The position numbers were made by a program, and so were the translations under genes. The notes beneath the pieces were generated by a model that searched no databases, was not told the origin of the DNA, and was given only the letters and a program-made list of their open reading frames with translations. From Escherichia coli (GTDB taxonomy: Bacteria; Pseudomonadota; Gammaproteobacteria; Enterobacterales; Enterobacteriaceae): a stretch of DNA of 64,000 nt. This document shows, piece by piece, positions 1 to 64,000 of the stretch. The DNA is taken from assembly GCF_016903815.1 (NCBI RefSeq), contig NZ_CP069973.1; one strand, written 5' to 3'. Numbering within the stretch: the first letter of the stretch is position 1; every line of letters starts with the position of its first letter.

Positions 1-2638
1 CTTCGATGCTTCTTCGCCGAGCGTTTGCGGTGCCTGCAGCATCTGGGTAATTACCGCCTGCTGGATTTGCGCAAACTCATCTGGCTTCATCGCTCGCAAT
101 TTTGCCTCTGCGGTTGGGAAAAACGCCTTGTAACGCTCCCACAAGAATGAAGGCTGTTTATCATTGCTTTGCAAAAGGAAGCCCATGCCCCACTGACGCC
201 CCACGCTCATTGGAAACGCAAACACGGCATAGCCCAATTGTTCTTCGGTACGCAACTGATTGTAGAACCACGGCTGTACGATCTGCCCCAACAGAGAGCT
301 ATAGGCTGAGCTGGTGTATTCATCGTAGCCAGTCGGTACAAATACCGCTGCCAGTGCGGAGTCGGTGCTGTTACCGGCTTTTTCAAAGATGACGGATTGT
401 TTTTTATCGACCACTACATCTTTGTTTCGACACCACTCTGAACCATCAGCGCCCAACTGTTTTTGCACATCGCGTGCCAGCGTTGTTGCCTGGGCCTCGG
501 TCATGTTGCCGATAACCATAAACTCTGGTCGAGCCCCTGATTTTAAGGCGTCGCGATAGGCCAGCACCTCTTTCAACGTAATGGAGGGCAAAATTTTACG
601 CCGTTCATCTCGCGAGAAGTACGGCACTTGCGAGAGCATCTGCGCGGGCATAATCGCCTGCTCAAACGCTTTACCCTTTTCTGCGGAATCCATCATCTGG
701 TTATACCAGGACTTCGCCTGCTCAAGCTGATCTTCCGTGGCGGTATAGCTAAAGTAGCCTTCCAGCAATGCCTGGAACAGCTGCGGCAGACGCTGGGTGT
801 AACCATTAGCATTAACCATAAGGCCGTTGTTAGCGTTGGTGGAAAAACTTATGCCACCAACCGACGCCTGGTTGCTTAACTGATCAAGCGCCAGCCCTGC
901 GAGATAATCATTGAGCGCAAACATCACCTGATTGCGGGCGCTGTCCATGGCTTTCGGATTACGCAAAATCAGGCTGACATCAGCTTTGGGCTCGCTGGCA
1001 AAATAACGGCTTGGCGCATACACCACGCGCAGATTCGACTCATCAACAATCAGCTCTGGATGGTCGTATTTCTTCTCTGACTTAATCAGCGAGAAATCAT
1101 CAGGAATATAAGGGTTAAGCTCTGGCAAAGAGAGCGCAATGTCGGCGGCTTTTTTCTGCCAGTCGGCGAAAGTTTGTGCGCTGATTTTATCGACCTGATA
1201 CGGCGCATCGACAAAGTAAGCCGTTTTGTTGTGCGGCTCTTTCGGGCTGATATACCAGATACGCGCATTCTGCGGCGTCATCATCGCCAGACGTTCCTTT
1301 ACTGCTTTAGCATCGTACCGATCGGCAATATTGACTGCATCCAGCGTATGCTCAACAGGAACGCGAATCATGGTATCTGCCAGCCATTCGACGTAATCCA
1401 TATCACGGGTGATCGACGGATAACGGAAGTCGATATCCAGCACATTCGCCAGTTCATCGAAGTATTGTTTATCAATGCCTTTTTCACGTAACAGATTGAG
1501 ATAGCTAAAAATTGCCGCCACAACCTGATCGCGATTAGCCAGGCCTTTATCGGTTAAAGACGCAGAGATCGCTAATACGCCGCTGTTGCCGTTGACGATA
1601 GGATCGGAGTTGGCGCTAATGCCCTCAACTAATCCCTGCTTTTGCAGCCAGTCAGAAAGTGTACCTGGGCTGCGATTGCCAATCAGATAGGTAATCAATT
1701 CATCGGTTTTACTACGGAACTTCGCTGAGTTGTTATCGATGCGAAACTCAACGCGCAACACTTTACGCGGCAGCGCAGGGACGTAATGAATGATAATGCC
1801 CTTTTGCGCGTCGGTGACTACCGGCACGGTGATTTCCGGTTTTTTGCTCTCTTTGTTCGGCACGCGACCAAAGGTGTCCGCCGCCATTTTTGCCAACTCC
1901 GGCAGCGGTTTATTGCTGTAAATAACCGCCTTCATCAGATTGGCGGAATAGTACTTCTCGTGGAAATCTTTCAGCGCCTGCTGCACCGGATTACCAGGTT
2001 TGTCGCTTAAAGTTTCGAGGTTACCACCAGAAAACTTTGAACCGGGGTGTGCCGGGTTAATGGTTTCTGCGCTGACCTGCGCCATGCGCATCCCGTCACG
2101 CGTACGCGCCATGGTTAATTCGGCATTCACTGCATTACGTTCACGTTCGGCGTATTTCTTGTCGAGCAAGGGTTCTGCAATAGCGTCCGCCAGGCGGTCT
2201 ACCGCACCGGGCAAGGCGTCGTTCTCAACTTCCAGATAGAAAGCCGTGCGATACGGTGCCGTGCTGGCATTGTGACTGCCGCCGTGCATTTTGAGATATT
2301 CGGCCAGACTGTCAGCCTGCGGGTACTTTTTCGACCCCATCAGACTCATATGTTCAAGGTAATGTGCCAGCCCCTGGTACGCCTCGGGATCTTCCAGCGA
2401 CCCAACGGGCACCACCAGCGCCGAGAGCGATTTAACCGCCTGCGGATCAGAAACCAGCAAGACCACCATACCGTTATCCAGACGTATAGCCTGATACTGG
2501 CGGTTATCTTTATCACTTTTACGGATGGTTTCCTGAATCGGCTGCCATCCCGTTTCTGCCTGACTTAAGGGTGCCCAAAGGGCAACAAACAACAATAATG
2601 CTTTGAACCAGGTGCTGCGGGGCATTCACGGACCTCAT
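1..2638 (-). CDS. ptrA: Protease III (pitrilysin), N-terminal ~879 codons; 3' end lies beyond the window start
   Basis: Reverse-strand translation from the ATG at 2636-2638 gives MPRSTWFKALLLLVALWAPLSQAETGWQPIQETIRKSD..., a signal peptide plus the Protease III N-terminus. It sits immediately downstream of recC, as in the E. coli recC-ptrA-recB-recD cluster. It is absent from the ORF track because its stop lies outside the window. Confidence 0.85.
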
Positions 2639-2800
2639 AATCAACTTTATTTTCTGGCCAGATTCAACAGGTTAACGCAAATCATCTGCCAGAATTTAAT
2701 CTTGTGCTGCACGAGTCAGCCTATGTCTATATATCCATCAGTCCGTGACTGGTGCGCATCATAATGTAAGCGAATGAATTGCGCAATTTTTATACAGCAC

Positions 2801-5800
2801 TCATGACTGATTAAAGCGAAACAGCGGTAACAGGAAACGTTGCGACTGTTCAACGATGGCCTCCATTGTCTCTGGTGTTAATTGCCGCCAGAGCCGTTGA
2901 TACCAGATATCATCACCTTCGCCACGCACCATCATGTTGCCTTCGTAAGCCTGAAGGAATTTCGTACGGGCTTTTTGCAACGTGGAATCGTCATCCAGCA
3001 TGGCATCGTTTTGCGCGTCATAACAGGTTTTTAGCCACGCGCCGCCACTTTCAGGTAACACCAGCAATGGCGCGGACATTCCTTCACGATACCCCTCAAT
3101 CAGTTGTGAGAGGTAATGCAAAGCCTGTTCGGCTGCAAGCGGCGGAAAACGCCACTCACCGTCTTTGCGTAGAAAAAGGCGACTTTCGCCATTACCACCG
3201 CTGGCACAGTAGACAAGGTGTTCCAGCCAAAGTTGCATTCCCTGCGCCACACTTAATAAAGAGGGACGCCAGCGCAACAGGCCATCCGGCTGCACCTGCG
3301 GCAACCAGCCAGTTATCTGCACACCGTTGCAGGCGAGATCAATTTCCATACTCTGCCCCGGCTGGCGACAGGCAATGACTCTGTCGGCAAGCTGCTGCAT
3401 CTCCTGGCACTGTGTTTCCCAGAAAATTTCACCAAAAGCGCCATACGGTAAATCCCCTGCCGCCCGGAAGCGGCGGAACAAGCGTTCGGCATCATCCTGC
3501 TCAACCAGTGCATTCAATAACTGCTGATTGATTTGATAACGGCTAAGTCCTTCCAGAATAAATGGCTCGGTGTCTGGGATTTCGCTGTCTTCAGTACGGA
3601 AGTTCACCTGCAAACGCATCTGGAAGAACGCCCGCACCGGATGTGCCCAGAATCGTTGTAGCGTTTCCAGCGGCACGGTTTCCGGTAAGGTAAACGGCAG
3701 CGGCTGAACAAATTCAGAATGTGCTTTACCAGCCTGGCTGGCCGCAGGTAGCCATTCACGAGCATAGCTTTGTCGTTCGCCTGGCTGGTAGTTTTGTGGA
3801 TCAAACGGCATCCGGGTATGGAGGCAAGTAAGATGCGCTTTTACCCTTGCCTCGCTTTCATCACAGTTGAGCGCTTCATCGCCCGGTAGATAATGACTTT
3901 GCCCGATGTAGTCGATCAGTTCCTGCACCAGTACCGACGGGAAACGTTCACTGTTATCCTGAATGGAACGCCCGATATAGCTGATATAGAGTTTTTGCTG
4001 CGCGGAAATTAACGCTTCCAGGAACAGGTAGCGGTCGTCATCGCGACGGCTACGGTCGCCACGCTTCGGTTTCTGGCTCATCAGGTCAAAGCCCAATGGC
4101 GCAAGCTGACGTGGATAAACGCCGTCGTTCATTCCCAGCAGGCAAACCACTTTGAACGGAATTGAACGCATTGGCATCAGAGTACAAATGTTAACCGGTC
4201 CGGCGAGAAAACGCTGGCTGATACGTTCTTGATCCAGACGCTGCGCCAGTTCATCACGCAATAGTGACAGCGGCACCGCGTCGCCATACTGCGCACCTAA
4301 ACCTTCGGCGATAATCGCCTGCCATTGTTGTTCGATCAGCGTCATCGCCGCTTCGGTTTCCGCATCCGGCAGGAAGAAGGCGTTGAGCATATCGCGACAA
4401 ACCGGCAACCACTCTTCTAGCGGACGCTCCTGTGCCAGCCCGCGACGCCAGATGTTTAGCTGCATTAGCAGTGAAGCCAGATGCCCCACCAGTTCTGCAA
4501 TTAAGCCGCTCGATTCATCATAAGGTAGAACCGATTGCCACTCGCCCTGCGCGCTCTCCATCGCGTAGCCCAGCAACATACGCGTCAGGCCAAATCGCCA
4601 GGTGTGTTGTCCGGTGGCGGGGAGTTCCAGCTCGCGAACGTTGTCGTCATCTATCCCCCAACGAATGCCGGATTCGTTGACCCACTGGCGTAAATAACGC
4701 AGCCCTTCTTCGGTGATGTCAAACCGCGCCGCCAGCACCGGCACATCCAGCAGCGCCAGCACATCCTCTGACACAAAGCGACTGTCAGGCAGTGATAACA
4801 GGCTGATAAACGCTTCCAGTACCGGATGTGACTGCCGCGCACGACGGTCGGAAATGGCGTAAGGCAGGTAACGATCCGCAGGTGCGCTACCAAACACTGC
4901 CTGAATAAACGGACTGTAGCTGTCGATATCAGCCACCATCACGATGATGTCGCGCGGAGTAAGTGTCGCGTCTTCCTCCAGCATCGCCAGCAAGCGATCG
5001 TGTAAAACTTCAACTTCACGCTGCGGGCTATGGCAAACGTGGAAGGTGATACTGCTATCCAGTGGATCAAGCGGGCGTTTGTTATCGCTACGGGAAAACT
5101 CTTCGATGTTCACACCCGCAACGGCGCGGTTTTCCAGTTCCAGAATGTCAGACTGAATGTTATGCAGCAGGTTATCTGGCGTGACATCGACAAAGGCGTC
5201 CAGCTCCTGGCTGCTCTCCAGGTCAGAAAGGAGATAAATGTAGTCGCGCCCAAGCTTACCCCATGAAGCCAGCAGCGGGTTGCCGACATCCTGTTCACCA
5301 TCGCTGTTAAAGAGCTGCCCGGCATTTTCGCTATCACGAAATAGCGGCAATTCGCGATCTTCAAAACTGTGTCGACGCTGACGGGTCAGCAGTTTCGCCA
5401 GATAAGCAGGATCTTTAATATCGCCCCAGTAATAACGGCAGGGGTTGGTAAACAGGAGATGGATTTCAATATGTTTACCCAGCGCCTGTAGCGCCTGGAG
5501 ATAAACAGGCGGTAACGCGGAAATACCGCATATAAAGACGCGCGAAGGTAACCCCGGCGGGCAGGTCGTCGCGGACTCCAGCGTTTCGATAAAGCGCTGA
5601 TAGAGATTGGCGCGGTGCCAACGCGGTTGTCCGAGTTCATGGGTATATTCCACCAGCGCCTTCCACAACGGCGCTTGCCAGGCCTGTGCCTCTCCCAGCC
5701 CTTCAACCAAATGTCCTGTTTCCCAGTGTGCCAGCCAGTCCGGACGATAGACCAGATACTGGTCAAACAGGTCCGCCGCTTTTGAGGAAAGCTGGAACAG

Positions 5801-6169
5801 TTTTCGCTTGTCGCTATCGTCAGTCAGATAATGCCGCAACAGGGTAAAGTCTTCGCGCTCCAGCAATTGCGGCAGCAGAGTCATCAGTTTCCAGCTCATG
5901 CTCTGTTTGTTAAAGGCACTCTCTTTGGGGATCTCCGGTAACACCCGGACGAACATATCCCAGATAAAGCTCGCTGGCAGCGGAAAATCAATGTTTGCCG
6001 CAATACCAAACTTTTGCGACAGGGTCATTTGCAGCCACTGCGCCATACCGGTACTTTGCACCAGAATCATCTCTGGTTCGAAAGGATCGTCCAGCCGTTC
6101 GCGTTCGACAATAAACTCCATCAACGCTTCCAGCACGTCCAGACGATTGGAATGGTAGACCCTTAACAT
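2801..6169 (-). CDS. recC: Exodeoxyribonuclease V gamma subunit RecC
   Basis: 1122-aa ORF; N-terminus MLRVYHSNRLDVLEALMEFIVERERLDDPFEPEMILVQSTGMAQWLQ and the length match RecC. Confidence 0.93.
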   Translation of the reverse strand: MLRVYHSNRLDVLEALMEFIVERERLDDPFEPEMILVQSTGMAQWLQMTLSQKFGIAANIDFPLPASFIWDMFVRVLPEIPKESAFNKQSMSWKLMTLLPQLLEREDFTLLRHYLTDDSDKRKLFQLSSKAADLFDQYLVYRPDWLAHWETGHLVEGLGEAQAWQAPLWKALVEYTHELGQPRWHRANLYQRFIETLESATTCPPGLPSRVFICGISALPPVYLQALQALGKHIEIHLLFTNPCRYYWGDIKDPAYLAKLLTRQRRHSFEDRELPLFRDSENAGQLFNSDGEQDVGNPLLASWGKLGRDYIYLLSDLESSQELDAFVDVTPDNLLHNIQSDILELENRAVAGVNIEEFSRSDNKRPLDPLDSSITFHVCHSPQREVEVLHDRLLAMLEEDATLTPRDIIVMVADIDSYSPFIQAVFGSAPADRYLPYAISDRRARQSHPVLEAFISLLSLPDSRFVSEDVLALLDVPVLAARFDITEEGLRYLRQWVNESGIRWGIDDDNVRELELPATGQHTWRFGLTRMLLGYAMESAQGEWQSVLPYDESSGLIAELVGHLASLLMQLNIWRRGLAQERPLEEWLPVCRDMLNAFFLPDAETEAAMTLIEQQWQAIIAEGLGAQYGDAVPLSLLRDELAQRLDQERISQRFLAGPVNICTLMPMRSIPFKVVCLLGMNDGVYPRQLAPLGFDLMSQKPKRGDRSRRDDDRYLFLEALISAQQKLYISYIGRSIQDNSERFPSVLVQELIDYIGQSHYLPGDEALNCDESEARVKAHLTCLHTRMPFDPQNYQPGERQSYAREWLPAASQAGKAHSEFVQPLPFTLPETVPLETLQRFWAHPVRAFFQMRLQVNFRTEDSEIPDTEPFILEGLSRYQINQQLLNALVEQDDAERLFRRFRAAGDLPYGAFGEIFWETQCQEMQQLADRVIACRQPGQSMEIDLACNGVQITGWLPQVQPDGLLRWRPSLLSVAQGMQLWLEHLVYCASGGNGESRLFLRKDGEWRFPPLAAEQALHYLSQLIEGYREGMSAPLLVLPESGGAWLKTCYDAQNDAMLDDDSTLQKARTKFLQAYEGNMMVRGEGDDIWYQRLWRQLTPETMEAIVEQSQRFLLPLFRFNQS

Positions 6170-6181
6170 AGCGGCTCCTGA

Positions 6182-6505
6182 CTACTGACGATTCGGGCAA
6201 TGCAGGCGGGTCATCTCGCCTTCTCTGCCCCCGGGTGAAACTAGCGTAACGCTGATGCTGACACATCCCGCCTGCGATGTCTGCATTCGGTTGACCTGCC
6301 AGTTGGCAGGTGGCGAAATCGCGCGCAGTTGCGTTTGCTGCCAACCATGCCGCCAGAGCTGTTGGTACTGGTTTCTGCTGGCGAGACTGTTCATTAATGT
6401 TCGCTGGATACCCGATAACGCAGTGACAATCATCACCATCAGCACCATCGCAACCATTACCTCCGGCAGGCTAAAGCCTTGTTGATTCTTCAGGGAGGCT
6501 GACAT
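6182..6505 (-). CDS. ppdC: Prepilin-type (pseudopilin-like) protein PpdC
   Basis: ORF 6182..6529; the likely start is the internal Met ([24 protein letters not shown]), which gives 107 aa and the prepilin N-methylation motif GFSLPE followed by a hydrophobic helix. Confidence 0.75.
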
Positions 6506-6897
6506 AATGCCCCCTCTTTCAGCGGACAAAAATCGCTCCAGCCGCGTGGCGAAAAAACAATTTTTCCATCAATGACTTCGCCTGTTCGCCACAACGAAAC
6601 GCCTTCATAACCGGCAATCAATAAGGCTTCATTATCTGCCAGTAAACGCAAACAAACCTGGGCATCGGTTCCAGCGTACTGCGAGCACTGAACTGCTGGC
6701 TGCGTCTGCCAGGAGTGCATTTTTCCCCACGCCAGCGCCGACTGAACGATGGCCTGGCGGCGCAATGACTGACTTTCCATGCTCACGCGAGAGGCAAAAC
6801 TGCGATCCTGCTGACTCATTCCTTGCAATAGCAAGCTACCCAAAACCAGCAGCATCAGGACCAGAGCCAGTGACGAAACACCTTTTTCGCGGTTCAC
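6490..6897 (-). CDS. ygdB: Uncharacterised protein YgdB of the ppd operon
   Basis: 135-aa ORF with a hydrophobic N-terminus ([24 protein letters not shown]), overlapping ppdB and ppdC as in the K-12 ppdAB-ygdB-ppdC arrangement. Confidence 0.75.
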
Positions 6898-7457
6898 AGG
6901 TTGAATCCTGTCACGCTATAGCTGGCATCCACCACGGTTTGCGGTTCAGACTTACTGGCAGCACGCATATTAACCGTCAACACCGGCGAGAAGCCGCTGA
7001 CATCCTGACGTACGACCTGAAAAGTGTCGATAATGATGGCATCCGGATTAGTGACTTTATCCCAGCCCTTACCTTCACAGGATGTCGCACCGCGTAGCGT
7101 TTCCAGCACATGCTCCTTCAGACGAAATCCAATCTGGTCGGACTCTTTTACCGGTTCGCGATCCCAGATACCGTTACTGTTCGCATCCCACTGCACAATG
7201 ATACAGTCACCCTGTCCGACAATTTCCAGCCCTTCGCCGGTACAGCTGCCATGACAATAACCCGCCCTCTGGAGATGCTTCGCGACGGTAAATACCCGCA
7301 GCCAGATTTCATCTTCCAGCGCCAGCTTACGGGTGCCCGTTAAACTTTCACGCTGTAACGCAGGCAGAAAGCGTGCCGCTCCCAGCAACAATACGCTACT
7401 GATCGCCATAGCAATCAACACTTCCAGCAGAGAAAAACCTTGCTCTTTTACAGGCAT
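6894..7457 (-). CDS. ppdB: Prepilin-type protein PpdB
   Basis: Internal start [27 protein letters not shown] within the 267-aa track ORF gives 187 aa. The upstream extension overlaps ppdA in another frame and is rejected. Confidence 0.78.
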
Positions 7458-7918
7458 CCTTCTGTTTCTCCTTGCTGACAAAGCCGGAGTCTTCCCCACG
7501 GCGAAACCACCAGCCACCACTCGCCCGTTGAGTTTTTGAAGCGAATATGCCCTGCCCATGCGGTATTGCGCAGGCCAAAGAAAGCAAGCGAAGGTGTCAG
7601 GTCGCTCATTTCGACTTCGGGCCAGCGTGGCACAAAGACCAATGGTGAACTGCCATGACAGGTATTGGCCCCAGCAGCGGAACTCACAAGGCACCATAAC
7701 GTCCCCTCCCTGATAACGCTGATACTGTGGTCGCGGTTATGCCAGTTGGCATCTTCACGTAAATAGAGCAAATAGTCCCGCGCCTGGCTGGCGGTTTGCC
7801 ATAGCCGTTGCGACTGCTGCCAGTATTGCCAGCCATAGAGTCCACTTGCGCTTAGCATGACCAAAATCAGCATCGCGACCAGCGTTTCAATCAGCGTATA
7901 ACCACGTTGTGTTTTCAT
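7448..7918 (-). CDS. ppdA: Prepilin-type protein PpdA
   Basis: 156-aa [33 protein letters not shown] is a type IV prepilin leader with the (G)YTLIE motif. Confidence 0.8.
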
Positions 7919-8053
7919 GCCGGCAGTATGGAGCGAGGAGAAAAAAAGACGAGGGCCAGTTTCTATTTCTTCGGCGCATCTTCCGGACTATTTACGCCGT
8001 TGCAGGACGTTGCAAAATTTCGGGAAGGCGTCTCGAAGAATTTAACGGAGGGT

Positions 8054-8085
8054 AAAAAAAACCGACGCACACTGGCGTCGGCTCT
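8054..8085 (-). terminator. Rho-independent terminator downstream of thyA
   Basis: Hairpin ccgacgcacactggcgtcgg preceded on the + strand by an A-run, which is a T-run on the minus-strand transcript, just 3' of the thyA stop. Confidence 0.6.
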
Positions 8086-8102
8086 GGCAGGATGTTTCGT
8101 AA

Positions 8103-8897
8103 TTAGATAGCCACCGGCGCTTTAATGCCCGGATGTGGATCGTAGCCTTCAATCTCAAAGTCTTCGAAACGGTAGTCGAAGATGGATTCGGGTTTACGTT
8201 TGATAATCAACTTCGGCAGCGGACGCGGTTCGCGGCTTAATTGCAGATGAGTTTGATCCATATGATTGCTGTACAGGTGCGTGTCGCCCCCCGTCCAGAC
8301 AAAATCGCCCACTTCCAGATCACACTGCTGCGCCATCATATGCACCAGTAACGCGTAGCTGGCAATGTTAAACGGCAGGCCGAGGAAAACGTCACAGGAG
8401 CGCTGATAAAGCTGGCAAGAGAGTTTGCCGTCTGCCACATAGAACTGGAAGAACGCATGGCACGGTGCCAGCGCCATTTTATCCAGTTCGCCTACGTTCC
8501 ACGCTGAAACAATAATGCGGCGCGAATCCGGGTCGTTTTTCAGCTGGTTCAGTACCGTAGTGATCTGGTCAATATGACGACCATCCGGCGTTGGCCAGGC
8601 GCGCCACTGTTTACCATACACTGGCCCGAGGTCGCCGTTTTCATCGGCCCATTCGTCCCAGATGGTGACATTGTTTTCGTGTAGATAAGCAATGTTAGTG
8701 TCGCCCTGCAGAAACCACAGCAGTTCATGGATGATGGAACGCAGGTGGCAACGTTTAGTTGTCACCAGCGGGAATCCATCCTGCAGGTTAAAACGCATCT
8801 GATGACCAAAAATGGAAAGCGTTCCGGTTCCGGTACGGTCGTTTTTCTGTGTGCCTTCGTCGAGCACTTTTTGCATCAGTTCTAAATACTGTTTCAT
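8103..8897 (-). CDS. thyA: Thymidylate synthase
   Basis: 264-aa [71 protein letters not shown] is the ThyA signature. Confidence 0.95.
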
Positions 8898-8903
8898 GGT
8901 TCC

Positions 8904-9779
8904 TCAGGAAACGTGTTGCTGTGGGCTGCGACGATATGCCCAGACCATCATGATCACACCCGCGACAATCATCGGGATGGAAAGAATTTGTCCCATGCTG
9001 ATGTACTGCACCCAGGCACCAGTAAACTGCGCGTCGGGCTGGCGGAAAAACTCAACAATGATGCGAAACGCGCCGTAACCAATCAGGAACAAACCTGAGA
9101 CAGCTCCCATTGGGCGCGGTTTACGAATATACAGGTTGAGGATAATAAACAGCACTACACCTTCCAGCAACAGCTCGTAAAGCTGTGATGGGTGGCGCGG
9201 CAGCACACCGTAAGTATCGAAAATGGATTGCCACTGCGGGTTGGTTTGCAGCAGCAAAATATCTTCTGTACGGGAGCCAGGGAACAGCATGGCAAACGGG
9301 AAGTTCGGGTCAACGCGGCCCCACAATTCACCGTTAATAAAGTTGCCCAGACGCCCGGCACCAAGACCAAACGGAATGAGTGGTGCGATAAAATCAGAGA
9401 CCTGGAAGAAGGAACGTTTAGTACGGCGGGCGAAGATAATCATCACCACGATAACGCCAATCAGGCCGCCGTGGAAAGACATGCCGCCGTCCCAGACACG
9501 GAACAGATACAGCGGATCGGCCATAAACTGCGGGAAATTGTAGAACAGAACATAACCAATACGTCCCCCGAGGAAGACGCCGAGGAAGCCCGCATAGAGT
9601 AAGTTTTCAACTTCATTTTTGGTCCAGCCGCTGCCCGGACGATTCGCCCGTCGTGTTGCCAGCCACATTGCAAAAATGAAACCCACCAGATACATCAGGC
9701 CGTACCAGTGAAGCGCCACGGGTCCTATTGAGAAAATGACCGGATCAAACTCCGGAAAATGCAGATAGCTACTGGTCAT
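8904..9779 (-). CDS. lgt: Prolipoprotein diacylglyceryl transferase
   Basis: 291-aa [37 protein letters not shown] matches Lgt. The lgt-thyA tandem is conserved. Confidence 0.93.
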
Positions 9780-9929
9780 CTGTCACCACAAGTTCTTGTT
9801 ATTTCGCTGAAAGAGAACAGCGATTGAAATGCGCGCCGCAGGTTTCAGGCGCTCCAAAGGTGCGAATAATAGCACAAGGGGACCTGGCTGGTTGCCGGAT
9901 ACCGTTAAAAGATATGTATATGATCCGCG

Positions 9930-12176
9930 CTATAACCCTCCGCGAATCAGCCCGCCCATGCCGCGACGCTCCATAAAGGCTGCAACCTGATGGTGAACTT
10001 CGGTCGCCAGTTGCGCTTCCAGACTACGCTGCGCAAGATTTTCTGCTTCGGCATAATCAATGCGCCGCAGCAGGTATTTTACCCGCGCTACAGAACGTCC
10101 GTTCATAGACAGATGGCGATACCCAAGCCCAATGAGGATTGCCACGCACATGGGATCGCCCGCCATTTCACCGCACAAACGGAGATCGATTCCATGTATT
10201 TCCGCTTCCCGGGCGATCATCGCCAGAGCTCGTAACATTGCAGGATGAAGACTGTCATAAATGTTCGCCACCCGGGTATTGTTGCGATCAACGGCCAGAA
10301 TGTATTGAGTCAGATCGTTGGTGCCAACAGAGATGAAATCGACCCGCTTTGCCAGATGCGGCAGCATAAATACCATTGACGGCACTTCCAGCATGATGCC
10401 GATACGTGGTTTGGGAATTTCGTAACCGATCATCTCCTCGACTTCACGTCCGGCACGTTCAATCAGGCGGCGTGCTTCATCAACTTCATCGAGGCTTGTG
10501 ACCATCGGCAACAGAATATTCAGGTTGCCCGTAGCGGCATTAGCACGCAGCATCGCCCGCACCTGGATCAAGAAGATCTCCGGCTGATCGAGCGTAATGC
10601 GAATCCCACGCCAACCCAGGCATGGATTCTCTTCGCTGATCGGCATGTAAGGCAGCTGCTTATCTGCTCCGACATCCAGCGTACGCAAGGTGACGGGTTT
10701 ATCATTGAACATTTGCAGCATCCCCTGATACTGCGCCACCTGTTCTTCTTCCGACGGGAAACCACTTTGCAGCATGAATGGGATTTCAGTGCGATAAAGA
10801 CCGATGCCATCAATACGGCTGCCCAGTTTTTCTTCATGTTCCGGGCTTAAACCAGCATTGAGCATGACTTTTATACGCTCACCGCTTTTTAACTGCGCGG
10901 GTAAATTGACGTCATCTTCCGCCAGACGGCTAAGCTCAATCTCTTCACTAATTAGCCGCTGATATTCTTGCAGCAGTACCGGCTCCGGATCGACCAGCAA
11001 TTCACCGCGATAGCCATCAACGATCAGCGTCCTACGATGCAGCACCGAAGGCTGAATATCCGCGCCCATCACGGTAGGGATCCCCAGCGCACGTACCATG
11101 ATCGCAGCATGGGAGTTGGCTGCGCCATCTCGCACGACAACACCGACTAAGCGATCCTGGGGCAGCTCAGCAAGAGTTGTCGCTGACAGTTCATCTGCCA
11201 CCAGAATGAAACGTTCCGGCCAGGCGTTCGGCCCTTGATTAGCGTCATCAAGATGAAACAGCAATCGCTGACCCAGCGCACGTAAATCGCCAGCCCGCTC
11301 TTTGAGATAGTTATCGCTTAGCGCGGCAAACTGTTCGGCAAATTTTTCAATGACCGTTTTTACCGCCCACTCTGCCACCGAGCCTTTATCAACCTCGGCA
11401 AACAATTCGCGACGCAGCCGGGTGTCCGAAAGCAGGTGCGAGTAAAGATCGAAAATAGCCGCCGTTTCTTTTTGTGCACCGGCGGCAAAGCGTTTGCTGT
11501 AGCGGCGAAACTCGTTTGCCGCTTCTTCCAGCGCCCCGGTCAGTCGTTCGCGTTCCAGAGCCGGATCCAGCGTTGATGCCTGATACACCTGTTCCATTAA
11601 AGGTAACGTGGCATCCTGCCAGCCTTCGGCAATCGCCACACCAGGTGCTGCCGGTAATGCGCGGATTCGCGTCTGGCGATATTGCCCAAACAAGGCAGTC
11701 AACTGCGACTGAGAAAGAATAGCTGCCATCTGGGTGGCAAGCGTCACCAGGAAGGATTCTTCACTTTCGTCATACTGGCGCAACTCTCGTTGCTGTACCA
11801 CCAGTACACCAAGCAACTGGCGACGTTGAATAATTGGTACGCCTAAAAACGCGCGGAAACGTTCTTCTTTTACGGAGGGGATGTATTTGAAGCTGGGGTG
11901 CTTTTGCGCATCTGCAAGGTTTATCGGTTCCGCCAGCCTGCCAACCAGGCCGACGATCCCTTCATCAAACGCGAGCGTTACAGTGCGACCGCGTGGTTTT
12001 TTCAGCCCCCGGGTCGCCATCAGGTAGTAACAACGTCGATCATGATCGGCCAGGTAGACCGAACAGACCTCGGTATCCATCGCAAGACAGATGTCGGTAA
12101 CCAGAATATTTAACGCCTCATTCAGGCGTGGTGCGCTGGCTACCTTTTCGACTATTTCGCGCAGGCGAGTGAGCAT
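9930..12176 (-). CDS. ptsP: Phosphoenolpyruvate-protein phosphotransferase PtsP (nitrogen-PTS enzyme I, GAF-domain)
   Basis: 748-aa ORF with an N-terminal MLTRLREIVEKVASAPRLNEALNILV (GAF region) and a C-terminal enzyme I domain. Confidence 0.92.
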   Translation of the reverse strand: MLTRLREIVEKVASAPRLNEALNILVTDICLAMDTEVCSVYLADHDRRCYYLMATRGLKKPRGRTVTLAFDEGIVGLVGRLAEPINLADAQKHPSFKYIPSVKEERFRAFLGVPIIQRRQLLGVLVVQQRELRQYDESEESFLVTLATQMAAILSQSQLTALFGQYRQTRIRALPAAPGVAIAEGWQDATLPLMEQVYQASTLDPALERERLTGALEEAANEFRRYSKRFAAGAQKETAAIFDLYSHLLSDTRLRRELFAEVDKGSVAEWAVKTVIEKFAEQFAALSDNYLKERAGDLRALGQRLLFHLDDANQGPNAWPERFILVADELSATTLAELPQDRLVGVVVRDGAANSHAAIMVRALGIPTVMGADIQPSVLHRRTLIVDGYRGELLVDPEPVLLQEYQRLISEEIELSRLAEDDVNLPAQLKSGERIKVMLNAGLSPEHEEKLGSRIDGIGLYRTEIPFMLQSGFPSEEEQVAQYQGMLQMFNDKPVTLRTLDVGADKQLPYMPISEENPCLGWRGIRITLDQPEIFLIQVRAMLRANAATGNLNILLPMVTSLDEVDEARRLIERAGREVEEMIGYEIPKPRIGIMLEVPSMVFMLPHLAKRVDFISVGTNDLTQYILAVDRNNTRVANIYDSLHPAMLRALAMIAREAEIHGIDLRLCGEMAGDPMCVAILIGLGYRHLSMNGRSVARVKYLLRRIDYAEAENLAQRSLEAQLATEVHHQVAAFMERRGMGGLIRGGL

Positions 12177-12188
12177 AATTGGCGTGAC

Positions 12189-12719
12189 TTAACCTCTTTT
12201 ACGTCGATAAGCAGATGCGTTTTGTGGTTTTGGCGTATTTTCCTGCAGTGACATCACCACACTCGCGAACTCTTTCATTACCCTACGGTAGACATCACGT
12301 TTAAATGACACCACCTGTCTGACCGGATACCAGTAACTTACCCATCGCCAGCCGTCAAACTCTGGTGTACTGCTGGTTTGCATATTGATTTCTGCATCGC
12401 CGCTCACCAGCTGCAAGAGAAACCATTTTTGTTTTTGGCCGATACAAACCGGCTTCGTGTCCCAACGCACCAAACGTTTCGGTAATTTGTAGCGCAACCA
12501 GTTACGCGTTGAAGCAAGGATTCGAACGTCTTTGCGGCTTAATCCTACTTCTTCAAACAATTCACGGTACATCGCCTGCTCTGCGGATTCTCCGGGGTTG
12601 ATTCCGCCTTGCGGAAATTGCCAGGAGTGCTGACCAAATCGCCGGGCCCACATTACCTGCCCCTGGCGATTACAAATCACGATACCTACGTTTGGGCGGT
12701 AGCCATCGTCATCAATCAC
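12189..12719 (-). CDS. rppH: RNA pyrophosphohydrolase (Nudix hydrolase RppH/NudH)
   Basis: 176-aa [30 protein letters not shown] and the Nudix box [23 protein letters not shown]. Confidence 0.93.
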
Positions 12720-12859
12720 CGGACTACCTCAATATAAAGCTTTATATATGAATGATTGTTTCATACTCCAGGAAGACGGTAAACCACTCTCTGCAGGGCA
12801 TTACACACTAATAACAATTGAATAACTCACAGTTATGTGCAGAGTTATAAACAGAGGAA

Positions 12860-13230
12860 GGGGTGGATAGCCGTTTTTATTCACCTTTTCTGTGGATAGA
12901 GTTGTGAAGAACTACGGAATTACTACGGGAAAACCCGGAGCATTCTGAATAAGCCCGATATAGACATTTTAAAATATTCATTATCAGTCAATGCATTACA
13001 TGTAATTTTAGTAATGAAAAAGAGTAATTCGTGACCCAGGTCACACCTCTCATTTACGGGTTGGCGAAAGATCAATCAATGCCGTATTTATCCACAGAAT
13101 GTGCCACTAAGTTAAGCACTGAACCACTAAAAACTGGAGTTTCGTCGCACGTCAAGGCTGTAAATGGAAACAGTAGTGGAGGTTTTTCACAGTTATCCCA
13201 GCTTTCTGTGGATAACATGGTGTAAGATCC
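12860..13230. promoter_or_regulatory. DnaA-box cluster in the rppH-mutH intergenic region, consistent with the DARS2 DnaA-reactivating sequence
   Basis: Perfect DnaA boxes TTATCCACA at 13088..13096 (+) and 13207..13215 (-), and an 8/9 box CTATCCACA at 12891..12899 (-). The literature places DARS2 between ygpD (rppH) and mutH. Confidence 0.65.
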
Positions 13231-13403
13231 TGTTTATTTTCAGTGACCAGATTTGGAAAACCCGTTGCAGTGTTGCGCAACTCGATTACCGGCAACCTAA
13301 AAAGCAATATAAATCAGAGAATTGAACAACGCATGTGGAAAAAGTTACACTGCGAATATTCGGCACATAATTGCTGTTTGTTTTTTAATCAAGGTATCAT
13401 GAC

Positions 13404-14093
13404 ATGTCCCAACCTCGCCCACTGCTCTCTCCTCCCGAAACTGAAGAACAGTTGTTAGCGCAAGCACAGCAACTTTCTGGTTATACATTGGGAGAACTGG
13501 CGGCACTTGTCGGGCTGGTTACGCCAGAGAATTTAAAACGCGATAAAGGCTGGATTGGCGTGTTACTGGAGATCTGGCTAGGTGCCAGCGCAGGGAGTAA
13601 ACCTGAGCAAGATTTTGCTGCTCTGGGCGTGGAACTTAAAACTATCCCTGTGGATAGTCTTGGTCGTCCGCTGGAAACAACATTCGTTTGTGTTGCCCCG
13701 TTAACGGGCAATAGCGGGGTGACCTGGGAAACCAGCCACGTGCGCCACAAACTCAAACGCGTACTGTGGATACCGGTTGAAGGCGAGCGCAGCATCCCGC
13801 TGGCGCAGCGTCGCGTTGGATCACCGTTGCTGTGGAGCCCGAATGAAGAGGAAGACCGGCAGCTACGCGAAGACTGGGAAGAATTAATGGATATGATTGT
13901 TCTCGGTCAGGTTGAGCGGATTACCGCTCGTCACGGGGAGTATTTACAGATACGACCGAAAGCAGCGAATGCGAAAGCGCTTACCGAAGCCATTGGTGCC
14001 CGGGGCGAACGGATTCTGACGCTGCCACGCGGCTTTTATTTGAAGAAGAATTTCACCAGTGCACTACTGGCCCGTCATTTTCTGATCCAGTAG
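13404..14093 (+). CDS. mutH: DNA mismatch repair endonuclease MutH
   Basis: 229-aa [41 protein letters not shown]. Confidence 0.94.
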
Positions 14094-14161
14094 CCATCGC
14101 TTTGACCTGCCGCTTTCCGGGCATATAATTACCGCTTCATTTTTTTGGCAGGGCTTTTTAG

Positions 14162-14875
14162 ATGTTATTTGCATGGATAACCGATCCTAACGCCTGGCTT
14201 GCGCTCGGTACGCTGACGCTGCTGGAGATCGTTCTTGGGATCGACAATATTATTTTCCTTTCTCTGGTGGTGGCAAAGCTTCCCACAGCACAACGTGCTC
14301 ATGCGCGCCGTCTGGGGTTGGCGGGAGCCATGGTTATGCGTCTGGCGCTGCTGGCATCAATCGCCTGGGTTACGCGCCTGACAAATCCGCTTTTTACAAT
14401 ATTCAGTCAGGAAATTTCTGCCCGTGACTTGATTCTGCTTCTGGGTGGCTTGTTCCTTATCTGGAAAGCCAGCAAGGAAATCCACGAATCCATTGAAGGT
14501 GAAGAAGAAGGGCTGAAAACACGCGTTTCATCATTCCTCGGCGCTATCGTGCAGATTATGCTGCTGGATATTATCTTCAGCCTCGACTCGGTGATTACCG
14601 CTGTGGGTCTGTCAGATCACCTGTTTATTATGATGGCAGCCGTGGTGATTGCCGTAGGCGTGATGATGTTCGCCGCGCGCTCGATTGGTGATTTTGTCGA
14701 ACGCCATCCTTCGGTAAAAATGCTGGCGCTCTCTTTCCTGATTCTGGTGGGCTTTACCCTGATTCTGGAAAGTTTCGACATCCACGTACCGAAAGGTTAC
14801 ATCTACTTCGCGATGTTCTTCTCTATTGCGGTTGAAAGCCTCAACCTGATTCGCAACAAAAAGAACCCGCTCTGA
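14162..14875 (+). CDS. ygdQ: TerC-family / UPF0053 inner membrane protein
   Basis: 237-aa polytopic membrane ORF directly downstream of mutH, as in K-12. Confidence 0.8.
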
Positions 14876-15012
14876 TACTCCGTACGCTCTCCTGCGGGAG
14901 GGCGTACTCACTCCTGTTACCCTCACAGTTTAAGATTTTCCTGCTTTCAAGATATATAACGTCAGTTTATAAACAGACTATTATCATAGGTGGGCCAAAT
15001 GAGGATAACCGG

Positions 15013-15231
15013 ATGAAAAAATGGGCAGTAATAATTTCTGCAGTCGGACTGGCGTTTGCTGTTTCCGGGTGTTCCAGTGATTACGTCATGGCGACCAAAG
15101 ATGGCCGTATGATTTTGACCGATGGAAAACCTGAAATTGATGATGATACCGGGCTGGTGAGTTATCACGATCAGCAAGGTAACGCGATGCAAATTAACCG
15201 TGATGATGTTTCGCAAATTATTGAACGTTAA
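15013..15231 (+). CDS. ygdR: Small lipoprotein YgdR
   Basis: 72-aa [27 protein letters not shown] contains a lipobox (VSGC). Confidence 0.8.
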
Positions 15232-15338
15232 CAAATAAGGTCAGCATCCGGCTGGCCTTAAGATTTTTCTCTTTCCCTTTTCCCTTCCCTCTGCCATTTT
15301 TATATTCCTTATGTCGTGATTATAAAAAGGAAACGGCT

Positions 15339-16379
15339 ATGCAATATCACCGTATACCCCACAGTTCGCTGGAAGTCAGCACGCTGGGGCTTGGCACGAT
15401 GACGTTTGGTGAACAGAACAGCGAAGCCGACGCCCACGCACAACTCGACTATGCCGTCGCTCAGGGCATTAACCTTATCGACGTTGCCGAAATGTACCCA
15501 GTACCTCCGCGCCCCGAAACGCAAGGGTTAACCGAAACCTACGTCGGCAACTGGCTGGCGAAACATGGCAGCCGCGAAAAGTTAATTATCGCCTCCAAAG
15601 TGAGCGGACCGTCGCGCAATAATGACAAGGGCATCCGCCCGGATCAGGCGCTGGATCGGAAGAATATCCGCGAAGCGTTGCATGACAGCCTCAAGCGTCT
15701 GCAGACTGATTACCTCGATCTTTATCAGGTGCACTGGCCGCAGCGCCCAACCAACTGCTTCGGCAAACTCGGTTATAGCTGGACAGATTCTGCGCCTGCG
15801 GTTTCGCTGCTGGATACGCTGGACGCACTGGCAGAGTACCAACGAGCGGGAAAAATTCGTTATATCGGCGTGTCGAACGAAACTGCATTTGGCGTAATGC
15901 GCTACCTGCATCTGGCGGACAAACACGATCTGCCGCGCATTGTCACCATTCAGAACCCTTACAGTCTGTTAAACCGCAGTTTTGAAGTAGGTCTGGCAGA
16001 AGTCAGCCAGTATGAAGGGATCGAACTGCTGGCCTATTCGTGCCTGGGTTTCGGCACGCTGACCGGGAAATATCTCAACGGTGCAAAACCCGCTGGCGCA
16101 CGTAATACGCTCTTTAGTCGGTTCACCCGCTATAGCGGTGAGCAAACGCAAAAAGCCGTCGCGGCGTATGTTGATATCGCCAGACGTCATGGACTGGATC
16201 CTGCTCAGATGGCGCTCGCTTTTGTACGTCGTCAACCGTTTGTTGCCAGCACTCTGCTGGGCGCAACCACGATGGAGCAGCTGAAAACTAACGTCGAAAG
16301 TTTGCATCTGGAGTTGAGCGAAGACGTATTAGCTGAAATTGAAGCGGTGCATCAGGTTTATACGTATCCTGCACCATAA
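15339..16379 (+). CDS. tas: Aldo-keto reductase Tas (NADP(H)-dependent)
   Basis: 346-aa ORF; MQYHRIPHSSLEVSTLGLGTMTFGEQNSEADAHAQLDYAVAQGINLIDVAEMYP is an aldo-keto reductase fold. Confidence 0.9.
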   Translation: MQYHRIPHSSLEVSTLGLGTMTFGEQNSEADAHAQLDYAVAQGINLIDVAEMYPVPPRPETQGLTETYVGNWLAKHGSREKLIIASKVSGPSRNNDKGIRPDQALDRKNIREALHDSLKRLQTDYLDLYQVHWPQRPTNCFGKLGYSWTDSAPAVSLLDTLDALAEYQRAGKIRYIGVSNETAFGVMRYLHLADKHDLPRIVTIQNPYSLLNRSFEVGLAEVSQYEGIELLAYSCLGFGTLTGKYLNGAKPAGARNTLFSRFTRYSGEQTQKAVAAYVDIARRHGLDPAQMALAFVRRQPFVASTLLGATTMEQLKTNVESLHLELSEDVLAEIEAVHQVYTYPAP

Positions 16380-16410
16380 GATTAACGCCGGTTAAAACCG
16401 GCGTTAAATA

Positions 16411-19777
<3,367 letters not shown>

Positions 19778-19843
19778 TCAGTAAAAGCGAATGGAGGGAG
19801 ATTACACGAGATAAAGAACGCGAGCGACAGTAAATTAGGTGCG

Positions 19844-19931
19844 AAAAAAAACCTGCGCATCCGCGCAGGTTGGTGCAAGAGACAGGGTACGAAGAGCGTA
19901 CCGAATAATCTCACCAATCAATACCTCTGGG
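19844..19931 (-). ncRNA. omrA: OmrA small RNA (RygA)
   Basis: The minus-strand sequence CCCAGAGGTATTGATTGGTGAGATTATTCGGTACGCTCTTCGTACCCTGTCTCTTGCACCAACCTGCGCGGATGCGCAGG followed by a U-run matches OmrA, with a terminator hairpin, in the aas-galR intergenic region. Confidence 0.85.
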
Positions 19932-20045
19932 ATCTTGATTGTGGTCTGCACGACGACTCTTCGCCAGCGAGAAAACGCAAAGGAATGAAGGGAAATGCAA
20001 CGAGGTGTGTAAATTGTCGGTTACTGTTACAGATTGATGACCGGC

Positions 20046-20128
20046 AAAAAAAAACCTGCGCATCTGCGCAGGCTGGTGTAATTCATGTGCTCAACCCGAA
20101 GTTGACTTCACCTATCAATACCTCTGGG
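20046..20128 (-). ncRNA. omrB: OmrB small RNA (RygB)
   Basis: The minus-strand sequence CCCAGAGGTATTGATAGGTGAAGTCAACTTCGGGTTGAGCACATGAATTACACCAGCCTGCGCAGATGCGCAGG followed by a U-run shares its 5' and 3' ends with OmrA. Confidence 0.85.
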
Positions 20129-20341
20129 ATCACCACTTTAGCAACCTGAAGCCAAACGCCACCAGCGGTCAATCGCAACAGCGTTTCGCAAAGTGTAACC
20201 AAAGGTTTGCAATCTCTTTTTTTGTCTTACTTATTTGCGTTTGGCTCACATTCCCACGATGAAAACACGCCACCCCTTGAACCAACGGGCGTTTTCCGTA
20301 ACACTGAAAGAATGTAAGCGTTTACCCACTAAGGTATTTTC

Positions 20342-21373
20342 ATGGCGACCATAAAGGATGTAGCCCGACTGGCAGGCGTTTCAGTCGCCACCGTTTCCCG
20401 CGTCATTAATAATTCACCTAAAGCCAGTGAAGCTTCCCGGCTGGCTGTGCATAGTGCAATGGAGTCTCTTAGCTATCACCCGAACGCCAACGCCCGTGCG
20501 CTGGCGCAGCAGACCACTGAAACGGTCGGTCTGATCGTTGGTGATGTTTCCGATCCGTTTTTCGGTGCAATGGTGAAAGCGGTCGAACAGGTGGCTTATC
20601 ACACCGGTAATTTCTTATTGATTGGCAACGGTTACCACAACGAACAAAAAGAGCGTCAGGCTATTGAGCAACTGATCCGCCATCGCTGTGCTGCGTTGGT
20701 CGTCCATGCCAAAATGATCCCGGATGCCGATTTAGCCTCATTAATGAAACAAATGCCCGGTATGGTGCTGATCAACCGTATCCTGCCTGGCTTTGAAAAC
20801 CGTTGTATTGCTCTTGACGATCGTTACGGTGCCTGGCTGGCAACGCGTCATTTAATTCAGCAAGGTCATACCCGCATTGGTTATCTGTGCTCTAACCACT
20901 CTATTTCTGACGCCGAAGATCGTCTGCAAGGGTATTACGATGCCCTTGCTGAAAGTGGTATTGCGGCCAATGACCGGCTGGTGACATTTGGCGAACCAGA
21001 CGAAAGCGGCGGCGAACAGGCAATGACCGAGCTTTTGGGACGAGGAAGAAATTTCACTGCGGTAGCCTGTTATAACGATTCAATGGCGGCGGGTGCGATG
21101 GGCGTTCTCAATGATAATGGTATTGATGTACCGGGTGAGATTTCGTTAATTGGCTTTGATGATGTGCTGGTGTCACGCTATGTGCGTCCGCGCCTGACCA
21201 CCGTGCGTTACCCAATCGTGACGATGGCGACCCAGGCTGCCGAACTGGCTTTGGCGCTGGCGGATAATCGCCCTCTCCCGGAAATCACTAATGTCTTTAG
21301 TCCGACGCTGGTACGTCGTCATTCAGTGTCAACTCCGTCGCTGGAGGCAAGTCATCATGCAACCAGCGACTAA
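20342..21373 (+). CDS. galR: Galactose operon repressor GalR (LacI family)
   Basis: 343-aa ORF; MATIKDVARLAGVSVATVSRVINNSPKASEASRLAVHSAMESLSYHPNANARALAQQ. Confidence 0.93.
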   Translation: MATIKDVARLAGVSVATVSRVINNSPKASEASRLAVHSAMESLSYHPNANARALAQQTTETVGLIVGDVSDPFFGAMVKAVEQVAYHTGNFLLIGNGYHNEQKERQAIEQLIRHRCAALVVHAKMIPDADLASLMKQMPGMVLINRILPGFENRCIALDDRYGAWLATRHLIQQGHTRIGYLCSNHSISDAEDRLQGYYDALAESGIAANDRLVTFGEPDESGGEQAMTELLGRGRNFTAVACYNDSMAAGAMGVLNDNGIDVPGEISLIGFDDVLVSRYVRPRLTTVRYPIVTMATQAAELALALADNRPLPEITNVFSPTLVRRHSVSTPSLEASHHATSD

Positions 21374-21379
21374 CCGCAG

Positions 21380-22642
21380 TTAAAGCAATTCCAGCGCCAG
21401 TAATTCTTCGATGGTCTGGCGACGGCGAATCAACCGCGCCTGACCATTATCAAACAGAACTTCTGGTAACAGCGGACGGCTATTGTAGTTGGATGACATT
21501 GATGCGCCATATGCCCCTGTATCATGCAGTACCAGATAATCACCTGCCTTCACTTCCGGCAAGGCGCGGGTTTCAACATTTCCCCCTTCCTGCTGGGTAA
21601 AGACATCGCCCGATTCACATAACGGTCCGGCGACGACGGTTTCCACCGTTGGCGCGTGTTCCAGAGAACGACCATCAGCTGCCAGGGCACTGATATGGTG
21701 GTAACTACCGTACATTGCCGGGCGCATCAGATCGTTGAACCCGGCATCAACCAGCACAAAGTGGCGGCTCCCCATTTGTTTGACGCTCCGCACCTGAGTA
21801 ATTAATACGCCAGACTGCGCTACCAGGAAGCGACCCGGTTCAATTTCCAGTTTCACAGGGTGGCCCAAATGGCGGGCGATTTGCTCACGCGCGGCATTCC
21901 ACAGACCATAATAATGTTCGGTATCAACCGCCTCTTCACCCTGTTGATAAGGAACAGAAAGCCCACCGCCCGCAGAAATAGCCTGTAAATCCTGACCGAA
22001 TTCGATGACCTGACGCACCATAGCACCACACACCTGTTCCAGATGGGCATAATCAACGCCAGAACCAATGTGCATGTGAATGCCGACCAGCTGCAGATGA
22101 TGACGTTGTATCACGTCCAGTGCGGCGGGCAGATCGGTGTACCAGATACCGTGCTTGCTGTTTTCGCCACCGGTATTGGTTTTTTGGCTATGTCCGTGAC
22201 CAAACCCCGGATTAACGCGCAGCCATACCCGATGCCCTGGCGAAACCTGGCCCAGTTGGTCGAGCATATCAACAGAACCCGCATTCACCGGAATTTGCAA
22301 TTCACTGACGCGTTCAAGCGTCGCCTGATCGATAACATCTGCCGTAAAAACAATATCATCGGGGTGCGTTTGCGGATTGTAACCCGCCGCCAACGCACGC
22401 TCTATTTCGCCTAACGAGACGGAATCCACTTTCACGCCCTGCTCACGCATTAAGCGCAAAATATGAATATTGGAACAGGCTTTCTGTGCAAAGCGCACCA
22501 CATCAAACTGTTTCAGCGCTGCAATCTGCCGACGAATAATTTGCGCATCGTAGACCCACACCGGGCAGCCAAATTCAGCGGGCAAACGCAGCAGATTTTC
22601 GGCGGTGAGATCGGTATCGGTGCTGAACAGTGAATGTGGCAT
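21380..22642 (-). CDS. lysA: Diaminopimelate decarboxylase
   Basis: Start at the internal Met MPHSLFSTDTDLTAENLLRLPAEFGCPVWVYDAQ gives 420 aa. The 15-codon upstream extension in the track ORF is rejected. Confidence 0.92.
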   Translation of the reverse strand: MPHSLFSTDTDLTAENLLRLPAEFGCPVWVYDAQIIRRQIAALKQFDVVRFAQKACSNIHILRLMREQGVKVDSVSLGEIERALAAGYNPQTHPDDIVFTADVIDQATLERVSELQIPVNAGSVDMLDQLGQVSPGHRVWLRVNPGFGHGHSQKTNTGGENSKHGIWYTDLPAALDVIQRHHLQLVGIHMHIGSGVDYAHLEQVCGAMVRQVIEFGQDLQAISAGGGLSVPYQQGEEAVDTEHYYGLWNAAREQIARHLGHPVKLEIEPGRFLVAQSGVLITQVRSVKQMGSRHFVLVDAGFNDLMRPAMYGSYHHISALAADGRSLEHAPTVETVVAGPLCESGDVFTQQEGGNVETRALPEVKAGDYLVLHDTGAYGASMSSNYNSRPLLPEVLFDNGQARLIRRRQTIEELLALELL

Positions 22643-22764
22643 AGCAAACTCCAGATAAGTGCTTTTTTTATGATTACGCCACATCATAAAAAGAATAAAA
22701 AATATCGATTTATGTCGAGTCTATGCAAAAATGATATGGATTACCGGATTGCGAGAGAGCGCTA

Positions 22765-23700
22765 ATGGCCGCCGTTAACTTACGTCATATTGAAATTTTT
22801 CATGCGGTAATGACCGCCGGAAGTCTGACTGAGGCGGCACACCTGCTACACACCTCACAGCCAACCGTCAGCCGCGAACTGGCGCGCTTTGAGAAGGTGA
22901 TCGGGCTGAAATTGTTTGAGCGCGTACGTGGACGATTACATCCTACCGTGCAAGGACTGCGTCTGTTTGAAGAAGTGCAACGATCCTGGTACGGACTGGA
23001 TCGCATTGTCAGCGCCGCAGAAAGTCTGCGCGAGTTTCGCCAGGGAGAACTGTCTATTGCCTGCCTGCCGGTCTTTTCGCAATCTTTTTTACCGCAGCTC
23101 CTGCAACCCTTTCTGGCACGTTATCCCGATGTCAGCTTAAATATCGTGCCCCAGGAATCACCGCTACTTGAAGAGTGGCTCTCGGCCCAGCGTCATGATT
23201 TAGGACTCACTGAGACGCTCCATACGCCTGCGGGAACAGAACGTACCGAATTACTCTCTTTAGATGAAGTGTGTGTGTTACCTCCGGGTCATCCGCTGGC
23301 GGTAAAAAAGGTATTAACGCCAGAAGATTTTCACGGTGAGAACTACATCAGCCTTTCCCGTACTGACAGCTATCGCCAGTTGCTGGATCAATTGTTTACG
23401 GAGAATCAGGTTAAACGACGCATGATCGTAGAAACCCACAGTGCCGCGTCAGTCTGCGCAATGGTACGGGCGGGGGTAGGTGTTTCGGTGGTTAACCCGC
23501 TCACCGCACTGGATTATGCGGCAAGCGGTTTAGTGGTGCGGCGGTTCAGTATTGCGGTTCCGTTCACCGTCAGCCTGATCCGCCCCCTGCACCGCCCGTC
23601 ATCAGCGCTGGTTCAGGCGTTTAGTGAGCATTTACAAGCGGGGTTACCGAAACTGGTCACTTCTCTTGACGCGATTTTGTCGTCAGCTACGACAGCATAA
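22765..23700 (+). CDS. lysR: LysR transcriptional activator of lysA
   Basis: 311-aa ORF divergent from lys[44 protein letters not shown] is an HTH LysR domain. Confidence 0.92.
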
Positions 23701-24379
23701 AAGCGACAGCATCCTCGGCATGGATCGCCGCAGTATCAAACACAGGCAAAACACTGCGCTCTTCTGGCACCAGTAAACCAATTTCTGTGCAGCCAAAAAT
23801 GACGCCCTGTGCGCCCTGTTCTGCAAGGCGAGCAATCACTTGCGCATAATAAGCGCGTGACGCTTCGGTAAATTGCCCCAGACACAGTTCTTCAAAAATA
23901 ATCTGATTAATCTTCGCCCGTTCATCCGCTTCAGGAATAAGACAGTTGATGGAAAATTGTTCCGTCAGCCGCCCGCGATAAAAATCCTGTTCCATGGTGT
24001 AACGCGTACCCAGCAGCGCCACACGAGTCATTCCTGCCCCGGTAATTGCACGTCCAGTGGCGTCCGCTATGTGTAAGAAAGGCAGAGAGCAACGAGACTC
24101 AATGACATCCGCCACTTTATGCATCGTATTGGTACATAACACAATGCCTTCTGCGCCCGCCCGCTGTAAGCCAAACGCCGCCTCAGCCAGAATATCCCCG
24201 GTTTTGTCCCACTCACCGCGACGCTGGCACTCTTCTATTTCATGAAAATCGACGCTATGTAGCAGCACTTGCGCAGAGTGAAGCCCACCAAGCCGCTGTT
24301 TAATGCCTTCATTTATCAAACGATAGTAAGGAATAGTGGATTCCCAACTCATTCCTCCCAGCAAACCAATTGTTTTCAT
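23687..24379 (-). CDS. ygeA: Asp/Glu/hydantoin racemase-family protein (amino-acid racemase YgeA)
   Basis: Internal start [48 protein letters not shown] gives 230 aa. The long upstream extension of the 355-aa track ORF is rejected. Confidence 0.85.
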
Positions 24380-24464
24380 TCCTCTCTCCTGATGTGTGTT
24401 ACCGCAACAAGGCTGAATAAGGAACGAGACAAACGCCTCAACGGCCAGGTGCCCAATCTCTATT

Positions 24465-24501
24465 AACGAAAAAAGGGCCGGATGTACAGCACATCCGGCC
24501 C
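24465..24501 (-). terminator. Rho-independent terminator of araE
   Basis: Hairpin gggccggatgtacagcacatccggccc (24475..24501) with an A-run on the + strand, which is a T-run on the minus-strand transcript, immediately 3' of araE. Confidence 0.6.
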
Positions 24502-24507
24502 GTGAAA

Positions 24508-25926
24508 TCAGACGCCGATATTTCTCAACTTCTCGCCTGCCATCAGTTTGCGTTCGATATGTTCCAGGGTGACATTTTTGGTTTCCGGAATGAGCCAGAA
24601 AGTGATGCCCACAAACGCAATGTTCAGCGCAGTGTAGAGCCAGAACGTACCGGCAGCGCCAATGCTGTCGAGCAGCGTCAGGAAGGTCGCGCCGATAATC
24701 ATATTCGACACCCAGTTCGTGGTGGTCGAACAGGTAATACCGAAATCGCGGCATTTCAGCGGCTGAATTTCAGAGCACAGGATCCACACCACTGGCGCGG
24801 CGCTCATCGCATAACCGGCAATACACATCATCGTCATGCCAACAGAGAGCCATGACAGGCCACTGGAAGCCGTGCCGTTATCAAACTGCATCAGACAATA
24901 GCCCAGCACCAGAGTGCCTAACGCCATCACGCTGAAACCAATTTTCAGAGCCGGTTTACGCCCTGCTTTATCTACCGTAAACACCGCAATAAAGGTGGCG
25001 AACATAAAGGTCAGCCCTACGACCAGAGTCGCAATCATCTGTTGTTCTGTCGTCGTAAAGCCCGCCATTTTGAAGATACGTGGCGCGTAGTACATGATGA
25101 TGTTCATACCGGTAAACTGCTGCATCGCCTGCAACAACATACCGAGAAACACAGCACGACGGACGTTACGGTTGATCTTAAACAGTGCCCAACCGCCCTG
25201 TTTTAACTTCAGGCTTTCACGAATTTCGTTGAGTTCTTCTCGCGCTTTTTCCGACGTATCGCGCAGCATACGCAATACTTCTTCCGCCTCAATATGACGC
25301 CCCTTTTCCGCCAGCCAGCGCGGGCTATTTGGCAGGAAGACCACCAGAATAATCAGCAGGACTGCTGGTAAAGCAAGAACCCCCAACATTGCGCGCCAGT
25401 TACCGCTATAACTGAACGCTGTATCGGATAAAAACGCCAGCACGATGCCGAGTGTGACCATCAACTGGTACATACTGATCATCTTACCGCGAACGTTTTC
25501 ACTTGCCATTTCAGAAAGATACAGAGGAGCGGTGTAAGAGGCGATCCCGACAGCAATGCCCAGCACCACACGAGCGGCGATTAACATCTCTACGCTGGTC
25601 GCAAAAGCGGACCCTATCGAGCCGAGCACAAACAGGATGGCCCCCGCCATCAGGCTGTATTTACGCCCCAGGCGGAACGACAGCCAACCATTAAACAGCG
25701 CACCAATTGCTGCGCCGAGCATCATGCTACTGACCACCCATTCCTGCAAACGGCTGGTCAGCACAAAGTGATCGGTAATGAACGGCAACGCTCCGGCGAT
25801 TACGCCGATATCAAGACCAAATAACAATCCTGCGACCGCAGCAGCTACCGAAACAAACATATTCATACGCCGCGTATCCCGCAAAGAACGTGGCGTTAAA
25901 GCAGATTCCGTATTGATAGTAACCAT
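24508..25926 (-). CDS. araE: Arabinose:H+ symporter (MFS sugar transporter)
   Basis: Start [50 protein letters not shown] gives 472 aa. The upstream extension of the 515-aa track ORF is rejected. Confidence 0.92.
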
Positions 25927-26142
25927 TTTTTCCTGCCAGCAGAGAGTAAGACATAGTGAAAAAATACGTGAACAATTCACACAGGTGTCAGGTCGGAAAT
26001 AGCATAAATATGGATTAAATTGCTGCGACATGTCGTTATGTGATGGATATTCCAATTTTCAAATTAAGTTGAATTATTGAGATTATTATTAACCAACTAA
26101 TTTTAAAGAAGATAAAATTCATAAAGTTCATTAATTGATAAT

Positions 26143-26178
26143 TGATATGGATTATTTCATAACCATGATATGGATTAT
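26143..26178 (-). promoter_or_regulatory. Direct repeat of TATGGATTA-type half-sites upstream of araE (candidate AraC-binding site)
   Basis: gatatggattat occurs twice in direct orientation (about 26144 and 26167) upstream of the araE start. It resembles the AraC half-site core TATGGATAA. This has not been verified. Confidence 0.35.
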
Positions 26179-26194
26179 GATGATCTACAGGTAT

Positions 26195-26222
26195 AAAAAA
26201 CCCTGCCATGCGGCAGGGTCAT
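26195..26222 (-). terminator. Rho-independent terminator of kduD
   Basis: Hairpin ccctgccatgcggcaggg with a flanking A-run (a T-run on the minus-strand transcript), 3' of the kduD stop. Confidence 0.6.
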
Positions 26223-26240
26223 AAAAGTAAGAAGAATGAA

Positions 26241-35918: not shown

Positions 35919-37367
35919 ATGAGCGCCATAGATTCCCAACTTCCCTCATCTTCTGGGCAAGACCGCCCAACTGATGAGGTTGACCGCATATTATCACCAG
36001 GAAAGCTGATCATACTCGGTCTGCAACACGTCCTTGTCATGTACGCAGGTGCAGTCGCTGTTCCTCTTATGATTGGTGACCGACTGGGCCTCTCAAAAGA
36101 AGCTATTGCGATGCTCATTAGCTCGGATCTCTTTTGCTGCGGGATCGTCACATTATTGCAATGTATCGGTATCGGCCGCTTTATGGGGATCCGCCTGCCG
36201 GTGATTATGTCGGTGACCTTTGCTGCTGTAACACCAATGATAGCCATTGGGATGAACCCGGATATCGGCCTGCTGGGGATATTTGGTGCCACTATCGCCG
36301 CGGGTTTTATCACCACATTATTAGCGCCACTTATCGGTCGCTTGATGCCTTTATTCCCGCCACTGGTTACCGGTGTGGTTATTACTTCTATCGGGCTTAG
36401 CATCATTCAGGTGGGCATTGACTGGGCCGCCGGAGGTAAAGGGAATCCGCAATATGGTAATCCCGTTTATTTAGGTATCTCCTTTGCCGTCTTAATTTTT
36501 ATCTTGCTCATTACTCGCTATGCGAAAGGATTTATGTCCAACGTCGCAGTATTACTGGGGATTGTATTTGGCTTTTTACTTTCGTGGATGATGAATGAAG
36601 TCAATTTATCCGGGCTACATGATGCTTCATGGTTTGCGATTGTTACGCCGATGTCGTTTGGTATGCCGATTTTCGATCCCGTTTCCATTCTGACCATGAC
36701 TGCCGTGTTAATCATCGTGTTTATCGAGTCGATGGGGATGTTCCTGGCACTGGGTGAAATAGTCGGTCGTAAACTCTCTTCGCACGATATTATTCGCGGG
36801 CTGCGTGTCGATGGCGTAGGGACAATGATAGGCGGCACGTTTAACAGCTTCCCCCACACGTCATTTTCACAAAACGTTGGCCTGGTTAGCGTGACGCGCG
36901 TTCATAGCCGCTGGGTGTGTATTTCTTCGGGAATTATATTAATCCTGTTTGGCATGGTGCCAAAAATGGCGGTGCTGGTAGCCTCCATTCCGCAATTTGT
37001 GCTGGGCGGCGCTGGTCTAGTGATGTTCGGCATGGTACTGGCGACAGGGATTCGAATTTTGTCGCGCTGTAACTACACCACCAACCGTTACAACCTCTAT
37101 ATTGTGGCGATCAGTCTCGGCGTTGGCATGACTCCGACGCTCTCTCACGATTTCTTTTCTAAGTTACCGGCCGTACTGCAACCGCTGCTACATAGCGGCA
37201 TTATGCTCGCAACCCTTAGCGCCGTTGTGCTGAACGTCTTCTTTAATGGCTATCAGCATCATGCTGACCTGGTGAAGGAATCCGTCTCTGATAAAGATTT
37301 AAAAGTCAGGACAGTACGTATGTGGCTTCTGATGCGCAAGCTGAAGAAAAATGAGCATGGAGAATAA
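35919..37367 (+). CDS. uacT: NCS2-family nucleobase transporter, most consistent with the uric acid permease UacT (YgfU)
   Basis: Start MSAIDSQLPSSSGQDRPTDEVDRILSPGKLIILGLQHVLVMYAGAVAVPL gives 482 aa. It lies immediately upstream of idi, as ygfU does in K-12. The 44-codon upstream extension of the 525-aa track ORF is rejected. Confidence 0.8.
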   Translation: MSAIDSQLPSSSGQDRPTDEVDRILSPGKLIILGLQHVLVMYAGAVAVPLMIGDRLGLSKEAIAMLISSDLFCCGIVTLLQCIGIGRFMGIRLPVIMSVTFAAVTPMIAIGMNPDIGLLGIFGATIAAGFITTLLAPLIGRLMPLFPPLVTGVVITSIGLSIIQVGIDWAAGGKGNPQYGNPVYLGISFAVLIFILLITRYAKGFMSNVAVLLGIVFGFLLSWMMNEVNLSGLHDASWFAIVTPMSFGMPIFDPVSILTMTAVLIIVFIESMGMFLALGEIVGRKLSSHDIIRGLRVDGVGTMIGGTFNSFPHTSFSQNVGLVSVTRVHSRWVCISSGIILILFGMVPKMAVLVASIPQFVLGGAGLVMFGMVLATGIRILSRCNYTTNRYNLYIVAISLGVGMTPTLSHDFFSKLPAVLQPLLHSGIMLATLSAVVLNVFFNGYQHHADLVKESVSDKDLKVRTVRMWLLMRKLKKNEHGE

Positions 37368-37616
37368 TATGAATTTTTTAATGCGCGCTATATTCAGTCT
37401 GCTGTTGCTTTTTACTCTCTCTATTCCTGTCATTTCTGACTGTGTTGCAATGGCCATTGAAAGTCGCTTCAAATATATGATGCTACTTTTTTAAATGGTT
37501 TTTACCTGTCGGCATCCGCTCAAAACGGGCGGTTGTCGATAAACGCTCACTTGGTTAATCATTTCACTCTTCAATTATCTATAATGATGAGTGATCAGAA
37601 TTACATGTGAGAAATT

Positions 37617-38165
37617 ATGCAAACGGAACACGTCATTTTATTGAATGCACAGGGAGTTCCCACGGGTACGCTGGAAAAGTATGCCGCACACACGGCAGAC
37701 ACCCGCTTACATCTCGCGTTCTCCAGTTGGCTGTTTAATGCCAAAGGACAATTATTAGTTACCCGCCGCGCACTGAGCAAAAAAGCGTGGCCTGGCGTGT
37801 GGACTAACTCGGTTTGTGGGCACCCACAACTGGGAGAAAGCAACGAAGACGCGGTGATCCGCCGTTGCCGTTATGAGCTTGGCGTGGAAATTACGCCTCC
37901 TGAATCTATCTATCCTGACTTTCGCTATCGCGCCACCGATCCGAATGGCATTGTGGAAAATGAAGTGTGTCCGGTATTTGCCGCACGCACCACCAGTGCG
38001 TTACAGATCAACGATGATGAAGTGATGGATTATCAATGGTGTGATTTAGCAGATGTATTACACGGTATTGATGCCACACCGTGGGCGTTCAGTCCGTGGA
38101 TGGTGATGCAGGCAGCCAATAGTGAAGCAAGAAAATTGTTGTCTACTTTCGCGCAGCACAATTAA
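37617..38165 (+). CDS. idi: Isopentenyl-diphosphate delta-isomerase (type 1, Nudix)
   Basis: 182-aa [73 protein letters not shown]. Confidence 0.93.
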
Positions 38166-38207
38166 AAAACCCCGACATTTGCCGGGGTTGTGAGCATAAC
38201 GTAATGC

Positions 38208-39725
38208 TTATTTTACCGGACGCATCGCCGGGAACAGAATAACGTCGCGGATGGTATGGCTGTTGGTGAACAGCATTACCATACGGTCGATGCCAATCCC
38301 CAGACCTGCTGTCGGCGGTAAGCCATGTTCCAGTGCGGTAACGTAATCTTCATCGTAGAACATCGCTTCGTCGTCACCTGCGTCTTTCGCGGCAACCTGA
38401 TCCAGGAAGCGTTGCGCCTGATCTTCCGCGTCATTCAGCTCGCTAAAGCCGTTACCGATTTCACGACCACCGATGAAGAACTCAAAGCGGTCTGTGATTT
38501 CCGGGTTAATGTCGTTACGACGCGCCAGCGGAGAAACTTCTGCCGGATATTCAGTAATGAAGGTCGGCTGAATCAGATGTGCTTCTGCCACTTCTTCGAA
38601 GATCTCGGTAACGATACGGCCCAGACCCCAGCTCTTCTCAACGTGGATACCGATAGATTCAGCAATCGCTTTCGCAGAGTCGAAGTTATCCAGATCCGCC
38701 ATGTCGGTTTCCGGGCGATATTTCTTGATCGCTTCACGCATGGTCAGTTTTTCGAACGGTTTACCGAAGTCCAGCGTCACGTCGCCGTAGGTCACTTCCG
38801 TCTTACCGAGAATATCCTGTGCCAGAGTACGGAACAGCGATTCGGTCAGCTCGATCAGATCTTTGTAATCTGCGTAAGCCATGTAGAGTTCCATCATGGT
38901 GAACTCTGGGTTATGACGTACGGAGATACCTTCGTTACGGAAGTTACGGTTGATTTCGAATACACGCTCGAAGCCACCGACCACCAGACGCTTGAGGTAC
39001 AGTTCCGGCGCGATACGCAGGTACATGTCGAGATCCAGCGCGTTATGGTGGGTGATAAACGGACGCGCAGCGGCACCGCCAGGGATCACCTGCATCATCG
39101 GCGTTTCAACTTCCATAAAGCCGCGGTTCACCATGAACTGGCGAATACCAGAGAGGATCTGCGAGCGCACTTTAAAGGTGTTACGGGATTCATCGTTAGA
39201 GATGAGATCCAGATAACGCTGACGATAGCGCGCTTCCTGATCCTGCAAGCCGTGGAATTTATCCGGCAGCGGACGCAGTGCTTTGGTCAGCAGACGCAGC
39301 TCGGTACAGTGGATAGACAGTTCGCCGGTTTTGGTTTTGAACAGTTTACCTTTCGCGCCGAGGATGTCACCGAGGTCCCATTTTTTGAACTGCTCGTTGT
39401 AAACGCCTTCCGGCAGATCGTCACGGGCAACGTACAGCTGAATGCGGCCACCCACATCCTGCAGGGTAACGAAAGACGCTTTACCCATAATACGGCGGGT
39501 CATCATGCGGCCAGCAACGGCGACTTCGATGTTCAGCGCTTCCAGTTCTTCGTTCTCTTTACCGTCGAATTCTGCGTGCAATTGGTCAGAGGTATGATCG
39601 CGACGGAAATCGTTCGGGAAGGCAATCCCCTGCTCGCGCAGGTTCGCCAGCTTCTCACGACGCGTTTTCAGTTCATTGTTAAGATCGACTACCGCGTCAG
39701 CGCCCTGTGCGTGTTGTTCAGACAT
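38208..39725 (-). CDS. lysS: Lysine--tRNA ligase (constitutive)
   Basis: 505-aa [47 protein letters not shown]. Confidence 0.94.
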
Positions 39726-39734
39726 GTTGGTTCC

Positions 39735-40833
39735 TCATAACCCTGCTTTCAAACTTGCTTCGATAAATTGATCCAGGCTGCCGTCCAGCACGGCCTGCGT
39801 GTTGCGGGTTTCTACCCCGGTACGCAGATCTTTAATGCGGGAGTCATCAAGGACATAAGAACGAATCTGGCTGCCCCAGCCGATGTCGGATTTGTTATCT
39901 TCCATCGCCTGTTTCTCGGCATTTTTCTTCTGCATCTCCAGTTCATAAAGCTTCGCTTTCATCTGCTTCATGGCCTGGTCTTTGTTCTTGTGCTGGGAAC
40001 GGTCGTTCTGGCATTGGGTCACGATCCCGGTTGGGATGTGGGTAATACGCACCGCAGATTCGGTACGGTTAACGTGCTGACCGCCCGCGCCGGACGCGCG
40101 ATAAACGTCAATGCGCAGATCCGCCGGGTTGATTTCGATATCAATATCATCATCAACTTCCGGGTAAACAAACGCAGAGCTGAACGATGTGTGGCGACGA
40201 CCGCCGGAGTCAAACGGGCTTTTACGCACCAGGCGGTGAACGCCAGTTTCTGTACGCAGCCAGCCGTAAGCGTAATCGCCGGAGATTTTGATCGTCACGG
40301 ATTTAATACCCGCCACTTCACCTTCCGACTCTTCGATGATTTCAGTTTTGAAACCACGCGATTCTGCCCAGCGCAGATACATACGCTCAAGCATGCTCGC
40401 CCAGTCCTGTGCTTCCGTACCGCCAGACCCCGCCTGAATATCGAGGTAGCAGTCGGCGCTGTCATATTCGCCAGAGAACATACGGCGGAACTCAAGCTGC
40501 GCCAGTTTTTCTTCCAGGGCGTCGAGTTCAGCAACGGCTTCGTTAAAGGTTTCTTCGTCGTCAGCTTCTACAGCCAGTTCCAGCAGACCAGAAACATCTT
40601 CCAGCCCCTGTTTCATTTGGTCGAGAGTGTCGACAACGGCTTCGAGGGAGGAACGCTCTTTACCCAGCGCCTGTGCGCGTTCGGGTTCGTTCCAGACATC
40701 CGGCTGTTCCAGCTCGGCGTTTACTTCTTCCAGACGCTCTTTCTTGGCGTCGTAGTCAAAGATACCCCCTAAGAACGTCGGAGCGTTCCGTGAGGTCCTG
40801 AATGCGATTATTTACCGGATTAATTTCAAACAT
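39735..40833 (-). CDS. prfB: Peptide chain release factor 2, requiring a programmed +1 ribosomal frameshift
   Basis: The first 25 codons [25 protein letters not shown] are read from the ATG at 40831-40833 and end at an in-frame UGA. The +1 frame continues as the 293-aa track ORF (39735..40616 region), with GGQ-containing RF2 domains. Confidence 0.92.
40750..40775 (-). promoter_or_regulatory. prfB +1 frameshift site (internal Shine-Dalgarno AGGGGG followed by CUU UGA C)
   Basis: The minus strand reads CGTTCTTAGGGGGTATCTTTGACTACGAC: an SD-like AGGGGG, a 3-nt spacer, the slippery CUU and an in-frame UGA followed by C. Confidence 0.85.
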
Positions 40834-40923
40834 GGTCTGATTTCTTTTATTGAGCTAGTCAAAATGCGGTGATAAGAGCGGGATTGTACCCAATCCACGC
40901 TCTTTTTTATAGAGAAGATGACG

Positions 40924-42657
40924 CTAAATTGGCCAGATATTGTCGATGATAATTTGCAGGCTGCGGTTGCCGCGAAACTCGTTGATATCGAGCTTGTAAG
41001 CCAGTTGCACTTCGCGCACGCCGTTATCCGGCCAGAGGGCGGTATCGACATTAAAAGCAATACCATCCAGCAGTGGACCGCCGCCGACCGGTTCGACCAT
41101 CACCTTCAAATGACGTTCGCCCACCAGCCGCTGTTGCAGCAGACGGAAATGACCGTCAAACAGCGGCTCCGGGAACATCTGCCCCCACGGGCCAGCATCG
41201 CGCAGCAACTGCGCCACTTCCATGGTCATTTCGGCCGGGCTTAACGGACCGTCTGACACCACTTCGCCTTGCAATAGCGAAGGGTCCAGCCACTCTGTAA
41301 CCAGTTCGCCAAACCGTTGTTGAAAGAGTTCGAATTTATCCTCTTCCAGCGACAAACCCGCCGCCATCGCATGACCGCCAAACTTCAGTATCATGCCAGG
41401 GTAGAGTGTGTCTAATCGCTCCAGTGCATCACGCATATGCAGCCCCTGAATGGAGCGACCTGAACCTTTCAGCGTACCATCACCTGCTGGCGCAAAGGCG
41501 ATAACCGGACGGTGAAAACGCTCTTTGATGCGCGAAGCCAGAATACCGACAACGCCCTGATGCCATTCGGGGTGATACATTGCCAGCCCGCCGGGTAGCG
41601 TGTCGCGACTTCGCTCCAGTTTCTCGCACAGGGTCAGGGCTTCAACTTGCATTCCTTGTTCGATCTCTTTTCGCGTCTGGTTTAGCGCATCGAGTTCATT
41701 TGCCAGCACGCGCGCTTCGCCGATGTTGTCGCACAGCAAGAGCGCCACACCGACGGACATATCGTCCAGTCGTCCGGCAGCATTGAGACGTGGCCCCAGC
41801 GCAAAACCTAAATCGCTGGCGGCGAGTTTTTGTGCATCACGGTTTGCCACTTCCAGCAGCGCTTTAATCCCTGGACGGCACTTTCCGGCACGGATGCGAC
41901 TCATCCCCTGCCAGGTCAGAATGCGATTATTAGCGTCCAGCGGCACGACGTCCGCCACTGTTCCCAGCGCGACCAGATCCAGCAGTTCTGCCAGGTTAGG
42001 AATTGCGATGCCACGCTCATAAAACCAGCCCTGATCGCGCAAAAAGGTGCGCAGCGCCAGCATCAGATAAAACGCCACACCCACGCCTGCCAGTGATTTC
42101 GACGGGAAATTACAGTCGCGCAAGTTAGGGTTAATGATCGCTTCCGCTGCGGGTAATGTTTCGCCCGGCAAATGGTGATCGGTAACAATAACCGGAATGC
42201 CCAACGAGCGAGCGTGTTCAACGCCCGCATGGGAGGAAATACCGTTATCCACCGTGACAATTAACTGCGCGCCACGGGCATGGGCCTGATCGACTACTTC
42301 CGGGCTTAAGCCGTAACCGTCTTCGAAACGGTTTGGTACCAGATAGTCGATATTGCTGCAACCAAGCGAGCGCATCGCCAGCACGCTTAGAGCCGTGCTG
42401 GTCGCGCCGTCGGCATCAAAATCACCAACCACAATAATCCGCGTTCCTTCGCGAAAAGCGTTGTAAAGGATCTCAACGGCCTTTTCGACGCCGCTCAGTT
42501 GCTGCCAGGGCAGCATACCTTTAACACTGCGTTCCAGTTCTTGCGCACTGCGTACTCCCCGGCTGGCGTATAAACGGCGCAGCAAGGGAGGCAATTCAGC
42601 GGGCAAGTCTGCCGTTTCATCGACTTCACGGCGACGAAGTTGTATCTGTTGTTTCAC
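40924..42657 (-). CDS. recJ: Single-stranded-DNA-specific 5'-3' exonuclease RecJ
   Basis: 577-aa ORF; MKQQIQLRRREVDETADLPAELPPLLRRLYASRGVRSAQELE and the DHH motifs. Confidence 0.93.
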   Translation of the reverse strand: MKQQIQLRRREVDETADLPAELPPLLRRLYASRGVRSAQELERSVKGMLPWQQLSGVEKAVEILYNAFREGTRIIVVGDFDADGATSTALSVLAMRSLGCSNIDYLVPNRFEDGYGLSPEVVDQAHARGAQLIVTVDNGISSHAGVEHARSLGIPVIVTDHHLPGETLPAAEAIINPNLRDCNFPSKSLAGVGVAFYLMLALRTFLRDQGWFYERGIAIPNLAELLDLVALGTVADVVPLDANNRILTWQGMSRIRAGKCRPGIKALLEVANRDAQKLAASDLGFALGPRLNAAGRLDDMSVGVALLLCDNIGEARVLANELDALNQTRKEIEQGMQVEALTLCEKLERSRDTLPGGLAMYHPEWHQGVVGILASRIKERFHRPVIAFAPAGDGTLKGSGRSIQGLHMRDALERLDTLYPGMILKFGGHAMAAGLSLEEDKFELFQQRFGELVTEWLDPSLLQGEVVSDGPLSPAEMTMEVAQLLRDAGPWGQMFPEPLFDGHFRLLQQRLVGERHLKVMVEPVGGGPLLDGIAFNVDTALWPDNGVREVQLAYKLDINEFRGNRSLQIIIDNIWPI

Positions 42658-42662
42658 GCGAA

Positions 42663-43373
42663 TTATTTACCGCTGGTCATTTTTTGGTGTTCGTCGAGGA
42701 ATTCTTTCATCTCTTTCGGCGGCTGGTAACCCGGGACAAGTGTGCCATTGCTCAGCACAACTGCCGGAGTACCGCTAACGCCAAGCTGGACGCCAAGTGC
42801 GTAATGGTCGGCAATATCCACGTCGCAACTGGCTGGTGCGACGCTTTTACCTGCAATCACATCATCAAACGCTTTGTTTTTATCTTTCGCACACCAGATA
42901 GCTTTCATTTCTTTCTCTGCATCGCTGTCCAGCCCCTGGCGCGGGAAGGCAAGATAACGCACGGTGATCCCCAGCGCGTTATAGTCTGCCATTTGCTCAT
43001 GCAGTTTGTGGCAGTAACCACAGGTAATATCAGTAAACACGGTGATGACGTGTTTTTCCTGCGGTGCTTTATAAACGATCATCTCTTTTTCAAGCGCATT
43101 CAACTGCTTTAACAGCATCTTATTGGTGACATTGACCGGAGCCGTGCCGCTAACGTCATACATTGGCCCCTGAATGATATGTTTACCGTCATCGGTGATG
43201 TACAACACACCGCTGTTAGTCAGCACAGTCTTCATGCCAGCCACGGGTGCTGGCTGAATATCGCTGCTTTTAATGCCCATTTTGGCTAACGTTTGTTGAA
43301 TTGCCGCGTCATCCGCCTGAACAAAGCCTGAAAACGCCGCCAACAACGTAAATAACATAAAACCTTTCTTCAT
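42663..43373 (-). CDS. dsbC: Thiol:disulfide interchange protein DsbC
   Basis: Internal start MKKGFMLFTLLAAFSGFVQA (signal peptide) gives 236 aa, with a CGYC active site. The 9-codon upstream extension is rejected. Confidence 0.9.
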   Translation of the reverse strand: MKKGFMLFTLLAAFSGFVQADDAAIQQTLAKMGIKSSDIQPAPVAGMKTVLTNSGVLYITDDGKHIIQGPMYDVSGTAPVNVTNKMLLKQLNALEKEMIVYKAPQEKHVITVFTDITCGYCHKLHEQMADYNALGITVRYLAFPRQGLDSDAEKEMKAIWCAKDKNKAFDDVIAGKSVAPASCDVDIADHYALGVQLGVSGTPAVVLSNGTLVPGYQPPKEMKEFLDEHQKMTSGK

Positions 43374-43396
43374 AAATCGTCCTATTTTCTCAGCAA

Positions 43397-44293
43397 TCAA
43401 GCCCGCGGGTGATGCTGTTGATGAAGTTGACGCAAACGCTCGGTGGCGACATGCGTATAAATTTGGGTGGTGGATAGATCGCTATGACCCAACAACATCT
43501 GCACCACACGTAAATCCGCACCATGATTTAATAAATGAGTGGCAAAAGCGTGACGCAACACATGCGGTGACAGCTTTTCGCTGTCGATACCCGCCAGCAC
43601 GGCATAATGTTTAATGCGGTGCCAGAAGGTCTGTCGCGTCATCTGCTGCGCACGCTGGCTGGGGAACAACACATCAATAGAGACACCGTTCAACAACCAC
43701 GGTCGCCCATGCTCGAGATACGTTTCCAGCCAGTAAACCGCCTCTTCACCTAACGGCACCAGGCGCTCTTTGTTGCCTTTACCAATGACCCGCACTACGC
43801 CCTGACGCAGGCTGATATCACTCATTGTCAGTCCGACCAGTTCAGAGACACGCAGCCCGGTAGCATACAACACTTCAAGCATGGCTTTATCGCGTAGCTC
43901 CAGTGGCTGATCAATTAATGGTGCCTGTAATAAACGTTCGACCTGCGCTTCGCTTAAATCTTTTGGCAAACGCTGTGGCAATTTCGGTGAAGCGAGATGC
44001 GCACTGGGATCGTCTTCACGAAACTTTTCGCGATAAAGATACTGGAACAATCGGCGCACTGCACTCAGCAAACGTGCCGAGCTGGTGGCTTTATACCCGC
44101 CCTCCAGCCTTTCTGCCAGTAATGCCTGCAAATCGTCACTTTGCGCCGTCGCCAGCGTCAACCCGCGGTGATGCAACCACTCCACCATCATTGACAGATC
44201 GCGACGGTAAGCGTTCAACGTATTTTCAGCCAGATTTTTTTCCAGCCACAGAGCATCAAGAAACTGCTCGATGCGTGCCAGATCCTGTTTCAC
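43397..44293 (-). CDS. xerD: Site-specific tyrosine recombinase XerD
   Basis: 298-aa ORF; MKQDLARIEQFLDALWLEKNLAENTLNAYRRDL, with the C-terminal catalytic residues ...HVLRHAFATHLLNHGADLRVVQMLLGHSDLSTTQIYTHV. Confidence 0.93.
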   Translation of the reverse strand: MKQDLARIEQFLDALWLEKNLAENTLNAYRRDLSMMVEWLHHRGLTLATAQSDDLQALLAERLEGGYKATSSARLLSAVRRLFQYLYREKFREDDPSAHLASPKLPQRLPKDLSEAQVERLLQAPLIDQPLELRDKAMLEVLYATGLRVSELVGLTMSDISLRQGVVRVIGKGNKERLVPLGEEAVYWLETYLEHGRPWLLNGVSIDVLFPSQRAQQMTRQTFWHRIKHYAVLAGIDSEKLSPHVLRHAFATHLLNHGADLRVVQMLLGHSDLSTTQIYTHVATERLRQLHQQHHPRA

Positions 44294-44404
44294 TTGCGCC
44301 CCTTATGGTCACTCATTTGATCCATTATGCCTTATTGTGCCGTGACTAAAGCGATTCTGATACACTAGCCGCAAAAGCCACAGCAGAATCGAGAAGCTTA
44401 CGTT

Positions 44405-44926
44405 ATGAATATGGGTCTTTTTTACGGTTCCAGCACCTGTTACACCGAAATGGCGGCAGAAAAAATCCGCGATATTATCGGCCCAGAACTGGTGACCTTA
44501 CATAACCTCAAGGACGACTCCCCGAAATTAATGGAGCAGTACGATGTGCTCATTCTGGGTATCCCGACCTGGGATTTTGGTGAAATCCAGGAAGACTGGG
44601 AAGCCGTCTGGGATCAGCTCGACGACCTGAACCTCGAAGGTAAAATTGTTGCGCTGTATGGGCTTGGCGATCAACTGGGATACGGCGAGTGGTTCCTCGA
44701 TGCGCTCGGTATGCTGCATGACAAACTCTCGACCAAAGGCGTGAAGTTCGTCGGCTACTGGCCAACGGAAGGATATGAATTTACCAGCCCGAAACCGGTG
44801 ATTGCTGACGGGCAACTGTTCGTGGGGCTGGCGCTGGACGAAACTAACCAGTATGACCTTAGCGACGAGCGTATTCAGAGCTGGTGTGAACAAATCCTCA
44901 ACGAAATGGCAGAGCATTACGCCTGA
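44405..44926 (+). CDS. fldB: Flavodoxin 2
   Basis: 173-aa [43 protein letters not shown]. Confidence 0.92.
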
Positions 44927-44959
44927 TGTCACTGACGGCTTAGCGCATATGCTTTGCCG

Positions 44960-45632
<673 letters not shown>

Positions 45633-45862
45633 TCACGAAAATCCAGTACCCCGCTATTGTAACGTGTTTTTCGACTTCTTTTACGGGAATATCAGTAAAC
45701 ACAATCGCGATCGCGAAATTAATTCACAACAATTCAAGGGCTTCATTTTTTTGGAAGTCGCCTCGCAGAAGGCACAGATCGCGTAGTGAAAGCACTTGCA
45801 TTGCCTCATAGCTCTTTTACCATTAGTCATTAATACGCCGTTAAGCAACTCAGGACTCTATT

Positions 45863-46843
45863 ATGGCTTTTACACCTTTTCCTCCCCGTCAGCCTACGGC
45901 TTCTGCCCGTTTACCGCTGACACTGATGACGCTTGATGACTGGGCGCTTGCCACCATTACTGGCGCGGACAGCGAAAAATATATGCAGGGTCAGGTGACA
46001 GCAGACGTCAGCCAGATGACAGAAGATCAGCACCTGCTGGCCGCCCATTGCGACGCCAAAGGTAAAATGTGGAGCAATTTACGTCTGTTCCGCGACGGCG
46101 ATGGCTTTGCGTGGATTGAACGGCGCAGCGTGCGTGAACCGCAGCTGACTGAACTGAAAAAATATGCGGTATTCTCTAAAGTGACCATCGCGCCAGACGA
46201 CGAGCGTGTGCTGCTTGGTGTTGCCGGTTTTCAGGCGCGCGCCGCGCTGGCAAACCTCTTTAGTGTATTACCTTCGAAGGAAAAGCAGGTTATCAGAGAA
46301 GATGCGACTACCCTGCTATGGTTTGAACACCCGGCAGAACGTTTCCTGATCGTAACCGATGAAGCTACTGCCAATATGCTGACCGATAAACTGCGCGGTG
46401 AAGCGGAACTGAACAATAGCCAACAGTGGCTGGCATTAAACATTGAAGCGGGTTTCCCGGTGATTGATGCCGCCAACAGCGGGCAGTTTATTCCACAGGC
46501 GACCAATCTCCAGGCGCTGGGCGGTATCAGCTTTAAGAAAGGCTGCTATACCGGACAAGAGATGGTGGCGCGAGCAAAATTCCGTGGTGCCAACAAACGC
46601 GCGCTCTGGTTGCTGACAGGTAGTGCCAGCCGACTGCCGGAAGCTGGTGAAGATTTAGAGCTGAAAATGGGCGAGAACTGGCGTCGCACCGGTACGGTGC
46701 TGGCTGCGGTAAAACTGGAAGATGGTCAGGTCGTGGTACAGGTCGTCATGAATAACGATATGGAACCGGACAGCATCTTCCGCGTGCGTGACGATGCGAA
46801 TACACTGCATATCGAGCCGCTGCCGTATTCGCTCGAAGAGTAA
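45863..46843 (+). CDS. ygfZ: tRNA-modifying / folate-binding protein YgfZ
   Basis: 326-aa [52 protein letters not shown]. Confidence 0.9.
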
Positions 46844-46849
46844 ATCTCT

Positions 46850-46910
46850 GTATCGCATCAGGCATTTATCGCCTGATGCGACGCTGACGCGTCTTATCAT
46901 GCCTACAAAG
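46850..46910. repeat. REP (repetitive extragenic palindromic) element
   Basis: gcatcaggcatttatcgcctgatgcgacgctgacgcgtcttatcatgcctacaaaggcat contains the REP core GCCTGATGCGACGCT...GCGTCTTATCA.GCCTACA, between the convergent ygfZ and yqfA. Confidence 0.75.
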
Positions 46911-46919
46911 GCATACCCA

Positions 46920-47582
<663 letters not shown>

Positions 47583-47742
47583 TTACTCCGGAGAAACGTA
47601 CACGCACATGTATACCTCTCCAGCGTAACTGAGAATAGTTCCAGTGAACACCTGTTAGCTAAAATAAATTCTGATTTGAGACTAATCTCCTAAAAATCAT
47701 GAAATTAAATGCGAAATTTCAACTAACAGGCGTGAGTTCAAT

Positions 47743-48054
47743 TTAAAGACATTTAAATTCAATCACATAAAATTGTGTCTGACCGGGATAGATGTCAGCA
47801 ATGACTTTTTTCAGTTCAGTCAGGGTCATATTTTCCTGCTCTGCATGTTTTTCCGTCAGCGTATCCAGCGTTACGGTTGAGGTTGCGGTGACTTCAATCG
47901 TGCAAAAATAACCGTCATCTTCAAAACGTCCGACACGAAGCACATCACCCGTTTTGAAGTGCGATTCAGACTCGTCGCGGATGGTGATGGTTTTACGCCC
48001 AGCCAGAATGTCATCCTGGAAACGTTGAAAAAAAGTGATGTCGTTTGGCTGCAT
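47743..48054 (-). CDS. yqfB: ASCH-domain protein YqfB
   Basis: 103-aa [37 protein letters not shown]. Confidence 0.82.
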
Positions 48055-48071
48055 GGTACTATTTCCTGTAA

Positions 48072-49532
<1,461 letters not shown>

Positions 49533-49588
49533 GTCGATGAAGTACCGGATGCAATACTTGTTGCATCCGGTCAGACAACTTCCCTGTT

Positions 49589-50332
49589 TTATTTCCCGCC
49601 CGCCAAATCGATAAAACTTCCCGTGACGTAAGAGGCTTTATCACTTAGTAGCCAGACAATGGCCTGCGCGACCTCTTCTGCCTGTCCACCACGCTGCATG
49701 GGGATGTTCGACTTAACGCGATCGACGCGTCCAGGCTCGCCGCCGCTGGCGTGCATTTCGGTATAAATAAACCCTGGCCGCACGCAGTTAACGCGGATCC
49801 CCTGCGCGGCGACTTCCAGCGATAGTCCGGTGGTTAACGTATCAATCGCCCCTTTCGATGCCGCGTAATCAACATATTCCCCTGGCGAACCCAACCGTGA
49901 GGCCACCGAAGAGACATTGACGATAGCGCCGCCACTGCCACCATTTTTAAGCGCCATGCGTTTTACCGCCTCGCGGCAGCAGAGAAAATATCCCGTCACG
50001 TTGGTGGAAAGTACTCGGTTGATTCGCTCTGCGGTAAGGTTTTCAACGGTGCACTGGGTAAACAAGATCCCGGCGTTATTGACCAGCGCTGCTAGCGGTT
50101 CATCGTGCTGATCGATTGCTGTAAACATCGCAACGACCTGGTTTTCGTCGCTGATATCCGCTTGGAGCACGAATGCTTTGCCACCGGCTTGCGTTATTAA
50201 GTTCATCACTTCCTGCGCCGCGTGGAGGTTTTGCTGATAATTAACCGCCACCGTATACCCTTCTTGCGCCAACAGTAATGCAGTTGCCCGCCCGATGCCG
50301 CGACTGCCACCAGTCACAAGTGCTATAGCCAT
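49589..50332 (-). CDS. ygfF: Short-chain dehydrogenase/reductase YgfF
   Basis: 247-aa ORF; MAIALVTGGSRGIGRATALLLAQEGYTVAVNY is an SDR Rossmann motif. Confidence 0.85.
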   Translation of the reverse strand: MAIALVTGGSRGIGRATALLLAQEGYTVAVNYQQNLHAAQEVMNLITQAGGKAFVLQADISDENQVVAMFTAIDQHDEPLAALVNNAGILFTQCTVENLTAERINRVLSTNVTGYFLCCREAVKRMALKNGGSGGAIVNVSSVASRLGSPGEYVDYAASKGAIDTLTTGLSLEVAAQGIRVNCVRPGFIYTEMHASGGEPGRVDRVKSNIPMQRGGQAEEVAQAIVWLLSDKASYVTGSFIDLAGGK

Positions 50333-50409
50333 TTGTTTTTCCGAGAAAAATTAATTCGTTGACGTATCTTTGAGATTGCTAACAAACTGGCTCAATCTTC
50401 AATGTTGGC

Positions 50410-50520
50410 ACGCTTTTCCCCCTCGCCCTTTCAGGGAGAGGGCCGTGGTGAGGGTAAATATTCGCGCCAGTGCCGGCCTGTTCCCCTCACCCTAACCCTC
50501 TCCCCAAAGGGGCGAGGGGA
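50410..50520. repeat. Pair of inverted GC-rich palindromic repeat units (CCCTCGCC...GGTGAGGG / CCCTCACC...GGCGAGGGG)
   Basis: ccctcgccctttcagggagagggccgtggtgaggg and ccctcaccctaaccctctccccaaaggggcgagggg are near reverse complements of each other, in the ygfF-gcvP intergenic region. Confidence 0.7.
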
Positions 50521-50554
50521 CTGTCTGAGCACTTTTGTACTTTGTCATCTGACT

Positions 50555-50580
50555 AAAAAGGCGCCGAAGCGCCTTTAGAA
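50555..50580 (-). terminator. Rho-independent terminator of gcvP
   Basis: Hairpin ggcgccgaagcgcc preceded on the + strand by an A-run, which is a T-run on the minus-strand transcript, about 20 nt 3' of the gcvP stop. Confidence 0.65.
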
Positions 50581-50598
50581 AATAGTCGAATCAGTGAA

Positions 50599-53472
50599 TT
50601 ACTGGTATTCGCTAATCGGTACGCAGGAGCAGAACAGGTTACGGTCGCCGTAAACATCATCCAGACGTTTCACTGTCGGCCAGTATTTGTCTGCCACACC
50701 TGCCGGGAATACCGCAACTTCACGGCTGTACGGATGCGCCCACTCGGCGACCAGTTCGCTCTGAATGTGCGGCGCGTTCACCAGCGGGTTATCTTCCAGC
50801 GGCCAGACACCGGCTTTCACCTGGTCAATTTCTGCGCGGATAGCCAGCATCGCGTCGATAAAGCGATCCAGTTCCACTTTGCTTTCAGATTCAGTCGGTT
50901 CAACCATCAGCGTACCCGCCACCGGGAACGACATCGTCGGCGCGTGGAAACCGTAGTCGATCAGGCGCTTGGCAATATCCAGCTCGCTGATGCCGGTTTC
51001 TTCTTTCAGCGGGCGAATATCGAGAATACATTCGTGCGCCACGCGACCGTCGCGACCGGTATACAGCACCGGGAAGGCATCCTGCAGGCGGCTGGCAATA
51101 TAGTTGGCGCTGAGGATTGCCACCTGGCTTGCTTTTTTCAGCCCTTCTGCGCCCATCATGCGGATGTACATCCAGCTGATTGGCAGGATAGAGGCGCTAC
51201 CGAACGGTGCCGCAGAAACCGCGCCCTGACGGGTTAACATGCCTTCGATGTGCACCACGCTATGACCCGGTACAAACGGTGCCAAATGCGCTTTCACGCC
51301 GATCGGTCCCATACCCGGACCACCACCGCCGTGCGGAATGCAGAAAGTTTTATGTAGGTTAAGGTGTGAAACGTCCGCACCAATAAAGCCCGGCGAGGTG
51401 ATGCCAACCTGGGCGTTCATGTTCGCGCCATCAAGGTAAACCTGACCGCCGAACTGATGCACGACTTCACACACTTCACGGATCGTTTCTTCATACACGC
51501 CGTGGGTAGAAGGATAAGTCACCATGATACAGGAGAGGTTATCGCCCGCCTGTTCCGCTTTCGCGCGCAGATCAGTCAGATCGATGTTGCCGTTTTTATC
51601 ACACGCCACAACCACCACCTGCATTCCTGCCATATGTGCAGAAGCGGGGTTAGTTCCGTGCGCAGAAGCCGGGATCAGGCAGATATCGCGATGCCCTTCG
51701 TTGCGGCTTTCATGATAATGACGAATCGCCAGCAGGCCCGCGTATTCGCCCTGTGCGCCAGAGTTCGGCTGCATACAAACGGCGTCGTAACCGGTCAGTT
51801 TCACCAGCCAGTCAGCCAGCTGCGCAATCATCTGCTGATAACCTTCGGCCTGCTCCGGCGGGCAGAACGGGTGCAGTTCGGCAAATTCCGGCCAGGTGAT
51901 TGGGATCATCTCGGCGGCGGCGTTCAGTTTCATGGTGCAGGAACCCAGCGGGATCATCGCCTGATTCAGCGCCAGATCTTTACGCTCCAGCGAGTGCATA
52001 TAGCGCATCATTTCGGTTTCGCTGTGGTAGCGATTAAACACCGGATGGGTGAGGATTTCGTCGTCGCGCAGCATCGCAGGTTGAATAGAGCGGCTGTCGT
52101 GAGCCACGTCTTTGTCCAGCGTGTCGATGTCCAGGCCGTGGTTATCCCCCAGCAGTACGCTGAAAAGCTGCATCACGTTTTCGCGCGTGGTGGTTTCATC
52201 AAGGGTGATCCCAACCGCGTTCAGGATATCGCTACGCAGGTTGATTTCAGCCGCTTCGGCACGCGTCAGTACGCCCGCCTTGTCGGCCACTTCCACACAC
52301 AGAGTGTCGAAATAGTGCGCATGGCGCAGCTTCAGACCTTTTTGTTGCAGGCCTGCCGCCAGGATATCGGTCAGACGGTGAATGCGGTTAGCGATACGTT
52401 TCAGGCCAACCGGGCCGTGATAAACGGCATACAGGCTGGCGATGTTTGCCAGCAGTACCTGGGAAGTACAAATGTTGGAGTTCGCTTTCTCACGACGAAT
52501 ATGTTGCTCGCGAGTCTGCATCGCCATGCGCAGAGCGGTGTTGCCAGCTGCATCTTTCGATACACCGATAATACGGCCCGGCATTGAGCGTTTGTATTCA
52601 TCTTTCGCCGCAAAGAATGCCGCGTGTGGGCCACCGTAGCCCATCGGCACGCCGAAGCGTTGCGCCGAACCAAAAACAATATCCGCGCCCTGTTTACCCG
52701 GCGCAGTTAACAGCACCAGCGCCATAATATCGGCGGCAACGCTGACCACAATTTTGCGTGATTTCAGTTCGCTAATAAGCGCAGTGTAGTCGTGAATTTC
52801 ACCGGTAGTGCCTACCTGCTGTAACAGCACGCCGAAGACGTCCTGATGGTCGAGCACTTTTTGCGCGTCATCGACAATCACTTCAAAACCAAAGGTTTCG
52901 GCACGAGTACGGACCACATCCAGCGTTTGCGGATGCACATCGGAAGCCACGAAGAAGCGGTTGGCATTTTTCAGTTTGCTGACGCGTTTCGCCATCGCCA
53001 TTGCTTCGGCGGCAGCGGTGGCCTCGTCCAGAAGAGAAGCAGAGGCCATATCCAGTCCAGTCAAATCCAGCGTTACCTGCTGGAAGTTGAGCAGTGCTTC
53101 AAGGCGGCCCTGGGAGACTTCAGGTTGATACGGAGTGTACGCGGTATACCAGCCCGGATTTTCCAGCATGTTACGCAGGATAACCGGCGGTAGCTGCACG
53201 GCGGTGTAACCCATGCCGATGTAAGACGTGAAGCGTTTATTGCGACTGGCAATAGCCTTGAGTTCTGCCAGTGCGGCGTATTCGGTCGCCGGTGCGCCAA
53301 CCTGCGGTGGTGTCGCAAGCTGAATATCTTTCGGCACAATCTGGCCGGTCAGCGCGTTTAACGATTGTGCACCAACGGCATTCAGCATTTCTTGCTGTTG
53401 CGCGGCGTCCGGTCCGATATGGCGTTCAATAAAAGCGCCGCTGTTTTCAAGCTGGCTTAACGTCTGTGTCAT
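50599..53472 (-). CDS. gcvP: Glycine dehydrogenase (decarboxylating), glycine cleavage system P protein
   Basis: 957-aa [55 protein letters not shown]. Confidence 0.94.
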
Positions 53473-53504
53473 GAGCGATGGTTCCTGAAACGTGCAGTGA
53501 ATTG

Positions 53505-53580
53505 TGAACCTCTCTCCTTACGAAGAGAGTGAGGGTGAGGCATAAATTTTCCTCACCCTGATCCTCTCCCGCAGAAGAGG
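53505..53580. repeat. Second copy of the GC-rich palindromic repeat family (GAGGGTGAGG...CCTCACCC...CCTCTCCC)
   Basis: cctctctccttacgaagagagtgagggtgagg...cctcaccctgatcctctcccgcagaagagg in the gcvH-gcvP spacer shares its motifs with the 50410..50520 element. Confidence 0.65.
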
Positions 53581-53590
53581 AATAAAGCCG

Positions 53591-53983
53591 TTACTCGTCT
53601 TCTAACAATGCTTCGTATGCGGTCGCATCCAGCAGTGATTCCAGTTCGCTTTCATCGCTGGCTTTGATTTTAAAGATCCAGCCACCTGCATACGGTTCGC
53701 TGTTCACCAGTTCCGGGGAATCGCTCAGTGCATCGTTTACCGCCACGATTTCACCGCTTACTGGCGCATAAATGTCTGACGCCGCTTTTACTGATTCGGC
53801 AACCGCGCAGTCATCGCCCGCGCTAACCGTTGCGCCCACTTCCGGCAGGTCAACAAACACCATATCGCCTAACAGCTCCTGAGCATGTTCGGTAATACCA
53901 ACGGTGTAAGTGCCGTCGGCTTCTTTACGCAGCCATTCGTGTTCTTTGCTGTATTTCAGTTCTGCTGGTACGTTGCTCATCAA
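53591..53983 (-). CDS. gcvH: Glycine cleavage system H protein (lipoyl carrier)
   Basis: 129 aa; [49 protein letters not shown]. Confidence 0.94.
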
Positions 53984-54003
53984 TCAATCTCCAAAAAAGT
54001 AAA

Positions 54004-55098
54004 TCACGCGACGGCTTTGCCGTTACGCACAAAAACAGGTTTTGTCACTTTAACCGGCATTTCACGGTTGCGAATTTGCACAATCGCCGTTTCGCCAATA
54101 CCTTCCGGCACGCGCGCCAGCGCAATGCTGTAACCCAGCGTCGGGGAGAAAGTACCGCTGGTGATAATGCCTTCATGCTGGTTGCCCTGCGCATCGGTAA
54201 AGCGTACCGGCAGTTCATTACGCAGCACGCCTTTTTCGGTCATCACCAGACCAACCAGTTTTTCTGTACCATGCTCACGCTGCACTTCCAGGGCTTCACG
54301 ACCGATAAAGTCACGATCTGCCGGTTCCCAGGCGATAGTCCAGCCCATGTTGGCGGCTAAAGGAGAAATAGTTTCGTCCATCTCCTGACCATAAAGATTC
54401 ATGCCCGCTTCCAGACGCAGCGTGTCACGCGCGCCCAAGCCACATGGCTTAACACCCGCTTCCACCAGCGCACGCCAGAAATCGGCCGCTTTTTCATTGG
54501 GCAGCGCAATTTCATAGCCCGCTTCACCGGTATAACCAGTGGTGGCAATAAACAGATCGCCCGCCTGCACGCCAAAGAACGGTTTCATCCCTTCCACCGC
54601 CTGACGCTGGGCGTCATTAAACAGTGTGGCAGCTTTTGCCTGCGCATTCGGCCCTTGCACGGCAATCATGGAAAGGTCATCACGAACGGTAATTTCGATG
54701 CCGAAAGGTTCAGCGTGTTGGGTAATCCAGGATAGGTCTTTTTCGCGGGTGGCGGAGTTAACAACGAGGCGGAAGAAATCTTCAGTAAAGTAGTAGACGA
54801 TGAGGTCATCTATCACACCGCCAGAGGCATTCAACATCCCCGAGTAAAGGGCTTTGCCGCTTTTGGTGAGCTTCGCCACATCGTTCGCCAGCAGATAACG
54901 CAGAAACTCCCGGGTGCGGCTGCCGCGGAGATCGACGATGGTCATATGTGACACATCAAACATTCCGGCATCGGTACGTACCGCATGATGTTCGTCGATT
55001 TGCGAACCGTAATGCAGCGGCATCATCCAGCCGTGGAAATCCACCATGCGAGCGCCGCAAAGCGTGTGTTGTTCGTACAAAGGAGTCTGTTGTGCCAT
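54004..55098 (-). CDS. gcvT: Aminomethyltransferase, glycine cleavage system T protein
   Basis: Start [52 protein letters not shown] gives 364 aa. The upstream extension of the 418-aa track ORF is rejected. Confidence 0.93.
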
Positions 55099-55544
55099 CT
55101 TGTCCTCATTGAATAAGCGGGGCTGACAACTTTTCATGGTGAAATTATCACCACGAAACCCAGCATCGGAGCCACTCCCGGTCCCCAACGCAATCGTTCT
55201 CTTTTGCCTGAACTTACCACCGAAACAGACTGTTAACCATAAGGTAAAATTGATCATCACATTAGCTTATGGTTAAAAAACGCCAAAATCGCGACAGAAT
55301 AAAAAACCAAAAAACACACCAGTTTCTATATAAAGATGATGCCATTAGAAAGCTAATTTGAATAAGGCAATATTAAGAGCTAAAAAAATGTCAAAAAACA
55401 CTAAATCAAAAAATAATGACATTAGAAAATATAATGCGAAAACGGAGGTGAAATTAGTTTATTTCAAATGAGGAAAATCTCCCGGCGAAAAAACCGGGAG
55501 ATGAAAGTGTGATGGGTATCAAATAAACAGCAGAAGAGAAATTT

Positions 55545-56747
55545 TTAACGCAGCCATTCAGGCAAATCGTTTAATCCCATTGCCTGGCGGATAAGTTGCG
55601 GCTTAACGCCAGGAAGCGTGTCGGCCAGTTTCAAACCAATATCACGCAGCAGTTTTTTCGCCGGATTGGTACCGGAAAACAGATCGCGGAATCCCTGCAT
55701 ACCAGCCAGCATCAGCGCCGCACTGTGCTTGCGGCTACGCTCATACCGGCGCAGGTAAATGTACTGCCCGATGTCTTTCCCCTGACGATGCAACCGTTTC
55801 AGTTCAGCAATCAGCTCTGCAGCATCCATAAAGCCGAGATTTACTCCCTGCCCCGCCAGCGGGTGAATGGTATGCGCGGCGTCGCCCACCAGCACCAGAC
55901 GGTGCGCGGCAAACTGGCGCGCATAACGCCCCGTCAGTGGGAACACCTGACGCGCGCTCTCAACCTTGCATAAGCCCAGGCGATTATCAAAAGCGATATT
56001 TAACGCGCGATTAAATTCATCTTCACTTGCCTGCTGCATCCGCTGCGCTTCCTCTGGCGACAGTGACCAGACAATTGAGCAAAGATGCGGATCGCTAAGC
56101 GGTAAAAAGGCCAGAATGCCTTCGCCATGGAAAACCTGCCGCGCCACCGCATCATGCGGTTCTTCCGTGCGAATGGTCGCTACCAGCGCGTGATGCTGAT
56201 AATCCCAGAAAGTCAGCGGAATATCTGCTTTGTTGCGCAACCAGGAATTAGCACCGTCCGCGCCAATCACCAGACGCGCCGTTAACATGCTGCCATCTTT
56301 CAGCGTCAGGAAAGTTTCATTTTCTCCCCAGGCGACCTGCTGTAATTCTGCGGGGGCCAACAGAGTGATATCTGACGACTGCTGCGCTTTGTTCCACAGC
56401 GTGTAGTGAATCACTGAGTTTTCAACGATATGCCCAAGATGGCTATAGCCCATGCTTTGATCGTCAAACGAAATGTGACCAAAACTGTCTTTGTCCCACA
56501 CTTCCATACCGTGATAACAACTGGCCCTACGAGAGAGAATGTCCTGCCAGACGCCAAGACGGGTGAGTAATTTTTCGCTGGCGGCATTGATAGCCGAAAC
56601 GCGCAGTTGTGGTGGTGCATCCGCCGCCAGAGGTTCCGGTACGCGCTGCTCCAGTACGGCAACGCGTAAGCCGCTCCCCTGTAAGCCGCAGGCAACCGCC
56701 AGCCCCACCATGCCGCCACCAACAATGGCTACATCAACACTTTGCAT
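55545..56747 (-). CDS. ubiI: FAD-dependent 2-octaprenylphenol hydroxylase UbiI (VisC)
   Basis: 400-aa ORF; MQSVDVAIVGGGMVGLAVACGLQGSGLRVAVLEQ is an FAD-binding GxGxxG motif. It is paralogous to the adjacent ubiH. Confidence 0.9.
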   Translation of the reverse strand: MQSVDVAIVGGGMVGLAVACGLQGSGLRVAVLEQRVPEPLAADAPPQLRVSAINAASEKLLTRLGVWQDILSRRASCYHGMEVWDKDSFGHISFDDQSMGYSHLGHIVENSVIHYTLWNKAQQSSDITLLAPAELQQVAWGENETFLTLKDGSMLTARLVIGADGANSWLRNKADIPLTFWDYQHHALVATIRTEEPHDAVARQVFHGEGILAFLPLSDPHLCSIVWSLSPEEAQRMQQASEDEFNRALNIAFDNRLGLCKVESARQVFPLTGRYARQFAAHRLVLVGDAAHTIHPLAGQGVNLGFMDAAELIAELKRLHRQGKDIGQYIYLRRYERSRKHSAALMLAGMQGFRDLFSGTNPAKKLLRDIGLKLADTLPGVKPQLIRQAMGLNDLPEWLR

Positions 56748-56769
56748 TGTTTATTCCTTAAAACCGCCT

Positions 56770-57948
56770 TCAACGCGCCACCCAACCGAGGGTGCGCTGC
56801 GCCAGCACATCGCGTGCCGGGGTGAATAATTCCATCGTCATCAGTCCGATGTTGCGCCCGACAACCAGCGGTGCCCAACGGTTGGCAAAAAGATGTACCA
56901 GGCTGTCCGTGACGCCGATGGTTGCTTCGCGATCGCTCTGTCGACGCTGCTGATAACGGCACAATACGCCGTAATCCCCCATGTCTTCTCCGCGCTCCTG
57001 CGCCTGAGTCAGGGTTTCCGCAAGACTCATCACATCTCGCATACCGAGGTTGAACCCTTGCCCGGCAATCGGGTGCAGGGTTTGCGCCGCATTGCCCACC
57101 AGCACGGTACGATGGGTAATAGCTCTGGCGGCGCGGGTTAACGCCAGCGGATAAGCACTGCGTTTACCGGCGTGGGTAATTTTTCCAAGTCGCCAGCCAA
57201 AGGCCGACTGGAGCTCACGGCAAAACTTCTCGTCACTCCACGACAGCACCTCTTCGCGCCGTTCCAGTGGATGACACCAGACCAGCGAACAGCGTCCGTC
57301 AGACATCGGCAACATCGCCAGCGGGCCATGTTGCGTGAAGCGTTCAAAAGCGCGGCCTTCGTGCGCAACAGAAGTAGCAACGTTGGCAATCACTGCCAGT
57401 TGTTCGTAAGGCTCCTGCTGCCAGTCAACGCCGCACGCGGTGGCTAACGCTGAATGGGTGCCATCAGCGGCTACCAGCACGCGGCCCGTCAGCGTCTCGC
57501 CACTCTCCAGCGTCACTTCAACGTGACTCTGAGTACGGGCAACGTTAGCCACGCGATCAGGGCAATGCAGCGTTACGCCAGGTGCTTTACGCAGCAATGC
57601 AAACAGCCGTTGCCCGACATTGTGCAATTCGACAACCTGTCCCAGCGCCGCCAGTTGGTAATCTTCTGCGGCGAGGGTGACAAATCCAGCGTGACCACGA
57701 TCGCTGACATGCACGGTGGTGATGGCAGTTGCGCAATCCGCCAGAGATTGCCAGACGCCGATGCGCGCCAGTTGCTGACAGGTACCCGCCGCCAGCGCTA
57801 TCGCTCGTCCATCAAAGCCCGGATGAGCATGTGACTCTGGCGCAGTCGCTTCAATCAAATGTACCGGCAGCGCCCCGTGACTTAACCGGGAAATAGCCAG
57901 CGCCAGCGTCGCGCCCGCCATGCCGCCACCGACGATGATTACGCTCAT
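56770..57948 (-). CDS. ubiH: 2-octaprenyl-6-methoxyphenol hydroxylase UbiH
   Basis: 392-aa ORF; MSVIIVGGGMAGATLALAISRLSHGALPVHLIEA. Confidence 0.92.
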   Translation of the reverse strand: MSVIIVGGGMAGATLALAISRLSHGALPVHLIEATAPESHAHPGFDGRAIALAAGTCQQLARIGVWQSLADCATAITTVHVSDRGHAGFVTLAAEDYQLAALGQVVELHNVGQRLFALLRKAPGVTLHCPDRVANVARTQSHVEVTLESGETLTGRVLVAADGTHSALATACGVDWQQEPYEQLAVIANVATSVAHEGRAFERFTQHGPLAMLPMSDGRCSLVWCHPLERREEVLSWSDEKFCRELQSAFGWRLGKITHAGKRSAYPLALTRAARAITHRTVLVGNAAQTLHPIAGQGFNLGMRDVMSLAETLTQAQERGEDMGDYGVLCRYQQRRQSDREATIGVTDSLVHLFANRWAPLVVGRNIGLMTMELFTPARDVLAQRTLGWVAR

Positions 57949-59270
57949 TGCTTTCTCGCAGCAGCCATCAACGCTTCGATTTCTTCCGGCTTTTTCACCA
58001 CGCTGGCGGTGAGGTTTTCGTTACCGGTTTCGGTAATCACAATGTCGTCTTCAATACGAATGCCGATACCGCGATATTGTTCTGGCACATCCGCATCCGG
58101 CGCGATATACAGACCAGGCTCTACGGTCAGTACCATCCCCGGTTCCAGAATGCGCGAGCGATCCTGACCATAAACGCCAACGTCATGGACATCCAGTCCT
58201 AACCAGTGGCTAAGGCCATGCATAAAGAAAGGACGATGGGCGTTCTGAGCGATCAGTTCATCAACATCACCTTTCAGGATGCCGAGTTTTACCAGGCCGC
58301 TAACCATGATGCGCACCACTTCACCAGTGACTTCCAGAATGGAAGTTCCCGGACGATACAGGCGCAGGCTGGTTTCGAGAGACTCCAGCACAATGTCGTA
58401 GATTTCACGCTGGGTCTGGGTGAATTTGCCGTTGACCGGGAAGGTGCGGGTAATATCGCCAGCGTAACCTTTGTATTCGCAACCCGCGTCAATCAACACC
58501 AGGTCGCCGTCGCGCATTTCACACTCGTTTTCGGTGTAGTGCAGAATGCAGCCGTTTTCACCGCTGCCGACAATGGTGTTATAGGACGGATAGCGCGCAC
58601 CGTGGCGGTTAAATTCGTGGTGAATTTCGCCTTCCAGATGGTACTCGAACATTCCCGGACGGCATTTTTCCATCGCCCGGGTATGTGCCATGGCGGTGAT
58701 TTCTCCCGCGCGGCGGAGTACGGCAATCTCTTCTGGCGATTTGAACAGGCGCATTTCATGAACAACAGGACGCCAGTCGATCATCGTTGCCGGTGCGGTG
58801 AGATTTTGCCGCGAACCTTTACGCAGTTTTTCCAGCGCACTGTTCACGATTTCATCAGCATATGCATATTCGCCCTGGGCATGGTAAACCACATCCAGGC
58901 CGTTAAGTAGTTGATAAAGTTGCTGATTGATTTCGCTGAATGCCAGTGCGCGGTCAACGCCCAGTTTCTCTGGCGCGGCATCCTGGCCTAAGCGACGGCC
59001 AAACCAGATCTCCGCCGTCAGGTCGCGAACGCGGTTAAACAGAACGCTGTGGTTATGAGTGTCATCGCTTTTAATCAGCACCAGCACCGCTTCCGGTTCG
59101 TTAAAGCCGGTGAAGTACCAGAAGTCACTGTTCTGACGATAGGGGTATTCGCTGTCGGCGCTACGTGTTACTTCTGGTGCAGCAAAAATCAGCGCGGCGC
59201 TGCCGGGTTGCATTTGCTCCACCAGGGCCTGACGGCGACGCTGAAACTCTTGCCGGGATATCTCACTCAT
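57945..59270 (-). CDS. pepP: Xaa-Pro aminopeptidase (aminopeptidase P II)
   Basis: Start MSEISRQEFQRRRQALVEQMQPGSAALIFAAPE, preceded by an AAGGAG Shine-Dalgarno, gives 441 aa. Its stop overlaps the ubiH start. The 71-codon upstream extension is rejected. Confidence 0.92.
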   Translation of the reverse strand: MSEISRQEFQRRRQALVEQMQPGSAALIFAAPEVTRSADSEYPYRQNSDFWYFTGFNEPEAVLVLIKSDDTHNHSVLFNRVRDLTAEIWFGRRLGQDAAPEKLGVDRALAFSEINQQLYQLLNGLDVVYHAQGEYAYADEIVNSALEKLRKGSRQNLTAPATMIDWRPVVHEMRLFKSPEEIAVLRRAGEITAMAHTRAMEKCRPGMFEYHLEGEIHHEFNRHGARYPSYNTIVGSGENGCILHYTENECEMRDGDLVLIDAGCEYKGYAGDITRTFPVNGKFTQTQREIYDIVLESLETSLRLYRPGTSILEVTGEVVRIMVSGLVKLGILKGDVDELIAQNAHRPFFMHGLSHWLGLDVHDVGVYGQDRSRILEPGMVLTVEPGLYIAPDADVPEQYRGIGIRIEDDIVITETGNENLTASVVKKPEEIEALMAAARKQ

Positions 59271-59295
59271 AACACTCTCCTTACGTTTTTTGTTT

Positions 59296-59874
59296 TTAGT
59301 GTAGAGTCGGTTTTTGTACTTCTGGCGCGGTCGGTTGCGGATGAGTAAAGGTGTCGTGGCATAACAGCGCGGCAACACGAACGTATTCGATGATCTCTTC
59401 AAGCGACATTTCAAGCTCTTCCTGATCTTCGTCTTCGTCGTAACCCAGTTGCGCAATGTTACGCAGATCGTCGATAGCTTCACCGGTTTCGCCGGTCACT
59501 TTATCCAGCTTCGGTTGCGTAACGCCAAGACCAAGCAGGAAGTGATTGACCCAACCTGCCAATGCATCAGCCCGATCGAAAACGCTGACATCATCGCCAT
59601 CAGGCAGATAAAGCTGAAAAAGGAAGCCGTCATCCTGCAGGGCATCGCTGGTGGCAGAGTGCATTTTACGCAGTGCCTGTGCCAGCTCATGACCGAAAGC
59701 CATGCCTTCGTTCGTCAGGTCGTGAAGTAGCGGTAGCCATGAGCTGTCATCGTTACCGCCACATATCATCCCGCTGATTAAACCATGCATCTCAGCTGGG
59801 GTCAGACCCGTCCCTTGTTGGTTCAGATACTGGTTCATTTCGTTGTAACCAGGCATTTCGTTCTGTATAGACAT
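59296..59874 (-). CDS. ygfB: UPF0149-family protein YgfB
   Basis: Start [40 protein letters not shown] gives 192 aa. Confidence 0.85.
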
Positions 59875-59975
59875 AAGCATTCGTCGTCAAAGGGAGGAAT
59901 ATTCATGATATGCTACCACTTTGGGCCCTGGTGGACCAGAAAAGGGCTTGTCTCTTCTCATCAGGGTAGCTATAG

Positions 59976-60371
<396 letters not shown>

Positions 60372-60412
60372 CACTTTTCGGTTTACTGTGGTAGAGTAAC
60401 CGTGAAGACAAA

Positions 60413-60596
60413 ATTTCTCTGAGATGTTCGCAAGCGGGCCAGTCCCCTGAGCCGATATTTCATACCACAAGAATGTGGCGCTCCGCGGTTGGTGAGCATG
60501 CTCGGTCCGTCCGAGAAGCCTTAAAACTGCGACGACACATTCACCTTGAACCAAGGGTTCAAGGGTTACAGCCTGCGGCGGCATCTCGGAGATTCC
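60413..60596 (+). ncRNA. ssrS: 6S RNA (regulator of sigma70 RNA polymerase)
   Basis: ATTTCTCTGAGATGTTCGCAAGCGGGCCAGTCCCCTGAGCCGATATTTCATACCACAAGAATGTGGCGCTCCGCGGTTGGTGAGCATGCTCGG... matches 6S RNA, downstream of zapA and upstream of fau. A -10-like TAGAGT lies just upstream. Confidence 0.88.
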
Positions 60597-60670
60597 CTTC
60601 TTATCTGGCACCAGCCATGACGCAACTACCAGAACTCCCACTGATATTATCCCGACAAGAAATCCGCAAA

Positions 60671-64000: not shown

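Follow-up and report, generated by a model that had tools for sequence, protein, structure and literature searches.

Four short genes that resemble prepilin genes lie directly upstream of recC in Escherichia coli, and the locus raises the question of what the four products do and whether their position next to a gene for RecBCD carries any meaning. We analysed it in a window of 64,000 nucleotides, by which we mean the whole stretch of E. coli DNA under study (contig NZ_CP069973.1 of assembly GCF_016903815.1). An initial annotation of this DNA had described a cryptic ppdA-ppdB-ygdB-ppdC operon, and the features of the locus are listed in Table 1.

Table 1. Features of the ppd locus and its surroundings, in window coordinates.
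Feature	Position	Strand	Description
recC (RecBCD gamma subunit)	2801-6169	minus	own AGGAG ribosome-binding site
ppdC	6182-6505	minus	ATG...TAG, 107 aa; small minor pilin, presumed GspI/PilV class
ygdB	6490-6897	minus	GTG...TGA, 135 aa; DUF2509, putative atypical minor pilin without E+5, GspK/PilX position
ppdB	6894-7457	minus	ATG...TGA, 187 aa; GspJ/PilW-class minor pilin
ppdA	7448-7918	minus	ATG...TAA, 156 aa; probable GspH/FimU/FimT-class minor pilin
Conserved promoter block	7987-8037	minus	footprint alignment of 5 enterobacterial loci
Candidate CRP-S-like site B	8026-8011	minus	TTCCCGAAATTTTGCA; overlaps site A
Candidate CRP-S-like site A	8037-8022	minus	TTCGAGACGCCTTCCC
thyA intrinsic terminator	8054-8085	minus	GC stem with a run of 8 U behind it; -16.6 kcal/mol on RNA folding (z = -3.0)

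An open reading frame check returned exactly the coordinates that the initial annotation had assigned to ppdA, ppdB, ygdB and ppdC, with no internal stop in any of them. The same check, the existing annotation and equivalog models also agreed with its identification of the genes and with its view of them as an operon, and the four genes are the known E. coli ppdA-ppdB-ygdB-ppdC operon, which has been described previously. The RefSeq annotation of identical DNA has the same four CDSs, in the minus-strand order ptrA, recC, ppdC, ygdB, ppdB, ppdA, thyA, lgt, ptsP, rppH, and the gene order in K-12 MG1655 is identical to that of the window. The overlaps between neighbouring genes likewise proved to be those noted before: ppdA and ppdB share 10 nt (7448-7457, ATGCCTGTAA), ppdB and ygdB share 4 nt (6894-6897, GTGA) and ygdB and ppdC share 16 nt (6490-6505). 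The start of ygdB lies within the stop of ppdB and translational coupling is therefore likely. Shine-Dalgarno sequences are good for ppdB and ppdC and weak for ygdB, and no recognisable Shine-Dalgarno sequence was found upstream of the ppdA start.

Of 5426 complete E. coli genomes, 5425 contain positions 6000-8200 of the window with an identity of at least 95%, and several strains are 100% identical. Further along, positions 27500-52000 are 100% identical to E. coli strain 222 (NZ_CP020516.1), to which positions 15000-64000 are exactly equal, and E. coli strain 7/2 is identical to the window through position 27999, where an indel difference follows. The GC content of the ppd region (0.52-0.54) is like that of its flanks, and on this ground, together with conserved synteny, we rejected horizontal acquisition of the operon.

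The leaders of the four proteins were compared with the models for class III signal peptides (PF07963 / TIGR02532). All four leaders are short and basic and end in Gly at position -1 (MKTQRG, MPVKEQG, MNREKG and one of 10 residues). The Pfam N_methyl model matched PpdA (E = 3.3e-7, 30 bits), PpdB (E = 6e-9, 35.4 bits) and PpdC (E = 9e-8, 31.8 bits), in each case above the curated cut-off of 21.2 bits, and these three proteins have the canonical prepilin motif of Gly followed by F or Y at +1 and Glu at +5 (Y/E in PpdA, F/E in PpdB and PpdC). When orthologues from five other loci, with identities down to 24-29%, were aligned, the motif was invariant in all three: G6, (Y/F)7, L9 and E11 in the six PpdA orthologues, G7, F8, S9, L10 and E12 in PpdB, and G10, S12, L13 and E15 in PpdC. 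Residues R117, R143 and R145 of PpdA were also invariant in the six orthologues. At the level of families, NCBIfam equivalogs matched all four proteins with E values from 1e-64 to 4e-98 (NF007800 for PpdA at 1e-74 and NF007660 for PpdC at 1e-64), and PpdC additionally matched PF12528 (T2SSppdC) with E = 4.5e-30.

YgdB departs from this pattern. It matched neither N_methyl nor TIGR02532, and DUF2509 was its sole Pfam match. The leader Gly and a hydrophobic helix are both there, but +1 is occupied by V and Glu is absent from +5. When 1.84 billion representative proteins were searched with a profile, only 155 relatives of YgdB came up at E of 0.001 or less. In an alignment of the 81 full-length members the leader Gly is present in 79, the +1 residue is S in 20 and F in 19 (together about half), and four conserved cysteines occur in no fewer than 80. 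An acidic residue between +1 and +8 was found in none of the 81. A leader that lacks E5 is characteristic of the GspK/PilX position in minor-pilin sets. The claim of the initial annotation that all four proteins have type IV prepilin leaders thus stands for PpdA, PpdB and PpdC, whereas YgdB keeps the Gly but is atypical in lacking E+5; pilin-family models gave the same division, with N_methyl recognising three proteins and YgdB known to Pfam only as DUF2509 even though equivalogs exist for all four.

Structural models speak to the position of YgdB. An AlphaFold2 model built on the 81-sequence alignment has a pLDDT of 94.8 and comprises an antiparallel sheet of five strands and a single long helix that spans residues 6-60, a pilin fold that is nearest to GspK and GspI. 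The protein is shorter than GspK (135 aa and about 325 aa, respectively) and has no large alpha-domain, and a Foldseek search of the PDB with the model returned no significant match. The PpdB model matches GspJ/XcpW/EpsJ, and in both members modelled here a long alpha-helix at the N-terminus packs against an antiparallel beta-sheet. Pfam and RefSeq label YgdB/DUF2509 as of 'unknown function' despite this confident pilin fold.

Assigning the four proteins to the H, I, J and K positions one by one is a separate matter. A sequence search of the PDB with all four found no solved structure, the best hit being a marginal one between PpdB and TTHA1219 (E = 0.06). In comparisons of the four profiles with GspG-K and PpdD by hhalign the matches were mostly confined to the N-terminal helix, and the H/I/J/K assignment therefore cannot rest on sequence. 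What the quartet does display is four contiguous, co-oriented pilin-like genes of which one lacks E+5. On the evidence of its model PpdB is firmly predicted to be the J-type (GspJ/PilW) member, and the one-to-one mapping is firm for PpdB as J only; for the other three proteins we infer the positions. PpdA has been modelled as FimT/ComN-like in a 2025 paper, which suggests that Arg143, Arg145 and a loop motif of Arg and Asn might contact DNA (PMC12616744).

Because fold and leader class are common to GspH-K and the Ppd proteins, the four could in principle be T2SS pseudopilins that serve Gsp-dependent protein secretion and not a pilus. The name of PF12528 as a T2SS family points the same way, as does the statement, in a passage of Karuppiah 2016 (PMC5131608) citing Cisneros 2012, that PpdAB-YgdB-PpdC prime PulG fibre assembly in a pulHIJK mutant and so can substitute for PulHIJK. 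However, against the GspH/I/J/K equivalog models the four Ppd proteins scored 13.9-19.8 bits at best, where the cut-offs are 44-130, and the Gsp systems have sets of their own: the T2SS-beta of strain 7/2 is complete and includes a GspG, H, I, J and K of its own, and the K-12 T2SS-alpha has its own GspK. The distribution of the genes also differs. The ppd locus is core (5425/5426 genomes), whereas the two prepilin peptidase genes, each of which the examined genomes carry inside a T2SS cluster, are accessory: megablast found gspO in 3145 of the 5426 and pppA in 3618. Finally, Sxy places the ppd operon under common control with ppdD and hof. The presence of H-K sets elsewhere and the accessory peptidase genes weaken the secretion reading, which we consider very improbable.

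The partner genes that a pilus would need are found outside the window. As the initial annotation had remarked, the window itself, judged by the annotation of strains 222 and 7/2, holds no pilus or secretion ATPase or secretin among the genes annotated in its 64 kb. Elsewhere in the genome ppdD-hofB-hofC (5423/5426 complete E. coli genomes) and hofMNOPQ (5425/5426) are nearly universal, and strain 7/2 carries ppdD-hofB(gspE)-hofC, the PilT-like yggR and pppA. In published work a cloned assembly set that builds PpdD pili with ppdD in E. coli includes the four genes, as minor pilins, a 2021 preprint with an EHEC assembly plasmid draws the minor pilins in its assembly scheme, and H. influenzae comNOPQ, the orthologues of the ppd genes, are required for DNA uptake. 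We conclude that the ppd operon very probably supplies the chromosomal type IVa (PpdD/HCP) pilus, a competence-type fibre for DNA uptake, with its four core minor pilins.

The following sequence of steps would account for this role. Each Ppd protein would insert in the inner membrane via its N-terminal hydrophobic helix and, YgdB presumably included, would be cleaved after the conserved Gly by PppA or GspO, prepilin peptidases whose genes lie elsewhere. By analogy with GspH-I-J-K, PpdB (J-type), PpdC (presumed I-type) and YgdB (K-position) may form a tip or priming complex, which PpdA (H/FimU/FimT-type) may join to the major pilin PpdD; this arrangement is supported by the published cross-complementation. 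The priming complex would then nucleate PpdD polymerisation by a machinery supplied from two other loci, namely the HofB ATPase, the HofC platform, HofMNOP and the HofQ secretin. Translation of the four Ppd proteins would be coupled through the overlaps between stop and start codons. The operon is silent in the laboratory, and its published induction by cAMP-CRP together with Sxy (TfoX) would act on a weak promoter of the CRP-S type in the interval from thyA to ppdA. Transcripts would probably run on into recC because no terminator follows ppdC.

With respect to the promoter, the intrinsic terminator of thyA recurs in the loci of Citrobacter and other enterobacteria, and it insulates the ppd promoter region, shielding it from upstream transcription. 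A terminator scan of 5900-8300 missed this element, which RNA folding confirmed. Downstream of it lies the conserved block, with the pattern TTC..G...T..TG.A.C....TG.AA......AA.T over 8037-7987 and a -10-like AAATA. A search for consensus CRP-S sites (TGCGA-N6-TCGCA with at most two mismatches) found none in the thyA-ppdA spacer, and counts across the window were fewer than the shuffle mean; a sigma-70 promoter scan of 5900-8300 likewise found no coding-strand promoter upstream of ppdA. Sites A and B each have 4 mismatches in the 10 core positions. In both, position 6 conforms to a published rule for the half-sites of enterobacterial CRP-S sites, which allows C or G there and never T. They resemble the best by-eye CRP-S-like matches upstream of ppdD (TTCGTAACGCCTCGCA) and hofM (TTCCCATTTAGTTTCA), two promoters at which CRP binding has been shown (Cameron and Redfield 2006), and the ppdA and ppdD promoters have CTGCAACG in common, followed by AAATA. 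From the letters of this region we infer that sites A and B are candidate positions for the CRP-S site upstream of ppdA.

Regulation of this kind is in line with the literature. According to a passage in a later paper that cites Sinha 2009 and Jaskolska & Gerdes 2015, the ppd operon is induced by Sxy, ppdA most strongly, and Sxy- and CRP-dependent induction has been shown for ppdD and yrfD (Cameron and Redfield 2006). Published work also reports that Sxy induction did not lead to transformation of E. coli under the conditions tested, that natural transformation of E. coli is very rare and that piliation from the native loci has not been seen in laboratory culture. The type IVa minor-pilin role, the Sxy regulation and the synteny with recC are all already published, and the description of the operon by the initial annotation as poorly understood is overstated, given that the priming role, the membership of the PpdD-pilus gene set, induction by Sxy and the recC synteny have been reported.

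That the operon is unexpressed in laboratory culture, that its promoter is very weak, that ppdA has no Shine-Dalgarno sequence and that E. coli is barely transformable might all be expected of a decaying, functionless relic, whose adjacency to recC would then be a historical accident. Other observations count against this reading. The four open reading frames are intact and full-length in comparison with K-12, the locus is present in 5425/5426 genomes, the leader motifs, the four Cys and several Arg are conserved in orthologues down to 24-30% identity, and the gene order is kept in Citrobacter and other enterobacteria, the four-gene cassette being retained even where recC is not adjacent. Moreover, published work has shown the ppd genes to be functional when expressed. 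We regard decay as a most unlikely explanation, because these core genes are intact and visibly constrained, and we retain the reading of the operon as a minor-pilin set.

This leaves the meaning of the neighbouring recC. The tight, co-oriented coupling upstream of recC that had been described earlier was borne out, since recC starts 12 nt past the ppdC stop. No terminator-like hairpin was found between ppdC and recC in the scan of 5900-8300. The order rppH-ptsP-lgt-thyA-ppdA-ppdB-ygdB-ppdC-recC-ptrA is exact in four other enterobacterial loci, two of them from Citrobacter and two with a more divergent YgdB (44% and 30% identity), and the gap between ppdC and recC in these loci is 12-31 nt. 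In a transcriptome study ppdAB-ygdB-ppdC-recC is listed as a single polycistronic operon. A foursome of 'prepilin peptidase dependent' genes beside recC has been described in Enterobacteriaceae and Pasteurellaceae (Cameron and Redfield 2006), and on account of this conserved position next to recC the ppd operon has been called orthologous to H. influenzae comNOPQ.

A functional reading of this linkage is that Sxy-driven read-through from ppdC co-regulates pilus priming and RecBCD dosage, and with it the fate of incoming DNA. The short gap with no terminator-like hairpin, the 12-31 nt spacing in the four other enterobacterial loci, the like arrangement in Pasteurellaceae and the listing of the five genes as one polycistronic operon are each consistent with it. 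Yet recC needs constitutive low expression and the ppd promoter is silent, so that an internal promoter must exist. In addition, a distant genome of 3.0 Mb (GCA_036326945.1) carries the cassette of four genes in unchanged order, adjoining neither thyA nor recC; the cassette is kept there without recC, and we therefore regard the cassette as the conserved unit and the linkage to recC as a lineage trait. Taking both sides together, we offer co-regulation through read-through as a tentative and rather doubtful proposal.

Doubtful to a greater degree is the joint proposition that PpdA, with its invariant R117, R143 and R145, is a FimT/ComN-like DNA-binding tip pilin and that Sxy-driven read-through crosses the ppdC-recC junction, both parts of which have been hinted at in print (PMC12616744); we think it unlikely that the two hold together. 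If they did, the signal that produces the DNA-uptake fibre would also alter the dosage of RecC and RecBCD, and thereby whether incoming DNA is degraded or recombined. DNA binding by PpdA and the regulatory meaning of the recC linkage both bear on why E. coli retains a DNA-uptake machine that is complete yet silent.

Comparison with named systems places the operon as follows. The ppdAB-ygdB-ppdC genes of E. coli K-12 and EHEC (b2826-b2823) are the same locus, of which the window carries a strain-level allele: PpdA is identical to that of K-12, there are 4 differing residues in PpdB, 5 in YgdB and 2 in PpdC, and the thyA-ppdA spacer with the promoter region is identical but for one T in the thyA terminator. 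The T2SS sets GspH-GspI-GspJ-GspK (ETEC 3CI0, XcpVWX and EpsIJ) belong to families different from Ppd, to judge from the equivalog scores below cut-off, and unlike the genes for these minor pseudopilins the ppd genes are unlinked to an ATPase or secretin and would serve a pilus rather than secretion. In comparison with FimU-PilV-PilW-PilX of P. aeruginosa and FimT of Legionella, the E. coli operon has no PilY1 or PilE gene, and the Ppd proteins are smaller and can be aligned over the N-terminal helix only. The closest parallel in arrangement is H. influenzae comNOPQ (HI0938-HI0941; pulG-HI0941), which likewise consists of four small genes directly upstream of, and co-oriented with, recC and which, like the ppd operon, is regulated by Sxy and CRP-S. 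BLAST found no link between the two operons (Cameron and Redfield 2006), and ComN, the FimT-like minor pilin that is the counterpart of PpdA, has a very low identity to it, about 18% (PMC12616744). H. influenzae transforms very readily and possesses an uptake signal sequence, whereas neither is true of E. coli.

The structural loci of the type IV pilus belong to the E. coli core genome, being present in more than 99.9% of the 5426 complete genomes compared, whereas the two prepilin peptidase genes, for which the K-12 loci L009 2544-3221 and L010 2544-3353 were used, are accessory. By megablast, gspO was found in 3145 of these genomes and pppA in 3618.

Upstream of ppdA, the promoter carries a direct repeat of TGCAAC with a spacing of 10 bp (window 7998-8015). 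A CTGCAACG...AAATA element is also common to the ppdA promoter and that of the K-12 major pilin gene ppdD (L004 about 4655-4668, minus strand). This shared element could belong to the core promoter or serve as the binding site of an unknown factor. No recognisable Shine-Dalgarno sequence was seen in the stretch upstream of ppdA (window 7919-7945, ctccatactgccggcATG), although ppdB and ppdC each have one. This is consistent with a published report that ppdA could be expressed only after its ribosome-binding site was redesigned. It can be seen in the table below that the small RNAs matched in the window form the expected set; Rfam gave no match inside window 6182-8102.

Small RNA features of the window
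Feature	Position (window)	Source
OmrA and OmrB	19844-20128	Rfam
tRNA-Gly	33863-33933	Rfam
6S RNA	60413-60596	Rfam
Sib antitoxin RNA adjoining ibsC	61245-61395	Rfam

Proteins of 228-237 aa that combine the prepilin leader family N_methyl with DUF2509 and T2SSppdC, the YgdB and PpdC families, are rare in the database (P0003, P0018, P0034 and P0039). These are YgdB-PpdC fusions, and a frameshift in the 16-nt ygdB/ppdC overlap (window 6490-6505), or a sequencing error, would give proteins of such a length.

Elsewhere in the window, at 31280-35600, yqeG is followed by a hypothetical gene, a partial IS3 transposase, a truncated ygeQ, tRNA-Gly, actS, IS1A and then directly by uacT. Going by the K-12 map, the yqeG-uacT interval should hold the ETT2-remnant genes and the entire xdh...ygfT purine-catabolism cluster; both are missing here. 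Only 150 of the 5426 genomes covered 80% or more of window 27500-52000 in one piece.

A ppdA-ppdB-ygdB-ppdC-like cassette is also kept in a distant 3.0-Mb genome (L017 4984-6781; GCA_036326945.1, CP133962.1). Neither thyA nor recC was found near this cassette, which is flanked on one side by a gene for an EpmA-like tRNA-synthetase paralogue and on the other by a convergent DEAD-box helicase gene.

Follow-up and report, generated by a model that had tools for sequence, protein, structure and literature searches.

The founding paper on DARS is said to be that of Fujimitsu in 2009, and the element has reportedly been dissected ever since. DARS2 is a main source of regenerated ATP-DnaA and helps to set the timing of initiation in E. 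coli. According to the literature, ADP-DnaA would bind a 35-bp core in which DnaA boxes I and II face each other at a distance of 5 bp and box II is separated by 3 bp from box III. A head-to-head AAA+ contact between the DnaA molecules on boxes I and II is reported to release ADP, after which apo-DnaA would leave the DNA and bind ATP. For its activity the core is described as requiring both the bending of IBS1-2 by IHF and the presence of Fis on FBS2-3; the IHF bend would bring Fis to the core-bound DnaA, and negative supercoiling is proposed to stabilise both IHF binding and the loop. At high levels of ATP-DnaA, the protein would nucleate on box V, spread over the sites V-a, V-b and V-c and evict Fis, thereby switching the site off in a negative feedback. 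Both the IHF- and Fis-dependent release of ADP and the effect on initiation come from the K-12 literature. In the published description of the core, box I points against box II, 5 bp lie between them, and box II of DARS2 has a single mismatch. Deletion of the DARS2 core leads to fewer origins per mass and to reduced fitness. The companion element DARS1 lacks, according to the literature, an IHF- or Fis-dependent regulatory region.

The rppH–mutH spacer

We analysed a 64-kb window of the E. coli chromosome (the window being the whole stretch of DNA studied, 64,000 nucleotides), of which positions 9930-16379 encode ptsP (- strand), rppH (- strand), mutH (+ strand), ygdQ, ygdR and tas. Of the two DnaA-reactivating sequences that the E. 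coli chromosome possesses, the non-coding stretch between rppH and mutH is almost certainly DARS2. In the literature DARS2 is located upstream of mutH, and the stretch occupies precisely the rppH (nudH/ygdP)–mutH intergenic location. The first-pass annotation had described the locus as DARS2-like from its position; the position agrees, and we have very little doubt that the element is DARS2 itself rather than something resembling it. The outline of the locus is as follows.

12189..12719, - strand: rppH (left flank)
12854..13308: DARS2, published 455-bp fragment, bounded by primers MutH-4 (12854-12872) and MutH-2 (13290-13308)
13404..14093, + strand: mutH (right flank)

The spacer measures 684 bp (12720-13403, between the rppH start at 12719 and the mutH start at 13404) and has a G+C content of 38.7%, as compared to about 50-57% in the flanking genes. 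It had been portrayed as an AT-rich, non-coding spacer of roughly 680 bp, which is right in length and composition and also in substance, except that RefSeq places a 48-aa ORF, ygdT, inside it. As had been anticipated, gene-centric annotation misses the element, giving the spacer only this doubtful ORF, and recognising DARS2 marks the spacer as functional DNA. An Rfam scan of 12500-13600 with E-values up to 1 returned no match, hence no known RNA accounts for the conservation of the spacer. A scan for promoters and terminators yielded a single promoter-like site, near mutH, as well as two sites resembling terminators, against 0.7 expected from shuffles.

To place the published element, the primers and oligonucleotides printed in the DARS2 papers, including the Kasho 2014 supplement, were mapped onto the window. 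All of them match exactly, apart from the FBS2-5 52-mer, which carries one substitution, and the primer-bounded span 12854-13308 comprises exactly the 455 bp of the published fragment. The core-deletion primers omit exactly 12877-12911, the truncation primer MutH-11 ends at 13086, as does the minimal element, while MutH-17 ends at 13065, and the substitution primers locate box IV (12944-12952), box V (13088-13096) and box VI (13207-13215). The span of 12860-13230 originally delimited for the cluster thus falls within DARS2 but begins 6 bp inside the published element and ends 78 bp short of it on the right.

Alignment to the published element and scans for IHF and Fis consensus sites had been proposed as checks in the first-pass annotation. 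Besides the exact boundary primers, the alignment gave 454 of 455 identical positions between the DARS2 fragment and K-12 MG1655. Across the entire spacer, 681 of 684 positions agree with MG1655, and one of the three differences (13076) is inside DARS2. The spacer is 100% identical to that of E. coli strain 7/2 and is found in 5424 of 5426 complete E. coli genomes. The consensus scans pointed to the published sites as well, with matches falling on IBS1-2, FBS1 and FBS2-5. Every published DARS2 site is present in the window, in its identity, its position and its integrity, and from their sequence the sites of this strain would be expected to work as in K-12. DARS2 as such is an already known element, so that its identification here carries no novelty.

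Core, IHF and Fis sites and box V

The individual sites of the published element, with the exception of box VI, are arranged from left to right as listed below.

12877..12885, + strand: core DnaA box I, TTATTCACC (8/9), positions invariant in six genera
12891..12899, - strand: core DnaA box II, CTATCCACA (reads TGTGGATAG on the + strand; 8/9), 5 bp from box I and opposed to it
12903..12911, - strand: core DnaA box III, TTCTTCACA (8/9), 3 bp from box II in the same orientation
12944..12952, - strand: DnaA box IV, TTATTCAGA, flanked by substitution primers Ksh-30 and Ksh-31
12970..12998: IHF sites IBS1 (12970-12982) and IBS2 (12986-12998), 3 bp apart, equal to the published IBS1-2 oligonucleotide
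13022..13036: Fis site FBS1, a perfect GnnYAnnnnnTRnnC; oligonucleotide FIS-1U matches 13014-13044
13058..13109: FBS2-5 fragment (published 52-mer, one substitution)
13066..13086: essential 21-mer with FBS2-3, bounded by MutH-11 and MutH-17
about 13067-13075, about 13077-13086 and about 13100-13108: low-affinity boxes V-c, V-b and V-a, placed from substitution oligonucleotides
13088..13096, + strand: DnaA box V, perfect TTATCCACA, the first perfect box of the first-pass annotation
13264..13278: Fis site FBS6, published sequence GTTGCAGTGTTGCGC, non-essential

The 35-bp core at 12877-12911 reads TTATTCACC ttttc TGTGGATAG agt TGTGAAGAA and displays the layout that characterises a DARS core, boxes I and II being opposed over 5 bp and box III having the orientation of box II. 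Box III is part of the 'double box' gTTCTTCACAactCTATCCACAg described in the ChIP work. Three DnaA boxes had been reported at the outset, at 13088-13096, 13207-13215 and 12891-12899, and all three are there. The 8/9 box among them is core box II, but its partners, core boxes I and III, had been overlooked. Likewise, the two perfect boxes that had received most of the emphasis are real, but they are boxes V and VI, with a regulatory or dispensable role outside the exchange-active core. Box IV is not conserved outside E. coli. A further DnaA-box-like sequence, CTATCCACC at 12862-12870, has two mismatches and is not conserved in other genera; we did not count it as a site.

Between the core and the Fis sites lie the two 13-mer IHF sites, separated by 3 bp as in published DARS2, each having one mismatch to either IHF consensus. 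The distance of IBS1-2 is 58 bp to the core and 67 bp to the essential 21-mer, which fits the published description of the IHF sites as 'about equidistant' from both. FBS1 has been reported to be non-essential. FBS2-3 is present by sequence within the essential 21-mer, and binding of Fis to it is predicted. Box V is a perfect box accompanied by V-a, V-b and V-c, its flanks being those of the published FBS2-5 fragment except for position 13076.

At this position, which falls into the essential 21-mer (FBS2-3), the window has T and K-12 has C. When the surrounding 76 bp (13045-13120) were compared among 5423 complete E. coli genomes, 36 had exactly the allele of the window and 3597 that of K-12; T13076 is a rare allele in E. 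coli, and its presence in this strain is one of the additions of the present analysis. Within the Fis motif the base is an 'n', outside the consensus, and a T is likewise found in Serratia and Yersinia. We observed in addition that T13076 improves the match to the IHF core consensus (AATCAATGCCGTA, one mismatch).

The spacer contains only two GATC sites (13070 and 13226), both of them within conserved blocks, namely AAAGATC of FBS2-3 and TAAGATCC adjoining the box VI triad. Both are retained in five of the six genera that we compared (see below), and a role of Dam methylation or SeqA at these two sites is conceivable from their sequence context.

Published in vivo data can be related to this map. 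DnaA ChIP-seq in MG1655 gave three peaks in DARS2, with 78x, 199x and 213x enrichment. In window coordinates (offset 2,956,258; NC_000913.3 numbering) the peaks lie at 12866, close to the core, at 13048, close to box V, and at 13243, close to box VI. The footnote of the ChIP table names NC_000913.2, but its DARS1 coordinate fits the bioD-uvrB spacer in NC_000913.3, and we therefore used the latter numbering. The strongest of the three peaks has the box VI triad as its nearest site.

Conserved blocks and core triads across genera

We compared the E. coli spacer of the window with the rppH-mutH spacers of Pantoea, Enterobacter, Serratia, Yersinia and Photorhabdus, six genera in all. The spacers were aligned with MAFFT and also stacked without gaps; because the AT-rich IHF region proved unreliable in the MAFFT alignment, we relied on the gap-free stack, which is justified by the identical spacing. 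The conserved blocks occur at the same distances from box I in all six genera, the only deviation being a 1-bp shift in the right part of the Yersinia spacer.

Offset -54 from box I: TAAnTCACA
Offset -33: GTTATnAACA
Offset 0: core
Offset +190: AAAGATC of FBS2-3
Offset +211: box V; TTATCCACAG invariant in six genera
Offset +274 (Yersinia +273): GTCAAGGCTG
Offset +316: TTATCCnA-N6-TGTGGATAA
Offset +346: TAAGATCCTGTT

The offsets of 211, 274 and 316 bp correspond to approximately 20.1, 26.1 and 30.1 helical turns, which puts these blocks roughly in helical phase. The DNA between the blocks has diverged across the genera, including box IV, FBS1 and most of IBS1. Several features of the right half and of the left flank come to the fore in this comparison.

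12822-12832: invariant left-flank block ATAACTCACAG, outside the 455-bp fragment
12843-12853: invariant left-flank block AGTTATAAACA, containing TTATAAACA (12845-12853), an 8/9 box
13151..13173: invariant block GTCAAGGCTGTAAAT..AA.CAG, not a DnaA box
13183..13191, + strand: TTTTTCACA, an exact TTWTNCACA, not conserved in other genera
13193..13227, + strand: second core-like triad, TTATCCCAG, 5 bp, TGTGGATAA, 3 bp, GGTGTAAGA
13207-13215: box VI, TGTGGATAA, located from primers Ksh-34 and Ksh-35; the second perfect box of the first-pass annotation

The first part of the right-half invariant block (13151-13161) reads GTCAAGGCTGT. Further to the right, box VI forms the centre of a triad whose arms are TTATCCCAG at 13193-13201 and GGTGTAAGA at 13219-13227. 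This box VI triad is near-invariant in the six genera and represents the second-best match to the core architecture in the window, with 5 of 24 positions mismatched, as compared to 3 for the core and 6 for the best unrelated site. In a multicopy-plasmid assay, the right half and boxes IV to VI were dispensable (Kasho 2014). The conservation of the right half in both sequence and spacing suggests a function that was missed by this assay. What the present comparison adds is that the sequence and spacing of the right half and of the left flank are kept just as rigidly as those of the core. We tentatively raise the possibility, which we regard as rather unlikely, that DARS2 is larger and more constrained than the published minimal element and includes a second functional module. 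Such a module, if it exists, could be a second exchange site, a platform for loading or titrating DnaA, or a means of coupling to mutH transcription.

The core architecture extends well beyond the rppH-mutH spacers. An exact scan of representative genomes for TTATNCAC-N6-TGTGGATA-N4-TGTG matched at least 120 stretches, with about 2 expected by chance (19 specified bases, ~6e11 positions). Five of the listed loci are the rppH-mutH spacers of Pantoea, Enterobacter, Serratia, Yersinia and Photorhabdus, and the architecture is widespread in Gamma- and Betaproteobacteria, far beyond Enterobacterales. Of the 120 matches listed, 18 precede a divergently oriented priA, about 11 precede uvrB and 6 precede xseA, and 7 are found beside hemW. 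With uvrB, mutH and xseA, the gene always lies downstream of box III on the same strand. Pseudomonas has two recurrent triad loci among the matches listed, and many genomes have exactly two triads among these matches, for example one of the priA type together with one of the xseA or hemW type, echoing the pair of DARS1 and DARS2 in E. coli. Our literature search (for DARS-like elements and for DARS together with priA) returned no description of DARS-like elements outside the close relatives of E. coli. A further addition of this analysis is a triad that is widespread in Gamma- and Betaproteobacteria, often occurs twice per genome and adjoins repair and restart genes.

A separate observation concerns Legionella nagasakiensis, where the DnaA-box triad forms part of a repeat that is some 330 bp long and has at least five copies.

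Legionella nagasakiensis repeat copies, by locus and position: L057, 1421; L059, 3951 (- strand); L061, 2219 and 4870; L063, 3154

The repeat starts CGTCAAGACTGT...TGGTAAGAT, a sequence that resembles the enterobacterial right-half blocks; given that about 0.1 CGTCAAGACTGT-like matches are expected by chance, we treat this resemblance as one that may be coincidental. An Rfam search of three loci carrying the repeat found nothing.

Alternative readings and related regulatory loci

Other readings of the locus draw on features of its mutH side and on the annotated ORF.

13072..13218, - strand: ygdT, RefSeq 48-aa ORF overlapping boxes V to VI
13334-13342, - strand: exact box TTTTCCACA, outside DARS2 and not conserved in other genera
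13344-13371, + strand: the only sigma-70-like promoter match upstream of mutH, its -35 hexamer abutted by the TTTTCCACA box

The boxes might mainly constitute a promoter region through which DnaA controls mutH, rppH-ptsP or both, with nucleotide exchange being secondary. Such a role would agree with the position of the TTTTCCACA box next to the -35 hexamer, with the fact that in many taxa the triad precedes the repair genes uvrB, mutH and xseA in the same orientation, and with the listing of uvrB among the DnaA targets described in the ChIP-seq paper. We nevertheless consider it improbable, because published deletions and substitutions tie the core, IBS1-2 and FBS2-3 to phenotypes in replication initiation and ATP-DnaA, the core is more than 490 bp away from the mutH start, and both the promoter-proximal box and the promoter-like site lack conservation in other genera.

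It is less probable still that the conservation of 13072-13218 reflects a small protein, YgdT, to which the boxes would be incidental. RefSeq does annotate ygdT in nearly all E. coli genomes, but in Enterobacter, Serratia, Yersinia, Pantoea and Photorhabdus the start codon is absent or the frame is broken by stops, and the conserved blocks fall on box V, on the invariant block and on the triad around box VI. We rejected ygdT as a real gene on these grounds; given that its frame is not conserved in the five genera, it is probably a spurious gene call over regulatory DNA, and the conservation at 13072-13218 is that of the DNA sites.

A sink comparable to datA, titrating DnaA or promoting hydrolysis of DnaA-bound ATP, is an explanation to which we give hardly any credence. 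The locus does share with datA a non-coding cluster of high-affinity DnaA boxes with an IHF site and a very high DnaA occupancy, the ChIP signal being as high as at datA. However, deletion of DARS2 lowers the number of origins per mass and partly suppresses the datA phenotype, the opposite of what the loss of a sink would do, and it is only in DARS that boxes I and II are arranged head to head. datA, which lacks the head-to-head triad, has the opposite activity, namely hydrolysis of ATP-DnaA.

Chance clustering was judged against 5000 dinucleotide-preserving shuffles of the spacer itself. Perfect TTATCCACA boxes occur only twice in the 64-kb window (0.35 expected), 119 bp apart, and a pair of them was reached in the spacer by one of the 5000 shuffles (mean 0.012). 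The four exact TTWTNCACA matches in the spacer were reached by none (mean 0.14), and its ten matches with at most one mismatch by a single shuffle (mean 2.5). No other region of the window is as dense in DnaA boxes as the spacer, which has 10 matches per 684 bp versus a median of 1. The core triad pattern has a single occurrence in the window and none in shuffled sequence. Although TTWTNCACA is not over-represented in the window as a whole (8 versus 5.7 expected), as would suit a fortuitous cluster of DnaA-box-like words in AT-rich DNA, four of these eight matches fall within 255 bp of the spacer, and this explanation, to which we assign practically no probability, is refuted by the shuffles, by the uniqueness of the triad and by the conservation of the sites in six genera.

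Read as DARS2, the locus can be set beside its described relatives. It shares its position and flanking genes with K-12 MG1655 DARS2 (NC_000913.3, about 2,969,112-2,969,566; Fujimitsu 2009, Kasho 2014, Miyoshi 2021, Kasho 2025), and boxes I to VI, V-a to V-c, IBS1-2 and FBS1 to FBS6 are all present; it differs by the C to T exchange at 13076 within the essential 21-mer. DARS1, located in the bioD-uvrB spacer, has an identical core layout of box (+), 5 bp, box (-), 3 bp, box (-), which in MG1655 reads TTATCCACT, 5 bp, TGTGGATAA, 3 bp, TGTGTATTA. The two cores are identical at 24 of 35 bases, and box II is a perfect consensus in DARS1, whereas that of DARS2 has one mismatch. Box V with its satellites V-a to V-c is reminiscent of the DnaA-oligomerisation region of oriC, where high-affinity consensus boxes nucleate ATP-DnaA on low-affinity flanking boxes and which likewise binds IHF and Fis. 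In contrast to oriC, DARS2 has neither a duplex-unwinding element nor a replication start, and its core uses ADP-DnaA in a head-to-head arrangement.

Follow-up and report, generated by a model that had tools for sequence, protein, structure and literature searches.

Identification of a tandem small RNA gene pair as omrA and omrB in the aas-galR intergenic spacer of Escherichia coli

The DNA analysed here is a 64-kb stretch of the Escherichia coli genome, hereafter named the window. Within it, the 586-bp intergenic spacer between aas and galR holds two small RNA units, both on the minus strand. The aas gene (17597-19756, minus strand) is the downstream flank on the same strand as the RNAs and was placed from the RefSeq annotation of identical DNA and from tblastn synteny. 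The divergent flank, galR (20342-21373, plus strand), was placed from the open reading frame listing, annotation and synteny. A scan of the whole window with Rfam 15 returned two matches to the OmrA-B family (RF00079), on 19844-19931 (96.6 bits, E-value 6.4e-18) and on 20047-20128 (86.1 bits, E-value 2.3e-15). Both cover model positions 1 to 87 of 87 without truncation and score far above the curated gathering score of 40 bits, and the gap between them measures 115 bp (19932-20046). An earlier note on this DNA had described two RNAs of roughly 85 nt, about 115 bp apart, and had named them OmrA and OmrB, to be checked against Rfam. Size, spacing and family were all borne out, with units of 88 nt and 82-83 nt. 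The strand, on which the earlier note was silent, is minus for both genes. The 88-nt omrA (19844-19931, transcription start at 19931) is the copy closer to aas, and omrB (20046/20047-20128, 82-83 nt, transcription start at 20128) is the copy closer to galR, transcribed upstream of omrA.

Comparison with K-12 MG1655 showed that 585 of 586 aligned columns of the aas-galR spacer are identical, the sole difference being one additional T in the OmrB terminator tail. The MG1655 record annotates the ncRNA genes omrA (b4444, 88 nt) and omrB (b4445, 82 nt) at matching positions, and OmrA is identical to its K-12 counterpart over 88 of 88 nt. We take rygA and rygB (sraE) to be former names of these genes. 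Transcripts, on which the earlier note had made its assignment depend, are documented for the K-12 locus, where the DNA is the same but for that one T (PMC2588501, PMC5175337). Of 5426 complete E. coli genomes, 5423 contain the 701-bp surroundings, and in 5400 the identity is at least 99%. We regard it as almost certain that the pair at 19844-20128 represents the E. coli genes omrA and omrB. Both genes are already known at this locus, and the window adds nothing new to the known picture. Three of the 5426 genomes gave no match to window positions 19700-20400, and among the 5428 matching places for that segment two sit on plasmid-labelled records. Strains 600468 and 222 have identical DNA here, and their PGAP RefSeq annotations leave the interval from aas to galR (19757-20341) without any feature. 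These missing ncRNA entries reflect the scope of the pipeline and are an annotation gap, with no biological difference behind it. As PGAP leaves the spacer empty in other strains, recognising omrA and omrB from sequence alone is useful annotation work.

The two copies were then aligned with each other. The first 21 columns, corresponding to the 5' end, are identical at 20 positions, and the last 35 columns (54-88), which include the terminator, at 32. The centre (columns 22-53) keeps 7 identical columns of 32 and contains a 6-nt gap. The near-identical ends and divergent centres that had been noticed before were thus recovered, and a repeat search likewise picked out both conserved blocks (96% and 89% identity). 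Both units start with CCCAGAGGTATTGAT, a 15-mer present exactly twice in the 64-kb window, whereas chance would give 0.11 seed matches when up to two mismatches are allowed, and none of 100 shuffled sequences contained two or more. The 5' seed CCCAGAGGUAUUGAU lies at 19917-19931 (minus strand) in OmrA and at 20114-20128 (minus strand) in OmrB, as located by exact pattern match and, for OmrB, also by the alignment. Nucleotides 1 to 15 of OmrA are unpaired in both the minimum free energy and the centroid structures, and the seed bases are upper-case, that is highly conserved, in the independent Rfam consensus. At the other end, a terminator scan identified in both copies a hairpin of 9 base pairs, 6 of them G-C, with a loop of 4 nt and a run of 8-9 T behind it. 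The intrinsic terminator of OmrA, AACCTGCGC-GGAT-GCGCAGGTT followed by U8, is located at 19844-19871 and that of OmrB, AGCCTGCGC-AGAT-GCGCAGGTT followed by U9, at 20046-20074, both on the minus strand and both recovered by the terminator scan, the folds and the covariation analysis described below. In the scan and the folds, a GGUG...CACC closing helix precedes this 3' Rho-independent hairpin and its U-tail. Such a run of 8-9 U after a terminator hairpin is a sequence hallmark of Hfq-dependent small RNAs. Both RNAs fold more stably than their dinucleotide shuffles (z-scores of -2.7 and -3.1). The OmrB tail (20046-20054) counts 9 T, versus 8 T in K-12 MG1655, and E. albertii and the E. coli genomes with a 100% match to the window share the 9-T form. 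Among enterobacterial copies, U-tail lengths range from 8 to 10.

A sigma-70 consensus scan of positions 19700-20400 found no promoter, as expected for weak, activator-dependent promoters. Promoter elements were therefore read by hand and then compared with conservation and with the literature. Upstream of omrA, a -10 hexamer CACAAT (-12 to -7; 19938-19943, minus strand) carries a C at -12, and CCACAAT is kept in most of 18 species. Upstream of omrB, an extended -10 element TGcTAAAGT (20135-20143, minus strand) consists of TAAAGT at -12 to -7, with a T at -12, and of TG at -15/-14. According to a review, the -12C of omrA is a sigma-S determinant and the -12T of omrB a sigma-70-type feature (PMC12692685).

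The earlier note expected both genes to be regulated by OmpR and called for a search for OmpR boxes upstream of each. For this search we built a matrix from six 20-bp sites, ompF F1-F3 and ompC C1-C3, all of which were confirmed in K-12, where they lie in contiguous tandem upstream of the two genes. The best match in the spacer, at 11.2 bits, is an OmpR/RstA-type box of omrB, CAAACCTTTGGTTACACTTT (-81 to -62; 20190-20209, minus strand), which ranks 15 among about 128,000 window positions. Its core, TTACACTTTGC, is almost invariant in 18 species (10 of 11 positions). Two published promoter positions, T-75 (window position 20203) and A-68 (20196), both fall inside this match, and the combined T-75C and A-68G changes in the omrB promoter lowered activation by plasmid-borne OmpR from 81-fold to 3.3-fold (PMC13425233). 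A second conserved omrB box, GCTGTTGCGATTG (-54 to -42; 20170-20182, minus strand), was identified in the cross-species alignment.

Upstream of omrA the same OmpR matrix gave no convincing box, the best match reaching 4.2 bits at -109 to -90 (rank about 750). The call for a box upstream of each gene was thus answered for omrB by a strong match containing the published positions, while for omrA the matrix alone did not provide one. The expectation of OmpR regulation itself is backed by the omrB box and by published in vitro transcription, in which OmpR-P activated both promoters from -114/+50 templates while a -60 omrA template was unresponsive (PMC5175337). Aligning 18 tandem loci delineated four conserved blocks in the omrA promoter, TGTAACA, ACAC..CT.GTT.CA.TT, TCATTC..TTGC.TTTT and GCTGG, a count which agrees with the number of conserved regions in PMC13425233. 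TGTAACA (-100 to -94; 20025-20031, minus strand) is invariant in the 18 species and lies within the weak 4.2-bit match. The box ACACACCTCGTTGCATTT (-79 to -62; 19993-20010, minus strand) is a candidate OmpR site found by both cross-species and promoter-promoter alignment, although it scores less than 4 bits with the matrix. A further conserved box, TCATTCCTTTGCGTTTTC (-57 to -40; 19971-19988, minus strand), was identified in the cross-species alignment. When the 114-bp promoter regions of omrA (19932-20045) and omrB (20129-20242) were compared, their gapped global alignment scored better than 300 of 300 shuffles and paired the OmpR-like box of omrB with the -79 to -62 block of omrA; CGCTGG near -38 is common to both promoters. 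This alignment suggests that the ancestral duplication took in the promoter as well. The -79 to -62 block, which falls in the -114 to -60 interval required for OmpR-P activation (PMC5175337), is the most likely candidate for a degenerate OmpR site of omrA.

To place the pair among its relatives, the 15-mer seed was sought in one genome per species, and at least 120 stretches carrying it were obtained. About 70 of the 120 stretches listed came from unrelated phyla, appeared to be coding and had no terminator; these were set aside as chance occurrences. One E. coli locus (L111, two copies) was taken out of the count of relatives. At least 66 copies in at least 46 other Enterobacterales loci combine the seed, NGGUG, a variable centre, CACC, the hairpin and the U-run. 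They belong to Escherichia albertii, Citrobacter, Enterobacter, Kosakonia, Kluyvera, Pluralibacter, Mangrovibacter, Serratia, Dickeya, Pectobacterium, Edwardsiella, Pantoea, Erwinia, Tatumella and Rahnella. A tblastn search with the GalR and Aas proteins of the window showed that galR and/or aas adjoin the RNA in all 40 loci with a detected flanking gene, among the 46 listed; the remaining 6, mostly short loci, gave no tblastn match to either protein. A close tandem pair like that of the window is present in at least about 20 loci, the E. coli one excluded.

Covariation was evaluated on an alignment of 67 copies, representing 65 distinct sequences. The seed was the retrieval pattern, so that its invariance in the 67 copies follows by construction and is not independent evidence. 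Across the 65 distinct sequences, 99.8% of the cells of the terminator helix are paired, and at three pairs both partners have changed (U-A to C-G, G-C to A-U and C-G to U-A). Compensatory changes in the terminator amount to 27 cells, versus 5.2 expected in shuffles, and pairing was lost when the partner columns were slid. In the GGUG/CACC helix pairing is 100% but no base varies, so that it brings no covariation information. Family membership, identity with K-12, anatomy, synteny, conservation and the OmpR-like box of omrB are established by these comparisons.

Single-copy Omr loci were found in Serratia, Dickeya, Pectobacterium, Rahnella, Erwinia and Tatumella. They have in common with the E. 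coli pair the 15-nt seed, the GGUG...CACC helix, the terminator and the aas/galR neighbourhood, but only one copy was detected in each and the centre is longer or shorter, giving overall lengths of 72-110 nt. Their terminator stems carry compensatory substitutions (CCUACGC/GCGUAGG and CCCACGC/GCGUGGG). Single omr copies carry an omrB-type promoter (PMC13425233). In Pantoea, two Omr copies lie about 2 kb apart, versus about 115-200 bp in close pairs (L030, 2747-4879; L059, 647-2770; L076/L077). The upstream Pantoea copy is short (75-76 nt) and the aas-proximal copy long (91-110 nt). In L030, the copies flank a 579-aa open reading frame with PBP dimerisation and transpeptidase domains, corresponding to a class B penicillin-binding protein.

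We also evaluated the pairing of the common 5' end with known targets. Nucleotides 1-9 (CCCAGAGGU) are complementary to ompT from +12 to +20 (ACUUCUGGG) and to ompR from -19 to -11 (ACCUUUGGG), in both cases near the translation start. These two sites were validated by compensatory mutations (PMC2588501). In duplex energy (RNAduplex), 12 of 500 shuffled seeds did better than the real one on ompT and 7 of 500 on ompR, while the cirA pairing, with 174 of 500, was not better than shuffled seeds. The 39 background translation-initiation regions of the window reach similar energies, up to -22.6 kcal/mol, and 3 of the 39 contain 9-bp seed runs. Duplex energy and seed-run length were therefore rejected as a test for target prediction, being unspecific against this background. 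Given the unspecificity of these simple calculations, target regulation, dependence on Hfq and RNase E, and feedback on ompR-envZ are taken from the literature. The dependence on Hfq was reported for RNAs of identical sequence (PMC2588501).

The order omrB, omrA, aas in series on the minus strand could also be read as a pair of cis-acting leaders or attenuators of aas rather than trans-acting RNAs, a reading that might draw on two Leu_leader matches in the spacer. We consider it extremely improbable. Those matches, at 27.8 and 23.2 bits, are far under the Leu_leader gathering score of 50 and are overlapped by OmrA-B matches three to four times stronger, and both units are equipped with a conserved promoter of their own and with a strong terminator ending in U8-9. 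The Pantoea copies keep this layout though split by a 2-kb gene, and the seed pairs with distant mRNAs, as documented by compensatory mutations (PMC2588501). In the low-threshold Rfam scan of the spacer, matches to Leu_leader, SgrS and TeloSII_ncR49, all sub-threshold and overlapping the Omr genes or the omrB promoter, were attributed to chance or terminator similarity.

No more credible is a pair of paralogous small protein-coding genes. Two small open reading frames of 38 aa (19835-19951) and 39 aa (20083-20202) do exist on the minus strand in the same frame, and both read IPEVLIGE through the seed, but this common peptide is merely the translated duplicated seed. The GTG or TTG start codons of both frames precede the mapped transcription starts, the centres vary among copies and species by indels whose lengths are not divisible by three, and conservation tracks the RNA helices with compensatory changes. 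Finally, G+C-rich terminator hairpins are common, which is all that speaks for a chance or generic repeat in place of RNA genes, such as a REP-like element or two unrelated terminators, and that reading is refuted by the Rfam matches (E-values of 1e-15 to 1e-18), by the seed count (two against 0.11 expected) and by the recurrence of seed, terminator and galR-aas position in at least 46 other Enterobacterales loci.

Taken as omrA and omrB, the two genes would work as follows. First omrB and then omrA would be transcribed from the minus strand, each from its own promoter and each stopped by its own intrinsic terminator. Phosphorylated OmpR would activate both promoters; omrA would additionally depend on sigma-S via its -12C, and omrB would respond to RstA in multicopy. 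The shared single-stranded 5' end (CCCAGAGGUAUUGAU...) is predicted to base-pair with target mRNAs, and Hfq and RNase E would help this seed pairing to lower their translation and stability. The published targets, which would presumably be shared by the present pair, are ompT, cirA, fecA, fepA, csgD, flhDC, dgcM, flgM, btuB and ompR-envZ, and pairing with ompR would close a negative feedback loop. The control of outer-membrane proteins put forward in the earlier note therefore remains a part of the picture, although the published regulon now reaches well beyond them. Transcription, Hfq dependence, OmpR activation and in vivo target pairing come from literature on identical sequences and, by analogy, would hold for the window.

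The omrA box TGTAACA starts about 15 bp after the OmrB U-run. With such tight packing and a 9-U tail, OmrB read-through or terminator efficiency might modulate the omrA promoter or yield an OmrB-OmrA co-transcript. We judge this very unlikely, and nothing that we saw argues for such an effect. If true, it would be a further level of control on top of the differential regulation already known for the two RNAs.

Other Hfq-binding small RNAs act in a comparable manner. MicF and RybB, like OmrA and OmrB, carry short conserved 5' seeds that pair near the translation starts of outer-membrane protein mRNAs. MicF is OmpR-activated like OmrA and OmrB, and RybB likewise uses its 5' end. To our knowledge, the MicF and RybB sequences are unrelated to those of OmrA and OmrB and belong to other Rfam families, and we know of no tandem duplicates of either, nor of any comparable feedback on ompR-envZ. 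This comparison also draws on the discussions in PMC2588501 and PMC13425233.

Elsewhere in the window, two other RNAs gave full-length Rfam matches, 6S RNA (ssrS) at 60413-60596 (plus strand, 139.8 bits) and a Sib antitoxin RNA (RF00113) at 61245-61395 (plus strand, 133.8 bits). Positions 20400-45000 were found in one piece, over at least 80% of their length, in only 151 of 5426 E. coli genomes. This part of the window contains a partial IS3-family transposase and a truncated ygeQ (31895-33634), and an IS1A element (34894-35591) between actS and uacT. A tRNA-Gly gene (33863-33933, minus strand) is located between the IS3-family/ygeQ segment and the IS1A element. In K-12 this place is occupied by an ETT2 remnant and the xdh-ygf cluster, and the arrangement at 31895-35591 presumably arose when most of both was lost in association with IS elements.

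Follow-up and report, generated by a model that had tools for sequence, protein, structure and literature searches.

The araE gene of Escherichia coli is preceded by two copies of a short sequence in direct orientation, and the question raised by this locus is what these copies do there. In a preliminary description of this DNA they were called an operator-like element and were tentatively likened to AraC half-sites. The stretch that we analyzed, which we call the window, is 64 kb long. In it araE, which codes for the arabinose:H+ symporter of 472 amino acids, occupies 24508-25926 on the minus strand, with its start taken from the RefSeq annotation of identical E. coli DNA, and kduD lies upstream of it at 26241-27002, so that the kduD-araE intergenic region is 314 bp long (25927-26240). 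The gene order in K-12 is lysR-ygeA-araE-kduD-kduI-yqeF, and the 361 bp around the repeat pair were matched in 5423 of 5426 complete E. coli genomes, the annotated neighbors being araE and kduD. The intrinsic terminator of kduD (26193-26220, minus strand), which consists of a hairpin at 26199-26220 and a T tail, is the upstream limit of the araE control region. A mechanical list of open reading frames begins araE at a TTG at 26055, but this is an artefact; the true start is the ATG (25926) that is annotated in K-12. The ORF extended in this way (24508-26055, minus strand) would run through the promoter, I1, I2, and the CRP site that are described below. The K-12 RefSeq record has no regulatory feature annotated at the repeat pair. 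Two other kinds of element were considered for this region and rejected, namely, a small RNA, for which Rfam gave one sub-threshold match of 15 bits that falls on the terminator hairpin, and a small ORF, because the tiny ORFs that run across the repeats are not conserved between genera.

A repeat search found exact copies of the 13-mer TGATATGGATTAT at 26143-26155 and 26166-26178, 23 bp apart from start to start, and thus the two direct copies about 23 bp apart that had been reported upstream of the araE start are there as reported; the 12-mer gatatggattat given at that time is contained in both 13-mers. Read in the direction of araE, either copy is ATAATCCATATCA and carries a perfect TCCATA. 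The pair lies 217-252 bp upstream of the araE ATG (25926, minus strand), just past the kduD terminator. In the distal copy (26166-26178, minus strand) TCCATA occupies 26169-26174 and a notional 17-bp half-site, GATCATCATAATCCATA, would span 26169-26185, while in the proximal copy (26143-26155, minus strand) the box is at 26146-26151 and the notional half-site, TTATGAAATAATCCATA, is at 26146-26162. A 10-mer core, ATATGGATTA, is found a third time at 26008-26017, in the I1 site of araE. In K-12 MG1655 the proximal copy has a single substitution, which is at its outer edge and leaves TCCATAT intact.

That a short repeat in an AT-rich region, with a consensus scan at chance level (see below), is a chance or neutral repeat or the remnant of a duplication and has no function would be one view of these copies. 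However, when the intergenic region was shuffled 3000 times with its dinucleotides preserved, only 0.23% of the shuffles had a direct repeat of 13 nt or more with its copies offset by 8-60 bp, which is a p of about 0.002 in the single sequence. Also, the 10 nt that follow the two copies do not match at any position (TTCATAACCA versus GATGATCTAC), and therefore the repeats are not a decaying tandem duplication; this origin is ruled out because there is no likeness beyond the 13-mer. Moreover, the boxes are invariant in about 30 genera in which the flanks and the 17 nt between the boxes have diverged. A functionless repeat is, on these grounds, scarcely credible.

The 17-bp half-site that AraC recognizes at araI1 is TAGCATTTTTATCCATA, and TCCATA is its strongly recognized box (PMC2241862, PMC11983282). 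TCCATA recruits AraC with high affinity and has been noted in araO2 (PMC11983282). The repeat pair is a direct repeat of such TCCATA boxes on the same strand as I1 and I2 of araE, but the first box of a half-site, (T)AGC, which should be found 7 bp upstream of TCCATA, is absent; the distal copy has GATC at this place and the proximal copy has TTAT. The likeness to AraC half-sites that had been tentatively suggested is partly supported: the TCCATA box is present and does not vary across genera, whereas the AGC half is missing from both copies. The 23-bp spacing of the pair is off the 21-bp register of adjacent two-half-site AraC sites, as the preliminary description had pointed out, and this unusual spacing is itself conserved (57 of 58 loci, see below). 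Scanning for the AraC motif, which had been suggested as a check, was done over the whole window with TAGC-N7-TCCATA and up to 2 mismatches. The scan recovered I1, but the distal 17-mer has 2 mismatches to this consensus, and there are 35 such matches in the 64-kb window compared to 41 expected, while the proximal copy has 3 mismatches. Since the distal copy is at chance level in the scan, motif scanning in a single sequence cannot settle the identity of the copies.

The canonical AraC half-sites of araE are closer to the gene. I1, CAGCAATTTAATCCATA, is at 26009-26025 on the minus strand and has 1 mismatch to TAGC-N7-TCCATA, which makes it the joint best match in the window (31587-31603 also has 1), and both its AGC and its TCCATA are conserved. 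The sequence of the ChIP primer JW073, CGCAGCAATTTAATCCAT, is that of araE I1 (PMC3738151). I2, TGCTATTTCCGACCTGA, is 21 bp downstream of I1 at 25988-26004 on the minus strand and overlaps the -35 hexamer CTGACA (25986-25991), a layout parallel to that of I2 and the -35 at pBAD; the sequence CCTGAC is invariant across the loci. By analogy with pBAD, the -10 would be GTATTT at 25962-25967 (minus strand), from which we infer a transcription start near 25954. The CRP site, TGGAATATCCATCACA, is at 26039-26054 on the minus strand, and from the start of its TCACA half to the I1 TCCATA there are 29 bp, a distance equal to that in pBAD, so that by analogy its center would be at -93.5, the position reported for CRP at pBAD (PMC7408454). 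When the K-12 araC-araB region was read in the same way, it had 29 bp from TCACA to I1 and 21 bp from I1 to I2, as at araE, and the core geometry of araE is, judged by sequence, base for base that of pBAD. This agrees with the literature, in which the AraC and CRP operators of araE are ordered and placed as in ParaBAD and the AraC operator adjoins the -35 (PMC2893085).

These results bear on the most literal understanding of the two upstream copies, namely, that they are the half-sites from which AraC activates araE and are equivalent to I1-I2. The copies are direct repeats with TCCATA upstream of araE, as such half-sites would be, but a full I1-I2 (25988-26025) with AGC boxes, a spacing of 21 bp, and overlap with the -35 is found 137 bp downstream of them, CRP is placed relative to it as in pBAD, and the repeats are not followed by a conserved -35 or -10. 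It had been suggested earlier that footprints placing the AraC site elsewhere would count against the copies, and the literature does place the primary AraC site of araE elsewhere, next to the -35, although an auxiliary site is still compatible with it. We thus consider it very improbable that the copies are the activation half-sites. Two variants of a promoter near the repeats were rejected as well. A second AraC-activated promoter downstream of the repeats does not have a conserved -35 or -10, and the weak matches on the + strand number 3 compared to 1.9 expected from shuffles. An inverted arrangement in the style of araFGH, with an antisense promoter toward kduD, would need a CRP site and a promoter, and no conserved ones are found from the distal box to the terminator.

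The evolutionary record of the copies was examined with the araE CDS as the query for retrieving related loci. The comparative set is made up of the best 80 of more than 589 araE loci with one genome per species, of which 58 core-Enterobacteriaceae loci with enough upstream sequence are informative; they cover about 30 genera, including Escherichia, Salmonella, Citrobacter, Klebsiella, Raoultella, Kluyvera, Enterobacter, Kosakonia, Lelliottia, Leclercia, Siccibacter, and Phytobacter. Within these best 80, two upstream TCCAT(A) boxes on the araE strand are present in all 58 informative loci, and the spacing from box to box is 23 bp in 57 of the 58 and 33 bp in one. The single locus with 33 bp (L019, a Raoultella MAG) has its boxes about 130-165 bp upstream of I1, with roughly one extra helical turn inserted between the two. 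Information content was computed on the 36 unique sequences of one length class, and it is 2.00 bits for the distal TCCATA, which is invariant, and 1.97 bits for the proximal TCCATA. The surroundings are much lower, with 0.61 bits in the 18 nt before the boxes, 0.81 in the 17 nt between them, and 0.71 in the 88-nt spacer that follows. Even the elements of the core promoter, at 1.79 bits for the CRP site, 1.47 for the I1 17-mer, and 1.23 for I2, are below both boxes. The boxes therefore rank among the most conserved intergenic sequence across genera, and with a perfect TCCATA in each copy in the orientation of I1, the term operator-like was well chosen. The consensus of the distal box is ..aaAT....att[A/G]TCCATAT and that of the proximal box is gAAaAATCCATA; at the position of the first box the consensus across genera is aAT. 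(distal) and aa.t (proximal) compared to the tAGC that is kept in I1. In the Klebsiella oxytoca group the distal copy upstream of araE is CAATTGTCCATAT, of which 13 nt are identical to K-12 araO2.

It was possible that the element belongs to kduD and not to araE. This is ruled out because the boxes persist where kduD is missing or far away: in Phytobacter there is no kduD upstream and in Superficieibacter kduD is 670 bp away (L057, L027). Since the boxes are kept where kduD is absent or displaced, the element goes with araE. In Franconibacter, Cedecea, Buttiauxella, and Mangrovibacter, whose upstream neighbor genes are other than kduD, one TCCATA/G alone, oriented in the same way, precedes I1 at a distance of 150-154 bp. 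The araE loci of Erwinia, Mixta, Rahnella, Rosenbergiella, and Pluralibacter among the best 80 of more than 589 have no upstream TCCATA box.

Some features of the compared upstream regions are recorded here for their own sake. In a Mixta sp. (L067) a tandem array of about eight CAGTCCG heptamers is found about 170-230 bp upstream of araE. The spacers of Enterobacter, Lelliottia, and Leclercia (L025, L028-L031, L037, L039-L040, L043-L044, and related loci) share a motif that E. coli lacks, TCATGAATGAC...ATCACA; it lies some 15-30 bp past the proximal box and may be the site of a lineage-specific regulator. The 6-bp spacer of the CRP site is an invariant TCCATC on the araE strand (26042-26047), which lies 33 bp upstream of the I1 TCCATA in 60 of 60 anchored loci (from the best 80 of more than 589) and is missing from the outgroup genera with the single upstream box. 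This TCCATC could be a fourth AraC-type box that overlaps the CRP site, and its conservation is inseparable from the constraint on the CRP site itself.

The distance from the boxes to I1 also appears to be constrained. In the window 160 bp separate the start of the distal TCCATA from that of the I1 TCCATA, which puts the distal box at about -220 from the inferred transcription start, and the TCCATA of the proximal box starts 137 bp upstream of that of I1, at about -197. Across the best 80 of more than 589 loci, the distance from the proximal box to I1 is 138 bp in 36 loci, 137 bp in 7, 139 bp in 2, 129 bp in 10, 128 bp in 1, and 127 bp in 1, so that it falls into two classes, 137-139 bp (45 loci) and 127-129 bp (12 loci), with no other values. 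Indels of more than 1 bp number three, one of 9 bp, one of about 11 bp, and the +10 bp between the boxes, and each is about one helical turn. If a turn is taken as 10.5 bp, the distance of the proximal box from I1 exceeds a whole number of turns by 0.5-3 bp in both classes, and that of araO2, 211 bp, exceeds it by 1 bp; this phase result rests on about three independent indel events in an intergenic region that is generally poor in indels, and it depends on the helical repeat that is assumed. The helical repeat in vivo is reportedly 11.1 bp (Lee and Schleif), and with this value none of the distances from box to I1 is integral. On the other side, the distal box starts 18 nt past the T run of the terminator, and of 57 loci (from the best 80 of more than 589) 42 keep this distance.

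The DNA that separates the proximal box from the CRP site (26056-26142) is an AT-rich spacer that is conserved in length but poorly in sequence. The spacers average 75% A+T compared to 44% for the araE coding sequence, and their mean ungapped pairwise identity is 0.47 compared to 0.31 for random sequence of equal composition. At 26090-26102 there is a motif resembling the IHF consensus, AATTAGTTGGTTA in the direction of araE, with one mismatch to WATCARNNNNTTR, roughly halfway from the distal box to I1. Of 57 spacers, 9 match the IHF consensus exactly compared to 1.4 in shuffles, and 8 of these matches share one aligned position, in sequences that are related and for a motif that is degenerate. 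The A/T tracts of the spacer have a periodicity of 9.5-10 bp, the significance of which is inflated by the kinship of the sequences. The IHF-like motif and the tract periodicity are suggestive and we take them as leads only, the role of IHF being putative.

A remote, perfect TCCATA box at a fixed distance from I1 is known from araO2, and araO2 was used as the positive control. The araC-araB region of K-12 was compared with those of Klebsiella pneumoniae, Enterobacter, Cronobacter, Buttiauxella, Mangrovibacter, and a Dryocola/Cedecea genome, which were retrieved via AraC homologues. In these seven genera araO2 keeps TTGTCCATAT, has no AGC box, is in the orientation of I1, and is 211-212 bp from the I1 TCCATA, while the DNA between araO2 and O1 is unalignable across the control genera. 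On this comparison the evolutionary signature of the araE boxes is that of araO2. In each, TCCATA(T) is perfect and the first box is degenerate, as in GAAACCAATTGTCCATA of K-12 araO2 and GATCATCATAATCCATA of the distal araE copy, both are in the orientation of I1, on the same strand and more than 100 bp upstream of it, and in both the distance to I1 varies little while the DNA between diverges. The CRP site is at an equal distance from I1 in the two systems and is inside the loop or would-be loop. There are also differences. araO2 is one box with a 211-bp loop and is located in the leader of a divergent regulator gene, whereas at araE there are two boxes, which would give loops of 137 or 160 bp here and of 127-162 bp across genera, and they are placed after a terminator between co-directional genes. 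Furthermore, araO2 is a proven half-site for looping, while looping and repression at araE are putative.

Compared to I1-I2 of araE itself, the repeats have the same TCCATA box on the same strand, and in E. coli the 10-mer TAATCCATAT is common to I1 and both repeats, but I1-I2 has an invariant AGC, an I2 at 21 bp, and abuts the -35, whereas the repeats are without an adjacent promoter. The other AraC sites that resemble the pair are araO1 (O1L-O1R) and araFG2, which are also pairs of half-sites in direct repeat upstream of an activation site. Both araO1 and araFG2 are dispensable for the basic activation geometry. Their half-sites in K-12 are TAACAAAAGTGTCTATA / CGGCAGAAAAGTCCACA for O1 and CAGCAGATTAATCCATA / TAGCCTGGAAATCCTTG for araFG2, with a 21-bp spacing and first boxes of the AGC type, unlike the araE pair with its 23 bp, two perfect TCCATA boxes, and no AGC. 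In fact, the spacing is 21 bp in araI, araO1, the araFG sites, and araE I1-I2, and the 23-bp spacing, as far as sequences tell, matches no characterized AraC site. The araFG sites also point away from their promoter, which the araE pair does not. All the half-sites at araBAD are in one direction and the four K-12 half-sites at araFGH are directed away from araF (L083 1330-1420). The O1R box, TCCACA, which is 53 bp upstream of I1 in K-12, is conserved as well in the araC-araB regions (L082, L085-L090).

The likeness to araO1 and araFG2 raises the possibility that the pair is an AraC site that one dimer binds in cis with no loop to I1; bound in this way, AraC might form a local reservoir, or a roadblock close behind the kduD terminator that insulates araE from upstream read-through. 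The two direct-repeat boxes have a strictly kept mutual spacing, which suggests that they are read jointly, AraC is known to accept altered half-site arrangements such as inverted repeats and an extra 11 bp (PMC2241862), araFGH has a second AraC site upstream, and the distal box is fixed 18 nt after the T run of the terminator. Against this, the characterized cis sites have 21 bp and at least one AGC box while the araE pair has 23 bp and none, the lone box of the outgroup genera, about 150 bp away, could not be a cis dimer site, and the apparent constraint on the distance to I1 would be left unexplained. For these reasons we regard a cis-bound dimer as the sole function of the pair as unlikely, though it deserves to be taken seriously, and cis binding and looping could coexist at the araE boxes.

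It is also conceivable that the boxes bind another protein that reads TCCATA(T) repeats, for example one of the AraC/XylS family, one of the response-regulator type, or a nucleoid protein, and that the likeness to AraC sites is a coincidence. Only 6-7 bp are conserved in each box, there is no AGC contact, a spacing of 23 bp is unlike that of AraC sites, and the 8-mer ATCCATAT has 8 copies outside araE compared to 1.6 in shuffles of the whole window and 3.3 per 64 kb in related loci. But the boxes are upstream of an AraC-activated promoter on the strand of I1 and I2, their match extends further both to I1 (TAATCCATAT, E. coli) and to araO2 (CAATTGTCCATAT, Klebsiella), their evolutionary signature matches that of araO2, and the remaining copies of ATCCATAT that were examined are in coding sequence or in unrelated regions. 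We know of no other regulator with a TCCATA(T) direct-repeat motif, and a protein other than AraC is in our judgment distinctly unlikely.

The other matches in the window were looked at separately. There are 11 copies of ATCCATAT in the window, where shuffles give 1.6 and related loci have 3.3 per 64 kb. A third exact copy of the 13-mer, which contains one ATCCATAT, is at 31778-31790, and the inverted pair at 31781/31808 is inside yqeH, of the LuxR family, by coordinate offset to K-12. A copy of the 13-mer with one mismatch is 20 bp upstream of the start of lysR. The coordinates of the matches, these included, are 31778-31815, 22732-22744, 1393-1405, 27236, 30169, 35102, and 8256. A wider regulon based on the 13-mer and 8-mer matches (1393, 22732, 31778, and others) was considered and rejected: those that were examined are mostly in coding sequence, their flanks are unrelated, and we take the matches as mostly due to chance. 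The other matches in the window are probably coding or chance.

Based on these comparisons we propose that the repeats are a conserved pair of AraC-type boxes that form a remote, O2-like auxiliary operator of araE, probably looping to I1, and we rate this explanation as somewhat better than even. It is from sequence that we infer AraC as the binder, the formation of a loop, and the repression or poising of araE. At araBAD, arabinose-free AraC bridges araO2 and araI1, which are 210-211 bp apart and on the same helical face, and arabinose shifts it to I1-I2 with the help of CAP, which is bound no more than about four turns from the loop anchor (PMC2241862, PMC7408454, PMC11983282). Adjacent half-sites are disfavored and well-separated ones favored by AraC that is free of arabinose (PMC2241862), and CAP is reported to open AraC loops (PMC7408454). 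The ingredients are present at araE, namely, a strong I1, a weak I2 on the -35, CRP upstream of I1, and O2-like boxes on the same strand. In the absence of arabinose, a rigid AraC dimer would keep one DNA-binding domain on the strong I1 (26009-26025), and its other domain would reach back to either the proximal or the distal box, at 137 or 160 bp. A small loop would then close across the CRP site and the bendable spacer, whose AT-richness would ease so small a loop, and AraC would be parked at araE, off I2 and the -35. With arabinose, and aided by CRP within the loop, the remote contact would be freed and AraC would shift to I1-I2 and activate transcription as at pBAD. Since the CRP site is 29 bp from I1, it would be about 3 turns away, inside the putative loop and within the range reported for loop opening by CAP (PMC7408454). 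The looping model fits the AraC ChIP signal that has been seen at araE in cells without arabinose, in an assay whose amplicon is centered on I1 and cannot resolve 150 bp (PMC3738151). A simple O2-like role does not account for the presence of two boxes. A more elaborate arrangement, which is speculative and which we think quite improbable, is a repression complex of four boxes, in which two AraC dimers free of arabinose would connect the upstream pair (23 bp) with the pair made up of I1 and TCCATC (33 bp), the spacer between the pairs being curved and possibly bent by IHF. Such a complex would withhold AraC from I2 and exclude CRP, and arabinose and cAMP-CRP would then compete with the loop and not merely add to activation.

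The AraC loop from araO2 to araI1 is the textbook example of how bacterial regulators act at a distance. The accessible literature describes looping for araC-araBAD only and treats araE as a simple CRP-AraC-RNAP promoter (PMC7408454, PMC2893085). Full-text searching found no description of an upstream AraC site or of looping at araE in the literature that it reached, and an earlier description is possible. The element is thus a very strongly conserved and apparently unannotated one in one of the best-studied bacterial regulons. We classify it, from its sequence features, as a putative O2-like auxiliary AraC operator, which is of a known kind and brings in no new principle. If this is true, the araE loci would be natural variants from which the rules for loop size and phase could be read, with loops of 127-162 bp compared to 211 bp, one or two remote boxes, and a spacing of 23 or 33 bp, and minimal araE promoter fragments without the region from about -190 to -225 may differ from the native promoter in behavior. 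The basal level of araE sets the all-or-none behavior of arabinose induction and of pBAD expression systems. An O2-like operator at araE, if it is one, would explain the presence of AraC at this promoter without arabinose and would extend the looping switch of the arabinose regulon to the transporter gene.

Follow-up and report, generated by a model that had tools for sequence, protein, structure and literature searches.

YqfG of Escherichia coli is a small membrane protein encoded directly behind the urate permease gene uacT and belongs to a permease-linked family of several genera

Transporters are known targets of an established class of small proteins. Among the described members, KdpF (partner KdpABC), AcrZ (AcrB), CydX (CydAB), MgtS (MgtA) and MntS (MntP) have a size of about 30-50 amino acids and a single transmembrane helix in common with YqfG, the protein analyzed here. 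The genes for KdpF and CydX, like that for YqfG, share an operon with the gene for a large membrane protein. YqfG has no sequence similarity to KdpF, AcrZ, CydX, MgtS or MntS, and an interaction with UacT, the permease encoded next to it, is putative.

The other described proteins that resemble YqfG are class I substrates of the protease RseP. The small membrane proteins YkgR, HokB, HokE, Blr and YshB and the remnant signal peptides share with YqfG a short type II-like helix, tiny extramembrane tails and cleavage by RseP in four assays (PMC10470546). Remnant signal peptides arise as by-products of secretion, whereas YqfG is the product of a stand-alone gene. YqfG does not resemble the Hok toxins, and the papers cited here report no toxicity for it. 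A role as a type I toxin was also considered and set aside; neither similarity to known toxins nor a layout resembling a toxin-antitoxin system was seen.

Akiyama and co-workers (eLife 2015, PMC4597795), who referred to the small-protein surveys of E. coli, described YqfG as a functionally uncharacterized small membrane protein with predicted N-in/C-out topology and picked it for tests with RseP owing to its resemblance to a signal peptide. The fusion HA-MBP-YqfG was an integral membrane protein; wild-type RseP, in contrast to the E23Q mutant, turned it into a smaller fragment, and proline substitutions within residues 8-15 changed the cleavage by RseP loop mutants (PMC4597795). A later study (mBio 2023, PMC10470546) assigned YqfG to the class I substrates and found it cleaved by plasmid-borne RseP, by chromosomal RseP, as a 3xFLAG fusion and by purified RseP in vitro. 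All YqfG constructs used for cleavage were tagged and expressed from plasmids, and the authors called the physiological significance open (PMC10470546).

We analyzed a stretch of 64,000 nucleotides from an E. coli genome (RefSeq assembly GCF_016903815.1, contig NZ_CP069973.1), referred to as the window. A preliminary description of this DNA had proposed a 41-codon ORF after uacT with GGAG upstream of it, and both its coordinates and its translation were reproduced. The uacT (ygfU) gene for a urate/proton symporter is annotated on the plus strand at 35919..37367 and ends with a TAA codon at 37365-37367. After the single spacer base 37368, an ATG at 37369 opens a frame that extends to a TAA at 37492-37494 (37369..37494, plus strand, 41 codons and the stop). 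The product of 41 amino acids is MNFLMRAIFSLLLLFTLSIPVISDCVAMAIESRFKYMMLLF. The Shine-Dalgarno-like GGAG (37359..37362, plus strand) lies within the last uacT codons and is separated from the ATG by a 6-nt spacer. Two more in-frame ATGs at 37351 and 37357, both within the coding end of uacT, would yield products of 47 and 45 amino acids (MSMENNM...), and such longer forms are called in some database entries. The family alignment described below and RefSeq agree on 37369, which supports this position as the start rather than 37351 or 37357.

This ORF is yqfG. A RefSeq CDS of 126 nt with the name yqfG ("protein YqfG", WP_001010156.1) is present at the corresponding coordinates in O157:H7 PV15-279, in K-12 MG1655 and in strain 7/2, the last of which exactly matches the junction upstream of uacT in the window. 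A 501-nt query around the ORF matched 5393 of 5426 complete E. coli genomes, and "yqfG: protein YqfG" was annotated under the match in all 29 full-length rows that were sampled across the ranking of these 5393 genomes. Together with the RefSeq CDS at matching coordinates, this showed that the ORF is not unannotated, as the preliminary description had considered it might be. The gene was added during small-protein surveys of E. coli, and the protein has reportedly been detected by chromosomal tagging. The gene is located between uacT and idi on the same strand as uacT. K-12 has the same gene in the same position with a 100% identical product, so that the gene itself is no different in the window. 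The translation was identical in 41 of 41 residues to WP_001010156.1 and to the sequence in Table S1 of PMC10470546, where it is divided into MNFLMR / AIFSLLLLFTLSIPVISDCVAMA / IESRFKYMMLLF. YqfG is thus already known: it is annotated, has been studied experimentally and has served as a model RseP substrate since 2015. We are highly confident that the ORF is a genuine, already catalogued protein-coding gene for a 41-residue single-helix inner-membrane protein.

Scans of the 41-residue protein against Pfam and NCBIfam gave no family at E <= 10; neither collection contains a model for YqfG. The gene is mentioned neither in the text of the Weaver preprint nor in the paper on small proteins under Mg stress, and it is absent from the Stringer Ribo-seq supplement, which catalogues novel ORFs only. 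A partial "protein YqfG" is assigned to Vibrio parahaemolyticus; it stems from a 216-bp contig, has 97% identity to YqfG of E. coli and almost certainly reflects contamination of that assembly.

We compared the yqfG frame of the window to those of related genomes. Compared to Escherichia albertii, 7 synonymous and 2 non-synonymous differences were found, corresponding to a dN/dS of 0.07 (Fisher p = 3e-4), and 8 of the 9 differences were at third codon positions (binomial p = 1e-3). The dN/dS was 0.12 for the divergent Escherichia representative L081 and 0.31 for Citrobacter sp. R56; values ranged from 0.05 to 0.17 within Escherichia and from 0.05 to 0.33 over all comparisons. These values are comparable to those of the neighbor idi in the same genome pairs (0.08-0.15), and the other neighbor, uacT, had values of 0.02-0.03. 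Within Escherichia, YqfG is better conserved in its C-terminal than in its N-terminal half. Purifying selection acts on the frame, and the count of synonymous and non-synonymous changes proposed as a check in the preliminary description supported coding. Frame-disrupting indels in close relatives, which that description had named as evidence against a gene, were not found in the four relatives inspected: the frame is intact in E. albertii and L081, and TW10598 and CPww7, the two most divergent E. coli sampled, have an intact 126-nt yqfG without a pseudogene flag.

Natural length variants of YqfG in the protein database are mostly in-frame (+4, +2, +1, -3 and -4 residues). Some variants with one member each carry a frameshift or an extension, and several of these originate at a run of six T directly before the stop codon (37484..37494). 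A few variants have C-terminal extensions (57-66 aa) that are consistent with 1-nt slips at this run, and these could be sequencing errors or real phase-type variation.

Between yqfG and idi we found a stem-loop at 37507..37541 (plus strand; -23.5 kcal/mol, z = -4.9), which begins 13 nt past the yqfG stop. Equivalent hairpins (z -4.9 to -6.2) of different sequence are located at the same place in E. albertii, L081 and Citrobacter sp. R56, and these have no U-tract. Since the hairpin of the window lacks a U-tract on both strands, it is not a canonical intrinsic terminator. The hairpin probably forms the 3' end of the uacT-yqfG transcript or stabilizes this transcript. A single match to an Rfam model was found in the region 37200-37750; it was to an Enterococcus sRNA with a score of 21 bits against a threshold of 100 bits and was discarded as chance.

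The idi gene has its own reported promoter. A table from genomic SELEX lists "yqfG > idi TTGTCG-18-AATCAT" as a constitutive sigma-70 promoter between yqfG and idi (PMC3946193), and we located both hexamers in the window (37533..37562, plus strand). According to this promoter, idi is a separate transcription unit and yqfG belongs with uacT and not with idi. A scan for consensus promoters and terminators made no relevant call in this region and missed both the hairpin and the published idi promoter. On the minus strand, RefSeq annotates a convergent ORF of 23 amino acids, yqfH (37491..37562, WP_120795390.1, product MINQVSVYRQPPVLSGCRQVKTI), which overlaps the yqfG stop by 4 nt, spans the hairpin and has a start codon that overlaps the reported -10 hexamer of idi. 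It was among the tagged small ORFs in VanOrsdel 2018 (PMC6001520), and one proteomics paper has a PRM signal for its product. The length or sequence of yqfH changes in TW10598, L081 and E. albertii, so that its conservation is much lower than that of yqfG and is poor outside the main E. coli lineages.

The structure of YqfG was modeled with AlphaFold2 from the family alignment. The model shows a single helix of residues 3-40 with a mean pLDDT of 84; values were above 90 in the N-terminal two-thirds and dropped to 53-68 at the C-terminus. The hydrophobic core comprises about residues 7-32, with the invariant arginines R6 and R33 at its edges and the invariant P20 in its middle. The modeled helix is long enough to span the bilayer and the tagged protein is integral to the membrane (PMC4597795), so YqfG is predicted to be a single-pass small membrane protein. 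The preliminary description had viewed the product as a small hydrophobic protein of membrane or signal-peptide-like type, and this agrees with the published reason for testing it with RseP. The N-in/C-out topology is a TMHMM prediction, and the column "experimentally examined" is blank for YqfG (PMC10470546). As the helix has conserved arginines at either end, its orientation does not follow from the positive-inside rule, and the N-terminal MBP fusions would impose an N-in/C-out orientation anyway. We also inspected the sequence for a lipobox, [LVI][ASTVI][GAS]C. The E. coli sequence is V-I-S-D-C with D at position -1, and the family members from Citrobacter, Kluyvera, Klebsiella and Enterobacter have G, S or A in place of the Cys. 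Because the Cys is not conserved and is preceded by D, there is no lipobox, and a lipoprotein signal peptide was rejected.

A protein search with the single sequence retrieved relatives of YqfG in Escherichia and Shigella only. The reading that YqfG is an orphan of these two genera was overturned by tblastn of uacT loci and by profile searches. The tblastn search, which the preliminary description had suggested, recovered relatives outside Escherichia downstream of uacT orthologues: an ORF of 41 amino acids in Citrobacter sp. R56 that is 54% identical and begins 1 nt past the permease stop, and a relative of 38 amino acids in Kluyvera. An exhaustive profile search over 1.84 billion cluster representatives gave 27 clusters, with essentially all members having 38-41 amino acids when intact. 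An indexed search followed by cluster look-up added Citrobacter amalonaticus, C. enshiensis, Klebsiella michiganensis/oxytoca/pasteurii, the Enterobacter cloacae complex and Apirhabdus/Erwinia sp. HR93, in all of which the relatives are labeled "hypothetical". In an alignment of 22 sequences, R6, L14, P20, R33 and F34 were invariant, and the C-terminus follows the pattern [SG]-R-F-x-[FYW]-x-[LF]-[LFY]-F.

We then compared the genomic contexts of the small gene in Escherichia, Citrobacter, Kluyvera, Klebsiella-type, Enterobacter-type and Apirhabdus loci. Wherever the context extends upstream of the small gene, the gene immediately in front of it, on the same strand, is one for a Xan_ur_permease of 481-493 amino acids; one locus, on a contig of 573 bp with just 52 bp ahead of the small gene, was left out of the count. 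Such conserved co-location and co-orientation with the gene for a large partner, which is used as a criterion for operon-encoded subunits, was thus found for the yqfG family. The junction has three forms. A 1-nt spacer is present in Escherichia, Citrobacter and Apirhabdus, a 1-nt overlap of stop and start in the Klebsiella-type and Enterobacter-type contigs, and, in Kluyvera and locus L090, a spacer of 66-88 nt that carries a Shine-Dalgarno sequence of its own. A purine-rich stretch similar to a Shine-Dalgarno sequence precedes the start in 12 of 12 junctions across genera (GGTG, AGGA, GAGGA, AGGAGG, GGGGG and others). The downstream neighbor differs and is idi, two AraC-type regulators, a split molybdopterin oxidoreductase or a phosphatase. 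Beside the Klebsiella, Enterobacter and Apirhabdus members (L089, L092, L095, L096), the permeases share only about 42% identity with UacT.

The family HMM was run against all six-frame stop-to-stop segments of the fetched loci. It gave 20 matches, all with E <= 4e-16 and all behind a permease; no member was found away from a permease in these loci, the next best match having E = 0.33. Among the loci examined, no small gene was found behind the permease in C. freundii, Serratia oryzae, Pluralibacter, Morganella and Hafnia, nor in Edwardsiella, Aeromonas and Burkholderiales. C. freundii, Serratia oryzae and Pluralibacter have close UacT orthologues yet lack yqfG. The definition of the family and its strict linkage to urate-type permeases are what our analysis adds to the existing annotation, and this addition is modest.

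Two observations on the neighboring genes were made in the same loci. The permeases with about 42% identity to UacT adjoin a gene for a YgfT-like Fe-S flavoprotein in three of the four loci (the exception is the Apirhabdus locus L095), as UacT does in K-12. The molybdopterin oxidoreductase after or near the yqfG homolog is called as two pieces of 139 and about 560 amino acids in contigs of the Klebsiella, Enterobacter and Apirhabdus types (L089 2645-3064; L090 2112-4259; L093 2638-3057; L096 2645-4798; L095 3738-5126). The split suggests an in-frame TGA, which might encode selenocysteine, in an enzyme similar to formate dehydrogenase. In L092, a single gene for 715 amino acids is called at the equivalent position.

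The region upstream of uacT in the strain of the window is different from that of K-12. The actS (ygeR) gene (34012..34767, minus strand) is followed by an IS1 transposase CDS (34894..35591, minus strand), which places the IS1 between actS and uacT, at a distance of about 300 bp from uacT. The upstream neighbor of uacT is ygfT in K-12 and in O157:H7 PV15-279, but not here. The gene block between actS and uacT, the neighboring cluster on the ygfT side, is therefore missing in the strain of the window. At least 80% of a query for the actS-IS1-uacT junction was covered in 62 complete E. coli genomes, and the best matches were 100% identical. The native promoter region of uacT may be truncated in this strain.

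Several explanations for the conserved ORF were weighed. The preliminary description had mentioned as a fallback that it could be a chance ORF in an AT-rich intergenic spacer. An open run of 41 codons is not unusual: its chance is about 0.065 at the local composition (63% A+T), and as the window contains many ORFs of similar length, the open frame by itself is not beyond chance. The excess over chance at yqfG is the conservation and not the open frame, and the purifying selection, the family in several genera and the experimental literature leave a chance ORF with virtually no probability and refute the fallback. Conservation could also stem from an RNA element, such as the 3' UTR of uacT, a terminator or a 3'-derived small RNA, the ORF being incidental. 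The strong conserved hairpin just 3' of yqfG and the annotated antisense ORF at this place would fit such an element. The hairpin is, however, located outside the ORF, and the substitutions are concentrated at third codon positions. Similarity at the amino acid level persists down to about 30% identity across genera despite diverged DNA, the length of 38-41 codons is retained, and the start and the Shine-Dalgarno sequence are conserved. We regard an RNA element without a coding role as very improbable, and both the RNA-level explanation and the chance ORF are effectively excluded. For the protein itself, the N-terminal half could be a cleavable signal peptide and the active product an exported peptide of about 16-20 residues ending in ...SRFxYxxLLF. 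The layout with the basic R6, the hydrophobic core and then P20 is in line with this, and so is the better conservation of the C-terminal half within Escherichia. Signal peptidase I requires small residues at -3 and -1. A plausible site, V-Q-A/G (the slash marks the putative cleavage), occurs in the family alignment only in Kluyvera members; most members have D, E or Q at -1 (I-S-D/C in E. coli, I-S-E/G in Citrobacter, V-Q-Q/A in most of the members with 38 amino acids), which led us to reject a Sec signal peptide with small uncharged residues at -3 and -1. The tail past the putative site is hydrophobic too, AlphaFold2 models one continuous helix, and full-length tagged YqfG accumulates in cells without RseP (PMC4597795). 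An exported peptide therefore appears improbable.

The remaining question was whether the membrane protein YqfG acts on UacT. YqfG could be a real small membrane protein with a function unrelated to UacT. It would then simply be carried along on the uacT transcript, or it would have the membrane or something else as its target, for instance RseP, which it could modulate or occupy as a competing substrate. In E. coli, urate uptake increases when ygfU is over-expressed on its own from a plasmid (PMC9067508), so UacT works in that situation, and the close UacT orthologues that lack yqfG point in the same direction. Cleavage by RseP is the sole biochemical fact known for YqfG, and yqfG is unchanged in the strain of the window, in which the neighboring purine-catabolism cluster is deleted. 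These findings are set against the linkage to the permease, which holds over at least six genera and for permeases of just 42% identity while the downstream neighbor changes, and against the lack of any family member away from a permease in the fetched loci. We consider a function unrelated to UacT to be possible but doubtful. The activity of UacT alone and the orthologues without yqfG weigh against an obligatory role of YqfG, and since UacT is active when over-expressed alone, any role of YqfG on UacT would be modulatory.

The following course of events would be in agreement with our data. The distance of 1 nt between the uacT stop and the yqfG start suggests, from spacing, translational coupling. 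Since the start is 1 nt past the uacT stop and the Shine-Dalgarno sequence lies inside uacT, the uacT mRNA is most likely the template for YqfG, with ribosomes re-initiating after they terminate on uacT. The protein would insert into the membrane as one transmembrane helix of about residues 7-32, in a form like a left-over signal peptide. RseP, a site-2 protease, would cut it within the membrane and thereby probably limit its lifetime or level. YqfG may then bind or tune the urate permease UacT, as KdpF, AcrZ, CydX and MgtS do with their partner membrane proteins. The basis for such a partnership with UacT is the strict gene linkage, and we propose it tentatively, as the most likely of the readings of the function, though one that falls short of an even chance. 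The more far-reaching view, by which the whole unrecognized, enterobacteria-wide family of 38-41 amino acids with the signature R6...P20...[SG]-R33-F34-x-aromatic would consist of dedicated partners of UacT-type urate/purine permeases that stabilize or gate them and whose abundance is set by RseP, is likewise speculative, and we would not call it likely.

The strict linkage to permeases across genera turns the function of YqfG into a concrete hypothesis that is cheap to test. If YqfG is indeed a partner of UacT, it would be the first small-protein regulator described for a transporter of the NCS2/NAT family, and a nucleobase transporter would join the short list of transporters that are controlled by small membrane proteins. 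Engineered probiotic E. coli meant to lower uric acid now routinely over-express UacT (YgfU; PMC9067508, among others), and a small protein that stabilizes or throttles UacT would be of practical use in such strains.

Follow-up and report, generated by a model that had tools for sequence, protein, structure and literature searches.

The window analysed here, a 64,000-nucleotide stretch of an Escherichia coli chromosome, carries on its minus strand a complete gene for RF2 (peptide chain release factor 2), prfB, placed between recJ and lysS. The gene is divided between two reading frames, and its parts and immediate neighbours are as follows, in the order of transcription.

40924..42657, minus strand: recJ, upstream of prfB; dsbC and xerD also lie upstream
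39735..40833, minus strand: prfB, peptide chain release factor 2, complete, 365 aa, complement(join(39735..40757,40759..40833))
40759..40833, minus strand: frame-0 segment of prfB, 25 codons, from the ATG (40833..40831) to codon 25, CUU (40761..40759)
40765..40770, minus strand: internal Shine-Dalgarno-like element AGGGGG, read as AGG GGG (Arg22-Gly23) in frame 0; seen in the sequence and described in PMC12421855
40762..40764, minus strand: 3-nt spacer UAU, the Tyr24 codon, seen in the sequence; predicted to stand in the E site at the moment of the shift
40758..40761, minus strand: slippery CUU U, seen in the sequence, with codon 25 CUU (Leu, 40761..40759) as the predicted P-site codon and the U at 40758 as the base skipped
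40755..40758, minus strand: RF2-specific stop UGA (codon 26, 40758..40756) and next to it C (40755), so that the stop stands in a UGAC context, weak for termination
39735..40757, minus strand: +1-frame segment of prfB, 340 codons and stop, from GAC26 to Leu365, with the stop UGA at 39737..39735
38208..39725, minus strand: lysS, lysine--tRNA ligase, starting 9 nt past the prfB stop

The 9-nt gap between prfB and lysS indicates that the two genes are probably co-transcribed. A promoter and terminator scan of 39600..41100 gave matches no more numerous than in shuffled sequence. The 90-nt recJ-prfB spacer (40834..40923) contains an inverted repeat, AAGAGCG-GGATT ... AATCC-CGCTCTT, at about 40875..40905, whose core (40881..40896) is the sole terminator-like hairpin of that scan and was scored on the plus strand; TACAAT occurs in the loop on the strand of prfB. 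This repeat could be the terminator of recJ and/or part of the promoter region of prfB.

E. coli strain 7/2 (NZ_CP023820.1) is 100% identical to the window over the prfB region and 99.995% identical across 41.4 kb, while identity to K-12 MG1655 is 97.8% across 6 kb. Over the 41.4 kb, one substitution (45249) and one 1-nt indel (about 27995) separate the window from strain 7/2. The substitution, G in the window and A in 7/2, falls in ygfX (44960..45373, minus strand). In the window this gene reads through its 137 aa uninterrupted and is intact; in 7/2 it is annotated as a pseudogene with an internal stop. Elsewhere in the window, matches at Rfam gathering level comprise 6S RNA (ssrS, 60413..60596, plus strand), a SIB antitoxin RNA (61245..61395, plus strand), the tandem OmrA/OmrB sRNAs (19844..19931 and 20047..20128, both minus strand) and a tRNA; 6S, SIB and OmrA/OmrB are expected in this part of the E. 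coli chromosome.

A mechanical list of open reading frames divides prfB in two, a 25-aa ORF at 40756..40833 and a 293-aa ORF at 39735..40616 (both minus strand), the latter beginning at an internal ATG, Met73. An initial annotation, made from the sequence before this analysis, had pointed to this split with its 293-aa downstream frame, and the split is confirmed, with the 25-aa ORF also present in the list. The ATG at 40833 is the first start codon downstream of the upstream in-frame stop, and the premature in-frame TGA is codon 26. Skipping of the single T/U at 40758 joins the 25 frame-0 codons to the 340-codon +1 frame and yields a product of 365 aa. The check proposed for the site was to translate it conceptually, shifting by +1 at CUU-UGA, and to align the product to RF2; carried out here, it returns a match from end to end that includes the L25-D26 junction.

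The identity of the fused product as the class I release factor RF2 is evident from several comparisons. It scores 525.9 bits on the NCBIfam model TIGR00020 (prfB), for which the cut-off is 370, with residues 12-362 covered, and RF1 models score it below their own cut-offs. Both the PCRF and RF-1 Pfam domains are present, PCRF covering residues 31-219, and the SPF and GGQ motifs are found at residues 205 and 250. Alignment with the E. coli RF2 chain of PDB entry 1GQE extends over residues 1-365, the one difference being a Leu here where 1GQE has Val, and alignment with 1ML5 and other entries that carry the K-12 sequence likewise extends over 1-365 with one difference. The PDB RF2 chains contain the L25-D26 junction that arises from the +1 shift.

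These same comparisons bear on the idea that the locus encodes two separate products and is not recoded at all, namely a 25-aa peptide and an N-terminally truncated RF2 initiated at Met73. The 293-aa ORF does have an ATG start in the ORF list, as this explanation would have it. However, residues 26-72 of the +1 frame match RF2 structures as well as the prfB and PCRF profiles, and frame-0 residues 1-25 belong to the PDB RF2 chains. The +1 frame opens at 40811, 18 codons ahead of GAC26, and between that point and Met73 it holds no ATG, GTG or TTG; it encodes the remainder of RF2 and offers no place near the site at which translation could begin separately. No SD-like purine run occurs in the 20 nt that precede Met73 (TTGTCGACACTCTCGACCAA). 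Full-length 365-aa RF2 with the frame-0 N-terminus is reported in the literature and is implied by the PDB sequences. Independent initiation at Met73 can accordingly be given almost no credence, and the reading of prfB as one coding sequence with a frameshift is retained.

The elements of the site are found together, and only once. The initial annotation placed an internal SD, a CUU and an in-frame UGA followed by C between 40750 and 40775 without stating the strand; the motif AGGGGGTATCTTTGAC has a single match within the 64 kb, on the minus strand at 40755..40770, and all of these elements are read there directly. The codons are AGG GGG TAT CTT TGA C, preceded by CTT. The slippery CTT Leu codon lies directly before the stop, giving CTTT; AGGGGG (40770..40765) lies 3 nt upstream of CTTT and 6 nt upstream of the stop, separated from the slippery codon by the spacer (40764..40762); the C at 40755 follows the stop immediately in the weak TGAC context; and the codon after the shift is GAC (40757..40755), read as Asp26. 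The spacing and all the elements by which the E. coli site is defined in PMC12421855 are thus found here, as are the upstream 25-codon frame (ORF 40756..40833) and the SD-like element, the absence of either of which from a re-sequenced copy had been named beforehand as grounds for abandoning the assignment.

In dinucleotide-preserving shuffles of the window, 0.02 matches to AGGGGGTATCTTTGAC are expected by chance even when up to 2 mismatches are allowed. The bare heptamer CTTTGAC shows no enrichment in the window (7 observed versus 8.9 expected). Since this count is not unusual, the signal is the full composite motif together with its place within prfB, and the slippery-stop heptamer alone is not diagnostic.

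The predicted duplex between the site and the 3' end of E. coli 16S rRNA, a sequence taken from general knowledge and lying outside the window, has an energy of -12.6 kcal/mol, and 9-mers of the AGGGGG region rank by predicted pairing among the strongest anti-SD binders of the prfB mRNA. The best 9-mer value in prfB, -10.9 kcal/mol, is reached by ~0.1% of the 9-mers sampled from the window. A second internal 9-mer, GGAAGGUGA, at prfB nt 508-516 from the ATG (about 40318..40326 of the window, minus strand), has a predicted anti-SD pairing of -10.9 kcal/mol, equal in strength to that of the frameshift-site element. It has neither a slippery codon nor a stop close by, and may simply be a translational pause site.

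When the entire window was compared with Rfam at gathering thresholds, nothing matched at the frameshift site, and folding of 151 nt around it gave a z-score of -1.21, with 26 of 200 shuffles folding equally well or better. The weak folding score and the lack of an Rfam match are consistent with a linear signal read by the ribosome, with no added structure indicated.

Full-length RF2 might in principle also be obtained without a ribosomal frameshift, by RNA-level repair if RNA polymerase slipped on the G5 or T3 run, or by readthrough of the UGA in frame 0. The short homopolymers GGGGG and TTT at the site would give slippage a substrate, but at 3-5 nt they are short for an event of that kind during transcription. 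Moreover, the conserved RF2-specific stop, the C that follows it and the fixed 3-nt SD spacing fit only a ribosomal event. Readthrough in frame 0 soon runs into more stops (codons 58, 91 and 97), and that frame does not encode RF2. Published reporter and in vitro work places the event on the ribosome (PMC12421855, PMC2377451), and together these points make repair or readthrough highly improbable by comparison with a +1 ribosomal shift. A shift in the -1 direction was considered as well and was rejected, since the -1 frame closes after 11 codons.

Conservation of the site within the species is nearly complete. The 1.4-kb prfB region is present in one copy each in 5,425 of 5,426 complete E. coli genomes, the remaining one being without a match, and in 5,418 of the 5,425 the 115-nt stretch that takes in both start codon and site shows an identity of 99% or more. 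In one E. coli genome the sole copy of the prfB region is located on a record with a plasmid label. Public annotation treats the gene as recoded: in RefSeq the identical sequence of strain 7/2 is a two-piece joined prfB CDS with the note "programmed frameshift", and K-12 b2891 is likewise a joined CDS.

The weakest match to the site among the 5,425 genomes is that of BH100 substr. MG2014 (NZ_CP024650.2; prfB at 1208..2305 of the extracted locus, L002), which has GGGG instead of GGGGG in the G run at about 1272. Its prfB is a single uninterrupted frame (...VLRGIFDYD...) and a plain CDS per PGAP. The variant is a singleton, being the only exact match to the GGGG form among the 5,425 genomes, and it represents either a rare natural allele that is in frame and unregulated, or a homopolymer assembly error. 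Thus either the interruption is not strictly obligatory or the record carries a homopolymer error.

Across species, a scan for the exact 16-mer with one genome per species gave at least 120 loci. Among the matches listed, 117 of 120 sit at the same place in an RF2 homologue, and the +1-fused products of these 117 are 42-99.7% identical to E. coli RF2. The layout is also shared, with a frame-0 leader usually of 20-27 codons (counted from the first ATG) and, in loci stored in full, a +1 ORF typically of about 340 codons. Among the host lineages are Gammaproteobacteria, Betaproteobacteria, Rickettsiales, Bacteroidota, Nitrospirota and a deltaproteobacterial MAG. The site is therefore found at the orthologous position both in the E. 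coli set and in 117 of the 120 listed loci, with the proviso that a set chosen by an exact 16-mer shows the association of the motif with prfB and not an unbiased rate of conservation.

The flanks of the site were compared in the 114 loci that combine RF2 homology with flanks of the full 90 nt; the comparison serves as background only, since the search itself fixed the 16 motif columns. At third codon positions of the flanks the majority base reaches a frequency of no more than about 0.3-0.5, so that the nucleotides of the site are identical while the surrounding coding sequence has drifted freely. A broader view is given by a survey of 12,753 genomes (PMC12421855), in which 64% have a premature prfB stop, TGA in >99% of those, and in which prfB sites almost without exception conserve AGGGGG, the spacing, CTTT and the C after the stop.

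Of the three listed loci outside the 117, one ends five codons past the site and two lie outside RF2 genes. The latter two (L042, 636..651, and L063, 7239..7254, both plus strand) have +1 ORFs of 19 and 11 codons and no frame-0 start upstream. They are plausibly chance matches, a handful of which are conceivable in a collection of ~300 Gb.

It is against this distribution that a broken gene has to be weighed, that is, a prfB pseudogene or a sequencing or assembly error caused by an accidental and functionless 1-nt insertion. The 25-aa and 293-aa pieces of the mechanical ORF call are what such an accident would produce, and one E. coli assembly with a G run shorter by 1 nt does have a single frame. 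That in-frame variant is, however, a singleton, whereas essentially every one of the 5,425 E. coli genomes has the interruption, in its only copy of prfB, and it recurs at the same position in 117 RF2 genes of other species (of the 120 loci listed). The break also coincides exactly with the SD-spacer-CUU-UGA-C composite, for which 0.02 matches are expected by chance, and the RF2 sequence in both frames matches the full-length protein. A pseudogene or sequence error is on these grounds extremely improbable.

The site is, with near certainty, the canonical autoregulatory programmed +1 ribosomal frameshift of E. coli prfB, and nothing in the sequence contradicts this reading. The sequence elements and their spacing, both frames, the identity of the product, the conservation and the public annotation are established here. 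RF2 identity, the published elements, the RefSeq note and the conservation bear out the initial annotation in calling this the classical prfB recoding site; its recommendation that prfB be annotated as one CDS with a frameshift, and not as a pseudogene, is correct and already standard in RefSeq.

The actual shift, its dependence on the level of RF2, and what the SD-like element and the E site contribute to it are taken from published experiments on the identical sequence. For this E. coli sequence a +1 shift with an efficiency inverse to the RF2 level has been reported (PMC12421855, PMC2377451); the definitions of the site and the autoregulatory mechanism are given in PMC12421855 and the effects of the E site and SD in PMC2377451.

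On this basis, ribosomes would initiate at the ATG at 40833, translate 25 codons and then pause. At that point the P site would contain CUU with its peptidyl-tRNA-Leu, and the A site UGA-C, a poor terminator because the C after the stop makes termination inefficient (PMC12421855). When RF2 is abundant it would recognise UGA26, the 25-residue peptide would be released and no RF2 would be produced; when RF2 is scarce the pause would be longer. AGGGGG, 3 nt upstream of CUU, would pair with the anti-SD of 16S rRNA, and this pairing at an unusually short spacing would destabilise the E-site tRNA on UAU and promote its loss. Frameshifting efficiency drops with rising E-site stability, and UAU is among the fast-release E-site codons (PMC2377451). 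The tRNA-Leu would then re-pair from CUU to UUU, translation would go on in the +1 frame with GAC, and RF2 would be completed to its 365 aa. Since the choice between termination and shift would be set by the abundance of RF2, RF2 is expected to limit its own synthesis. Proteomic evidence for a junction-spanning peptide was sought in PMC10861913, in which prfB figures only as a known case that is cited.

A further suggestion is that the 25-residue peptide is functional in its own right, or that the choice between termination and frameshifting also tunes lysS, in which case translational coupling or polarity would let the level of RF2 feed into lysS expression. The gene layout is the sole support for these ideas, and they are considered very unlikely.

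The frameshift in prfB has been known since 1985-86. The E. coli +1 site is credited to Craigen and Caskey (1986), as that work is cited in PMC10861913 and PMC12421855. The site is thus already known; it is the textbook bacterial +1 programmed frameshift, intact in this strain, and it offers nothing new. Its practical value is that of a positive control, for a naive ORF caller splits prfB and the recoding site is recognisable from raw sequence, while the NCBI pipeline already annotates this exact sequence correctly.

The nearest known system is prfB of K-12 MG1655 (b2891), with which this copy shares the gene itself, the recJ-prfB-lysS order, the 1099-nt gene length and the two-piece CDS. The whole frame-0 segment and the frameshift site are identical in the two, and none of the 10 nucleotide substitutions that separate them falls in the first 207 nt or in the site. 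Nine of the substitutions are synonymous; the tenth, at prfB nt 737 (G here, A in K-12), gives Ala246 in place of Thr246 of K-12 and is the only amino-acid difference. RF2[A246T] of K-12 has been described as defective (PMC7530605), and the RF2 of this strain is thus the fully functional form. The autoregulatory set-point may in consequence differ from that of K-12, with a termination/frameshift balance that may be lower than K-12 measurements imply, and frameshift efficiencies from K-12 are not to be carried over uncritically to this Ala246 strain.

The window also holds other recoding sites, in two insertion elements. An IS1 at 34894..35591 (minus strand), between actS and uacT, has insA at 35316..35591 and insB at 34894..35397; its -1 frameshift motif TTAAAAAACTC (A6C) lies at 35334..35340 (minus strand) and is labelled 'programmed frameshift' by RefSeq in the near-identical 7/2. 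A truncated IS3-family element at 31886..33117 (plus strand) has orfA (31886..32194) and orfB (32191..33117) overlapping at ATGA, with a -1 frameshift motif CCAAAAG whose A4G is at 32157..32161 (plus strand). This element adjoins tRNA-Gly(CCC) at 33860..33933 (minus strand) and a partial ygeQ remnant at 33071..33664 (minus strand). The distance from tRNA-Gly(CCC) to idi/lysS is a few kb here and presumably tens of kb on the K-12 map, which suggests that the tRNA-associated ETT2 island may have been largely deleted in this lineage. Like prfB, the IS1 and IS3 transposase genes fuse overlapping frames at a slippery run and are recorded by RefSeq as a 'programmed frameshift'; unlike prfB, they shift in the opposite direction (-1) and on A-rich runs. 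Their frameshifts set the ratio of two proteins, with no sensing of a stop codon by their own product and no feedback loop.

A further comparison is with the eukaryotic antizyme OAZ1, in which a +1 shift at an in-frame UGA serves as a feedback sensor. OAZ1 differs in that it senses the polyamine level instead of a release factor, employs a downstream RNA structure and has no SD:anti-SD pairing, and it is not homologous to prfB. It is listed as a case of +1 programmed frameshifting in PMC2377451.

The prfB sites of bacteria at large (Baranov et al. 2002; Prince et al. 2025, PMC12421855) have the same AGGGGG, 3-nt spacer, CTTT, TGA and C, and the exact 16-mer is common to RF2 genes of several phyla. 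Lineages without the prfB site include Actinomycetota and Mycoplasmatota, and a few bacteria use TTTTTGA or TAA (PMC12421855). The site described here shows no difference from the common form and corresponds to its type example.

Follow-up and report, generated by a model that had tools for sequence, protein, structure and literature searches.

An inverted pair of BoxC repeats in the ygfF-gcvP spacer of Escherichia coli

Small repeats of the BoxC family have been known since 1992 and have received several names. According to Holder et al. (2015; PMC4666352), the motif that they call TM_ECO was earlier described as BoxC (Bergler 1992), with the fabI (envM) locus as the site of the first description, and was rediscovered as PIT elements (Hoyne et al. 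2000); the family also appears as BoxC in Bachellier et al. (1999) and as PIT in Hoyne and Maher (2002). In the work of Kaplan et al. (2016; PMC5100583), the family reappears as putative G-quadruplexes (HPGQ), and in Petrillo-type surveys BoxC is listed with a length of 50-56 bp and 22-32 copies (PMC2267715). Table 1 of Holder et al. contains 23 TM_ECO motifs in MG1655, and these authors reported the motif in more than 260 genomes and observed no bias in its position relative to genes (PMC4666352). Oligonucleotides of type A, type B, "A mm" and "B mm" formed stable intrastrand triplexes with Tm values of 70-82 °C and with CD and NMR imino signatures; no triplex was formed by the duplex, and in vivo DMS footprinting at copy no. 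3, a different copy from those studied here, revealed no protection, so that the triplex was undetected there (PMC4666352). Earlier work, in the account given by Holder et al., recorded polymerase arrest in vitro and no promoter, terminator or replication effect in vivo. The same authors found TM loci to be more variable between strains than control intergenic regions, and noted partial deletions leaving a hairpin at paired TM sites (PMC4666352). From CD data, Kaplan et al. proposed a switch between G-quadruplex and hairpin while remaining explicitly non-committal on function (PMC5100583).

Several other elements resemble this family in form or in name. REP/BIME (PU) sequences are likewise small, GC-rich, imperfectly palindromic, intergenic, multi-copy enterobacterial repeats that often occur as inverted pairs, but their sequences are unrelated to those of BoxC. 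REPs have a RAYT transposase partner and documented mRNA-stabilising and protein-binding roles, whereas we know of no transposase partner, mRNA-stabilising role or protein-binding role for BoxC. The boxC of lambda nut and rrn antitermination shares only the name, being an unrelated RNA element of boxA-boxB-boxC sites. H-DNA, triplex and G-quadruplex instability motifs share with BoxC a symmetry of purine and pyrimidine blocks that allows a third strand, and they are linked to polymerase stalling in vitro and to local genomic variability. BoxC differs from them in that its triplex is intrastrand, requires single-stranded DNA and went undetected in vivo, and in that it constitutes a dispersed family with high sequence conservation, not a simple homopurine tract.

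An inverted type B and type A pair between ygfF and gcvP

The DNA analysed here, hereafter the window, is a stretch of 64,000 nt from E. coli (contig NZ_CP069973.1 of assembly GCF_016903815.1) that is collinear with K-12 MG1655 (window position + 2,995,569 = NC_000913.3 coordinate). Within it, ygfF, encoding an SDR-family oxidoreductase (247-aa ORF, 49589-50332, minus strand; ORF list, K-12 and PGAP annotation), and gcvP, the glycine decarboxylase gene that stands last in gcvTHP (957-aa ORF, 50599-53472, minus strand; ORF list, K-12 annotation), are separated by a spacer of 266 bp, which differs from its K-12 counterpart by a single base, T for G at 50446. An inverted-repeat search of this spacer returned two arms of 39 nt each (50419-50457 and 50481-50519) that are 79% complementary and have 23 nt between them. 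The original prediction, made from the letters of the window, had placed two near reverse-complementary units at 50410-50520; the inverted repeat is indeed present there, and the quoted strings, CCCTCGCC...GGTGAGGG and CCCTCACC...GGCGAGGGG, can be read directly in the window. The repeat is also more than chance would provide: the 9-mer CCCTCRCCC occurs three times in the 64-kb window, always at the repeat locus, against 0.81 occurrences expected from shuffles, and the 37-nt unit found no match in 100 shuffles.

The K-12 RefSeq annotation carries no feature in the ygfF-gcvP spacer, and the repeat was therefore identified through the literature, in which it is already known, down to the exact locus, from two published catalogues. 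Holder et al. list TM_ECO no. 10, type B mm, as CCCTCGCCCTTTCAGGGAGAGGGCCGGGGTGAGGGT at K-12 3,045,989-3,046,024 (plus strand) and TM_ECO no. 11, type A mm, as CCCTCGCCCCTTTGGGGAGAGGGTTAGGGTGAGGGG at K-12 3,046,087-3,046,052 (minus strand) (PMC4666352). These two entries fall on window positions 50420-50455 and 50518-50483, respectively, and the type A unit of the window is identical to no. 11. In the catalogue of Kaplan et al., HPGQ 32 (HPG2, midpoint 3,046,013, plus strand) and HPGQ 33 (HPG1, midpoint 3,046,063, minus strand), which correspond to our type B and type A units, lie between ygfF and gcvP (PMC5100583). The ygfF-gcvP repeat is an inverted BoxC pair, type B on the plus strand and type A on the minus strand; the reading that we adopt as a whole, in which this catalogued pair is a dispersed, non-coding repeat that plays no dedicated part in gcvP or ygfF expression, has in our estimate a probability of about 0.88. 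With the locus in two catalogues and the family known for decades, the identification carries little weight as a discovery.

The anatomy of the pair is readily described. The type B unit (50420-50455, plus strand) consists of CCCTCGCCC at 50420-50428, a TTTCA loop, GGGAGAGGG at 50434-50442, a CCG loop, the T at 50446 and GGTGAGGG at 50447-50454, whereas the type A unit (50483-50518) reads on the minus strand as CCCTCGCCCC, a TTT loop, GGGGAGAGGG, a TTA loop and GGGTGAGGGG. Each unit is a C-block followed by its complement and by a second G-block, and the two units are mutually inverted and 27 nt apart; the intervening 50456-50482 is made up of the type B 3' flank and the type A 3' flank (AACAGGCCGGCAC on the minus strand). 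Both units fit the three-block pattern of the family (CCCTCKCCC, loop, GGGAGAGGG, loop, GGGTGAGGG; 34-37 nt), the type B unit with one substitution, in that the T at 50446 (plus strand; G in K-12) takes the place of the G that begins block 3. The second loop assigns the unit at 50483-50518 on the minus strand to type A (TTA) and that at 50420-50455 on the plus strand to type B (CCG). Type B on the plus strand followed by type A on the minus strand is also the arrangement at the other four K-12 pair loci.

Using a regular expression on 18 K-12 intergenic loci, we re-extracted all 23 copies at their published coordinates, 15 of type A and 8 of type B. The three blocks, one of the two loop types (TTA or CCG) and the flanks are common to all of them, and the units of the window match them block for block; the pair between ygfF and gcvP is one of these dispersed, multi-copy, intergenic occurrences. 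The copy between fabI and ycjD (K-12 1,351,204-1,351,239), a type A unit, differs from the type A unit of the window only in loop 1 (TCT versus TTT). The likeness of our locus to BoxC/PIT/TM_ECO/HPGQ extends over the three blocks, the A (TTA) and B (CCG) loop types, the intergenic site, the inverted pairing of A with B and the conserved flanks, and the one difference from the catalogued sequence is the T for G at 50446. This T allele is rare, as an 80-nt query matched at 99% or more in 51 genomes, including ATCC 8739 (exact), versus 2,999 genomes in which at least 80% of the query was covered. Across about 5,400 E. coli genomes, the repeat was found by megablast at a median of 6-7 places per genome. 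The suspicion that the units belong to a small intergenic repeat family was thereby borne out, with 23 copies in K-12 and dispersal across E. coli genomes. The genome-wide search proposed at the time, for which a lack of additional copies had been named as refuting the idea, yielded those 23 copies, and among the catalogued small repeats suggested for comparison, boxC is the correct identity.

Other repeat families did not account for the spacer. With up to 2 or 3 substitutions allowed, 50333-50598 contained no consensus halves of a canonical REP (GCCKGATGCGRCG ... CGYCTTATCMGGCCTAC), while the same scan, as a positive control, recovered a true REP elsewhere in the window at 46871-46906. The central inverted-repeat core of ERIC (IRU), represented by the ERIC1R and ERIC2 primers, gave no match across the whole window with up to 4 substitutions allowed. 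The description of the units as "not a canonical REP" agrees with these scans, neither of which gave a match in the spacer. Rfam families gave best scores of 18.7-24.7 bits in 50000-51000 (E ≤ 1) against thresholds of 40-100, all from generic hairpin models such as miRNA precursors. The control REP (GCCTGATGCGACG ... CGTCTTATCATGCCTAC) is itself situated between two convergent ORFs, one of 326 aa (45863-46843, plus strand) and one of 219 aa (46920-47579, minus strand), whose counterparts in other strains are annotated as ygfZ and trhA, respectively.

Predicted folding and proposed local instability

A large stem-loop had been proposed for the two units, and the pair folds strongly when single-stranded (z of about -6 against shuffles). 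The suggested RNA fold prediction gave a long hairpin far stabler than shuffled controls: as RNA, the 136-nt repeat region reached -75.3 kcal/mol on the minus strand (z = -5.96) and -69.7 kcal/mol on the plus strand (z = -5.85), and none of 200 shuffles was equally stable. As DNA, the 110-nt core reached -33.2 and -35.6 kcal/mol (z of about -5.6 to -5.8), again with no shuffle equal to it. Single units alone were weak Watson-Crick hairpins (-7.7 to -9.6 kcal/mol; z, -1.5 to -1.9) in ViennaRNA, whose fold model covers Watson-Crick and wobble pairs only. The published triplex Tm values are 74 °C for "A mm" and 70 °C for "B mm" (PMC4666352), the type B unit of the window differing from the latter by the T at 50446.

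These properties allow a mechanism to be proposed. When single-stranded, the G-rich strand of a unit could adopt either a G-quadruplex or a hairpin on which the third block is placed to give an intrastrand triplex of the purine motif, and the inverted arrangement of the units would permit the whole segment of about 100 nt to form an imperfect hairpin or cruciform of about 40 bp when unwound or transcribed. The main effect would then be structure-prone behaviour during replication or repair, leading to slippage, small deletions and local rearrangement. We infer that instability at such a pair may arise in this manner, and the pair itself is probably a structure-prone but functionless repeat, whose main consequence would be occasional slippage or rearrangement.

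Three local facts fit this interpretation, namely a 6-bp deletion in the type A unit of one strain, the position of the only spacer SNP inside the type B unit, and a presence/absence segment of about 1 kb that ends at 50553-50555. In FDAARGOS_401 (locus L022), the type A unit has lost ACCCTA (window 50489-50494), which lies between direct CCCTC repeats. Most of the third block is missing as a result, and the deletion looks like replication slippage. Five spacer alleles sampled from ygfF-positive strains show about 99% identity, which indicates that any instability at the locus is modest. The proposal that the units might act as a recombination site has published correlative support in the raised variability around TM loci, and the 6-bp deletion allele and the nearby boundary of the 1-kb indel are in line with it. 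The association between motif and variability is correlative, and it could equally reflect preferential insertion or survival of the repeat in regions that were already variable.

A possible composite pair and the ygfF segment

The conserved sequence at the locus is wider than the motif itself. Fifteen K-12 type A copies were anchored without gaps at the motif boundaries, with distant-flank columns as the null, and 17 of the first 20 columns of the 5' flank exceeded the 95th percentile of this null; the 3' flank was conserved over about 10 nt (AACAgGCcGgC). At our locus, the family-conserved 5' flank of type A occupies 50519-50538 on the minus strand (consensus, CAAAAAcGgGCcCGGACGGTC; here, ACAAAAGTGCTCAGACAGTC), and in a subset of copies further similarity (GATGACAAAG) extends to about 50551. 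A longer type A 5' flank of about 35 nt, seen with MAFFT, was reduced to about 20 nt family-wide by the ungapped anchoring against the null. In type B copies, the shared flanking sequence comprises TTTTCT before the unit (5') and about 13 nt after it (3'); the T-rich 5' flank of our type B unit (50414-50419, plus strand) reads TTTTCC versus the family consensus TTTTCT, and a conserved T-rich stretch of 4 nt preceding HPG2 was described by Kaplan et al. (PMC5100583). From the conserved flanks of both types, the family-conserved sequence at the locus runs from about 50414 to about 50538. The extent originally given to the repeat was correct for its core but fell about 20 nt short of the conserved sequence on the right. 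With its conserved flanks, the type A unit measures about 66 nt, compared with the 36-41 nt of the published motifs and the 56 bp of BoxC.

Three K-12 pair loci, ygfF-gcvP (window 50375-50563), fepB-entC (locus L004, 1035-1222) and alx-sstT (locus L005, 1055-1244), can be aligned over the two units, the sequence that separates them and some of the outer flanking sequence, with a mean column identity of 77% when the shorter hrpB-mrcB pair is included. The 27-nt inter-unit spacer is conserved at fepB-entC and alx-sstT, as judged by the alignment and by flank information content, and the type B units of the three loci belong to a common subtype (loop TTCCA or TTTCA; 3' flank, TAAWTNTTCGCRCC) that is absent from single type B copies. 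This suggests that the BoxC pair behaves as one composite unit, a view that we did not find stated in the literature consulted on the family.

One possibility is that such a unit, about 130-150 bp long, was inserted as a whole and represents a composite non-autonomous mobile element resembling a MITE. The alignment of the three pair loci and their private type B subtype would be expected of such an element, as would the inverted-repeat-like overall shape and the other composite-length matches, at 85-91% identity, found elsewhere in E. coli records. However, no target-site duplication is visible at the ends and no transposase is known for the BoxC family. The repeat is also essentially chromosomal and nearly absent from genuine plasmids and phages, as we found it in a single phage fragment and in only 26 of 72,556 plasmid records, including several that are as large as chromosomes. 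Nor does the locus offer a clean empty site, since the repeat-less allele is a replacement of about 1 kb rather than a precise excision. We therefore regard insertion as a mobile element as unlikely. Equally doubtful in our view is the wider proposal that type B unit, spacer and type A unit spread together as one composite of about 130-150 bp, and that composites of this kind mark the limits of gene-sized presence/absence segments, the ygfF cassette among them, or contribute to the formation of such limits.

The segment in question was delimited by comparison of complete genomes. The whole ygfF-repeat-gcvP arrangement was present in 3,025 of 5,425 complete E. coli genomes, whereas about 2,400 (approximately 44%) matched only from window position 50553-50555 onward and lacked both ygfF and the repeat; the latter group includes O157:H7, ATCC 25922, ST131-type strains and strain 1303. 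In the ygfF-less allele, bglA lies directly beside gcvP, with a spacer of 165 bp (locus L019, 3882-4046; also L020 and L021) that contains a REP-like palindrome and the hairpin found next to gcvP. Together, ygfF and the BoxC pair make up a presence/absence segment of about 1 kb (window ~49527-50553), with one breakpoint in the last codons of bglA (window ~49527) and the other at 50553-50555, between the extended flank of the repeat and the gcvP hairpin; the end of the segment is about 15-35 nt from the repeat. A search for a precise empty site met only this replacement, and the similarity at its junction is limited to a GCACTTT heptamer, which is too short to interpret. The REP-like palindrome of the ygfF-less allele, GCCGATGTGCCTGATGCGCTACGCTCATCAGGCCTGGCAC, stands just after bglA (L019, 3884-3925, O157:H7 FRIK2455; the same in L020), and at the corresponding place the ygfF-positive allele carries a different hairpin, ACCGGATGCAA...TTGCATCCGGT (window ~49544-49570).

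With thousands of E. coli strains carrying both the pair and ygfF and thousands lacking both, the species provides a natural comparison that could be used to look for effects on neighbouring transcription or on rearrangement. What we add to the published record is small, consisting of the type A unit of about 66 nt, the apparently composite nature of the pair and the end of the ygfF segment near the repeat, and we consider the composite-unit observation and the nearby indel boundary to be minor leads.

Neighbouring genes and occurrence outside E. coli

The position of the pair raises the question of regulation of ygfF, as 87 nt separate the start codon of this gene from the type B unit. Located 87-187 nt upstream of that start codon, the repeat could form a promoter-proximal or 5'-UTR structure, such as a switch among G-quadruplex, hairpin and duplex, that tunes transcription initiation or translation. 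Oligonucleotides of the family show ion-dependent CD changes, and a regulatory role was suggested by Kaplan et al. (PMC5100583). Genomic SELEX located binding of RNA polymerase holoenzyme in the ygfF-gcvP spacer, with RpoD (PMC3946193) and with RpoN (PMC8743547), and such binding may have an effect on ygfF transcription. However, a consensus promoter scan of 50250-50700 found no sigma-70 site, and no sigma-54 pattern was found in the spacer within 2 substitutions. The family as a whole has copies at all distances from genes and in all orientations to them, with no functional theme, and the earlier work reported no promoter activity for these elements. Although ygfF and the pair are gained or lost jointly, this joint presence and absence is also expected from simple physical linkage. 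A role of the pair in regulating ygfF consequently appears improbable, and more so than insertion as a mobile element.

A candidate sigma-54 promoter was considered and set aside: the heptamer TGGCACG at 50406-50412 is similar to a -24 element, but it has no -12 partner, and the full -24/-12 pattern was unmatched within 2 substitutions. Two mechanical ORFs of 41 and 58 aa (50370-50495 and 50402-50578, plus strand) run through the repeat units, and both lack annotation in K-12 and in the PGAP-annotated genomes that we examined.

On the other side of the spacer, the pair could be a 3'-UTR stabiliser of the gcvTHP mRNA against 3' exonucleases, as some REP/BIME sequences are, or an extra terminator. 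It does lie downstream of gcvP on the same strand, and if transcribed it would form the very stable RNA hairpin of -75.3 kcal/mol given above. The obstacle is a terminator-type hairpin outside the repeat (50555-50578, minus strand), which consists of AAAGGCGC-TTCG-GCGCCUUU followed by U residues and has a predicted RNA fold of -17.7 kcal/mol (z = -3.65). It is situated between the gcvP stop codon (50599) and the repeat, 21-44 nt past the stop, and its sequence points to a function as the gcvTHP terminator. Transcription reaches this hairpin before the repeat, and most gcvP transcripts should therefore terminate ahead of the repeat. The consensus scan of 50250-50700 for promoters and terminators gave no match and missed this hairpin too, probably because its A-tract pairs with its U-tract. 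The hairpin is retained in ygfF-less strains, so that about 2,400 of 5,425 genomes without the repeat keep it beside gcvP. The family moreover has no positional bias relative to genes, and Hoyne and Maher (2002), as reported in Holder et al. (PMC4666352), detected neither promoter nor terminator activity in these elements. The suggested role in gcvP mRNA stability is accordingly unlikely, and a function of the pair as stabiliser or additional terminator for gcvTHP is, of the roles tied to a neighbouring gene, by far the harder to credit.

The idea that the inverted repeat is a chance product of a GC-rich spacer, for which nothing speaks except the low-complexity appearance of the G/C blocks, is already refuted by the shuffle controls and by copy number: K-12 alone has 23 near-identical copies, and matches across E. 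coli genomes number in the thousands.

With the dispersed BoxC pair as the preferred reading, the locus directs attention to what BoxC does and to the recurrence of the same 9-mer blocks in unrelated bacteria. When species-representative genomes were searched with the three-block pattern, at least 120 loci were obtained (L025-L144 among our loci), and the matches listed came from two MAGs, Archangium sp. JAEUJS01 and the unclassified GL140_5 JANYBJ01. The Archangium sp. MAG, a myxobacterial one, has at least 102 copies and the GL140_5 MAG at least 28, all with the same blocks (CCCTCKCCC, GGGAGAGGG and GGGTGAGGG), while their loops and flanks are unlike those of E. coli; the GC content of both MAGs is about 61-66%. 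The presence of motif copies in these two MAGs agrees with the more than 260 genomes of Holder et al. The GL140 MAG carries the motif inside two longer repeat variants, both well conserved.

Follow-up and report, generated by a model that had tools for sequence, protein, structure and literature searches.

The DNA analysed here (hereafter the window) is a 64-kb stretch of an Escherichia coli chromosome that shows 99.14% identity to K-12 MG1655 in a 10-kb comparison, and it carries the glycine cleavage operon gcvTHP on its minus strand, with gcvT upstream of gcvH. The gcvH and gcvP coding sequences (Table 1) are separated by a 118-nt spacer (53473-53590), and beyond gcvP lie the terminator of the operon (50557-50580, with a U-run and a mapped 3′ end at 50554) and then ygfF (49589-50332) and bglA. 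Within the spacer, the part next to gcvP is a conserved leader that lies outside the repeat described here and forms the 3′ boundary of a variable slot, while the remainder is largely taken up by a GC-rich element. The RefSeq annotation of MG1655 has no repeat feature at this element, nor at a related pair of repeats downstream of gcvP.

An initial annotation, made from the sequence, had placed an element built from three short motifs between gcvH and gcvP, and we found the gene context and all three motifs as described (GAGGGTGAGG at 53531-53540, CCTCACCC at 53551-53558, and CCTCTCCC at 53563-53570). The true extent of the element is 53510-53581, slightly wider on the gcvH side than the 53505-53580 first given. 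It is wholly intergenic, as BoxC repeats are, and forms an imperfect palindrome with arms at 53512-53540 and 53551-53579.

Folding of the element in the mRNA sense revealed three hairpins with a combined energy of -40.5 kcal/mol (z=-5.1), and none of 200 shuffled sequences folded as well (0/200). No U-tract follows any of the three, the central one being followed by CACUCUCUUCGUAAGG, and a terminator scan of the minus strand of the spacer returned no terminator-like site, which speaks against an intrinsic terminator. Two other candidates were discarded: an Rfam search of 9 kb around the locus assigned no family to the element, the one match (whalefall-1) being sub-threshold (19.8 bits vs a gathering score of 37, E=0.22) and attributable to chance on low-complexity sequence, and a small ORF after a Shine-Dalgarno-like UAAGGAG in hairpin 3 had no start codon at a usable distance.

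Table 1. Features of the gcvH-gcvP spacer and its surroundings, in window coordinates.
Feature	Position	Strand	Description
gcvH CDS	53591-53980	minus	Upstream, stabilised gene
gcvP CDS	50599-53472	minus	Downstream, less stable gene
gcvP leader	53473-53507	minus	Ends …AUUCACUGCACGUUUCAGGAACCAUCGCUC-AUG and includes the Shine-Dalgarno sequence; nearly invariant across Enterobacteriaceae genera, where the rest of the spacer is replaced
Whole spacer element	53510-53581	minus	72-nt, most likely decayed BoxC-like inverted pair; three adjacent hairpins within the gcvTHP mRNA; from inverted repeat and RNA fold
Hairpin 1 (H1)	53562-53581	minus	UCCUCUUC-UGCG-GGAGAGGA; 8 bp including one G-U; UNCG-type loop; -11.8 kcal/mol alone
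Hairpin 2 (H2, central)	53532-53559	minus	AGGGUGAGG, 10-nt A/U-rich loop, CCUCACCCU; 9 bp; -15.1 kcal/mol alone
Hairpin 3 (H3)	53510-53529	minus	CUCUCUUC-GUAA-GGAGAGAG; 8 bp; GNRA-type loop (GUAA or GCAA among alleles); -10.6 kcal/mol alone
RNA 3′ end of stable gcvT-gcvH transcript	53528	minus	MG1655 3,049,097; Term-seq
Better-preserved putative BoxC half	53551-53572	minus	GGGAGAGGA-TCA-GGGTGAGG, purine blocks 2 and 3; nhmmer E=0.012, 12.3 bits, third-best in window
More decayed putative BoxC half	53509-53539	plus	CCTCTCTCC-TTACG-AAGAGAG-TGA-GGGTGAGG; inverted partner of the other half; nhmmer E=6.9, non-significant alone, fourth-best in window
Downstream canonical BoxC/PIT/TMECO inverted pair	50420-50518		MG1655 3,045,989-3,046,087 (table 1 of PMC4666352)
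TMECO #10, type B	50420-50455	plus	MG1655 3,045,989-3,046,024, exact mapping
TMECO #11, type A	50483-50518	minus	MG1655 3,046,087-3,046,052, exact mapping

RNA 3′ end and differential decay

To place the hairpins in the context of published transcript data, we compared them with two Term-seq studies, which revealed the same RNA end at the base of the central hairpin. Supplementary file 1 of Adams et al. 2021 lists a minus-strand 3′ end at MG1655 3,049,097, classed as 'orphan' and found in 3/3 growth conditions, with a count of 412,219 compared with 36,065 at the gcvP terminator (LB, OD 0.4; PMC7815308). We verified that this base lies 4 nt past H2 and two bases into the 5′ arm of H3, within CACU|CUCUUCG, so that hairpin 3 is absent from the stable RNA species. 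An independent dataset from strain BW25113 (Dar & Sorek 2018; PMC5927463) ends on the same base, that being where the published 60-mer, which folds into H2, stops. These authors classified gcvP-gcvH-gcvT as a differentially decaying operon with gcvH as the stabilised gene, reported a gcvH/gcvP half-life ratio of 2.21±0.02 (rifampicin chase) and a steady-state mRNA ratio of 5.03±1.33, and listed H2 in their table S6 as the protective structure for gcvH/gcvP, at -15.7 kcal/mol (PMC5927463). Such protective structures lack a U-tract, show no significant Rho-dependent termination at their sites, and are read as barriers to 3′-5′ exonucleases, as in malE-malF (PMC5927463).

The initial annotation had suggested that the element may influence differential expression within the operon, and this matches both the published 3′ end just past the central hairpin and the two published ratios. 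Like known protective 3′ stem-loops, the spacer hairpin is intercistronic and stable, has no U-tract, is directly followed by a 3′ end, and has a more stable and more abundant RNA, that of gcvH, upstream of it. The malE-malF paradigm, which reportedly goes back to Newbury in 1987, involves a REP sequence, in contrast to the gcvH-gcvP hairpin, which most likely derives from BoxC. The gcvH-gcvP hairpin also stands apart from most of the protective structures of Dar & Sorek in being intergenic, as most of those lie inside the downstream coding sequence (PMC5927463). Our literature search found no mutational study of the gcvH-gcvP hairpin; gcv is not mentioned in the accessible parts of the text and supplements of SMRT-Cappable-seq or Conway 2014, and the Rho-dependence tables of Adams et al., which cover 5′ UTR and internal 3′ ends only, do not list the 'orphan' site at 3,049,097.

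Together, these data suggest a route by which one promoter could yield unequal subunits. Transcription would carry the element into the gcvTHP mRNA, where it would fold into three hairpins without a U-tract, the message would be cut, or occasionally terminated, somewhere downstream, and 3′-to-5′ exonucleases would then degrade it back until they stall at the GC-rich central hairpin, leaving a stable gcvT-gcvH RNA with its end at 53528. Because stalling would leave this stable RNA, the gcvH mRNA would become longer-lived (~2.2x) and more abundant (~5x) than the gcvP mRNA, and more T and H protein than P protein would be made. We infer that exonuclease stalling at H2 causes the stabilisation and that a downstream endonucleolytic cut or occasional termination starts the process; the link from hairpin to half-life is correlative. 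The benefit would presumably be one of protein stoichiometry, with H and T above P. H protein serves as a co-substrate that shuttles, and the glycine cleavage complex of plants contains it in excess. A point against the stalling model is that the exonucleases would have to pass H3 (-10.6 kcal/mol) and yet stop at H2.

The abundance ratio of 5.0 exceeds the half-life ratio of 2.2, and another process, such as leaky termination, may contribute to this gap. The same gap is a point in favor of a partial terminator, where RNA polymerase would stop past the central hairpin, whether intrinsically, in spite of the poor U-tract, or by the action of Rho with later trimming, and where the differential would be set at synthesis. 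True terminators, with a GC hairpin and a T-run in the DNA, do occupy the equivalent position outside Enterobacteriaceae, in Photorhabdus, Serratia, Yersinia, Dickeya, Pectobacterium, Providencia, and Shewanella (among the spacers listed), and in Dickeya dadantii the internal terminator after gcvH was measured to stop ~71% of transcripts, which its authors describe as agreeing with E. coli studies (PMC9239193). The Dickeya and E. coli sites share their operon position and a lower level of gcvP than of gcvTH RNA, but the Dickeya hairpin and U-run act at transcription, whereas E. coli has no U-run and shows differential decay. Termination as the main cause is unlikely in E. coli given that no U-tract follows any hairpin, that the terminator scan was empty, that the 3′ end lies 4 nt past the stem, and that the half-life of the gcvH mRNA is really longer (PMC5927463); PIT/BoxC repeats are, moreover, reported to lack terminator activity in the part of PMC4666352 that cites Maher and co-workers. 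We thus favor the exonuclease barrier for the RNA end at H2 and ask below where the hairpins came from.

Relation to the BoxC family

BoxC repeats are said to have been described by Bergler in 1992 and by Bachellier in the 1990s. This repeat of the 1990s was rediscovered as PIT (potential intrastrand triplex) and renamed TMECO (Holder et al. 2015; PMC4666352), and Hoyne and Maher 2000 is cited among the sources on it. MG1655 holds 23 strict copies with the consensus CCCTCNCCC-N3-6-GGGNGAGGG-N3-GGGNGAGGG, divided by their linker into type A (TTA) and type B (CCG), and five loci carry inverted A+B pairs (1+2, 7+8, 10+11, 12+13, and 17+18; PMC4666352). RNA 3′ ends at the hairpin base of other BoxC or BoxC-like copies also appear in PMC7815308 (632,098; 847,200; 3,781,065, which is #17; 3,959,467, which is #20; and 4,231,270), with no enrichment over intergenic hairpins established.

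The repeats downstream of gcvP are one of these published pairs, 10+11, and the spacer element follows their plan, so the likeness described in the initial annotation held up and the shared plan proved to be that of a known repeat. Pairwise comparison, as proposed in the initial annotation, showed one block common to both, CCTCACCCTNAYCCTCTCCC (50485-50504 vs 53551-53570, 18/20 identical), the pattern of which has 2 matches in the window vs 0.00 expected from 100 shuffles, and a collinear layout; the shared stretch is short and of low complexity. The arms of the two elements match each other at 80-88% in inverted orientation, and a three-way alignment keeps the purine and pyrimidine blocks collinear.

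Strict searches do not recover the spacer element as a TMECO copy: it is not among the 23 published copies (list in PMC4666352), and the strict consensus is absent from both of its strands. BLAST in a 28-Gb database cannot show family membership for a short, diverged copy, and we instead used the 23 published TMECO halves to make a profile HMM, with which the window was scanned by nhmmer. The canonical halves scored best (#10, E=1.5e-7; #11, E=2.2e-12), the two spacer halves took ranks 3 and 4 directly after them, and nothing else in the 64 kb came close. The minus-strand half, which matches model positions 13-34 only, reaches E=0.0015 when the HMM is searched among spacers, and the best spacer half reads TTCCTCTTC-TGC-GGGAGAGGA-TCA-GGGTGAGGA.

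Evaluating the layout of the element, we found it collinear with the canonical pair throughout, running from a pyrimidine block through a loop, a purine block, N3, a second purine block, and a central loop into its mirror image. Hairpin 1 corresponds to BoxC blocks 1 and 2 and aligns with CCCTCTCCC-TTC-GGGAGAGGG of Enterobacter cloacae. As in BoxC/PIT/TMECO repeats, the element is intergenic and GC-rich, has CCCTCNCCC and GGGNGAGGG blocks in an inverted pair around a short spacer, and has recognisable purine blocks GGGAGAGGA-N3-GGGTGAGG. It differs from them in its pyrimidine blocks, decayed to CCTCTTC and CTCTCTTC, in its linkers, both of which are TCA rather than TTA or CCG and are thus neither type A nor type B, and, relative to pair 10+11, in a center of 10 nt vs ~27 nt. 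The spacer element is most likely a decayed BoxC inverted pair; sequence similarity alone makes for a weak argument, and homology would be carried by the architecture together with the data from other species.

The same slot in other species

We then compared the spacer across gcvH regions from at least 80 species representatives, from which 79 spacers were extracted (Salmonella, E. albertii, E. fergusonii, and Klebsiella are not among them). This revealed that spacers in Enterobacteriaceae have two parts, a nearly invariant gcvP leader of ~35 nt at the 3′ side and a variable slot at the 5′ side. Among the spacers listed, the HMM found strong BoxC sequences (E from 3e-10 to 5.5e-6) in this slot in at least 7 other species, namely Buttiauxella, strain RIT691, E. 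cloacae, Pluralibacter gergoviae, Pseudocitrobacter, E. asburiae, and a MAG, with both halves present in 4 of them (Buttiauxella, E. cloacae, Pseudocitrobacter, and E. asburiae). These copies can be aligned with the E. coli element over its full length. A differently decayed copy occurs in Escherichia lineage L003 (94.7% identical over gcvT-H-P), which keeps TTA/TAA linkers and CCCTCTTC-TTCG-GGAGAG.

Other repeats fill the slot elsewhere, with REP in Citrobacter, Lelliottia, Trabulsiella, and some Enterobacter, and ERIC in others (among the spacers listed). REP/BIME and ERIC/IRU resemble the E. coli element as small palindromic intergenic repeats and occupy the identical slot in Citrobacter, Salmonella, Lelliottia, Kluyvera, and others, but are unrelated to it in sequence; REP and ERIC consensus motifs, both obvious in the Citrobacter and Kluyvera spacers, were not found in the E. 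coli spacer. Local repeat spread, which the initial annotation had offered as one explanation for the two elements around gcvP, is unnecessary because other genera carry BoxC, REP, or ERIC in this very slot. Both BoxC and REP occur in the slot within Enterobacter, which indicates fast turnover, and because of this turnover the data do not distinguish an E. coli copy orthologous to those of Enterobacter from an independent insertion; the E. coli copy may be the latter. Column-wise covariation across ten genera gave 84.7% of cells paired vs 82.6% when shuffled, with 9/500 shuffles as high, purine/pyrimidine stems being tolerant of register shifts.

These comparisons bear on whether the resemblance to BoxC reflects descent at all. 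Hairpins could have arisen locally from pyrimidine/purine-rich sequence selected for folding, and the likeness would then be compositional, as might be suspected where clear similarity extends over only ~20 nt, one half reaches no better than E=6.9, the linkers are TCA/TCA instead of the subtype-defining TTA or CCG, and low-complexity stems align easily. Such an origin is rather unlikely, however, given that all five blocks of the mirror layout are collinear with those of canonical pairs, that the two spacer halves are the third- and fourth-best HMM matches in 64 kb, that L003 retains TTA/TAA linkers and CCCTCTTC-TTCG-GGAGAG, and that strong BoxC copies sit in the same slot in at least seven other species.

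Conservation within E. coli and the downstream pair

Within the species, 5425/5426 complete E. coli genomes carry the spacer element. A BLAST search with the 81-nt element over the 5426 genomes matched the orthologous site only, at a median of one place per genome. Six sampled alleles (identity classes 96.6%-100%) differ in five substituted columns and one indel, all in the H2 and H3 loops, and show 0 changes in 50 stem bases, in what is a small sample that nonetheless spans the main identity classes. In one strain, VTB96775v, the element has undergone a 52-nt palindromic expansion.

The downstream pair, 3 kb away, behaves differently, being fully covered in only 3006/5426 genomes, and the spacer element, fixed and stable in the species, contrasts with canonical BoxC loci, which are variable. 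In O157:H7 and CE10, which lack both ygfF and the BoxC pair, a different spacer that bears REP leads from the gcvP terminator to bglA. The pair sits between the gcvP terminator and ygfF and is not part of the gcv mRNA because it lies beyond the 3′ end of that terminator (50554). The initial annotation had considered it unusual for one repeat family to flank gcvP on both sides; we found no significance in this arrangement, the downstream pair being outside the transcript and on the accessory ygfF segment, and for the same reasons we rejected a functional pairing of the two elements. That gcvP is flanked by two copies seems to be a coincidence.

That the spacer element is a neutral relic, a dead repeat that folds by chance and whose RNA 3′ end is incidental and without selected effect on gcv expression, would be in keeping with the family at large, as BoxC copies show no promoter activity and no association with gene function (PMC4666352), and canonical copies vary between strains. 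We consider this very unlikely here, given the near-universal presence of the element compared with the patchy pair nearby, the confinement of its variation to loops, and the finding that, among the spacers listed, Enterobacteriaceae with a like-sized spacer always hold some stable hairpin in the slot. The differential is also kept in Salmonella with a different hairpin, strain SL1344 having a gcvH/gcvP ratio of 2.64 and a 3′ end after a REP-like hairpin (table S5, PMC5927463).

A role for the element as DNA, of the kind put forward for TMECO, in which an intrastrand triplex or cruciform would act on replication, recombination, or the stability of the local genome, is scarcely credible. Triplexes are formed in vitro by oligonucleotides of canonical TMECO copies, whose loci also vary more from strain to strain (PMC4666352), and the VTB96775v expansion would fit, but the three-block triplex consensus is broken here (interrupted G-runs make a triplex less likely, and the pyrimidine block is decayed), in vivo footprinting of even a canonical copy did not support stable triplex formation (PMC4666352), the locus is exceptionally stable across E. 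coli, and the RNA data are a sufficient explanation.

Implications for repeat-derived hairpins

We consider it probable that the gcvH-gcvP element is a degenerate BoxC inverted pair that has become fixed in E. coli and acts at the RNA level. The feature is real and largely explained, as the repeat family and the function of the hairpin have each been published already, in separate papers. What is new here is the link between BoxC and the hairpin and the pattern of slot filling across Enterobacterales, and neither E. coli Term-seq paper (PMC7815308, PMC5927463) connects the hairpin with BoxC. A protective 3′ structure that has strong support, with a signal ~11x that of the operon's own terminator, would accordingly be a decayed and uncatalogued BoxC pair.

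More tentatively, BoxC/PIT/TMECO repeats might serve as general RNA-level 3′ exonuclease barriers, or differential-decay modules, a possibility that we hold with some doubt. The gcvH-gcvP slot, in which BoxC, REP, ERIC, or an intrinsic terminator can stand in for one another, would be an example of this, and the E. coli pair would have been co-opted, its stems held by selection while its identity as a repeat decayed. No function is known to have been assigned to the family since the early 1990s, and tests of promoter, terminator, and triplex roles have been unsuccessful. Should the link generalise, it would provide a concrete, testable role for a repeat family so far without one, and interchangeable repeat-derived hairpins and terminators would tune the ratios of the glycine cleavage subunits from a single promoter. 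Catalogues based on a strict BoxC consensus miss co-opted relics such as this one, and the annotation of the gcv operon should include an internal RNA 3′ end after gcvH.

Conservation of the gcvP leader and variability of the adjoining slot

Evaluating the gcvH-gcvP spacer across genera, we found the leader directly 5' of the gcvP start codon (about 35 nt) to be near-invariant among Enterobacteriaceae genera, even though the adjoining slot, the variable 5' part of the spacer, is wholly replaced. Conservation of the leader exceeds what a Shine-Dalgarno sequence alone would need. In hairpin 3, the hairpin of the BoxC-like element that carries the mapped Term-seq 3' end, the loop together with the 3' arm reads GUAAGGAGAGAG, a strong Shine-Dalgarno-like sequence; this sequence is located downstream of that 3' end, and no start codon lies at a usable distance 3' of it.

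Beyond these genera, the slot of a Providencia MAG was filled by three tandem ERIC/IRU-like copies, with a 445-nt spacer after gcvH, and an ERIC-like insert in Serratia marcescens produced a 319-nt gcvH-gcvP spacer. The spacer was almost absent and without a hairpin in Erwinia (three loci, L046, L051 and L075; 23 nt) and in Rosenbergiella (L074 and L080; 8 nt), showing that not all Enterobacterales have a structured slot.

Within E. coli, the spacer of strain VTB96775v (L087, locus positions 201-370) measured 170 nt versus 118 nt. The extra length comes from a palindromic expansion of the element by 52 nt; it forms a perfect hairpin of 31 bp, and the folding energy of the spacer is -94 kcal/mol. 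This expansion could reflect either a genuine hairpin-templated rearrangement or an error of assembly.

Features of the operon and its flank (window positions)
Feature	Position	Strand	Detail
gcvP leader	53473-53507	minus	…AUUCACUGCACGUUUCAGGAACCAUCGCUC-AUG
Hairpin 3 loop and 3' arm	53510-53522	minus	Shine-Dalgarno-like
Two gcvT-region 3' ends	55033 and 55154	minus	MG1655 3,050,602 and 3,050,723; Adams et al. Term-seq
ygfF and canonical BoxC pair	49589-50560		accessory segment; BoxC pair 50420-50518

RNA 3' ends at the operon start

Two further strong 3' ends were recorded by Term-seq in the gcvT region, one early in gcvT (105,625 reads) and one within the gcvT 5' UTR (80,101 reads) (Adams et al.), a possible sign that transcripts are terminated early or processed near the beginning of the operon.

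Accessory segment beyond gcvP

Together, ygfF and the canonical BoxC pair make up an accessory segment. Only 3006 of 5426 complete E. coli genomes covered window 50340-50600 at 80% or more, and in O157:H7 ECP17-1298 and CE10 a 165-bp spacer bearing a REP-like palindrome separates the gcvP terminator from bglA. The type B half of the BoxC pair reads TGGTGAGGG in this strain versus GGGTGAGGG in MG1655, a difference of one G-to-T change in its third block, at window 50446.
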